DNA of 48,856 nt, counting the filler, from Somniosus microcephalus (Eukaryota), in assembly GCA_052327205.1 (NCBI GenBank). It is 2 parts of 2 records of this genome, joined end to end, with 100 filler letters (N's around TTAATTAATTAA, not from the genome) between each part and the next. Parts side by side here need not be neighbours in the genome. Positions count along the whole stretch, not along the records: positions 1 to 29,371 come from CM126224.1; 1 more part is not named here. The stretch is one strand, 5' to 3'. Below the pieces are notes generated by a model. That model did no database searches, was not told the origin of the DNA, and worked only from the letters and a program-made list of their open reading frames with translations. Both the position numbers and the translations under genes were made by a program. Below, piece by piece: positions 1-48,856 of the stretch (position 1 is its first letter; each line of letters starts with the position of its first letter).

Positions 1-580
1 GACGGCGGGCCAGTAGCAGCTGCAATGCCACCGCCAGCAACAGGAGTGGGAAAGCGCAGGGTCTTACGTCATGGCAAGACTGAATATACTTACTGAGATA
101 ATGGATTATTCTCACTTTTGAAAACTTTCTTGGCCATGTTGTAACTGCTCTCTCACATTATAATCTTCACTTACAAGCCATAAACAGTGTACGTCTGCCC
201 ATAAATTCAACAATTGGTGAACATCCTGACTGACTTGGAGAAAGTAACACAAGGGTTTAAAATGTAAAAAAGCCCTTGGAGTTTTGAATGATCATTGCTT
301 TCAGATCATTTTACCACAGATATGCAGTGCTGTCGGCCAAGATCAACTTTACAAGATGCAGCTTTTTTTTCAAATATAAAGATAAGGATTGGGAGCAGGG
401 CCAGCTGTTCGGGGAGGAACCAACCATCTATAAACAAAGATCCCGGCCAGACTACCAGCCAGCTGCAGCAGTGCCAGGATACAGCCAAGAATAGGCCCCA
501 TAAGTCAGACATACATTAGATTAGATCTGTCTGTCCATGGACAAGGGCTGGCCAAGGAGCAAATCTGACATTATAATCTA

Positions 581-965
581 TGGGGAGACTTAATTGCGGT
601 GTATAAGATTATGAGGGGCCTAGATAGAGTGGATAGGAAGGGCTTATTTCCCTTAACAGAGAGGGCAATAATCAGGGGGCATAGATTTAAAGTAATTGGT
701 AGAAGGTTTAGAGGGGAGTTGTGGAGAATCTTTTCACCCAGAGGGTGGTGGGGGTCTGGAACTCACTGCCTGAAAGGGTGGTAGAGGCAGAAACCCTCAT
801 CGCATTTAAAAAGTACTTGGTTACGCACTTCAAGTACCGTAACCTACAAGGCTACGGACCAAGAGCTGGAAAGTGGGATTAGGCGGGATAGCTCTTTGTC
901 GGCCGGCACAGCCACGATGGGCCGAATGGCCTCCTTCTGTGCCGTAAAGTTCTATAATTCTATGA
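581..965 (+). mobile_element. CR1/HER1-type LINE, 5'-truncated 3' end
   Basis: Translates to the CR1 ORF2 C-terminus (VYKIMRGLDRVD..RGHRFKV..FSPR), followed by a 3'UTR hairpin (GATGGGCCGAATGGCC) and a TTCTAT-type tail. Confidence 0.9.
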
Positions 966-1064
966 CCACCCAGTTGTTCAAACCGATTGCCAAACACACC
1001 AAGATTGTTACTTCCTATCTTTTCCCGAGCCATTGCTTAATTGGAAACAATCTTTGATGTTTTT

Positions 1065-1308
1065 GTGTTTGCGTGGGTTTCCTCCGGGTGCTCCGGTTTC
1101 CTCCCACAGTCCAAAGATGTGCAGGTTAGGTTGATTGGCTATGATAAAATTGACCCTTAGTGTTAGGGGGATTAAATACGTGGGGTTACAGGGATAGGGT
1201 GGGATATGTGTTGGTGTCGGGATTACGGGGATCGGGTGGGATATGTGTCGGTGCAGGCTCGATGGGCCGAAATGGCCTCTATCTGCACTGTGGGGTTTCT
1301 GTGAATCT
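1065..1308 (+). mobile_element. HE1-type V-SINE, 5'-truncated
   Basis: V-domain GCGTGGGTTTCCTCCGGGTGCTCCGGTTTCCTCCCACAGTCCAAAGA; near-identical to the full copies at 33102 and 39323. Confidence 0.9.
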
Positions 1309-1437
1309 TATAGCAGCACATTGTCTTTTATATTGCAGCAGGCTCCGGCCCTCCCACTACCCCCTGCTGTGATGAAAAGACAGGCTTTGAGAACACGATT
1401 TAAACCAATTCTGTCTACATTACCGTTGTCTTTGTTA

Positions 1438-2950
1438 AAACATAAGATAGGAGCAGGAGTAGGCCATACGGCCCCTCGAGCCCGCTCCGCCACACGGCCC
1501 CTCGAGCCCGCTCCGCCACACGGCCCCTCGAGCCCGCTCCGCCACACAGCCCCTCGAGCCCGCTCCGCCACACGGCCCCTCGAGCCCGCTCCGCCACACG
1601 GCCCCTCGAGCCCGCTCCGCCACACGGCCCCTCGAGCCCGCTCCGCCACACGGCCCCTCGAGCCCGCTCCGCCACACGGCCCCTCGAGCCCGCTCCGCCA
1701 CACGGCCCCTCGAGCCCGCTCCGCCACACGGCCCCTCGAGCCCGCTCCGCCACACGGCCCCTCGAGCCTGCTCCGCCATTCAATAAGATCATGGCTGATC
1801 ATCGACCTCAACTCCACTTTCCCGCCCAATCTCCATATCCCTTGATTCCCCTCGAGTCCATAAATTTATCTATCTCAGTTTTGAATATATTCAACGATTC
1901 AGCATCCACAGCCCTTTCGGGTAGAGAATTCCAAAGATTCACAACCCTCTGTGTGAAGAAATTTCTCATCTCAGTCCTAAATGGTCGACCCCTTATCCTG
2001 AAACTATGTCCCCTAATTCTAGACTCTCCAGCCAGGAGAAACATCCTCTCAGCATCTACCCTGTCAATCCCCTTCAGAATTGTCCATGTTTCGATGAGAT
2101 CACCTCTCATTCTTCTAAACTCCAGAGAGTATCGGCCCATTCTACACAATCTCTCCTCATAGGACAGCCCTCTCATCCCAGGAATCAATCTAGTGAACAT
2201 TTGTTGCACCGCCTCCAAGGCAAGTATATCCTTCCTTAGATAAGGAGACCAAAACTGTGCACAGTACTCCCGGTGTGGTCTCACCAAGGCCCTGTACAAT
2301 TGGAGCAAGACTTCCTTACTCTAGTACTCCAACACCCTTGCAATAAAGGCCAGAATATCATTTGCCTTCCTAATTGCTTGCTGTACCAGCATGCTAACTT
2401 TCCGTGTTTCCGGTACGAGGACACCCAAATCTCTCTGAACACCAACATTTAATAGTTTATCGCCATTTAAAAAAATATTCTGTTTTTCTATTCTTCCTAC
2501 CAAGTGAATAACCTCACATTTCCCCACATTATACTCCATCTGCCACCTTATTGCCCACTCTCTTAACCCCTTTGCCGGCTCTTTGTATCCTCCTCACAGC
2601 TTACTTTCCCACCTAACTTTGTATTGTCAGCAAACTTGGATACATTGCACTCGGTCCCTTCATCCAAGTCATTGATACAGATTGTAAATAGCTGAGGCCC
2701 AAGCACTGATCTTTGTGGCGCCCCACTAGTCTGCCAACCGGAAAATGACCCATTTATCCCTCCTCTCTGTTTTCTGGCTGTTAACCAATTCTCTATCCAC
2801 GTTAATACATTACCCCCAACCCCATGAGCCCTTATCTTGTGTAGCAACCTTTCGCGTGGCACCTCATCGAATGCCTTTTAGAAATCCAATACACTACATG
2901 CACTGGTTCCCCCTTTATCAACCCTGCTAATTACATCCTCAAAAAACTCT
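1438..2950 (-). mobile_element. CR1/HER1-type LINE RT fragment, degenerate
   Basis: Minus-strand ORFs with RT motifs ([53 protein letters not shown]), broken by frameshifts. Confidence 0.93.
1468..1778. repeat. 26-bp tandem repeat (~12 copies) inside the LINE 3'UTR
   Basis: Unit CACGGCCCCTCGAGCCCGCTCCGCCA; GGCCCCTCGAG recurs at 1470, 1496 and onward. Confidence 0.95.
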
Positions 2951-3397
2951 AAAAAATAAAAATAATGTATAAACATATTGATATTGTTACATCCATGACT
3001 TCCTTTGTGCCTGTCAGTCTTCCTCTTCCCTTCTGCCCTTGAGCTGTGGCTCTTGCAGGTATGAACACAGGAGGTGAGGCAACGCAAGACTGCACAAGTC
3101 CAACAGACGTGTGTGTCCAAGGGTCGTCATTTGATGTTCGGTCAGTTCACAGACCTTCACAGAAGGTCACGGAGCTTGGCTCCAAGAAAGTGAAAGCAGA
3201 GACATTTAGCGAGAGGGTCACTTCCTATTCCCTCGGCAAACCACCATGGTTGAATAACCCTCTCCCACTTCTATCTCTCCCAGACAAATCCCAGCCCAAG
3301 GAACGTTAACCAGGATTCCCATCGGATACTTCAGCTGTCTGAATCTGATCCCAATAAGCTGCTCAAGGACCAGAAACCATTTCCCGATCCCCCTTAC

Positions 3398-3523
3398 CTT
3401 CCAGTCGTGCTGTGCAAAGCCCCAGAGTCTGGCACTGGTGTATCGGAGATCTGCCCCGCTCAGGATGCTCGGAGTGTGAAGGTGGTACAGGTGGGCGATG
3501 TCGGCCGCATTCTCTGGGATCTC
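3398..3523 (-). CDS. nvd: Neverland/DAF-36 cholesterol 7-desaturase, internal exon with the non-heme iron motif
   Basis: Acceptor tgtaacag|GAG, donor AAG|gtaagg; 126 nt encoding [42 protein letters not shown] (E-x3-D-x2-H-x4-H); phase 0/0, matching the upstream exon. Confidence 0.92.
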
Positions 3524-3757
3524 CTGTTACACAAGCACAGCGACAACGGCAGTCAGTCGATGGAGGCAGTCACAATCTATCGGCAGAGCAGGGTTACACA
3601 CTGCAGACAGCAGCAGCTGCTCCTGGGAACCGCAGGCGGCTCCGCCTCAGCCCCTCAAAGCTTATTGCACCTCACCCTAGCAGTTAGGCCACGTTCATCT
3701 GCTTACTCACACTCTCAGGCACCAAGTGTGCCATGGAGATTAGGATAAGTATCTTAA

Positions 3758-3962
3758 TGCAGGCGGCTTTCCGAGCAGGGAGTGCTTTGCCGCAGGGAAT
3801 GTTTGGGGCAGAGACCACTGCATCTTTTAAAGGGAAAAGTGGATTCAATTCGAAGCAGAGGAAGATGCAGGAATGTGGGCAGAGAGCAGGACACGAGCTC
3901 TGGATTGCTCCAGCAAAGAGCTGGCACAGATATGATGGGCCAAATGGCCTCCTTCTGTACGG
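3758..3962 (+). mobile_element. Old CR1 LINE 3' end
   Basis: Degenerate ORF2 end followed by GATGGGCCAAATGGCCTCCTTCTGT. Confidence 0.7.
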
Positions 3963-4061
3963 TAAACTTCTGTCGCTCCAAGAAATGGAAGCAGACTGAA
4001 CTGTAAAGGTGTCGAGAGACAGTTGGGCGTGTTCTTGTAGCAAGAAGGAATGGCATGATAC

Positions 4062-5524
4062 AGCGAGAGGACTGGAGAACTGCCAATGTAGTTCCATTAT
4101 TCAAGAAGGGAAGTAGGGAAAAACCGGGGAACTACAGGCCAGTGAGCCTAACATCAGTGGTAGGAAAATTATTGGAAAAAATTCTGAGGGACAAAATTAG
4201 TCTCCACTTGGAGAGGCAAGGATTAATCAGGGATAGTCAACATGGCTTTGTCAAGGGAAGATCATGTCTGACTAATTTGATTGAATTTTTTGAGGGGGTG
4301 ACTAGGTGTGTGGATGAGGGTAACGCAGTGGATGTGTTAAATACATGGATTTCAGTAAGGCCTTCGATAAAGTCCCGCACAGGAGACTGGTCAAGAAGGT
4401 AAGAGCCCATGGAATCCAGGGTGCCTTGGCACATTGGATACAAAACTGGCTTAGTGGCAGAAGGCAGAGGGTGATGGTCGAAGGTTGTTTTTGTGACTGG
4501 AAGCCTGTGGCCAGTGGGGTACCACAGGGATCGGTGCTGGGTCCCTTGCTGTTTGTGGTCTACATTAATGACGTGGATATGAATGTAAAAGGTATGATCA
4601 GTAAGTTCGCGGATGATACAAAAATTGGTAGGGTGGTAAATAGCGAGGAGGGTAGCCTCAGTCTGCAGGACAATATAGATGGGTTGGTCAGATGGGCGGA
4701 ACAGTGGCAAATGGAATTTAACCCGGAAAAGTGCGAGGTGATGCACTTTGGGGGGACTAACAAGGCAAGGGAATACACAATGAATGGTAAGACCCTAGGC
4801 AAGACGGAGGGTCAGAGGGATCTGGGTGTGCAAGTACACAGATCCCTGAAGGCGGCGGAACAGGTGGATAAGGTGGTAAAAAAGGCATATGGGATACTTG
4901 CCTTCATTAGCCGAGGTAGAATATAAGAGCAAGGAGGTTATGGTGGAGCTGTATAAAACACTGGTTAGGCCACAGCTGGAATACTGTGTGCAGTTCTGGT
5001 CGCCACACTACAGGAAGGATGTGAATGCTTTGGAGAGGGTGCAGAGGAGATTCACCAGGATGCTACCAGGGCTGGAACGCTTCAGCTATGGAGAGAGACT
5101 GGGCAGATTGGGTTTGTTTTCCTTGGAACAGAGGAGGCTGAGGGGGGACATGATTGAGGTGTACAAAATTATGAGGGGCATAGATAGGATGGATACTGAG
5201 GAGCTTTTTCCCTTAGTAGAAGGGTCAATAACTAGGGGGCATAGATTCAAGGTAAAGGGCGGGAGGTTTAGAGGGGATTTGAGAAAGAACTTTTTCACCC
5301 AGAGGGTGGTTGGAGTCTGGAACTCACTGCCTGAAAGGGTTGTGGAGGCAGGAACCCTCACAACATTTAAGAAGCATTTGGATGAGCACTTGAAATGCCA
5401 TAGCATACAAGGCTATGGACCAAATGCTGGAATATGGGATTAGATTAGACAGGGCTTGATGGCCGGCGCGGACACGATGGGCCGAAGGGCCTCTATCCCT
5501 GCTGTATAACTCTATGACTCTATG
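4062..5524 (+). mobile_element. CR1 LINE, 5'-truncated RT region with frameshifts
   Basis: [66 protein letters not shown]; tail ACTCTATGACTCTATG. Confidence 0.95.
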
Positions 5525-5855
5525 CTCATCAAAAAGGGACGGGCTTGTTTTGCCAAACTGCTTTTTGCTGTTCCTAAAAACTTTGGCCTTCCCAACCGGA
5601 TTTGAATCAAGTCCAGTATTGTTAGGTAACCACAAGCAAAAGAACCTTCGAGAAACAGCGGCCATTGTGCATGTCTGTGCTGCCGATTCTCAGCTCTGTG
5701 CAGCCCATGGTATTCGAGTCATACTGAAAACAGCACGCGGTTAACTGAACTCCACTCTCTTTCTCCTCTTACCCCCTCCCACAACACTCGGGTCTCCAAA
5801 CACTTCAACCCTACATGGTGGTGCTGCCAGTACCGTCCCTGGTCCCTGGTCCTAC

Positions 5856-6034
5856 CTGGATGTGAGAGTTGATGTAATGTTCCGTCCTCCCGCGGTATAC
5901 CCACGCTCCGGACTGGATCTCCTCCTGTTCCGGAATGCTCCAATTGGGATCGATGCCGTCACAGTGAAACCACACAAACACTGCGCCGTTCAGCTCACAC
6001 GAAGGCCAGGTTTTCGTCTTAGCGAAGTCCGGCA
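5856..6034 (-). CDS. nvd: Neverland/DAF-36 cholesterol 7-desaturase, internal exon
   Basis: Acceptor ctcttctctccag|TG, donor CAG|gtagga; 179 nt encoding (V)[59 protein letters not shown]; phase 1 start fits the upstream exon. Confidence 0.92.
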
Positions 6035-6089
6035 CTGGAGAGAAGAGGAGGCAACGAGGTCAACACAACTCCACCACCATGGACAGATC

Positions 6090-9000
6090 AACACAGCCCC
6101 CAAACACCCCTCCAGCCCCGGCTCCATCACACACAGACCCTCCCGAAACACCACCCCAGCCCCGTCACACACAGACCCTCCCGAAACACCACCCCAGCCC
6201 CGTCACACACAGACCCTCCCCAAACACCCCCCCAGCCCCGGCCCTGTCACACACAGACCCTCCCGAAACACCACCCCAGCCCCGTCACACACAGACCCTC
6301 CCCAAACACCCCCCCAGCCCCGGCCCCGTCACACACAGACCTCCCCAAACACCCCCCCAGCCCCGGCCCTGTCACACACAGACCCTCCCGAAACACCACC
6401 CCAGCCCCGGCCCCGTCACACACAGACCCTCCCCAAACACCCCCCCAGCCCCGGCCCCGTCACACACAGACCCTCCCCAAACACCCCCCCAGCCCCGGCC
6501 CCGTCACACACAGACCGTCCCCCAAACACCACCCCGGCCCCGGCCCCGTTACACACAGACCCTCCCCAAACACCCCCCCAGCCCCGGCCCCGTTACACAC
6601 AGACCCTCCCCAAACACCCCCCCAGCCCCGGCCCCGTCACACACAGGCCTTCCCCAAACACCCCCCCAGCCCCGGCCCCGTTACACACAGACCCTCCCGA
6701 AACACCACCCCAGCCCCGGCCCCGTCACACACAGACCTTCCCCAAACACCCCCCCAGCCCCGGCTCCATCACACACAGACCCTCCCCAAACACCCCCCCA
6801 GCCCCGGCCCCATCACACACAGACCGTCCCCCAAACACCACCCCAGCCCCGGCCCCGTCACACACAGACCGTCCCCAAACACCACCCCAGCCCCGGCCCC
6901 GTCACACACAGACCCTCCCCCAAACACCACCCCAGCCCCGTCACACACAGACCCTCCCCAAACACCACCCCGGCCCCGTCACACACAGACCGTCCCCCAA
7001 ACACCACCCCAGCCCCGGCCCCGTCACACACAGACCCCCCCCCAAACACCACCCCAGCCCCGGCCCCATCACACACAGACCCTCCCCCAAACACCACCCC
7101 AGCCCCGTCACACACAGACCCTCCCCAAACACCACCCCGGCCCCGTCACACACAGACCGTCCCCCAAACACCACCCCAGCCCCGGCCCCGTCACACACAG
7201 ACCCCCCCCCAAACACCACCCCAGCCCCGGCCCCGTCACACACAGACCCTCCCGAAACACCCCCCCAGCCCCGGCCCCGTCACACACAGACCCTCCCCAA
7301 ACACCACCCCGGCCCCGTCACACACAGACCGTCCCCCAAACACCCCCCCAGCCCCGGCCCCATCACACACAGACCCCCCCCAAACACCACCCCAGCCCCG
7401 GCCCCGTCACACACAGACCCCCCCCAAACACCACCCCAGCCCCGGCCCCATCACACACAGACCCTCCCCCAAACACCCCCCCAGCCCCGGCTCCATCACA
7501 CACAGACCCCCCCCCAAACACCACCCCAGCCCCGGCTCTATCACATAGAGACCTTCCCCAAACACCCCCCCAGCCCCGGCCCCGTCACACACAGACCCCC
7601 CCCCAAACACCACCCCAGCCCCGGCTCTATCACATAGAGACCTTCCCCAAACACCCCCCCAGCCCCGGCCCCGTCACACACAGACCCCCCCCCAAACACC
7701 ACCCCAGCCCCGGCCCCATCACACACAGACCCCCCCCAAACACCACCCCAGCCCCGGCTCCATCACACACAGACCCCCCCCCAAACACCACCCCAGCCCC
7801 GGCCCCATCACATAGAGACCCTCCCCAAACACCACCCCAGCCCCGGCCCCATCACACACAGACCCCCCCCCAAACACCACCCCAGCCCCGGCCCCATCAC
7901 ACACAGACCCCCCCCCAAACACCACCCCAGCCCCGGCTCCATCACACACAGACCCTCCCCCAAACACCACCCCAGCCCCGGCTCCATCACATAGAGACCC
8001 CCCCCAAACACCATCCCATCCCCATCACATAGAGACCCTCCCCAAACACCATCCCATCCCCATCACACACAGACCCTCCCCCAAACACCATCCCACCCCC
8101 ATCACATACAGACCCTCCCCCAAACACCATCCCATCCCCATCACATACAGACCCTCCCCCAAACACCATCCCATCCCCATCACATACAGACCCTCCCCAA
8201 ACACCATCCCACCCCCATCACACACAGGCCCTCCCCAAACACCATCCCATCCCCATCACATACAGACCCTCCCCAAACACCATCCCATCCCCATCACATA
8301 CAGACCCTCCCCAAACACCATCCCATCCCCATCACACAGACCCTCCCCAAACACCATCCCATCCCCATCACACAGACCCTCCCCAAACACCATCCCATCC
8401 CCATCACACACAGACCCTCCCCAAACACTATCCCACCCCCATCACACAGACCCTCCCCAAACACCATCCCATCCCCATCACATACAGACCCTCCCCCAAA
8501 CACCATCCCATCCCCATCACACAGACCCTCCCCAAACACCATCCCATCCCCATCACATACAGACCCTCCCCAAACACCATCCCATCCCCATCACATACAG
8601 ACCCTCCCCAAACACCATCCCACCCCCATCACACAGACCCTCCCCAAACACCATCCCATCCCCATCACATACAGACCCTCCCCAAACACCATCCCATCCC
8701 CATCACACAGACCCTCCCCAAACACCATCCCATCCCCATCACATAGAGACCCTCCCCAAACACCATCCCATCCCCATCACATACAGACCCTCCCCAAACA
8801 CCATCCCACCCCCATCACACAGACCCTCCCCAAACACCATCCCATCCCCATCACACAGACCCTCCCCAAACACCATCCCATCCCCATCACACAGACCCTC
8901 CCCAAACACCATCCCATCCCCATCACATACAGACCCTCCCCAAACACCATCCCATCCCCATCACACAGACCCTCCCCAAACACCATCCCACCCCCATCAC

Positions 9001-11943
9001 ACACAGGCCCTCCCCAAACACCATCCCATCCCCATCACACAGACCCTCCCCAAACACCATCCCATCCCCATCACACACAGGCCCTCCCCAAACACCATCC
9101 CATCCCCATCACACAGACCCTCCCCCAAACACCATCCCATCCCCATCACATACAGACCCTCCCCCAAACACCATCCCATCCCCATCACACACAGACCCTC
9201 CCCAAACACCATCCCATCCCCATCACATACAGACCCTCCCCCAAACACCATCCCATCCCCATCACACAGGCCCCTCCCCCAAACACCATCCCATCCCCAT
9301 CACACACAGGCCCTCCCCAAACACCATCCCATCCCCATCACACACAGACCCTCCCCCAAACACCATCCCATCCCCATCACACAGGCCCCTCCCCCAAACA
9401 CCATCCCATCCCCATCACACACAGACCCTCCCCCAAACACCATCCCATCCCCATCACATACAGACCCTCCCCCAAACACCATCCCATCCCCATCACACAC
9501 AGGCCCTCCCCAAACACCATCCCATCCCCATCACATACAGACCCTCCCCAAACACCATCCCACCCCCATCACACAGACCCTCCCCAAACACCATCCCATC
9601 CCCATCACACAGACCCTCCCCAAACACCATCCCATCCCCATCACACAGACCCTCCCCAAACACCATCCCATCCCCATCACATACAGACCCTCCCCAAACA
9701 CCATCCCATCCCCATCACACAGACCCTCCCCAAACACCATCCCACCCCCATCACATACAGACCCTCCCCAAACACCATCCCATCCCCATCACACACAGAC
9801 CCTCCCCAAACACCATCCCATCCCCATCACACACAGGCCCTCCCCAAACACCATCCCATCCCCATCACACAGACCCTCCCCCAAACACCATCCCATCCCC
9901 ATCACATACAGACCCTCCCCAAACACCATCCCATCCCCATCACATACAGACCCTCCCCAAACACCATCCCATCCCCATCACATACAGACCCTCCCCAAAC
10001 ACCATCCCATCCCCATCACACAGACCCTCCCCAAACACCATCCCACCCCCATCACACACAGGCCCTCCCCAAACACCATCCCATCCCCATCACACAGACC
10101 CTCCCCCAAACACCATCCCATCCCCATCACATACAGACCCTCCCCCAAACACCATCCCATCCCCATCACACACAGACCCTCCCCAAACACCATCCCATCC
10201 CCATCACATACAGACCCTCCCCCAAACACCATCCCATCCCCATCACACAGGCCCCTCCCCCAAACACCATCCCATCCCCATCACACACAGGCCCTCCCCA
10301 AACACCATCCCATCCCCATCACACACAGACCCTCCCCAAACACCATCCCATCCCCATCACATACAGACCCTCCCCAAACACCATCCCATCCCCATCACAC
10401 AGACCCTCCCCAAACACCATCCCATCCCCATCACACAGACCCTCCCCAAACACCATCCCATCCCCATCACACAGACCCTCCCCAAACACCATCCCATCCC
10501 CATCACATACAGACCCTCCCCAAACACCATCCCATCCCCATCACACAGACCCTCCCCAAACACCATCCCACCCCCATCACATACAGACCCTCCCCAAACA
10601 CCATCCCATCCCCATCACACACAGACCCTCCCCAAACACCATCCCATCCCCATCACACACAGGCCCTCCCCAAACACCATCCCATCCCCATCACACAGAC
10701 CCTCCCCCAAACACCATCCCATCCCCATCACATACAGACCCTCCCCAAACACCATCCCATCCCCATCACATACAGACCCTCCCCAAACACCATCCCATCC
10801 CCATCACATACAGACCCTCCCCAAACACCATCCCATCCCCATCACACAGACCCTCCCCAAACACCATCCCACCCCCATCACACACAGGCCCTCCCCAAAC
10901 ACCATCCCATCCCCATCACACAGACCCTCCCCCAAACACCATCCCATCCCCATCACATACAGACCCTCCCCCAAACACCATCCCATCCCCATCACACACA
11001 GACCCTCCCCAAACACCATCCCATCCCCATCACATACAGACCCTCCCCCAAACACCATCCCATCCCCATCACACAGGCCCCTCCCCCAAACACCATCCCA
11101 TCCCCATCACACACAGGCCCTCCCCAAACACCATCCCATCCCCATCACACACAGACCCTCCCCAAACACCATCCCATCCCCATCACATACAGACCCTCCC
11201 CAAACACCATCCCATCCCCATCACACAGACCCTCCCCAAACACCATCCCACCCCCATCACACACAGGCCCTCCCCAAACACCATCCCATCCCCATCACAC
11301 AGACCCTCCCCCAAACACCATCCCATCCCCATCACATACAGACCCTCCCCCAAACACCATCCCATCCCCATCACACACAGACCCTCCCCAAACACCATCC
11401 CATCCCCATCACATACAGACCCTCCCCCAAACACCATCCCATCCCCATCACACAGGCCCCTCCCCCAAACACCATCCCATCCCCATCACACACAGGCCCT
11501 CCCCAAACACCATCCCATCCCCATCACACAGACCCTCCCCCAAACACCATCCCATCCCCATCACATACAGACCCTCCCCCAAACACCATCCCATCCCCAT
11601 CACACACAGACCCTCCCCAAACACCATCCCATCCCCATCACATACAGACCCTCCCCCAAACACCATCCCATCCCCATCACACAGGCCCCTCCCCCAAACA
11701 CCATCCCATCCCCATCACACACAGACCCTCCCCCAAACACCATCCCATCCCCATCACACACAGGCCCTCCCCAAACACCATCCCATCCCCATCACACACA
11801 GACCCTCCCCCAAACACCATCCCATCCCCATCACATACAGACCCTCCCCCAAACACCATCCCATCCCCATCACACAGGCCCCTCCCCCAAACACCATCCC
11901 ATCCCCATCACACACAGGCCCTCCCCAAACACCATCCCATCCC
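6090..11943. repeat. C-rich intronic minisatellite with two related unit types (~38-45 bp, then ~36-39 bp)
   Basis: CACACACAGACCCTCCCCAAACACCCCCCCAGCCCCGGCCCCGT up to ~8000, then CACATACAGACCCTCCCCAAACACCATCCCATCCCCAT. Confidence 0.97.
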
Positions 11944-12192
11944 CAGCTCTCTCAAGCCGTAAATAGCCCCATCCACACATCCCATCTCCATTCCCTGCAG
12001 TTGCTCTTCCCCCAATTCTGCTCCATGGTTGCAGATGTCACTTCCACTCACTCCTGTGCCACAGCCCCATTTCTCTGACTTTCTCCAATCAATTTCCCAG
12101 AGTTACACAGAGCCTCCCAGACAGCCCATCCATACTGTTCACCAGCTCATACTCACCCCCATCCCCCCCCCCGATATCCCTGCTGCCCGTAC

Positions 12193-12381
12193 CTTTTTCA
12201 GCATACGGAATCTTTGTGCATTTGCCATCCTCACCACGGAACTGCCAGCCATGGAATGGGCATTCGATACAGTTTCCAATCACGCGGCCCCCCACAGCCA
12301 GGTTAGCACCCAGGTGAGGACAATAAGCGTCAACGACATAGGCCTGTCCATCCTGGCCACGATACACAGCCACCTGCTCAC
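12193..12381 (-). CDS. nvd: Neverland/DAF-36 cholesterol 7-desaturase, Rieske [2Fe-2S] exon
   Basis: Acceptor cctttttgcag|GT, donor AAAG|gtacgg; 189 nt encoding [62 protein letters not shown] with the CxH..CxxH Rieske ligands. Confidence 0.95.
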
Positions 12382-12782
12382 CTGCAAAAAGGACAGCGAG
12401 TCATTAGCACAAATGCCAAACACATTCGACCAGTCAGCACTGGTCGAAACCGGAGAGAAACTTCGCACAGAGGGTGAAGTGAAGTCAAACACAACTGATC
12501 ATCTCTGAGCACCATCAGAGAAGGAACAGACACACCAAGTGGGAGGCTGAAATCACCGGCCTCTCGCTTCACCCGGGTTACGAGTCGGACCACACCCAGT
12601 GTAAAAGCTGCATCACCAAAGAACACTGGATACAAGAACGGTTCCGCTTTAAATAAATATGTAAACAGTACGTGTGGCACGCTTGCATTTCACAGTGTGA
12701 TCCAGAGATCTCACTACTAACTAATCCCGTGCATTAATCTAACTACTAATATGGGGTGCAATTGGAACAGCCAATCACTAAC

Positions 12783-13443
12783 CCTGTATCTAATCCGTGC
12801 TGTACCTGCCCTGGGAGCGTTTGATGGGACAGTGTAGAGGAAGCTTTGCTCTGTATCTAACCCGTGCTGTACCTGCCCTGGGAGTGTTTGAGGGGACAGT
12901 GTAGAGGGAGCTTTACTCTGTATCTAACCCGTGCTGTACCTGCCCTGGGAGTGTTTGATGGGACAGTGTAGAGGGAGCTTTACTCTGTATCTAACCCGTG
13001 CTGTATCTGCCCTGGGAGTATTTGAAGAGACAGTGTAGAGGGAGCTTTACTCTCTATCTAACCCGTGCTGTACCTGCCCTGGGAGTGTTTGAAGAGACAG
13101 TGTAGAGGGAGCTTTGCTCTGTATCTAACCTGTGCTGTACCTGCCCTGGGAGTGTTTGATGGGACAGTGTAAAGGGAGCTGTACTCTGTATCTAACCCGT
13201 GCTGTACCTGCCCTGGGAGTGTTTGATGGGACAGTGTAGAGGGAGCTTTACTCTCTATCTAACCCGTGCTGTACCTGCCCTGGGAGTGTTTGAAGAGACA
13301 GTGTAGAGGGAGCTTTACTCTGTATCTAACCCGTGCTGTACTTGCCCTGGGAGTGTTTGATGGGACAGTGTAGAGGGAGCTTTACTCTCTATCTAACCCG
13401 TGCTGAACCTGCCCTGGGAGTGTTTGATGGGACAGTGTAGAGA
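12783..13443. repeat. 67-bp minisatellite (~10 copies)
   Basis: Unit CTCTGTATCTAACCCGTGCTGTACCTGCCCTGGGAGTGTTTGATGGGACAGTGTAGAGGGAGCTTTA. Confidence 0.95.
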
Positions 13444-13847
13444 ATGTGGGGTCTCTTTACTGAGATGCTCTTTCATGGGCCACAGTCCTACTCCAGTATG
13501 TCATCCATTGCTCACACAAGTGTCTCAGAATTGAGTGTTGACAGTAGAATGCATCACAGTGTTCCCACTCACTAACTCTGGAATACAGCCATTTATCTGG
13601 AACAAAGCTACTGGCCCAAACCAGGAACAACCGTGGGACCTTCATGGTGTGAGGGGCTCGGATAAACTCAGGAAAAGATGATGTGTTGCGTCACTCCCCC
13701 GCCGGCCCGACCCTGACCCTCGCCCCTCCACCCCCTTCGCAGCTTCCTTGATGGCCAGAAGCAACTGACAAGAGTGTTTGTTCATAGTTTATAAAACCTG
13801 GATTGTGATTGGCCCATTCCACCTGATGAGACTCAGCATTGCTGGTC

Positions 13848-14268
13848 TCATCGTATCTTACAGCCCAGGAGGCTGCCATTCGGCCCATTGTGCCTGTGCC
13901 AGCTCTCTCAAAGTGCTCTCCAATGAGTCCCACTCCCCTGCTCTTCCCCCAGAGTCCTGTGAAATTCTCCTTTTCATGTATTTATCCAATTCCCTTTTGA
14001 AAGTTACTATTGAATCTGCTATTCAGGCAACGCGTTCCAGATCCTAACAACTCGCTGCGTAAAACTGCTCTTCTCATCTCCCCTCAGTCACTCAGTGACG
14101 CACCTTCATCACGAGTGAGTGAGGTGGCACTGAGCCCAGTATAATCAGGAGCGTGCCCTCATTCGGAGTTACTGCTTGCAATGTGGGTGCCAGTCCAGCA
14201 CCATGAATATATCGAACCAGCTGCACCTTGCTCAAATCAAGTGGCAAACTGGCCCAGGTCCAGGTCCC
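13848..14268 (-). mobile_element. CR1 3' tail joined to an unassigned ~190-bp segment (copy 1)
   Basis: GCCATTCGGCCCAT CR1 3'UTR; the whole unit aligns by eye with 16887-17338. Confidence 0.7.
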
Positions 14269-15015
14269 ACCTGATCAGAGCACCAAACAGGAGAGAGAAC
14301 TCGTCCCAGCGCCATCCTGGAGTCTCAGCGGAGAGAGAGGGGTCTGACCCGATGTTCAGAGTTTCTGCCTCACAGTCACTGGGACCCAGTGATCAACCGT
14401 CCCAGCATCGGGACAACATTCACAGCAAGAGAAACGCAAAGTGGGGCTAACAGTTAGACTTCACCTCATAACTGCACCTTATTCCCACCCACTAACCCCA
14501 AGAGCTGGATCCAGAATTGGGCCCCATCACTGAGCCGTCTCTGCTGGTTATCAGTCTGGAGGCAGAGCCCCATCATCTCCACACCACCACATGCCTGGAG
14601 TCTTGGCGAGCAGGGTCACTAGATGGCATCCACCACCAGCGGGAGCGCTGGTTCAGGTGTACTCCCGCCATTCCCTCCACCCACACTGCTCCCCAAAGTA
14701 AAGGATTTTTTTAAAATTGGGACTTCTCGGTAAGTTTTGGTCAGTGTCACAGTCTGAATATCTCTCGGTGTCCAACACCCAGCCTCCAACAACACCCCAG
14801 AGCTGGCAAACTGCTACTGAGGCCCAGAGACGTGTGGCGGAGCAGACCTGCTAAAAGATGCAAGTGAGGGGGGAGGGGGCGGGGTGGGGGCAGTGTTGGG
14901 AGGCCCAGTGTTGGGGGGCCCAGTGTTGGGGGGTGGGGGCAGTGTTGGGCTACAAGGGGGCCCTGGGCTGTATGACGAGTGCCAGCACTTGACACAAATA
15001 CATGAACAGTTGGCC

Positions 15016-16615
15016 GTTAGAGCAGACACCGTCAGTGCGGATACCGTTAGAGCGGACACCGTCGGTGCGGATACCGTTAGAGCGGACACCGTCGGTGCGG
15101 ATACCGTCAGTGCGGATACCGTCAGAGGGGACACCGTCAGAGGGGACACCATCAGAGGGGACACTGTCAGGGCGGACACCGTCAGAGCGGACACCGTCAG
15201 TGCGGACACCGTCAGAGCGACACCGTCAGAGCGGACACCGTCAGAGCGGACACCGTCAGAGGGGACACCGTCAGAGCGGACACCGTCAGAGGGGACACCG
15301 TCAGAGCGGACACCGTCAGAGCGGACACCGTCAGAGCGGACACCGTCAGAGGGGACACCGTCAGAGCGGACACCGTCAGAGGGGACACCGTCAGAGCGGA
15401 TACCGTCCGAGCGGACACCGTCAGAGCGGACACCGTCAGAGCGGACACCGTCAGAGGGGACACCGTCAGAGCGGATACCGTCCGAGCGGACACCGTCAGA
15501 GCGGACACCGTCAGAGCGGACACCGTCAGTGCGGACACCGTCAGAGCGGAAACCGTCAGTGCGGACACCGTCAGTGCGGATACCGTCAGTGCGGACACCG
15601 TCAGAGCGGATACCGTCAGAGCGGAAACCGTCAGTGCGGATACCGTCAATGCGGATACCGTCAGAGCGGATACCCTTAGTGCGGATACCGTCAGAGTGGA
15701 TACCGTCAGTGCGGATACCGTCAGAGCGGATACCGTCAGAGCGGATACCGTCAGTGCGGACACCGTCAGTGCGGACACCGTCAGAGTGGACACCGTCAGT
15801 GCGGACACCGTCAGTGCGGATACCGTCAGAGCGGACACCGTCAGTGCGGACACCGTCAGTGAGGATACCGTCAGTGCGGATACCGTCAGTGCGGACACCA
15901 TCAGTGCGGACACCGTCAGTGCGGACACCGTCAGAGCGGACACCGTCAGTGCGGACACCGTCAGTGCGGATACCGTCAGTGAGGATATCGTCAGTGCGGA
16001 TACCGTCAGTGCGGATACCGTCAGTGCGGATACCGTCAGTGCGGACACCGTCAGAGGGGACACCGTCAGTGCGGACACCGTCAGTGCGGACACCGTCAGT
16101 GCGGACACCGTCAGTGAGGATACCGTCAGTGCGGACACCGTCAGTGCGGATACCGTCAGAGCGGATACCGTCAGTGCGGATACCGTCAGAGCGGACACCG
16201 TCAGAGCGGACACCATCAGTGCGGACACCGTCAGAGGGGACACCGTCAGTGAGGACACCATCAGTGCGGATACCGTCAGTGCGGACACCGTCAGTGCGGA
16301 CACCGTCAGAGCGGACACCGTCAGAGCGGACACCGTCAGTGCGGACACCGTCAGAGCAGACACCGTCAGTGCGGACACCGTCAGAGCGGACACCGTCAGA
16401 GCGGACACCGTCAGTGCGGACACCATCAGTGCGGACACCGTCAGAGCGGACACCGTCAGTGCGGACACCGTCAGAGCGGATACCGTCAGTGCGGACACCG
16501 TCAGCACCGTCAGTGCGGACACCGTCAGTGCGGACACCATCAGAGCGGACACCGTCAGAGCGGACACCGTCAGTGCGGACACCGTCAGTGCGGATACCGT
16601 CAGAGCGGATACCAT
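15016..16615. repeat. 15-bp minisatellite (~105 copies)
   Basis: Unit CCGTCAG(A/T)GCGGA(C/T)A. Confidence 0.97.
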
Positions 16616-16724
16616 CATCCCTTTGGTTAATCTCTAACTGTCCTAACAACTGACAGCCAAAACTCTTGGGTTGGAAATACACACACGTGATTGGATGAGC
16701 TGCCTTCATTCATAAATGCAAGGT

Positions 16725-16880
16725 CCAGACTGCTCGTTCAGTTGGATGCAAAGATCCGACAGCACTATTCAAAGAGGAGTAGGGAGCTCCCCCCCGTGAC
16801 CTGGGCAATACTTATCCCTCAAAACAGATTAACTGGTCACTCACCTCATAGGCCAATGTGGGACCTTGCTGTGCACATTT
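16725..16880 (+). mobile_element. Deu-domain SINE remnant (SacSINE1/AmnSINE-like)
   Basis: AAAGATCC..GCACTATTC..GAGGAGTAGGGAG..CTTATCCCTCAAAACAGATT..GGGACCTTGCTGTGCA resembles the recalled DeuSINE core. Confidence 0.55.
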
Positions 16881-16886
16881 TCTTAG

Positions 16887-17338
16887 TCATAGAATCATAA
16901 AATGATACAGCACAGAAGGAGGCCATTCGGCCCATCGTACCTGTGACAGCTCTTTGAAAGAGCTCTCCAATGAATCCCACTCCCCTGCTCTTTCCCCATA
17001 GCCCTGCAAATGTTTCTTTTTCAAGTATTTATCTAATTTCCTTTTGAAAGTTACCATCGAATCTGCTTCCATTGCCCTTTCAAGCAGTGTATTCCAGGTC
17101 ATCATAACTCACTGTATAGAAATGTTTCTCCTCCTCTTCCCTCAGTCAATAAGACACACCTTCACCACAGGTGAGCAAGGTGGCACTGAGTTCAATATAA
17201 TCAGGAGCATGTCAGTTAACGGCCTGCATTAAGAGTTACTGCTTGCGATGGGCATGGTGCCAGTCCACCACCATGAAAACATTGAACCAGCTCCACCTTG
17301 CTCAAGTCAAGCTGAAAACTGGCCCAGGACCAGGACTC
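16887..17338 (-). mobile_element. CR1 3' tail joined to an unassigned ~190-bp segment (copy 2)
   Basis: Tail TCATAGAATCAT; ORF WNTLLERAMEADSMVTFKRKLDKYL; homologous to 13848-14268 beyond the LINE part. Confidence 0.75.
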
Positions 17339-17508
17339 TGGGAGGGAGGGGAAGGGGTGAAGGCAGAAGTGTGGGAAATGCGACGGACACGGTCGAGGGC
17401 CCCATCAGCCACGGTGGAGGGAAATCCTCGGTTGAGACATATTGGAAACACTAGTATGGAAGGTGGCATCAGCAGAACAGATGCAACAGAGACGGAGAAA
17501 CTGGGAGA
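17335..17508 (-). mobile_element. Penelope-like element, inverted 5' fragment
   Basis: Its reverse complement matches 17634-17704 plus 19035-19145 (TCTCCCAGTTTCTCCGTCTC..ACTAGTG..CTCAACCGAGGATT..CCCTCCCTCCCAGA). Confidence 0.8.
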
Positions 17509-17704
17509 CCAGGATAGATGGCAGGATGGGAGGAAGCCTTTCTCCTCCCTCCCAGAACTACGATAAGGTTTCCCTTGTCCTCACCTGGACTACACTTCCT
17601 CCCACCCCGCTTCCTCTAAAGACTCGATTCCATTCTCCCAGTTTCTCCGTCTCCACTGCATCAGTTCTGACGATGCCACCTTCCACACTAGTGCTTCCGA
17701 TATG

Positions 17705-19034
17705 CCTTGGAAAGCAGTGACGGGATCGGACAAAGTCAACATGGATTTACAAAAGGTAAATCATGCTTGACTAACCTACTGGAATTTTTTGAGGATTTAA
17801 CTGGTAAAATAGATAAGGGAGAACCAGTGGATGTGGTGTATTTGGACTTTCTGAAGGCTTTCGATAAGGTCCCGCATAAGAGATTAGCGTGTAAAGTTAA
17901 GGCACATGGGATTGGGGGCAAGGTATTGACTTGGATAGAGAACTGGTTGGTGGATAGAAAGCAAAGAGTTGGAATAAACGGGTCATTTTCCGAGTGGCAG
18001 GCAGTGACTAGTGGGGTACCGCAAGGATCGGTCCTAGGACCCCAGCTGTTCACAATATATATTAATGATCTGGACGAGGGAATTGGATGTAATATCTCCA
18101 AGTTTGCAGATGACACAAAGCTGGGTGGGAGGGTATGCTGTGAGGAGGATGTCGTGAAACTCCAGTACGATTTGGACAGGTTGGGTGATTGGGCAGAAAC
18201 ATGGCAAATGCACTATAATATGGATAAATGTGAAGTTATCCACTTTGGTGGCAAAAACAGGAAGGCAGATTATTATTTGAATGGCAATAGATTGGGAGAA
18301 GGGGAAGTGCAGAGAGACCTGGGTGTTCTTGTGCACCAGTCGCTGAAGGTAAGCATGCAGGTGCAGCAGGCGGTTAAGAAGGCAAATGGTAGGTTGGCCA
18401 TCATAGCGAGAGGATTCGAGTACAGGAACAAGGATGTCTTGCTGCAGTTGTACAGGGCCTTGGTGAGACCGCACTTTGAGTATTGTGTGCAGTTTTGGTC
18501 GCCATATCTGAGGAAGGATGTTCTTGCCATGGAGGGAGTGCAGCGAAGATTCACCAGGCTGATACCTGGGATGGCAGGAATGACGTATGAGGAGAGATTG
18601 TGTCGATTAGGCTTATACTCACTGGAGTTTAGAAGATTGACAGGGGATCTCATCGAAACCTATAAAATTCTGTCAGGCCTGGACAGACTAGATGCAGGAA
18701 GGATGTTTCCGATGGCCGGGGAGTCCAGAACCAGGGGTCATAGTCGAAGGAGAAGGGGTAAGCCATTTAGGACTGAAATGAGGAGGAATTTCTTCACCCA
18801 GAGAATGGTGAACCTGTGGAATTCTCTGCCACAGAAGGCAGTGGAGGCCAGTTCATTAAATATATTCAAGAAGGAGTTGGATATATTTCTTAAGGCTAAA
18901 GGGATCAAGGGATATGGGGAGAAAGCAGGGACAGGGTACTGAATTTGGATGATCAGTCATGATCTCATTGAATGGCGGAGCAGGCTCGAGGGGCCGAATG
19001 GCCTACTCCTGCTCCTATCTTCTATGTTTCTATG
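17705..19034 (+). mobile_element. HER1/CR1 LINE, 5'-truncated, with an uninterrupted 411-aa RT fragment
   Basis: ORF 17707-18942 ([33 protein letters not shown]); tail TCTATGTTTCTATG; TATG at both junctions. Confidence 0.96.
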
Positions 19035-19871
19035 TCTTCCTTTTTCCTCAACCGAGGATTCCCCTCTACAGTGGTTGGCACGGCCCTCGACCTTGTCCAT
19101 TCCATTTCCCACACCTGCCCTCACCCCTGCCCCTCCCTCCCAGAACCATGATAGGGTTCCCCTTGTCCTCACCTTTCACCCCACCAGCCTCCACATTCAA
19201 CGGATCATTCTCCGCCATTTCTGCCACCTCCAGCGTGATCCCACCACCAAACACATCTTCCCCTCCCAGCATTCCAAAGAGACCATTCTCGCTGCAATAC
19301 CCTGGTCCACGCCATCATCCCCGACACCCCTTCCCACAACACCTTCCTGTGCAAGAGCAGGAGATGCAACACTTGCCCTTTTACCTCCTCCCTTCCCACC
19401 GCCCAGGGCCACAAACACTCCTTCCAGGTGAAACAGCGATTTACTTGTCCTACTTGTAATTTAGTATACGGTATTCGCTGTTACGATGCGGTCTCCTCGA
19501 CAACTGGGGAGACCAAACGCAGATTGAACACCTCCATACAGTCCGCATGCATGACCCTGAGCTTCCAGTCGCCTGTCACTTTAATTCTCCGCTCCACTCC
19601 CACGCTGACCTCTTTGTTCTCAGCCTCCTACACTGTTCTAATGAAGCTCAACATAAGCTCGAGAAACAGCAGCTCATCTTTCGATTCGGTACTTTGCAGC
19701 CTTCTGGACTCAACATCAAGTTCAGTGATTTCAGACTATCAACATTGCTCCCATTTTCTCGGACCATCATGCCTTTTTTCATTTAATCTCTGCTGCCTTC
19801 CACCCTATCACAGACCTGCCCTTTTGTTCTTTCCTCCCCTCCTCCCTTACTACCCTAAAATTTGTTAAATC

Positions 19872-22800
19872 GGACTCGGCTCGGGGGCCCGGGGGGTTAA
19901 CGGACTCGGCTCGCGGGCCCGGGGGGTTAATGGACTCGGCTCACGGGGGCCCGGGGGGTTAACGGACTCGGCTCACGGGCCCGGGGGGTTAATGGACTCG
20001 GCTCGGGGCCCCGGGGGGTTAATGGACTCGGCTCGGGGGCTCGGGGGGTTAATGGACTCGGCTCGGGGGCCCGGGGGGTTAACGGACTCGGCTCACGGGG
20101 GCCCGGGGGGTTAATGGACTCGGCTCGGGGGCCCGGGGGGTTAATGGACTCGGCTCGGGGGCCCGGGGGGTTAACGGACTCGGCCCGGGGGGTCCGGGGG
20201 GTTAACGGACTCGGCTCGGGGGCCCCAGGGGGTTAACGGACTCGGCTCGCGGGCCCGGGGGGTTAACGGACTCGGCTCAGGGGCCCGGGGGGTTAACGGA
20301 CTCGGCTCAGGAGCCCGGGGGGTTAATGGACTCGGCTCGGGGGCCCGGGGGGTTAACGGACTCGGCTCGCGGGCCCGGGGGGTTAACGGACTCGGCTCAC
20401 GGGCCCGGGGGGTTAACGGACTCGGCTCACGGGCCCGGGGGGTTAATGGACTCGGCTCGGGGGCCCGGGGGGTTAATGGACTCGGCTCGGGGGCCCCGGG
20501 GGGTTAATGGACTCGGCTCGGGGGCTCGGGGGGTTAATGGACTCGGTTCGGGGGCTCGGGGGGTTAATGGACTCGGCTCGGGGGCCCGGGGGGTTAATGG
20601 ACTCGGCTCGGGGGCTCGGGGGGTTAATGGACTCGGTTCGGGGGCTCGGGGGGTTAATGGACTCGGCTCGGGGGCTCGGGGGGTTAACGGACTCGGTTCG
20701 GGGGCTCGGGGGGTTAACGGACTCGGCTCACGGGCCCGGGGTGTTAACGGACTCGGCTCAGGGGCCCGGGGGGTTAATGGACTCGGCTCGCGGGCCCGGG
20801 GGGTTAACGGACTCGGTTCGGGAGCCCGGGGGGTTAACGGACTCGGCTCACGGGCCCGGGGGGTTAACGGACTCGGCTCGGGGGCCCGGGGGGTTAATGG
20901 ACTCGGCTCGCGGGCCCGGGGGGTTAACGGACTCGGCTCGGGGGCCCGGGGGGTTAACGGACTCGGCTCGGGGGCCCGGGGGGTTAATGGACTCGGCTCG
21001 CGGGCCCGGGGGGTTAACGGACTCGGCTCAGGAGCCCGGGGGGTTAATGGACTCGGCTCGGGGGGTTAACGGACTCGGCTCGGGGGTCCGGGGGGTTAAT
21101 GGACTCGGCTCGGGGGCCCGGGGGGTTAACGGACTCGGCTCGGGGGCCCGGGGGGTTAATGGACTCGGCTCGGGGGCCAGGGGGGTTAATGGACTCGGCT
21201 CGCGGGCCCGGGGGGTTAACGGACTCGGCTCGGGGGCCCGGGGGGTTAACGGACTCGGCTCGGGGGCCCGGGGGGTTAACGGACTCGGCTCGGGGGCCCG
21301 GGGGGTTAATGGACTCGGCTCGGGGGCCCGGGGGGTTAATGGACTCGGCTCGGGGGCCCGGGGGGTTAACGGACTCGGCTCGGGGGTCCGGGGGGTTAAC
21401 GGACTCGGCTCAGGGGTCCGGGGGGTTAACGGACTCGGCTCGGGGGCCCGGGGGGTTAATGGACTCGGGTCGGGGGCCCGGGGGGTTAACGGACTCGGCT
21501 CGGGGGTCCGGGGGGTTAATGGACTCGGCTCGGGGGTCCGGGGGGTTAATGGACTCGGCTCGGGGGTCCGGGGGGTTAACGGACTCGGCTCGGGGGTCCG
21601 GGGGGTTAACGGACTCGGCTCGGGGGGTTAATGGACTCGGCTCAGGGGCCCGGGGGGTTAACGGACTCGGCTCAGGGGCCCGGGGGGTTAACGGACTCGG
21701 CTCGCGGGGTCCGGGGGGTTAATGGACTCGGCTCGGGGGTCCGGGGGGTTAACGGACTCGGCTCGGGGGTCCGGGGGGTTAACGGACTCGGCTCGGGGGG
21801 TTAATGGACTCGGCTCGGGGGCCCGGGGTGTTAATGGACTCGGCTCGGGGGTCCGGGGGGTTAACGGACTCGGCTCAGTGGCCCGGGGGGTTAACGGACT
21901 CGGCTCGCGGGGTCCGGGGGGTTAATGGACTCGGCTCGGGGGTCCGGGGGGTTAATGGACTCGGCTCGGGGGTCCGGGGTTAACGGACTCGGCTCGGGGG
22001 TCCGGGGTTAACGGACTCGGCTCGCAGGGTCCGGGGGGTTAACGGACTCGGCTCGGGGGCCCGGGGTTAACAGACTCGGCTCGCGGGGTCCGGGGGGTTA
22101 ACGGACTCGGCTCGGGGGTCCGGGGTTAACGGACTCGGCTCGGGGGTCCGGGGTTAACGGACTCGGCTCGCGGGGTCCGGGGGGTTAACGGACTCGGCTC
22201 GGGGGCCCGGGGTTAACAGACTCGGCTCGCGGGGTCCGGGGGGTTAACGGACTCGGCTCGGGGGTCCGGGGTTAACGGACTCGGCTCGGGGGTCCGGGGG
22301 GTTAACGGACTCGGCTCGGGGGTCCGGGGGGTTAACGGACTCGGCTCAGGGGGTCCGGGGATTAACGGACTCGGCTCGGGGGTCCGGGGGGTTAACGGAC
22401 TCGGCTCGCGGGCCCGGGGGTTAACGGACTCGGCTCGGGGGTCCGGGGGGTTAACGGACTCGGCTCGGGGGCCCGGGGGGTTAACAGACTCGGCTCGCGG
22501 GCCCGGGGGGTTAACGGACTCGGCTCAGGGGCCCGGGGGGTTAACGGACTCGGCTCGGGGGTCCGGGGGGTTAACGGACTCGGCTCGGGGGCCCGGGGGG
22601 TTAACAGACTCGGCTCGGGGGCCCGGGGGGTTAATGGACTCGGCTCGGGGGTCCGGGGGGTTAACGGACTCGGCTCGGGGGTCCGGGGGGTTAACAGACT
22701 CGGCTCGCGGGGTCCGGGGGGTTAACGGACTCGGCTCGCGGGGTCCGGGGGGTTAACGGACTCGGCTCGCGGGGTCCGGGTGGTTAACGGACTCGGCTCG

Positions 22801-23328
22801 GGGGCCCGGGGTTAACGGACTCGGCTCGCGGGGTCCGGGGGGTTAACGGACTCGGCTCGCGGGGTCCGGGGGGTTAACGGACTCGGCTCGCGGGCCCGGG
22901 GTTAACGGACTCGGCTCGGGGGCCCGGGGGGTTAACGGACTCGGCTCGCGGGCCCGGGGTTAACGGACTCGGCTCGCGGGCCCGGGGGGTTAACGGACTC
23001 GGCTCGCGGGCCCGGGGTTAACGGACTCGGCTCGGGGGCCCGGGGGGTTAACGGACTCGGCTCGCGGGCCCGGGGTTAACGGACTCGGCTCGCGGGCCCG
23101 GGGGGTTAACGGACTCGGCTCGGGGGCCCGGGGTTAACGGACTCGGCTCGGGGGCCCGGGGTTAACGGACTCGGCTCGGGGGCCCGGGGGGTTAATGGAC
23201 TCGGCTCACGGGCCCGGGGGGTTAACGGACTCGGCTCGGGGGCCTGGGGGGTTAATGGACTCGGCTCGGGGGCCCAGGGGTTAATGGACTCGGCTCACGG
23301 GCCCGGGGGGTTAACGGACTCGGCTCGG
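19872..23328. repeat. 30-bp GC/CpG-rich VNTR (~115 copies)
   Basis: Unit GGACTCGGCTCGGGGGCCCGGGGGGTTAA(C/T), with 20-31 bp variants. Confidence 0.97.
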
Positions 23329-23359
23329 GAGTGCCCGACTAAGGTTCACGGGGTAAGGG

Positions 23360-23420
23360 CAAAGGTCACCGCCGCCATAACCGGAAGCAGGCGGTGAGAG
23401 ATGCTGGTAGTGTTCCGGTG
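23360..23420 (+). promoter_or_regulatory. Housekeeping-promoter-like motifs (YY1-like, ETS)
   Basis: CCGCCGCCAT at 23369-23378, ACCGGAAG at 23380-23387 and TTCCGG at 23413; ~100 bp upstream of a Kozak ACCATGG. Confidence 0.45.
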
Positions 23421-23479
23421 TGGAATACCCCGGGTTCGCCGTGTCGGAGTCTGTGGCGCGGCTGCCACTGGTTCTCACC

Positions 23480-23848
23480 ATGGATGTTGATTTAATGTGC
23501 CCTGGATTATACTGTGGAAAGCAAATAACAGAAAGCCTAAATGGTAGTCAGCTGCAATATGGAGAGTGTGGGGTATGCCCAAGAGGGGAAAGAACAGATG
23601 CTCTGAAGATTTGTGGTAAATGTGAGGAATCACCAGAGCTCTATGACTGGCTGTATCTTGGTTTCATGGCAATGCTACCTTTGGTTTTTCATTGGTTTTT
23701 TATTGAATGGTATTCAGGCAAAAAGAGTCCCTCTAGAAAGAAAGAGTCGGCGGTGAGTCAGCAGAAGCAGCGATGGAGGCCACGACGACCCACTGTAGCA
23801 CGGCGGCCGGCAGCTCCTCGTCGGGAGGCTCGGAGGTCGAACCGGTAG
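23480..23848 (+). pseudogene. JKAMP: Processed, 3'-truncated JKAMP (JNK1/MAPK8-associated membrane protein) copy; chimeric 122-aa ORF
   Basis: CPGLYCGK..YGECGVCPRGERT..SPELYDWLYLGFMAMLPLVFHWFFIEWYSGKKS closely matches the recalled JKAMP N-terminus; no introns; similarity stops at 23727. Confidence 0.9.
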
Positions 23849-24230
23849 GAGGGAATGCGGCCAGCGTACCGAGGTCGGGAAAAGCAGGCCCTGGAAGGTC
23901 GGACACCGCGGGAGGCTCGGAGGTCAGACCAGGTGGAAGGAGAGCCAGGGAGAAGCAGGCCCCGGGACGTCGGTACCACGGCGGCTGAAGATTGTCGGGC
24001 AGGAGTGCGGGAAAGGCGGAGCGAGGCGAGAGCGGACCCTATTGTGATGGCGCTGATGAAGATGGCTGCCGTCCTTGCGGGCTCCGTGCGTACCAGGCAG
24101 CTAAGTGTCCTTTGCTGATTGGTGCGCTCGGCTCGTTAAGAAAAAAGCATTTCACTGACTGGATTTCACTTGTTGTAGTTGGTGATGTGACAAATAAAAC
24201 TGAAATTGAAATTGAAATTGAACTTCTTCC

Positions 24231-24267
24231 AGTTCTGACGAAAGGTCATCGACCTCAAACATTAACT
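24231..24267 (+). ncRNA. Degenerate minimal hammerhead ribozyme motif of a Penelope-like element
   Basis: AGTT-CTGACGA-A-AGGTC(ATC)GACCT-CAAAC-ATT-AACT: stems I and II are present but the GAAA core is mutated to CAAA. Confidence 0.55.
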
Positions 24268-24594
24268 CTGTTTCTCTCTCCACAGAAGCTGCCTGGCCTG
24301 CTGAGTATTTCCGACATTTTCTGTTTTTATTTCAGATTTCCAGTAGCTGCAGTATTTAGTTATTTTTTTGAGTGTGGAATGAAGTGAAGTGGATGGTTAG
24401 ACTGCCATTGGCTCACCTTCCAGAGTTAGGAGATTAAGTAGTGCTCTTCCCCAAGGTTACTCACGGTCAGTCACCTCCCTCAGGGAGGGCCCGTGACACA
24501 CCAACAATCTTTGATCAAACTGGCTTCTCATGTTCCTTGCTGCCCGAGTGAAGCTTACTATTCTTGGCATCAGGTAAAGAATGACTGAAGTGGT

Positions 24595-24740
24595 GAAAGA
24601 CTTCCTATAGTATCTTTCACAACCTCAGGACGTCCACTGAAGTATTTCTGAAGTGCAGTCACTGTAATCGAGGAAGCCCAGCAGCCAATTTGTGCACAGC
24701 AAGATCCCATAATTACGAGATAATCTGCTTTAGTGATGGT
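24595..24740 (-). mobile_element. Deu-domain SINE remnant with an L2-type tail
   Basis: TTTCACAACCTCAGGACGTCC..GCAGCCAATTTGTGCACAGCAAGATCCCA; reverse-complement relative of 16725-16880. Confidence 0.55.
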
Positions 24741-25373
24741 TGGGTTGGGCTGGGAGTGGTGTGGGAAGGAGAGGGTGTTGGTGTGTGTGGGGGGGGGAAG
24801 GGGAGTGGCGGCACGGGAGGGGGTGTCCGGCACTGGGGAAAGAATTCCCAAGTTACTGATGGTCTGAATTGCAGATGAGCTTTCTGGGTTGGTAAATAGG
24901 ATCACCGAGTGCACAAATGTTCAGTTTGAAAGGGTCGCTGGCCAGCAGGCTCTCCTCCCATGGTTACAGCCCATGTTTAAACACAAACTGTTTATGTCGA
25001 TCGTCACTGAAACCTGGTTACTCTGCACAATGCAATCAAATCCTACCACTCACAGGCTCGCTACGCACACGAGTCACAACATTGTAACTATGAGTAAACA
25101 CGCTGGAGATAGAATGAGGGATGGTGAGTGCGCCCTTGACATGTATTGTTAGAGAACCACACGCAACAGCACCGCAGCGCACCTCTTAGACAGGAGCACG
25201 GCGGTACAAGCAACTCTGCTCATTCTGAATGAACGTCATGCTGGTCACTGAGTAAGTGTGCAACACAGAGACACAACGCAGCCCTCACTCAAAACTCGCA
25301 GTAACCACTCGCAAACAAACCAGACCTGGGAGTACGAAAAAGATTGCTGAAAACACTCGTGCTCCAGGGAATG

Positions 25374-26057
25374 AGCAGGAGAGGGAAGACACAGGGGGAT
25401 TGGGCAGGAGAGGGAAGACACAGGGGGATTGGGCAGGAGAGGGAAGACACACGGGGATTGGGCAGGAGAGGGAAGACACAGGGGGATTGGGCAGGAGAGG
25501 GAAGACACACGGGGATTGGGCAGGAGAGGGAAGACACGGGGGGATTGGGCAGGAGAGGGAAGACACAGGGGGATTGGGCAGGAGAGGGAAGACACAGGGG
25601 GATTGGGCAGGAGAGGGAAGACACACGGGGATTGGGCAGGAGAGGGAAGACACAGGGGGATTGGGCAGGAGAGGGAAGACACACGGGGATTGGGCAGGAG
25701 AGGGAAGACACAGGGGGATTGGGCAGGAGAGGGAAGACACAGGGGGATTGGGCAGGAGAGGGAAGACACACAGGGGGGATTGGGCAGGAGAGGGAAGACA
25801 CACGGGGATTGGGCAGGAGAGGGAAGACACACAGGGGGGATTGGGCAGGAGAGGGAAGACACACGGGGATTGGGCAGGAGAGGGAAGACACAGGGGGATT
25901 GGGCAGGAGAGGGAAGACACACAGGGGGGATTGGGCAGGAGAGGGAAGACACAGGGGGATTGGGCAGGAGAGGGAAGACACACAGGGGGATTGGGCAGGA
26001 GAGGGAAGACACAGGGATTGGGCAGGAGCGGGAAGACACGGGGATTGGGCAGGAGAG
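25374..26057. repeat. 29-32-bp purine-rich minisatellite (~23 copies)
   Basis: Unit GGGCAGGAGAGGGAAGACACAGGGGGATT. Confidence 0.96.
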
Positions 26058-27014
26058 GCTGGTCACATCACATCAGAGCTTTGACTCTATGCAGTGTGAG
26101 ATCAGGGTTCATTGAGCAGAGTTACGGAGCAAGAACCCGGACACAATGTTCATCCACCCCTGGAAGGGCAATCCTCTACTTTGTGCCCTAAAAACTCCCA
26201 ACTGTTAGAATGAAGTCAGACTAGAGACACAAAGCTAACCTCAGGGATAAATGACAGGCTCCTCATACAGGAACGAACAGGAGCATTTCACCACCACCCA
26301 ACCCTGACACACTGGCATCAAACAATGGGAGTGAGCCCTCTGCCTCCAAACACAAACACGGTGACAACGCCCCGACACGCCACCCGCGCAACAATCCGAC
26401 ACGCCACCCGTGCAGAGCCCCACCTCCCGCCCTCTGATCCAACACCCACAATCAGTACTTGACCCTACAGCATTCATCCCCTCACTAAATACCCACAATC
26501 AGATTTGTTACTTTAGCAGTAAAACACATTACATTAAATCCAATCTGCTACTTCCGCACGGTGTGTCGAGTGATGAATAAATATTATTCGTGGGGAGCGG
26601 AGTGTCTCCCAGGACCAGTCAGTGTGGTATTCTACTAACCACAGATGCCAATTCAGCTTACACTGTTTAAAAGGTCAATTTATCTATGCATCAGCAGGAA
26701 GCACGGTCAGGCTAGGGGGGTAGTTGGCCTCCATTACAGTGAGGCTGCCTCATCTATTAAAGAGCCTGAGCCTGAATCTCCGAAGATCGGGCCGCACTGC
26801 ACCACTGTCGAGTTCTCCTGCTTCCTCCACATGCTGTCCTGTGCTGTCTCAGCTAGATTGATAATATGGCACCAGCTATGATCAGAGTCTAGCTGTGCGT
26901 CCGTGCCCACTCGGTCCTTGGCCCAGACTGAACACACACAACCCTTGCAGCCAGAGGGACTTCATTCTAATCGGGATTGAATTGAAGCCCAGGCTCCAGA
27001 GGCAAAAGGACCAG

Positions 27015-27685
27015 CGCCTCCCCCAACCCTCTTCCCCCACCCCCTCTCCCCCCATAATCCTCTCCCCCAACCCTGCGCCTCACCCAACGCTCTCCCCCAA
27101 CCCTGCGCCTCCCCCAATCCTCTCCCCCAACCCTGCGCCTCACCCAACCCTCTCCCCCAACCCCAACCCTGCGCCTCACCCAACGCTTTCCCCCAACTCT
27201 GCGCCTCCCCCAATCCTCTCCCCCAACCCTGCGCCTCCCCCAATCCTCTCCCCCAACCCTGCGCCTCCCCAACCCTCTCCCCCAACCCTGCGCCTCCCCT
27301 AATCCTCTCCCCCAACCCTCTCCCCCAACCCTGCACCTCCCCCATCCTCTCCCCCAACCCTGTGCCTCCCCTAATCCTCTCCCCAACCCTGTGCCTCACC
27401 CAATCTTTTTCCACAACCCTCTCCCCAACCCTGCGCCTCCCCCAATCTTTTTCCACAACCCTCTCCCCAACCCTGTGCCTCCCCCAATCCTCTCCCCAAC
27501 CCTGTTCCTCACCCAATCTATTCCCACAACCCTCTCCCCAACCCTGCGCCTCCCCCAATCCTCTCCCCAACCCTGCGCCTCCCCCAACCCTCTCCCCAAC
27601 CCTGCGCCTCCCCCAACCCTCTCCCCAACCCTGCGCCTCCCCTAATCCTCTCCCCAACCCTGCGCCTCACCCAATCTTTTCCCAC
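27015..27685. repeat. ~29-30-bp C-rich minisatellite
   Basis: Unit CTCTCCCCCAACCCTGCGCCTCCCCCAATC. Confidence 0.93.
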
Positions 27686-27819
27686 AGACCCTTATCCCTC
27701 GGAACAGGCATCTCAACCATTTCAAAAACATGGAATCACATTCACCAACTTCCAGCCATCTGATACCTCCCTCCCTCTCCTGTTGGGGCTGTTTTCATTT
27801 GGACAGGCCAAATTAAGGG

Positions 27820-28275
27820 GTAATTTGAAAGTGGGGTTTAAAATTGTGGGGTCATGTACTGATCGAGGACGCTAGAACAAGGAGACCAGATAAAAGGTTA
27901 AAGGCAAAAGATTTCAGACAGAGCACAAGACCTTTTTTTGTACACCCAGTGATCTGAGGCTGTGAATGCTCTACCAGAAACAGACAGTGGCAACATTTCA
28001 GAATAAGTTAGGTAGGTGATTGAAGGAAGGGGGTGAAGGGATATGGACACAGGGCGGGCACATGGGATTAGGACCAACACTCCCACTAAACTGTGCAGGC
28101 CGCTCACCAGCTGTTCCGCTGAAAAAGATTCTATGCATGTGCGGCCACAAAGGGACCGCGCACCACAAATAAAAATTAGAGGGAACATTGATTATGACTC
28201 CTGCTCACGTGGACATAAATACCAACAGGGATGGTTGGGCAGAACGGCCTGTTTTTTTTTACACCATTCTATGTA
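27820..28275 (+). mobile_element. Old CR1 LINE 3' remnant(s)
   Basis: Degenerate ..TTTAAAATTGTG..ACCCAG..TGTGAATGCTCTACCAG..; ends TTGGGCAGAACGGCCTG..ATTCTATG. Confidence 0.55.
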
Positions 28276-28678
28276 AATCCTCTCACCCATCCTCAAGCAA
28301 TCCAAGGCTGTTTGCACACCTACACCCAATATTTCAAGCCTCCTCTTTCGGTGCTCTCCTTCACCTCCCATCTTGTATCTTTACACTTTGCTGGTCCTTT
28401 TCTGGATCACCATTTCATTGCTGAGCAGCGTTTTCCCAAGAGATCCGACCTCCTCTCCACTGGCACTGCCACCGTCGGCACTGGAGATGTGGAAAGGCAT
28501 TTGAAACCTCACGGTCTACAAAACCTTCAGCTCCGTCACCCTTAGCAACCCTGATGACTTCACTTTGACAAACTTCCTCCAGTATTGGACCTGATCCAAC
28601 ACCCAATGGTGTTTGCGTTTCTGTCTTTTCTCCTCTCCTCCTCCAGCTCCACCTTGGTTCTCTCTGATTTTTCCAATT

Positions 28679-28958
28679 TAGTGTTGCCAACTCGGATTGG
28701 ATCGATTCCTGGAGATTTCATTGCAGGACCTCCCGCCTCCCACTTCCCTGCCCAATCAAACACCCTCTTGCCCATTATCATTATTTTTATAACTAAATAA
28801 ACAAAAGCGTTCAAAGAAAATTTTTTTAAATCCACACACACAATTGTTTTTTTATCGCCTCTATGATTTTTCTCCCGGGTTTGGTGGCAGCAGTGTCTGG
28901 GAGATTAACCTTTAATTCCTGGAGACTCCAGGGCAATCCTGGCGGCTTGGCAACCCTA
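28679..28958. mobile_element. hAT-type MITE
   Basis: TIRs TAGTGTTGCCAA / TTGGCAACCCTA; perfect 8-bp TSD TTCCAATT at 28671-28678 and 28959-28966. Confidence 0.9.
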
Positions 28959-28986
28959 TTCCAATTATCTTTCTTTAACTATCTTA

Positions 28987-29103
28987 GTCATCGGCCTGAA
29001 GCGTTAACTCTTTCTCTCTCCACAGATGTTGCCTGGCCTGTCGAGGATTTCCAGCATTTTCAGTTTTTATTTCAGAGTTCTAGCAGCCGCAGTATTTGGT
29101 TTG
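28987..29103 (+). mobile_element. Penelope-like 3' terminal fragment
   Basis: Homologous to 24245-24360 (GTCATCG..GTTAACTC..CTCTCTCCACAGA..CCTGGCCTG..TTTTTATTTCAGA..GCAGTATT). Confidence 0.75.
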
Positions 29104-29237
29104 TGTGTTGAAAAGCAGCTTCCTCTATACTTACTCCAGCCGCCTGAGTTAAATCATTTCAATCTCCTAACCCTGCAGAGTGCAGGCCATCATACAGTCA
29201 CACAGACACAGAAGGCAACAACATACAGAGACAGAGA

Positions 29238-29371
29238 CTGAGCGAGCGGGAGAGCGCGCCAGGCGGAGCGGGAGAGCGCGCCAGACGGAGCGGGAGAGTG
29301 CGCGCCAGATGGAGCGGGAGAGCGCGCCAGACGGAGCGAGAGAGTGCGCCAGATGGAGCGAGAGAGAGCCA
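29238..29371. repeat. ~20-24-bp tandem repeat, truncated by the gap
   Basis: GAGCGGGAGAGCGCGCCAGACG units. Confidence 0.85.
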
Positions 29372-29471
29372 NNNNNNNNNNNNNNNNNNNNNNNNNNNNN
29401 NNNNNNNNNNNNNNNTTAATTAATTAANNNNNNNNNNNNNNNNNNNNNNNNNNNNNNNNNNNNNNNNNNNN
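29372..29471. other. Artificial 100-bp gap/spacer
   Basis: 44 N + TTAATTAATTAA (stop codons in all six frames) + 44 N. Confidence 0.95.
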
Positions 29472-30054
29472 ATCACCCAAATCAGGGAAACTGATGAAAA
29501 CTTCTGCGTTTCCACAGTGATTACGATAGACCCAAAGGGATTAGGTGTAACGGCGGGGGGGGGGGGGGGGGGTTTAACAGCGTATTGACTGATAAACAAA
29601 GGTTAAGGGCCTGGAAAACGAATTTTAATTTTGTGCAGTGTGAAATTTGTACATTTTAATAAAAATTTAGTTTTTAAGAAACTCTTCAAAAAAAATTTTT
29701 GGGAATTTTTTAAAAAGTTTGTCCATCTTTATTTCAGGTTTGCCTTTTCCCCATGTGAGAGCCCCGATCTTTGCTTTGCTCTCTCTAACATTTTTTAAAA
29801 GTTAGAATTTTAAGAGCTTACTCACTTCCTTGTTCGCTGTCTGTGAGAAATCTGCGTTTTGATTGGCTGCTCAGACAGCCTTTTGACGTCACAACAGTTC
29901 GCACAAGGGCATTCCCACTATACTCCGTTGATTTGAATTGAAGGTCGGAAAACCCGAAGTTCTCGACACAGGGATCACAAGATCCTTGTACAAAGCGTAC
30001 TTTGGGGACAGCAGTGAACACCGTCGCTTTGCTGCTGACCGCAAATTCCGGGCC
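29472..30054. mobile_element. Harbinger-like non-autonomous element, right end only
   Basis: Ends GCAAATTCCGGGCC, like the other GGCC/GGGC-terminated TIRs; the left end is lost in the gap. Confidence 0.5.
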
Positions 30055-30057
30055 AAT

Positions 30058-30816
30058 GGCCCAAAAATTCGGGTCGGGGGCTTCTCACGGGTGTAAGCCC
30101 CCGACCTGCACTTACCTTGCGCGCCGGCCGTTGAGCTGTGGGCCCGCGTGGAATTGCGATCCGGGGCCTGGTCCAGCTGCCGGCGCGCAGTGCTTGTGTA
30201 TGCCAGGGGCGCAGTAAGTTCGATGCGTCCCCTGGGATCACGTGGGCCATGGGGAGACAATCGGAGCAGGGAAATGCCCATTCATAAGATTGACAGGAAG
30301 AGCTGTCAAAACTTATAAATACTACGGCCCCAAAACAGCACTTCAAATTTAAAAAAAATTTAAATCACATTTTTTAAATAAACTATAAATTACATGAAAT
30401 AACTATTTTAAACAATAATTTAAATTTTTGAAAAAAATAATTTTATGTTCTAACGGGGCTAAAAATAAACTTACCTTTCTTTAAAGTATTTAAAAATAAT
30501 AAACCTGTGGAAAAAATGTTTTAATTTTAATTAATTCACCACTTACCTTGTAAAAAGCAGGCCTTGCGACTGCTTTTTATATGTGTAACTTCTGGAGACT
30601 TACCCTCCCGGGAAAACCTGCAAAAAAAAACAAAGTTCGATGCGCACGCGCAGCCTCTCCTGCGCATGCGTTCGACCTCTGAACCCCTTCTTTCAGGGGA
30701 ACGGAAGTGCCGGTTTCCCGCGCATGCGCAGTGCATGCAGGAAACCGGCACTTCCATTGAGCTTACGGGTGAGTACCCCGTGCGTACTCACCCGCGGAGA
30801 CCCGAATTTCTGGGCC
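30058..30816. mobile_element. Harbinger/PIF-like MITE, family A
   Basis: TIRs GGCCCAAAAATTCGGGTC / GACCCGAATTTCTGGGCC; flanks AAT/ATT; internal homology to 45320-46031. Confidence 0.8.
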
Positions 30817-32574
30817 ATTATAATACAAATCTATATATCTGTATTGTGTTGATACTCTTCTTTGGAAACAATACAGTAGAACACCTTGATCAAAGTAGCC
30901 CTGGTAACCCAAAGAGCTAACGTTTTCTTGAGTTCTTGTTGGTTGGGGGGCGGCACAAGTATCTTCAAATTAGGCAAGTCATATTAGCCCTTGGTACAGA
31001 CTCCAGCTTAGCGCACTGCATTTTGTAATTCACATAGACTGAAATCTGTTTAAGGCAGTACCACGGGAGTCTGATGGGTCATGGTTCATCATCTTATGAT
31101 ACCCTAATACAATGACTGATGCATTGGAATATAATAGCTTCTCTACACCATGGGAAAATATCCTGAAATAAAGTCGAAAATTATGTCAAAATCTAGAAAT
31201 GGAGCCTATGCTCAAAAGAGCGCAGCATAAGATTTCATGAGAGTCAATAATTAGAAATGACCTACTCATTTATTAACCAACACCAGGTTTTATATATTCC
31301 AAGAAAGGTTTCCCATACTTCATTTATAAAATATTACATCTCACATTTTATTATTTAATATCTATTCCTGCGTTGAGAAATATTAAAAAATTTACCATTT
31401 TCATGACTTCTATAAATATTTCCGATTATTAAAAATATTTATATTTTTACAGTAATCCATTACTGATTATTCTGTTTCTAAATCAACTAAAGTACACAGA
31501 CATTAATACTGCATTGATTTTGAAGAGATGAAATTGACACGAGAAAAAGAACACAGAAATTGGATCGCGTTCTAATGAGACTGGCGGCAGGAACACAGCA
31601 AATTGGATCGGCCAGCCCCATGGTTCTAGTGCTGGGGAGAAGAGGGCAACAGTCACCACCCCAGAGGCAGCTTGCTGGTCATGGAGGTGCAGCAAGATCG
31701 ATTAGCTGGGATGCTCCACATTAAGGTATTTTTTTTAAACTGAGCTTTTTTGGTGGCGCCCTCCAGTGCTCCCTTTAAGGACTGCTGGTTAGACAGCATG
31801 TGGATCAGGTCGACCTGAATGCAGCATGCCTGATGAGCAGGGCAAACCAATTTTCGTTTTGGGTACTAAAACAGGCAATAGCATATTCAAGAGATCCAAC
31901 GTCTGTTTTAGGCAGCTGACAGGCTCGCCTCCAGTGCACCCGGACCAATATGGCCTCGGACGTGCTTCTGTCGCTGTTGCGGCATGGAAGGTTTGCCCCC
32001 TAAATTGGAAAATGGGCACAGCAAGATGCAATTCACACCCCTGAGTCTTTGAGTTGGAAACCTAAGCTTGAATCCCAGTGACATTTGCACTTTGGCTTCC
32101 CCTAGTGAGTGACATTCACCAGTCTTGGCCTGGCCATCTGTGGAATGGAGGGAAAGCGGTTTGCTGAAGTTGAGGGAAGACATTCTTTTTTTAAACAGTT
32201 ACAGATCGATGTAGTGGCAAATATTTGCTCCACTCATCGTGTTGAAAATGTGCTTTTGAAATATAGGCACGGACCCCAGGATGATTTGGTCATTTACAAT
32301 TTTAGAACTTGGGCTACAACATGTTTTAGAAGGCTACATATACGATGACTTATAACTGAGTCTGACTACCACAATACACTTACCATGGGTAAGTAGAACA
32401 CAGGGTTACGTCCATGATCCCCACCCATACATTCCTGATCTGAGTTGGGAGTCAGAGAGTAAACGCTGAATGAAAATTGGTAGGCAAGGCTACCCAGGTC
32501 TTTCTCATCCACTTCCCAGCAGCTAATTACACAGCAATACCTGCAGAGGACTGGGAGCTGATCTTAATTATAGG

Positions 32575-34291
32575 GGAATTATAAACCGGTAAGTCTAACA
32601 TCAGTAGTGGGGAAAATGCTAGAGACCATTATAAAAGATGTAATAACAGAGCACTTGGAAAACAGTGACAGGATCGGACAAAGTTGACATGGATTTACAA
32701 AAGGTAAATCATGCTTGACTAATCTACTGGAATTTTTTGAGGATGTAACTGGTAGAATAGATAAGGGAGAACCAGTGAATGTGGTGTATTTGGACTTTCA
32801 GAAGGCTTTCGATAAGGTCCCGCATAAGAGACTAGCGTGCAAAGTTAAAGCACATGGGATTGGGGGTAAGGTACTGACTTGGATAGAGAACTGGTTGGCA
32901 GACAGGAAGCAAAGAGTTGGAATAAACGGGTCTTTTTCCGAGTGGAAGGCAGTGACTAGTGGGGTACCGCAGGGATCGGTGCTAGGACCCCAGTTATTCA
33001 CAATATATATTAATGATCTAGATGAGGGAACTAGATGTAATATCTCCAAGTTTTCAGATGACACAATGCTGGGTGGGCGTGTGTGCTGTGAGGAGGATGC
33101 AGAGAGGGGGCACGGTGGCATAGTGGTTGGCATAGTGGTTAGCACTGTTGCCTCACAACGCCAGGGACCCGGGTTCAAATCTGGCCTCGGGCGACTGTCT
33201 GTGTGGAGTTTGCACATTCTCCCCGTGTCTGCGTGGGTTTCCTCCGGGTGCTCCGGTTTCCTCTCACAGTCCAAAGATGTGCGGGTTAGGTTGATTTGGC
33301 TATGATAAATTGACCCTTAGTGTTAGGGGATTAAATACGTGGGGTTACGGGGATAGGGTGGGATATGTGTCGGTGCAGGCTCGATGGGCCGAAATGGCCT
33401 CTATCTGCACTGTGGGGATTCTGTGATTCTGTGAAACTCCAGTACGATTTGGACAGGTTGGGCGATTGGGCAGATGCATGGCAGATGCAGTATAATGTGG
33501 ATAAATGCGAGGTTATCCACTTTGGTGGCAAAAACAGGAAGGCAGATTATCATCTGAACGGCAATAGATTGGGAAAAGGGGAAGTGCAATGAGACCTGGG
33601 TGTCCTTGTGCACCAGTCGCTGAAGGTAAGCATGCAGGTGCAGCAGGCGGTTAAGAAGGCAAATGGTATGCTGGCCTTCATAGCGAGAGGATTCGAGTAC
33701 AGGAGCAAGGATGTCTTGCTGCAGTTGTACAGGGACTTGGTGAGACCACACCTTGAGTATTGTGTGCAGTTTTGGTCGCCTTATCTGAGGAAGGATGTTC
33801 TTGCCATGGAGGGAGTGCAGCGAAGATTCACCAGACTGATACCTGGGATGGCAGGAATGACATATGAAGAGAGATTGGGTCGATTAGGCTTATATTCGCT
33901 AGAGTTTAGAAGAATGAGAGGGGATCTCATTGAAACTTATACAATTCTAACAGGACTAGACAGACTAGATGCAGGAAGGATGTTCCCGATGGCGGGGCAG
34001 TCCAGAACCAGGGGTCACAGTCTAAGGATAAGGGGTAAGCCATTTAGGACTGAGATGAGGAGGAATTTCTTCACCCAGAGAGTGGTGAACCTGTGGAATT
34101 CTCTACCACACAAGGCAGTTGAGGCCAATTCATTAAATGTATTCAAGAAGGAGTTAGATATATTTCTTAAGGCTAAAGGGATCAAGGGATATGGGGAGAA
34201 AGCAGGGACAGGGTACTGAGTTTGGATGATCAGCCATGATCTCATTAAATGGCGGAACAGGCTCGAGGGGCCGAATGGCCTACTCCTGCTC
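32575..34291 (+). mobile_element. HER1/CR1 LINE, 5'-truncated, interrupted by a SINE
   Basis: Highly similar to 17705-19034; RT motifs; same TCTATGTTTCTATG tail. Confidence 0.95.
33102..33433 (+). mobile_element. HE1-type V-SINE, full length
   Basis: tRNA-derived head (A box TGGCATAGTGG, B box GGTTCAAATC), V-domain, CR1-like tail GATGGGCCGAAATGGCC..GATTCTGTGATTCTGTG. Confidence 0.93.
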
Positions 34292-37044
34292 CTATCTTCT
34301 ATGTTTCTATGTTAAGGTTATCTTTTTGGCTGGGGAATGGTACATGGGTTGTCAAACATCTCCTCCCTTATGTTCCTCAAGCCATATACCATTCCCCAGC
34401 CAAAAAAGGTGGTTCAATAAACATTCATTTTTTTCTGTAAGAATTGACTGGTCCTTAAAATCAGAACTTCTTAGACTAAAAGTGTAAGATTGCTTCCATT
34501 TCAACTATGATTCGTGAACAGACTTTTAACACGAGTATACCGTTTTATTCAATCTCTCCATCTTGCCATGTGAGATCTAGCAATTTGGCACATTGCATGC
34601 AAAAAAAAAGAGGAATCATACTAAATAAAAATGATTCATAACATGCCATATTTTGTCTTACTAATTTTAGTTAAAGCTTTCTAAATGGATGCCAATTACT
34701 CTGTCAGATAGTGATAATAAGGCTATCAAGTTAATGATTTGTAATCAGCTCCATGTATTATGCTGTGGGTTTCTCGTGTACAAATGCTTTGCAATTGTCC
34801 AAAATTCCGATCTCCGCTATCGTAGAAGAGACATTCAGCCATTAAAACGGAACACCTTAAGCTGGTACTCATGCTATAATCTCAGGGCCCTTATAATCTT
34901 GAATTAAATTTATTTCTGAGCAAGCATTTCTAGCCGCTCCCCCTCCCCCTCCCCCCCCCCCCGCACCACCACCACCCCCTCACTCACAAATCCACGTTGG
35001 CTAATGTCTTATTTTAAGTACAAGTTACATTTTAATATTTAAAAAAAAAATTTTTGTGATGCAATTCAGGCTAGAGTCCAAAATTAACAGTAGTGCGTGA
35101 GGCATATCTGCAAAACCAGCCCACCAGGGCCATGTGCATTTCTTCCTATTAACAAAGCAATAGGACAGAAGTCTCGAGTATTCGTTCATGAATCCTTAGA
35201 CATGTTTTGTGTGTGCTCGACACAAGTCGCAAATATTTGGAACGTGCCTGTGTAGGCACATATTACACCGATCAGCTTACTGACAGCAGACAGCAGGTGT
35301 GCTTGTGAATCAATAGAAATATTTGTGCTTGTTGTAGGGGGTTTAAGGCCCTAAGGATAGAAGGAATATAAAGATATAATGTAATGAAATCCAAACATAT
35401 AAATATATTTTTTCTAACACCAGTATTATTGATTTTATTGAAGTAAACACATTTTTAAAGGAACCCTTGATTTATATGGCACGTTTGCAATATATATTTG
35501 TCTGACGCTTTACTACACGAGTAATGTTATTACCACGAAATGTAAAGAACTCCGATTTGTAAGAATGAGGCTAATATTTCAATGCAAATGTTAGCATCTG
35601 GTTTGATTTCTAAAAAGCATTGTTGCAGGACTTGGACTCAGCAATGTGCATTTAAACAAAATTGTTTTAATTTTTCAAAACGTTGTTCTCAACATGAGCA
35701 GGAATGTCCTTAATTGCTTCGGAATGGAAACACAAATCAACAATGCATATTCACAGATCCTGTGCACTCAGTGTGATATTCTGAATAATCTGACCACACA
35801 ACCATTTTCTGCATCGACTGCATTAAATAGAAGTACTCCATCTTGAGCTAGTGCTAAGAGATTACATGCATTAAAGTTTGTCGACATCGTAAATATGATG
35901 CATGGGTATAGAGCTTTGACTGTGAATTCACTGGTTAAAATGTGCAAATTTGTTGTTTTTTTAGGATTCACTATTTGATTAAAGAACGACAACTGTACCG
36001 TCGAATGCAACTTGCTCATTATCCAGGTGAAAGTAAAATTTAAAGCTAGAGTATCCCTTTCAAATGTGTACATGGCTTGATTTTATACATTGAAAATCAA
36101 TCAAGCTGTGATTTTGGTGTATTCAGTTGGAACTGTTAACTGAATTACTGAAAGAACATACACTACTAGGAACTCTTTGGCAGCATTTTTGCTCAATTTC
36201 AAAAATATAACAAGCTTCATATTTTCTGATTATTCACACAAATGTGCACTTCATGTTGTCATCTTTATTCATACCAGCTTTATAATTTTTAGCATCATTA
36301 CTTCACTGTAGCTGATAACCAGTTTGTATTCTGCAGGGAAACGACGCTTAAAGACTTTAACGATAGGTAACTTAAAATTGATTGGCGGCAGTTACAAAAA
36401 TTAAAACAGGATACTGTAAAGACTGAGAAAATATAATGAAAGAGCCCACGTGGGCAAGTAGACATTCAGTGAATCTGTGGGCACAATGCAGCCCAGTGGC
36501 GCACGATAGCAATGATCTGCTACACACTGCACTGACCAGTGACACATCACCCATTGTCTCACTTCCATGGAAGCAAGTACCAACACCATTTAAATATTCA
36601 AAAATAGTTTACAAACTGAAATGAGTTATCTAAAGATAATTTTCCAGCACGAATGCATCAGTATAGAACAACCTACGCTGATGCTCATTTTAACACCAAA
36701 CCTACCTTTTCATGACTACATGAACCATATATACCAAAGTAATGGGAGGTCAGGTCCCCCGTGAAAAATCTTCCATATCCCACAGACAAGCATGCAGTAT
36801 CTCTATTTACGAAGATATGAATATGGTTATCTAGATGATAGACAGGCACGCAAGCTCATAGAAATAAAGAGCAGGTACCAAGCCCACAAATAGATCACTT
36901 CTGGTTTTATAATCAAAACATTGGTATAGTAGATGGAGAGAAGATACAGAGCAAAAAATTGGCAATATCATTAAGAACAATCTCTATAATGCAAAATGCA
37001 TTTTCAGATTTTTGCCATCAATATGGAAACTTGCAGCACATAAA

Positions 37045-37555
37045 TGGTCATGGGGTTAAGGGAAGCAGTGGAGAAGTAGACCTGGGTGTAATCAGCATAC
37101 ACATAGAAGCTGATCCAAAAGAAGGGGCCAAATATGGATCCTTGAAGAATTCGAGAGATGAACATATGGGGATAGAAGTAGTCACCATTTTTGGAGATGT
37201 TCTGGCTGCATAAAACCAGATAGCAGTGGAAAAATGTAAGGGTAGTCCCACAGAGGCTGGACCAAGAAGGAGGTGGTGAAGGAGTATAGCGTGGTCAACC
37301 ATGGCAAATACCACTCAGAGGTTGAGAAGGGCAAGGAGGGACAAAACACCACAATTGTAGTCACAGAGGATGTCATTAGTGGCTTTGTTCAAGGAAGCCT
37401 TGGCTTATGGGCAGGTTGGATACCGAACTGAAGGGATTTGCGTTAATACTGGACTGAAGGAATTTATGCAGGATAGGTGAGCACGGAGCTGGGAGATGAC
37501 AACACATTCAAGAACCTTAGAGAGGGAAGGGAGGTTGCATATGGGGCAGTCCTTA
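37045..37555 (-). mobile_element. Old L2-type LINE RT fragment
   Basis: Minus-strand remnants LPSLSKVLECVV, MVDHAILL, and a YADY (YADD-like) motif near 37085-37105. Confidence 0.7.
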
Positions 37556-39322
37556 ATTACACAAAAACTGAATAGTGCATAAAACAAAATGGGAACAGTA
37601 AGATATGGCACAAGGACAAATGGCGAGAGTGGCAAAAAAAATTAACTTCATTTTAAAATGTAAGTTAAAGTTAGTCCTCAAGTAGAAATATGGTTCAAGC
37701 CTCTTGTAGGCATACATAATATTTCAAGAGACATGAAAACTTGACATACAGATACTACAATAACTGATGACAGTAAAGACAGCACCCATATAAGGCAAGA
37801 CTGAATGAACAAACATACTTGTGTTTATATAGCATCTTATCAAGTCCTCAATTCATCTCAATGTTTTGCAACCAATGGATTACCAAAGGTAAAAAAAAAT
37901 ATTTATTTAAGTAATTCGTAGAAATGAATTAATAAGTAAACCAAAGGTAAAACAACCCAAGTGTGCAGTACCTTATTGCTTACTGTGGAAGGAAACTGTT
38001 GTCAGCTCTGTTGCTATGACAAGGGACTATTAAACCAAGAGGACTGCAGCATACTATAGCAAACTTAAATAGTTTACTTCATAAGAAAGGACTGACAATT
38101 AAGAAATAATGGGCAGAGAGTTCACTTTTGCAAAAAAGCTCAAAATATATCTATTGCCCTGGGAACCATTGCAAATGTTTGTGCCCCAAAATTAGAAATC
38201 TAACTTTGTGGGAATGTAGAGGCATGCTGTTATAAGGTATGACTTAATGAAATATAACGCATATAAGGTCTGCTCCTTTGAACTCAAAGTTGCTTAATTC
38301 AAATTGTCTGCTAATTTGAATTGGAATCTTGCAAAAAAATCTTCCTGTTCTAGTTTATTCAAATTGCTTAGTTCATACAACTAGATAATTTGAATGTTTT
38401 TTGAACAAAATGACATTGAATTCACAAGACTACACTTATGAAAACATCCAAGATCCAGTTTTTCTGAAGCACAACGGTGAAAGTTTATACAAAACATATT
38501 TATTTCTTAAAGATACACTGGATTCCTATAACAGAGACGTTTAACAATACAGAATGAAATGCTTTGGGGGAAAATGTTAAAATCGAAGGTTGCCATATTT
38601 GCCTTGCAACAGGATCAGTATTCTGTCCTACTGTGCAAACCTCAAAATAGCAAACAAAAAATAAAAGCTTGGTTTCGGTGTTACTACCCAATTTAAAGGT
38701 TAAAATTCCAGCTGCTGCGAGGGAGAATTTTCCTGTTCCAATGTGAACACAGTGTATTTGCATGGGATGTATGCTATAAATAACCTCAGTTCTGATGAAG
38801 GAGAAAATTTTGCCCTTATTGTTCAACACCTCTTTAATAAAATGCAGCATTAAACATCTACATATAGCTGCGCTTTGTTACTGGGGAGATGTTACAAGAC
38901 ACTATTCTGCACTACACACAGAGGACACAATTGGTGATGCAATTACATTGCTGATTGCACCTAGTGCTAAGATTTATCATTTTTATCTTAGTTTTAATAA
39001 AAACATTTCTGTTTCTCACTGGGCATACGAGGTAGGATGCCTCGCCTTGGAGCAAATGTGATTCTTGTTTCACACTCTGCAGTAGGAGTGAATGGAATTG
39101 GTGCTGGGGAAATCTGCAATTGCTTTTGCTTTCCCTTTCAACTGAATGAAGATGGAGATGAGACACCTTGATGTGAGAAAGGACAAAAAAAAGAGCGGGT
39201 TTGGCATAAAAAATAAATACAATAAGAAAAAAGGACACTGCTGACAAATATCTCTGGGTTGACCAAAGCAGAATGTGTTTTTCCACCTTTATGGAAAACC
39301 AGTCATTTGTTGGAGCACATTC

Positions 39323-39598
39323 GGGCAGCACGGTGGCATAGTGGTTAGCACTGTTGCCTCACAGCGCCAGGGACCCGGGTTCGAATCCGGCCTCGGGTGA
39401 CTGTCTGTGTGGAGTTTGCACATTCTCCCCGTGTTTGCGTGGGTTTCCTCCGGGTGCTCCGGTTAGGTTGATTGGCTATGATAAATTGACCCTTACTGTT
39501 CGGGGGATTAAATACGTGGGGTTACGGGGATAGGGTGGGATATGTGTTGGTGATGGGCCGAAATGGCCTCTATCTGCACTGTGGGGTTTCTGTGATTC
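39323..39598 (+). mobile_element. HE1-type V-SINE with internal deletions
   Basis: GGGCAGCACGGTGGCATAGTGGTTAGCAC..GGTTCGAATCC; same body and tail as the 33102 copy. Confidence 0.92.
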
Positions 39599-39736
39599 CC
39601 TGTTGTTTTTTTGATTTGGAAAATATAACGAAAACACACAAAATAAACATATCCAATTCTTTATTCTGCAATACCTGGAGAAGTCTCCTCTGACAGTTCA
39701 GTTAATTAATGTGAGTAGTTAAGCCATAAAGACCAG

Positions 39737-40530
39737 GGGCTGGATTTGCATTGAGGAGGCAAGTCCTAGCCAACCCACGCGATTTAGACTTGATTGACCT
39801 TGTTGAGCCCGCCCAGCGGGCTCAGCAGGCCAATTAAGGGCCACCCAGCAACAGGTGACGTCACAGATTGAAATTTCATCTGTCAAGACCTTTTGACAGA
39901 TGAAATATCAGCGTTTGACAGCTGTTTGAAGTTGTCAAACACTGACAATCTGTACTCCAGGTTAATTCCTTCCTCTCAGGATGATTTAGAGATCTCCCCG
40001 GAACAGAAAGCAGAGGCTGCAGATTTTGACAGCTGGCGGCCATTCTGCTTTCTGTGTCGGTGAGATGAGGGACTCCCGAGACCTGAAGGAAGGAAGGCTG
40101 TAAAGGTAAGTAAAGGTTAGTAGAACTTCTTTAAACACTTTACACAGACCAAACACACTTACCTCTGCACTCATGCACCCATCACTCACCTGAACACCGG
40201 ACATCTCGACCCCTCCAAGCCCTTCAGCCCGATGGCCCGCCTCGCTAACTTGGCGTGGTTTGGAGCCGTCGGGAATCGCACATTTCAACAATGAAAATAG
40301 GGATTAGGCTAAAAACTGCCTGTTAACTACCTGTTAACAGGCAGTTAATTGGCACTAATCCCCTTCCCGCCTCGGGGAGGCGGGTCCCAGTGCGGGGCGG
40401 GTACCCGCCTCCTTTGAAAGTGGCATGGAGGCGGGTTAGGGGCAGGATGGGGTCGGGACCCCCGATTTCAGGATTTTAAACCCCCACACGCCTTCAATCC
40501 CGACTCCACGGCCCAATGAAAATCCAGCCC
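39737..40530. mobile_element. Harbinger-like MITE
   Basis: TIRs GGGCTGGATTT / AAATCCAGCCC; flanks CAG/TAG; internal palindromes. Confidence 0.72.
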
Positions 40531-41001
40531 TAGGAATCTCCCGGCTTCAATCCTTGCTCTGTGTTGAGTTAGCTCATTTCAGCCCAGCAGGTGGTAGTGG
40601 TATTACAACTGGTCTCAGTATCCCTGGGCTAGCTTGGGGAACATTGGTTGGGCTCCCGCTCCTGAGCACTACCTGGCACCTCTGCTGGAAGTACATGAGT
40701 GGATGTTGGATCATACTAGGCAGAAAGCTCCGCCTGCCAAGGCTCACTATCTACATTCACACATGAAGAGTGGCCATTTGGGTGAGATACTGGAAGATGA
40801 CTGGGAACCTGTGGCACTATACCCCAAGAAATCAAGCTGATGCACCCTTAATAGGTGCCAGCAGCCTGCCTCAGCTATGCAAACGAGCCAGTTCCCAGAG
40901 ATTTGGGCCATGGTCTCCGGGCATGGGTGGCTGGGGGGTTTTGCTCCATTGTATTTACACCAGCCCCATGATTTTCCAGGCCTATATAGCTAGAAAACCT
41001 A

Positions 41002-41191
41002 GGGGGTGAAATTGGACATGGGTAGGGGGGTACGCAAAACAGGCAGAATTGCATTTGCCACCCGCTATACCACACGCCCGATATTCAGTTCTACTAAAGT
41101 CAACGGAACTGAACATCGGGTGGAGCGTGTAACAAGCGACCGGCGGGATTCCACTCGTTTCGTGTCCCAATCAGTGTCCAATTTCACCCCC
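41002..41191. mobile_element. Harbinger-like MITE, 190 bp
   Basis: Perfect 17-bp TIR GGGGGTGAAATTGGACA; 3-bp TSD CTA. Confidence 0.85.
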
Positions 41192-41385
41192 CTAATGTCT
41201 TGCCTTGTCACACCAGCAGCAAACCATAAGAACCTCGTCACACTTAAAATGTATGAATCATTAAAACGAGTGGAGATTTTTGCAATTTTTCTTATACATT
41301 CATGAATTCTTTCCTGTTGCAAACAATTTAACAAATGAGTGAATCTCCCATGGAAAAGCTCACACTAGATTGGAAGTAATTCTGT

Positions 41386-42041
41386 GGGCTGGATTTCGCT
41401 AACAAATGGCACCCGCCGTTTGTTAGACTTGTACTTGGCCATAGACTTTCTCCGGGGTTTTGCATGGCAAGTTGCTGTCAGCGGGACATACAAACAGTAC
41501 GGCGCCCCCTACGGGCATCTGGGACCTGTGTGAACATGGCAAGCAACTGTGTATCTCTTTATCCAATCAGATTGAGAATTTGCAGACAGTGTCTGAACCA
41601 GGAAATGTAAGTTAGAATAGTAAATTCAGTGTCAAATCAGGTACAGAGAGCAAAATAAAGAGGGAAAAAAGGATTGCATTAAGAGAAAGGTAAGAGAGAA
41701 AGAAAAAGTTAAAAAAGATTTTTTTTAAAATCTCCAACAATAATTAAAAGCTGAAGAAATGAGACTCCACATTTGTAAGTTAATTTTCAGCGCCAGAGAG
41801 GTTGTTTGGCAGTAATTAAGACTTACCACACTGTTTAAAGGGTGCTTGGACTGAAATGGACAAGCCCTAAATTTTTGTGGCGAGTTTAATCCGTATCTAC
41901 AACGTCAGTAGACAAATTTCACGCCAGGGAGCCAGACGGCAAGATGGTGTTTTTATGCAGTTTAGGGAGTAGCTCGGACAGTAACTTTCGCATTTTCACA
42001 TTTAACTGCATCATCGTTATTTTCGCAGCAATATCTGGCCC
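41386..42041. mobile_element. Harbinger-like MITE, older
   Basis: Imperfect TIRs GGGCTGGATTTCGCT / AGCAATATCTGGCCC. Confidence 0.6.
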
Positions 42042-42116
42042 ATTCTGTTTTATAAGGACAGTAGTCCTACACCATGTAATGAACACACGCACGCACACAC
42101 ACACACACAAGAATGT

Positions 42117-42597
42117 ACATAGATAGAAGATAGGAGTAGGCCATTCGGCCCCTCGAGCCTGCTCCGACATTCAATGAGATCATGGCTGATCATCCAAATT
42201 CAGTACCCTGTCATTTTATAAGTTTCAACGAGATCCCCTCTCATTCTTCCAAGCTCGAGCGAGTATAAGCCCAATCGACCCAATCTCTCCTCATACGTCA
42301 TTCCTGCCATCCCAGGTATCAGCCTGGTGAATCTTCGCTGCACTCCCTCCATGGCAAGAACATCCTTCCTCAGATAAGGCAACCAAAACTGCACACAATA
42401 CTCAAGGTGCGGTCTCACCAAGGCCCTGTACAACTGCAGCAAGACATCCTTGTTCCTGTACTCAAACCCTCTCGCTACGAAGGCCAACATACCATTTGCC
42501 TTCTTAACCGCCTGCTGCACCTGCATGCTTACCTTCAGCGACTGGTGCACAAGGACACCCAGGTCTCGTTGCACTTCCCCTTCTCCCAATCTATTGC
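42117..42597 (-). mobile_element. HER1/CR1 LINE 3' fragment with an internal deletion
   Basis: NRLGEGEVQRDLGVLVHQSLKVSMQ..; same subfamily as 17705 and 32575; jumps from ETYK to the terminal TGY. Confidence 0.93.
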
Positions 42598-44799
42598 ATG
42601 GGCAATCACATGTATAATAAGCGATGGGTAAAATTAAATGGATGAAAGACAATTTAAAGGTAAGTGGCTGCATATGGGGTGGTAGGCTTTACAAAGGCTT
42701 CTAATATTTTCAATGTATATTTCTACCTTTTCTAAAAACTGCTTGGATCACAAGCATGTCTTGCAGAACCCAGAAGCTGGCACAATAATGTGGAAACAGG
42801 AAGCCAAGGGATAGCGTGGTGCAAAAATTGAACCCTCACTTACATGGCTGGCAGTGAGGAGGTGGTGTTGCATGAGGTGTTAGTGAAGTTGATGGTGCTT
42901 CTTGCTATTCCAGGGCATCGTGCCCATAGGATACATAGCAGCAGGCCTGGAAGGAGGCAGAGGCAGAGAATTTGAGGGCACAGTTGTCCTTTAGTGCTAC
43001 TGCCAATGCCAGTTCCATGATCCATATTATCTGCAGGTGTCCTTGCTGCAGATGGTTTAGCTGGGTCACTATTCACTGGTGACTTGCAGCATCTGCAGGC
43101 AGAGAATCCAGATATGTGTGCCTCTGCCAGTAAACGTGGCTGTGCCTGTACAGATGGATTAGTGCAGTGTGTCTCTGGTGCAGTCCGAGCTGCCTGGCAT
43201 TCCTCCCCCCTCCTCTCCTTTCTCCCCAAAGGCAGATGTAAAGGCGCATTCCCATGGGATTGTCCATTGTGGCAACACTGTGGACGTTCTAAAACACCTG
43301 GCTCTCTGAGTTGACTGGGAAAGATGTGAAAATACAACTAAAAAAAGCTAGAAAACAGTAAAAGGCCTTTAAAAAGCCTCTTCAGGTACATTTACACATA
43401 CAACACAGTGCTCAGCAGTCCTGGAAGTCCATTTTATATGTGATGGTGTATAACTCGGTGCTGCTCCAGTGCAAACTCTGGGGCCTCATTTATACGTTGC
43501 AACCGAGAAACTGGCAGATGCTTCCAGTGCTGGTTGCAAACCTGACCAGAAAATTAAGTGGAGTGCTACATGAGGAGAGATCCAGCGTACGTTACCTCCA
43601 CCCATATATCTGTGCCGTTACAGCTAGTTATCAACATCTAGCACCACCCCCATAAAAAATACATCTGTACCCCAAAATAATTATTTTAAATGTGTTACAT
43701 ATTAAACATAAAAATAATGTGAGTATGTATCATTATTTCTTGTGATGTTAATCCTGGATTAACATTCCCTGACATTTTTTGATTACTTCTGTTAAGAATT
43801 TGAGTTCACGAAATGTAACAAATAGTGGGAAACCTTCTCACTTGTCTGAATTCGAAGTTTGTTGTTTAATATTTATTTTGAGTGCAGAAGCTGGCACTCA
43901 GACAAGGAAGGTGTCCTGATTAAAAAAATTTCAGGCTTAAAATATTTGGACAGGAATACAATGATGTCTTATAATGTTACCGTTGTTGGTGACACCTCGC
44001 AATTAAGTTTGGGGAATGTTATTTCGATACTAATTGAATTTTCTACGGGAGGGTAGCAATGATGTTGGGGAGGGAAAGAGTGATGACCCTCGGAAAACAA
44101 CAGTAAGCCTAAGGAATGAAGTGGCAGCAGGGGACAGACCTGAACATGAAGTAGTGTGTCAGAGGGCACGACAGTTTGATTTCATTAGGATCAGCCTTTC
44201 TTAACAACTTATTTTAATCATATGCAGCATCTTTGACATGGAAGAAACATTAAAAAAGCCTGTTATGACACGCAATGTCATGACAAAAAAAATCCTATAA
44301 TGTGCGACATTAAAAAGGTTATTTGATCAGACAAAAGAATTCAGTGTGCTTGACAGCCTATAAAATAAGGCATTAAGACAGTTGAAAAGTTGATTACAAG
44401 TTAGCTCACAGAATTAAACACAGGCTTTTTGTTTGGCTGGGCTAAGACAAGCTGCTTGAAAAACATTTCATGATAACTGCTCCTGGTATCCTGAAGTTTG
44501 GGGATTTTTAACTCAAAAATCTGGTTCAAGATTATTTCTTCTGTAATATTAAAAAGTTATGCAAATTGCAGAGCAGTATAAAAGGAGTATCCTCTTAATA
44601 AGCATTCAACAAGGCGTTGAAACTACCAAATCCTGTTGTTACTTGGAGCTACATTAGAGACTTTGTGATTTGTACTCAGCAATCACAATGTTACAATCAA
44701 TAAGGCTTGTGCAAAAAATCTCAACCAATAGTACTGTGGAATTCATGTGACATATGTAGAACTTAAGCTGTGCAGCTGCGCCCACAGTTTCTTCACAAT

Positions 44800-45194
44800 T
44801 ACTGCATCCCGGTTAAACAACGCCTCGATTTTAAAATTCTCACGGCCTTGCCCCTCCCTATCTCTGGAATCTCCTCCAGCCCATAACCCTCCAAGATATT
44901 TGCGCTCCTCTAATTCTGGCCTCTTGAGCATCCCCGATTTTAATCGCTCCACCATTGGTGGCCGTGTCTTCTGTTGCCGACGCCCTAAGCTCTGGAATTC
45001 CCTCCCTAAATCTCTCCACCTCTCTACCTCTCATTCCTCCTTTAAGACACTACTTAAAACCTACCACTTTGTCTGCCCTAATTTCTCCTTATGTAGCTCG
45101 GTGTCAAATTTAGTTTTATAATGCTCCTGTGAAGCGCCTTGGGATGTTTTACTACATTAAAAGGCGCTATATAAATGCAAGTTGTTGTTGTTGT
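44800..45194 (+). mobile_element. L2-type LINE 3' end
   Basis: PRYLRSSNSGLLSIP..PKLWNSLP..FKTLLKTY; tail GTGAAGCGCCTTGGGA..GGCGCTATATAAATGCAA(GTT)n. Confidence 0.88.
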
Positions 45195-45319
45195 AAAATG
45201 ATCTTTATTGTGTATTGAACTTCTAGCACAAGTACACAATGCATTATAAAACACTAGAAAAATATAAGAAAAATTAAACTGTCAAGGAATTTGTCTATTT
45301 CTCTTAGAGTAAGATTATT

Positions 45320-46031
45320 GGCCCGTATTTTCCGATCTGGAAAAATCTGCACCCTTACCTGAGGGCTCCCGGGACGCGCACAGTTCCGATGCTGGGCCTC
45401 TCCAAACTCCAAGTGCGCAGGGCCCTCGTATCCCAGAGGCGCAGGCAGTTCGCAGCGTCCCTGGGATCCCATGGGCCATGGGGAGCCAATCAAAGAAGGG
45501 AATCTCCCTTCATACACCTGGCAAATATATGAATGGAGATCACCCCAAAAACATAGTAAAACTTTAAATACATTTTTTTTTTAAATCACATTTTTAAAAT
45601 GACTTGAAATTACAATAAATTAAGTATTTTAAACAAAAATGTAATTTTTTGAAAAAAATAATTGAAGTTTTTTACGGGGCTAAATAATAAACTTACCTTT
45701 TAAAAAAATATTTTTAAATGATAAATCAGTGAACATTTTTAAAAACTTTTTTGAACTCTTATCCTGGTAAAAGCAGGCCTTGCGCCTGCTTTTACCAGGC
45801 GTAAGAATTGTAAGAGTTTTCTGCGGGCGGAGGGTCTCCAAAAAGCAGAACTCTCCGCCCGCAGAGGCCTTTCTCCCGGGCAGCCGGAGGATCTGTCAAG
45901 ACCATTCTTGACAGATCGGAAATGCCGGTTTCCAGCGCATGCAGTGTGCATGCCTAAAACCGGCATTTCTGATGTCCCTACGGGTGAATACACAACGCGT
46001 ACCCATCCGTAGGGATTGGAATATCTAGGCC
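45320..46031. mobile_element. Harbinger/PIF-like MITE, family A
   Basis: TIRs GGCCCGTATTTTCC / GGAATATCTAGGCC; TSD ATT; shares internal blocks with 30058-30816. Confidence 0.8.
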
Positions 46032-46866
46032 ATTATTTCATTATTGAAAGTTTTTTGATTATCTGACTTTTAAATGACCAGTGTGTAAAACCCAGTCTAA
46101 AGGGACGATTCCATGATGCCTGCAGGGAGCAGTTTCACCTTCATTCAAGTGTTTATGCCCTATAATCCTAGTGGGGAGTCTTAATGGAAATTTTAACCCA
46201 AGCGACTAACATTTGTGCTCAAATTTTTATGCCAATTTGATCTGTGGTGATTCCACAATCTCAATCCCAGTGGGAAAGCCATGTTTGCAGGGAACCCAGT
46301 CTGGGCATTGGGCTACAAGACTGTATCCTGGCCCATGCTGTCTACGATCACGGCTCCCTGCTGGTTTCTGAGGGCAGTGAAGCTCTGCGTAATGGGTCTC
46401 TACATCTGATATTCCAGCGCATGTTGAAGCCAGATAGGAAAGCCTTTTGTAATTGAGCGCACGAGGCATCTTAGTATTCACCAGAAGTACTCCAATCAGT
46501 TTTAGGGCCTCTAACACAGGATGGCACTGAAGTTGCCATAGACTCCATGCTGGACTGCACAATCATGTATAATCAAGGATGTGGGCAGTGGATTCCTCCA
46601 CAGTCACCAGCAGACCTTGCAATGTGTTTGGCACACTCTCTAATGACAGCAAGCAATCTGATTGATCGAATAGCATTCTTCTTTTAAATGTAGACCCTGG
46701 GAAGTCTGCATTTTTTTTAGGACGTGGGCAATGTTGGCAAGGTTGCATTTTATTGCCCATCTCTATTTGCCTAGAGAAAAGTGGTGAGTCGTTTTGGTGA
46801 GAAATTGTTTATACAACTGAGTGGCTGACTCAGCCACTTCAGAAGGCATTAAGAATAAACCATGTA

Positions 46867-47860
46867 CAGGAAACTCTCTTTTTACCGGCACCTAAATAAC
46901 TGGAAATCTCTCTTAACCGGCAAAATTCAGGAGTAGGTTCAGGTAAATTTTACTTCATATTAGTGACCGTGTAACCGGGGTTCCTGGATCTGTGGCCGTG
47001 TAACCGGGGTTCCTGGATCTGTGGCCGTGTAACCGGGGTTCCTGGATCTGTGGCAGTGTAACCGGGGTTCCTGGATCTGTGGCCGTGTAACCGGGGTTCC
47101 TGGATCTGTGGCCGTGTAACCGGGGTTCCTGGATCTGTGGCCGTGTAACCGGGGTTCCTGGATCTGTGGCCGTGTAACCGGGGTTCCTGGATCTGTGGCC
47201 GTGTAACCGGGGTTCCTGGATCTGTGGCCGTGTAACCGGGGTTCCTGGATCTGTGGCCGTGTAACCGGGGTTCCTGGATCTGTGGCCGTGTAACCGGGTT
47301 TCCTGGATCTGTGGCTGTGTAACCGGGGTTCCTGGATCTGTGGCCGTGTAACCGGGGTTCCTGGATCTGTGGCCATGTAACCGGGTTTCCTGGATCTGTG
47401 GCCGTGTAACCTGGGTTCCTGGATCTGTGGCCGTGTAACCGGGGTTCCTGGATCTGTGGCCGTGTAACCGGGTTTCCTGGATCTGTGGCCGTGTAACCAG
47501 GGTTCCTGGATCTGTGGCCGTGTAACCGGGGTTCCTGGATCTGTGGCTGTGTAACCGGGGTTCCTGGATCTGTGGTCGTGTAACCGGGTTTCCTGGATCT
47601 GTGGCCGTGTAACCGGGTTTCCTGGATCTGTGGCCGTGTAACCGGGGTTCCTGGATCTGTGGCCGTGTAACCGGGTTTCCTGGATCTGTGGCCGTGTAAC
47701 CTGGGTTCCTGCTCCTGTTGCCATGCAACAGGGACGCCTGGATCTGTGGCCGTGTATGGGGCTCTCGTACCTTAGTAACTATACCTCTCTGTAATCTGGA
47801 CTTTTTGATCAACCGGCCGCACGCCGGTCCCGTCGGTGCCGGATAAAAAAGAATTTCCTG
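46867..47860. mobile_element. Tc1/mariner-pogo (Tigger-like) MITE containing a VNTR
   Basis: TA|CAGGAAACTCTCTTTTTACCGGCACC ... GGTGCCGGATAAAAAAGAATTTCCTG|TA: ~26-bp imperfect TIRs with a TA TSD. Confidence 0.85.
46967..47755. repeat. 29-bp minisatellite (~26 copies)
   Basis: Unit CCGTGTAACCGGGGTTCCTGGATCTGTGG. Confidence 0.97.
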
Positions 47861-48051
47861 TAGTGTGAACAAGAGTCATGTGCAGAGTGGTTATCGCTGG
47901 AGGTTCCTTTCTTTAAAAGGCATTAGTAAACCAGTTGCATTTCAATGACAATGCAGCAGTGATCATGGTCATTTTTTCTGCTGGTCTTCTACAAATTACC
48001 AAATGTATTGAATTCAATTTCATATCTTGCCATGGTGGGATTTGAACTCAC

Positions 48052-48429
48052 GGGCCCCGTTTTTAACGGTTCCCACCTGGCGGAAGCCTAGCAGTTAAAA
48101 AATAAGGCGAGTCACTTATCCCCTCTGATCCTACTACCTTTCCACCGTGTCCCAATCTTAACCTGCTGTTTTGAGCATGCGAACAGGACACCTGCAGGAA
48201 GGAAGCGGGTCCTCCGTTAAATATGCAGGCCGGGTCCGATGCTGTAACTGCGGGCTATTTCTCATCACCTGCTAACAACAAGCTTCCACTGGCGAGCCCA
48301 ACCCGGGCTGGGAGCTCACTGCAAATAATTCACATCGTTGATCCTGTGATGTTGGTCTTGCGTGAATTCAGCATGCACAAGGCTCACTTGGCCTTGGTGC
48401 TGAACCGCCAGGATTGGAAAAAATGGCCC
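48052..48429. mobile_element. Harbinger-like MITE, degenerate
   Basis: GGGCCCCGTTTTT..CCTGGCGG / CCGCCAGG..AAAAAATGGCCC. Confidence 0.5.
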
Positions 48430-48614
48430 TAATGTGTTTGATGCCAGATTTCCACCTGCCTATAAACTTTTGCGTGTGGTATTATAGGTAACATCTTTTG
48501 TGCCTGTGACTTGATCATAAGAGGAATTTGAGGGGAACGATGCATTTCAAAATGCTCTGAAGATGTATTAATGACACCACAATTTGCAGATATTGTTATT
48601 GTCATGCCTGCGAG

Positions 48615-48856
48615 CAACTTAAAATTTGAATGCTGAAAGCATCCCAAGACACTTTACAGAGGGAAAGAAAACAATAGGAATATACAGATAAGGAAACAGA
48701 TGGTGAGCTACGGAGTGAGAGATTAGGATAAATTACCAAAGGTTTGGTCAAAAGATGGGCTTTAAAAGGTGGAATGAGAAGAGAGGTAGAGGGGTTTAGG
48801 GAAGAAATTCTGGAGAATAAGACCAAGAAGCCTGAAAGATGTACTGCCAATGGTAG
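48615..48856 (-). mobile_element. L2-type LINE 3' remnant
   Basis: Reverse complement resembles the 3' end of 44800-45194 (FKAHLLTK; GTAAAGTGTCTTGGGATG). Confidence 0.65.

What the first reader, a model, noticed from the sequence alone, without database searches (positions are those of the whole stretch)
19872..24222. SVA-like composite retroposon: VNTR + spliced JKAMP 5' exons + LINE-tailed element, inserted as one block
Seen: removing 19872-24220 rejoins a Penelope-like 3' region (..AAAATTTGTTAAATC | AACTTCTTCCAGTTCTGACGA..), so the ~4.35 kb appears to be a single insertion. Its order is: 30-bp GC-rich VNTR, promoter/UTR-like DNA, intronless JKAMP coding sequence, an unrelated GC-rich body, then AATAAA and a (TTGAAA)n tail with no poly(A). 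Known: ordinary retrocopies are 5'-truncated and end in poly(A). Many non-L1 LINEs mobilise only RNAs bearing their own 3' tail. Human SVA_F1 arose by splicing of MAST2 exon 1 into an SVA. Inference: a JKAMP transcript was exon-trapped by an intronic tail-bearing element, which made host exons mobile. This would be a route to retrocopies and exon shuffling via stringent LINEs, and possibly a new composite family in cartilaginous fish.
Basis: partly seen in the sequence, partly recalled or inferred. Interest (0 to 1): 0.9.

Follow-up and report, generated by a model that had tools for sequence, protein, structure and literature searches.

The report
Shark retroposon carrying spliced JKAMP exons
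The first three exons of the host gene JKAMP lie here without introns, joined at an exon end to a repeat with a short-repeat tail and no poly(A), and the same join is present in an estimated tens of copies per genome in related sharks, which likely marks a jumping-element family born by splicing host exons onto a LINE-type tail, a route best described in apes.

Summary
19872-24220 sits inside one older high-copy (Penelope-like) repeat. The rejoined site lacks about 3 bp of that repeat's consensus and shows no target-site duplication. In contigs of two close relatives the JKAMP part is about 20-35 times deeper than the single-copy flank. In a third organism one 573-bp contig runs from the VNTR edge through both exon joins and the linker into the body. 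So this is a multi-copy, JKAMP-headed subfamily of a much larger tail-bearing repeat. Not shown: the parent locus with the element in intron 3, that the copies are dispersed rather than clustered, the LINE partner (Rex1-type is recalled only), the VNTR's origin, and expression. It works like SVA_F1 exon trapping but is not an SVA (VNTR at the 5' end, no poly(A), no duplication). New variant of a known kind; interest 0.65.

The parts
19035..19871 (+). Left part of the older high-copy host repeat (Penelope-like, broken endonuclease-like frame and 3' region); insertion target
   Evidence: Atlas lead (weak); collinearity with the right part table 7
19872..23329 (+). 30-bp GC-rich VNTR, 117 units, CpG observed/expected 1.04, with regional unit variants; starts at a unit boundary with 1 letter (C) fitting either side
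   Evidence: joined to the UTR in contig 17 of run X5 (23 VNTR letters aligned, 70 more letters run on leftwards unseen)
23330..23482 (+). JKAMP 5' UTR / promoter-proximal DNA and ATG (exon 1; the exon 1/2 join lies at 23482/3 or 23483/4, inferred)
   Evidence: alternative shark N-termini all join just before Asp2; depth 35x (X1) and 15x (X3) single copy at 23335
23483..23572 (+). JKAMP exon 2, joined without intron to exon 3
   Evidence: 12 of 22 proteins that deviate before the CPRG motif have Gln or Lys (CAG/AAG acceptor) just before Val33
23573..23727 (+). JKAMP exon 3, ending GKK-AG at the conserved phase-2 donor
   Evidence: 30 of 43 proteins that deviate after GKK continue with Arg (AG+G); X1 contig 1 (23572-23719) at depth 225 against 6.7 for the flank
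23728..23743 (+). 16-nt linker of the JKAMP-linked copies; pyrimidine run plus AG; likely intron DNA behind a cryptic acceptor
   Evidence: summed depth at 23735 is JKAMP-level (417 X1, 1055 X3, 17 X5); X5 contig 18 matches only from 23744 and runs on 44 unlike letters leftwards
23744..24139 (+). GC-rich body of a high-copy non-coding repeat, likely a 5'-truncated copy; no Pfam, Rfam or protein match
   Evidence: summed depth 350-4800 times single copy at listed places, rising 3'-ward; blank
24140..24199 (+). LINE-type 3' end motif with AATAAA (24193)
   Evidence: the same two motifs, then a short AT-rich stretch, in loci L001 and L002; fold not significant
24200..24222 (+). (T/C)TGAAA repeat tail, about 3.8 units; last AA shared with the target
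24221..24357 (+). Right part of the host repeat (its 3' end)
   Evidence: summed depth 1-7 million in X1 and X3; loose ends at 24221 and 24357; second copy at 28987-29101

Best explanation
The block is one copy of a multi-copy composite in which intron-free JKAMP exons 1-3 are joined at the exon-3 donor to a tail-bearing repeat; it likely arose by splicing and was likely copied into new sites again and again by a LINE that recognises that tail. Steps: (1, inferred) a 5'-truncated copy of the high-copy repeat lay in sense in or behind JKAMP intron 3, 16 nt after a cryptic AG. (2, inferred from the exact exon end) A transcript starting in or before the VNTR was spliced exon 1-2-3 into that acceptor and ended at the repeat's tail. 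(3, inferred from the tail, the 2-letter 3' microhomology and the 3-5 bp target loss) A non-L1 LINE of the CR1/L2/Rex1 kind reverse-transcribed it at the target. (4, shown by depth) The joined form reached tens of copies and is shared by three organisms. Whether the source is still the parent gene or promoter-carrying daughter copies is open. The window's copy is likely an old, dead insert whose VNTR turned over in place.
For: Exon ends. A random switch would hit within 1 nt of an exon end in about 2% of cases (the exon count is recalled). One block: flanks collinear with the host-repeat consensus (table 7). Multi-copy: single contigs at 33.6x (X1 contig 1) and 21.3x (X3 contig 9) the single-copy flank contig. 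Contigs with the window's letter lie at 28-45x at 23867 and 23931 and at 15-35x at 23335. X5 contig 17 bridges exon 1/2, exon 2/3, exon 3/linker and linker/body with more than 31 letters on each side. The window's own locus has a single-copy right flank (6.7 in X1, 17.4 in X3). Its private letters appear at single-copy depth (G23566: 1.2x X1, 0.9x X3; T23689: 0.8x X1), so this copy exists in other samples and apart from the rest. X1 contig 1 begins at 23572, where an intron-bearing path ending in AG would merge (consistent, not proof). Precedent: SVA_F1 and pt_SVA_D6 (PMC6139936, passages); stringent 3'-end recognition (PMC3747384, passages); short target truncations in 6 of 30 ZfL2-1 inserts in HeLa-RC cells (PMC4245944, passages).
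Against: The parent locus was not seen. No intron position was shown in a named shark: the 43 and 22 informative proteins are other vertebrates or unnamed. The flanks of the other copies were not seen. Copy depth falls little from body to VNTR edge (41x to 35x in X1; 30x to 15x in X3), which also fits DNA-level amplification. No autonomous LINE with this tail was found. The tail fold is not significant (z -1.26 and -1.86). No listed contig bridges the window's own 3' junction at 24222, and the 5' junction at 19872 was outside the stretch laid. The tool warns that summed depths are no copy numbers; single-contig depths are better but still rough.
Confidence: 0.62

Rival explanations
1. One or two retrotransposition events made the chimera, and the tens of copies come from tandem or segmental DNA duplication of another insert. 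It would then not be a mobile family.
For: Little 5' truncation across the copies; an unbroken 148-bp contig at depth 225; tandem arrays fill 29% of this window.
Against: The window's copy has a single-copy flank and differs from the common letters at 8 listed places in 398 bp, so it is a separate insert. The joined form is also in organism C, with its own diagnostic letters. Short elements are often full length (general knowledge).
Confidence: 0.18
2. The join was made by a template switch or RNA ligation during reverse transcription, from the tail-bearing RNA onto ordinary JKAMP mRNA, with 16 extra letters at the switch.
For: A 16-nt linker of unknown source lies at the join. Such LINE chimeras are described in Magnaporthe (PMC2104539, listing and abstract start only), and a switch is reported for SVA (PMC12593883, passages).
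Against: The JKAMP part ends at the exon-3 donor within 1 letter, a roughly 2% coincidence. The linker reads like a pyrimidine run plus AG.
Confidence: 0.08
3. An alternative JKAMP transcript polyadenylated at the repeat's AATAAA was moved by a poly(A)-reading L1/Tx1-type element or by the Penelope-like host's enzyme, and the tail is only a passenger.
For: AATAAA lies 2-25 nt before the end. Cartilaginous fishes have many retrocopies (14,081 in the 2026 preprint).
Against: No A run follows. The insert ends exactly in the short-repeat tail, with target loss instead of a 13-15 bp duplication (PMC4245944 passages).
Confidence: 0.07
4. The block is a misassembly, or three independent insertions (VNTR, JKAMP retrocopy, tail element) that landed side by side.
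For: No listed record spans the window's outer junctions. VNTRs are common in this window.
Against: One contig of another organism holds VNTR edge, UTR, exons, linker and body in the same order. The flanks rejoin within 3 bp of the consensus. Window-private letters occur at single-copy depth in other samples.
Confidence: 0.04

Closest known systems
SVA_F1 (MAST2 exon 1) and pt_SVA_D6 (STK40 exon 1); PMC6139936, PMC5753468, PMC12593883 (passages read)
   Same: Host 5' exon sequence ending at an exon end, joined to a non-autonomous retroposon; GC-rich head that may act as promoter; amplified to tens of copies (84 and 94 there).
   Different: Here there are three spliced exons with an ATG and an open 122-codon frame, a VNTR in front of the exons instead of in the middle, no poly(A), no target duplication, a non-primate host and a likely non-L1 mover.
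SINEs and bipartite non-autonomous elements moved by stringent LINEs through a shared 3' tail; PMC3747384, PMC5786205 (passages read)
   Same: Non-coding body ending in a conserved motif and a short-repeat tail; high copy number rising towards the 3' end.
   Different: The head is spliced protein-gene exons plus a VNTR, not a tRNA, 5S or 7SL head (no Rfam match in 23200-24500). The partner LINE is not identified.
Rex1/Babar 3' ends (the sequence likeness is recalled, not tested); PMC6274825 (passages) describes a conserved 3' UTR followed by an oligonucleotide of variable length
   Same: Conserved 3' motif followed by a short repeat; Rex1 is abundant in rays (PMC13343379, passages).
   Different: No Rex1 sequence was available to compare. 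L001 and L002 carry the motif without a reverse transcriptase frame in front.
Ordinary processed pseudogene
   Same: Introns lost; inserted at a new site.
   Different: It keeps the 5' end and lacks exons 4 onward; it has a foreign 3' part and no poly(A).
LTR-mediated chimeric retrocopies; PMC5131818 (passages read)
   Same: Gene fragment fused to element sequence, without poly(A).
   Different: No matching element sequence on both sides; the join is at a splice donor.

Membership tests
SVA / VNTR composites (SVA, LAVA, PVA, FVA) | Composite of modules of separate origin | tested here: met
   VNTR, JKAMP exons, linker, high-copy body, tail
SVA / VNTR composites (SVA, LAVA, PVA, FVA) | Central VNTR behind a hexamer and Alu-like head | tested here: not met
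   The VNTR is the 5'-most part; no Rfam match in 23200-24500
SVA / VNTR composites (SVA, LAVA, PVA, FVA) | Poly(A) tail and 10-20 bp target-site duplication | tested here: not met
   TTGAAA-type tail; longest shared word across the junction flanks is 3 letters; about 3 bp lost
SVA / VNTR composites (SVA, LAVA, PVA, FVA) | Mobilised by L1 | not testable with these tools
   Needs an assay; the junctions argue against it
Exon-trapping subfamily (SVA_F1 type, as a way of working) | Host sequence ends at an exon 3' end | tested here: met
   (30 of 43 deviating proteins continue with Arg after GKK); the shark position is inferred from conservation
Exon-trapping subfamily (SVA_F1 type, as a way of working) | Acceptor AG found in the source element or locus | not testable with these tools
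   No genome held; 1165 loose ends not shown
Exon-trapping subfamily (SVA_F1 type, as a way of working) | Joined form amplified to many copies | tested here: met
   33.6x and 21.3x the single-copy depth in single contigs
Exon-trapping subfamily (SVA_F1 type, as a way of working) | Copies dispersed, each with its own flanks | tested here: inconclusive
   Shown for the window's copy only (single-copy right flank)
Stringent-LINE-tailed non-autonomous retroposon | 3' end shared with an autonomous LINE | tested here: inconclusive
   Motif in L001 and L002 but no RT upstream; 0 hits
Stringent-LINE-tailed non-autonomous retroposon | Short tandem repeat at the very 3' end | tested here: met
   24200-24222
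Stringent-LINE-tailed non-autonomous retroposon | Stem-loop in the 3' end | tested here: inconclusive
   z -1.26 and -1.86 for the window, 0.92 and -0.16 for L001 and L002
SINE proper | Small-RNA (tRNA, 5S, 7SL) head | tested here: not met
   Rfam at E up to 1: 0 matches in 23200-24500
Ordinary processed pseudogene | Introns lost | tested here: met
Ordinary processed pseudogene | mRNA 3' end and poly(A) kept | tested here: not met
   JKAMP homology stops at residue 84 of about 310; no A run
LTR-mediated retrocopy | Element sequence of one family on both sides of the gene fragment | tested here: not met
   The body has no long match elsewhere in the window

The most novel reading that the evidence does not exclude
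A self-propagating, VNTR-headed composite retroposon in sharks: the VNTR plus the captured JKAMP CpG-rich 5' end serve as its own promoter, a Rex1-type LINE moves it through the tail, and daughter copies act as new sources. It would be an SVA counterpart built independently outside primates on a stringent LINE, and one case of a general route that explains why the most retrocopied genes of cartilaginous fishes are odd ones (MIPOL1, SUDS3, SDF2L1, SLU7, ZNF276).
Probability: 0.3. Interest if true: 0.85.

Novelty: new variant of a known kind. Interest (0 to 1): 0.65.

Why it matters
Stringent LINEs are thought to ignore host mRNAs that lack their 3' end (PMC3747384), yet cartilaginous fishes hold many retrocopies whose top parents are not the usual housekeeping genes (bioRxiv 10.64898/2026.06.26.734816, section 6). 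A host transcript that gains a LINE tail by splicing and then multiplies gives a concrete, checkable route. It predicts retrocopy families that keep 5' exons, stop at a splice donor and end in a short-repeat tail. It also spreads a promoter-like sequence, a large VNTR and a truncated membrane-protein frame to new sites, and it can be mistaken for gene-family expansion in annotation.

Tried and rejected
No whole genome is held for this window, so the parent locus and the copy flanks stayed out of reach. Run search: no RNA holder listed; 20 of 24 rows hold part of the stretch, 2 hold half or more of its words; only 4 rows were laid. RNA lay (X23, about 24% of the run read): the JKAMP part is covered at depth about 2 from one start, the VNTR edge and 23330-23407 at 0, and the body on both strands. 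Protein searches found no JKAMP-body chimera: 48 hits of 67-214 aa, 120 of 127 longer hits listed, and the best 150 of 168 representatives, none matching beyond query residue 102. The exact protein is not in the collection. An 89-aa body frame scored nothing among 373 candidates. Tail scans: 0 hits with the 24-letter pattern, 2 with the gapped pattern in metagenomes, 0 in viral contigs; both loci lack an RT frame. The idea that the 40 nt after the array are a decayed VNTR unit was rejected (96 of 1000 shuffles score as well), and so was VNTR-body kinship through a shared 9-mer (35 of 1000 shuffles, but background 40-mers reach the same score). Tail stem-loop not significant. Pfam does not confirm the Penelope label. 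Earlier scan findings by place or sequence: nothing; by words: nothing, loose analogues. Literature: 10 searches listed no report of this element; none of the 20 rows listed mentions JKAMP. The library lacks most subscription papers and Repbase, so this is weak evidence of novelty.
Full report
What is in the sequence. The block starts at 19872 with a 30-bp GC-rich array of 116.5 copies, or 117 units in 45 variants with regional drift: TAAT-ended units are common in the 5' half, GTCC and 28-bp units in the 3' half. After 150 bp of CpG-rich DNA comes an ATG at 23480. The frame gives 122 aa, and residues 7-87 match Pfam JAMP at E 5e-28. The best named relatives are shark JKAMP proteins, and in the alignment the N-terminus is closest to Heptranchias, so the host is likely a squalomorph shark (inference). 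Homology stops at GKKS. Then follow 495 bp without Pfam, Rfam or protein match (one Pfam row at E 0.05 is below its cut-off), AATAAA at 24193, and a tail of about 3.8 TTGAAA-type units to 24222. There is no poly(A).

The JKAMP part is spliced and ends at a donor. Of 144 fetched proteins with the exon-3 core, 43 do not continue normally after GKK; 30 of these continue with Arg (AG plus the G of a GT donor or of a later exon), 12 with Ser and 1 with Tyr. Of 22 that deviate before the CPRG motif, 12 have Gln or Lys (CAG, AAG) right before Val33. So vertebrate JKAMP has introns before Val33 and inside codon 84, and the window joins the first without intron and leaves the gene exactly at the second. 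None of these informative proteins is named as a cartilaginous fish, so the shark positions are inferred from conservation. Alternative shark N-termini all join just before Asp2, which places the exon 1/2 join.

One inserted block. No genome is held. I laid 4 of the 24 listed runs on 23300-24900: contigs of organisms A (X1), B (X3) and C (X5), and raw RNA reads of A (X23). Records that match the host repeat from 24221 carry to their left a consensus ending TGTTACATCTCT (154, 173, 40 and 327 records). The window's left flank ends TGTTAAATC and agrees at 13 of the last 16 comparable letters (by eye), but lacks about 3 letters. There is no duplication, and the AA at 24221-24222 fits tail or target. 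Short target truncations are known for L2-clade inserts: 6 of 30 ZfL2-1 inserts in HeLa-RC cells, against 21 with short duplications, while L1 peaks at 13-15 bp duplications (PMC4245944, passages). The Penelope label of the host repeat is a lead only (and recall). Its high copy number is shown (summed depth in the millions). No listed record bridges 24222, and 19872 was outside the stretch.

The joined form is a family. The flank contig 24328-24706 is single copy: depth 6.7 in X1 with 2 differences in 379 bp, and 17.4 in X3 with 1 difference. Against that, X1 contig 1 (23572-23719) has depth 225 (33.6x) and X3 contig 9 (23393-23506) has depth 371 (21.3x); contig 9 crosses the exon 1/2 join, though with only about 23 letters on the right, short of the tool's 31-letter rule. 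X5 contig 17 (573 bp, depth 17) aligns from 23307 to 23831 with 16 other letters and 22 gap letters. It bridges both exon joins, the exon 3/linker join and the linker/body join. It also holds 23 VNTR letters, and 70 more letters run on leftwards where I could not see them. X5 has no single-copy flank laid. Scaling by two neighbouring repeats suggests a single-copy depth of 0.5-0.8, hence some 20-30 copies, but that is rough. The tool warns that summed depths are no copy numbers, so I read all this as 'tens'. If copies differ by 1-2% from their consensus, the counts rise to about 30-60.

The body is a larger family, and the JKAMP-headed form is a subfamily. Summed depth at listed body places is 350-4800 times single copy and reaches 7000-13000 times in the tail motif (inflated by overlapping contigs). 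At 23758 most contigs have G, while those with the window's T lie at JKAMP level (421 of 4501 in X1, 514 of 13921 in X3, 17 of 72 in X5). X5 contig 18 matches only from 23744 and runs on 44 unlike letters to the left. So 23728-23743 is a linker of the JKAMP-linked copies. It reads as a pyrimidine run plus AG, as intron DNA near an acceptor would (inference). At 23867 and 23931 the window's letters lie at 28-45x in A and B and are absent in C, so the A/B copies share changes made after the split from C (or come from another source lineage). The window's copy differs from the common letters at 8 listed places in 398 bp (66 rows of that table were not shown), two of them amino-acid changes away from the conserved Asp29 and Leu70. 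That is more than the 0.3-0.5% flank difference, so the insert is older than the split of the window's sample from A and B. Its private letters appear at single-copy depth in X1 and X3 at 23566 and in X1 at 23689, which argues against misassembly. At 23402, 23641 and 23698 they are absent, as expected if contigs drop rare variants.

The VNTR. Its summed depth equals 50-1800 units per genome, depending on overlap inflation. That is compatible with arrays tied to the family and does not point to a large independent satellite, but it cannot tell whether the array is native JKAMP flank or an added module. Tandem arrays fill 29% of this window, so local expansion after insertion is plausible. A decayed-unit link between array and UTR failed its shuffle test.

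The mover. The end motif recurs, with a short AT-rich stretch behind it, in two unnamed contigs (L001, L002), both without an RT frame. I recall this kind of end from fish Rex1/Babar elements; that is memory, not a test. A review describes Rex1 as having a conserved 3' UTR followed by an oligonucleotide of variable length (PMC6274825, passages), and Rex1 coverage is highest in rays and two teleosts (PMC13343379, passages). The fold of the tail is not significant.

Expression. In about 24% of X23 the JKAMP part is covered by 2 reads from one start that carry the common letters. Eight reads from two starts show a 4-letter gap at 23735 but do not seem to reach 23758; they may be chance or another transcript. 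No conclusion.

Mechanism. Most likely (0.62) a truncated tail-bearing repeat in or behind intron 3 trapped exons 1-3 by splicing, and the resulting RNA was repeatedly retrotransposed through its tail by a non-L1 LINE. Shown: intron loss, the exon-end join, the single block, the tail, the multi-copy joined form in three organisms. Inferred: the source locus, the splice acceptor, the mover, dispersal. Rivals: DNA-level amplification of one insert (0.18), template switch (0.08), poly(A)-type or Penelope mover (0.07), artefact or side-by-side inserts (0.04).

Comparison with what is known. It works like SVA_F1 and pt_SVA_D6, where a GC-rich first exon was spliced into an SVA and reached 84 and 94 copies (PMC6139936, passages; PMC5753468; PMC12593883). 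It is not an SVA: the VNTR is terminal, and poly(A) and duplication are missing. It shares the tail logic of stringent LINE/SINE pairs (PMC3747384; PMC5786205) but has no small-RNA head. It is not an LTR-type chimera (PMC5131818). Ten library searches listed no such element in cartilaginous fishes; Repbase and most subscription papers are not covered. Two unchecked notes of this scan describe analogues, a SINE-tailed WEE2 retrocopy family in elephant shark (e1-8038773) and a spliced NSUN6-L1 chimera (e1-7856055); they are leads, not support. A 2026 preprint counts 14,081 retrocopies in cartilaginous fishes with unusual top parents (10.64898/2026.06.26.734816, passages and section 6; supplements not seen). 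Tail-trapped families would explain that list, and the idea can be tested.

Verdict. Observation confirmed, interpretation partly supported, family status supported by depth and by a bridging contig. New variant of a known kind, interest 0.65. The boldest reading, a self-propagating SVA counterpart on a stringent LINE, has probability 0.3 and interest 0.85 if true.

Noticed in passing
window 12193-12381 (-): A coding exon with AG/GT ends and a Rieske domain (Pfam E 1.5e-19); it resembles cholesterol 7-desaturase/neverland (name recalled). The insert may lie in or upstream of this gene, in the opposite direction.
   Followed up: partly
window 17692-19035 (+): A LINE reverse transcriptase frame of 416 aa (RVT_1, E 3.4e-23) with a short CTATGTTT-type tail, directly abutting the host repeat's left part; CR1 type by recall.
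   Followed up: partly
protein P0179, residues 1-66: The skate JKAMP isoform X1 has an N-terminal extension with an ALKBH8_N hit (E 1.7e-5) that looks like a LINE reverse transcriptase fragment (Rex1-like by recall): a second, separate element exonised at the 5' end of JKAMP in an annotation.
   Followed up: partly
window 28987-29101 (+), 17337-17436 (-), 17544-17586 (+): Further fragments of the same Penelope-like repeat at 84-91% identity.
   Followed up: no
window 23715-23750 (approximate): Eight RNA reads from two starts in run X23 show a 4-letter gap at 23735 and seem to match only about 30-40 letters across the exon 3/linker join; chance or a related transcript.
   Followed up: no
window 23822-23973: Two pairs of diverged direct repeats inside the body (33 nt at spacing 87, 26 nt at spacing 71). 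An X1 contig skips 23821-23946.
   Followed up: no
window 23372-23418: CCGCCAT, CCGGAA and TTCCGG motifs in the UTR, which I recall as YY1- and ETS-type sites of housekeeping promoters; the copy may include DNA at or before the normal start site.
   Followed up: no
window 24596-24757: Another very high-copy repeat just right of the insertion site (summed depth up to 0.5-1 million).
   Followed up: no
whole window: Eight large tandem arrays fill 14,025 bp (29%) of the window.
   Followed up: no
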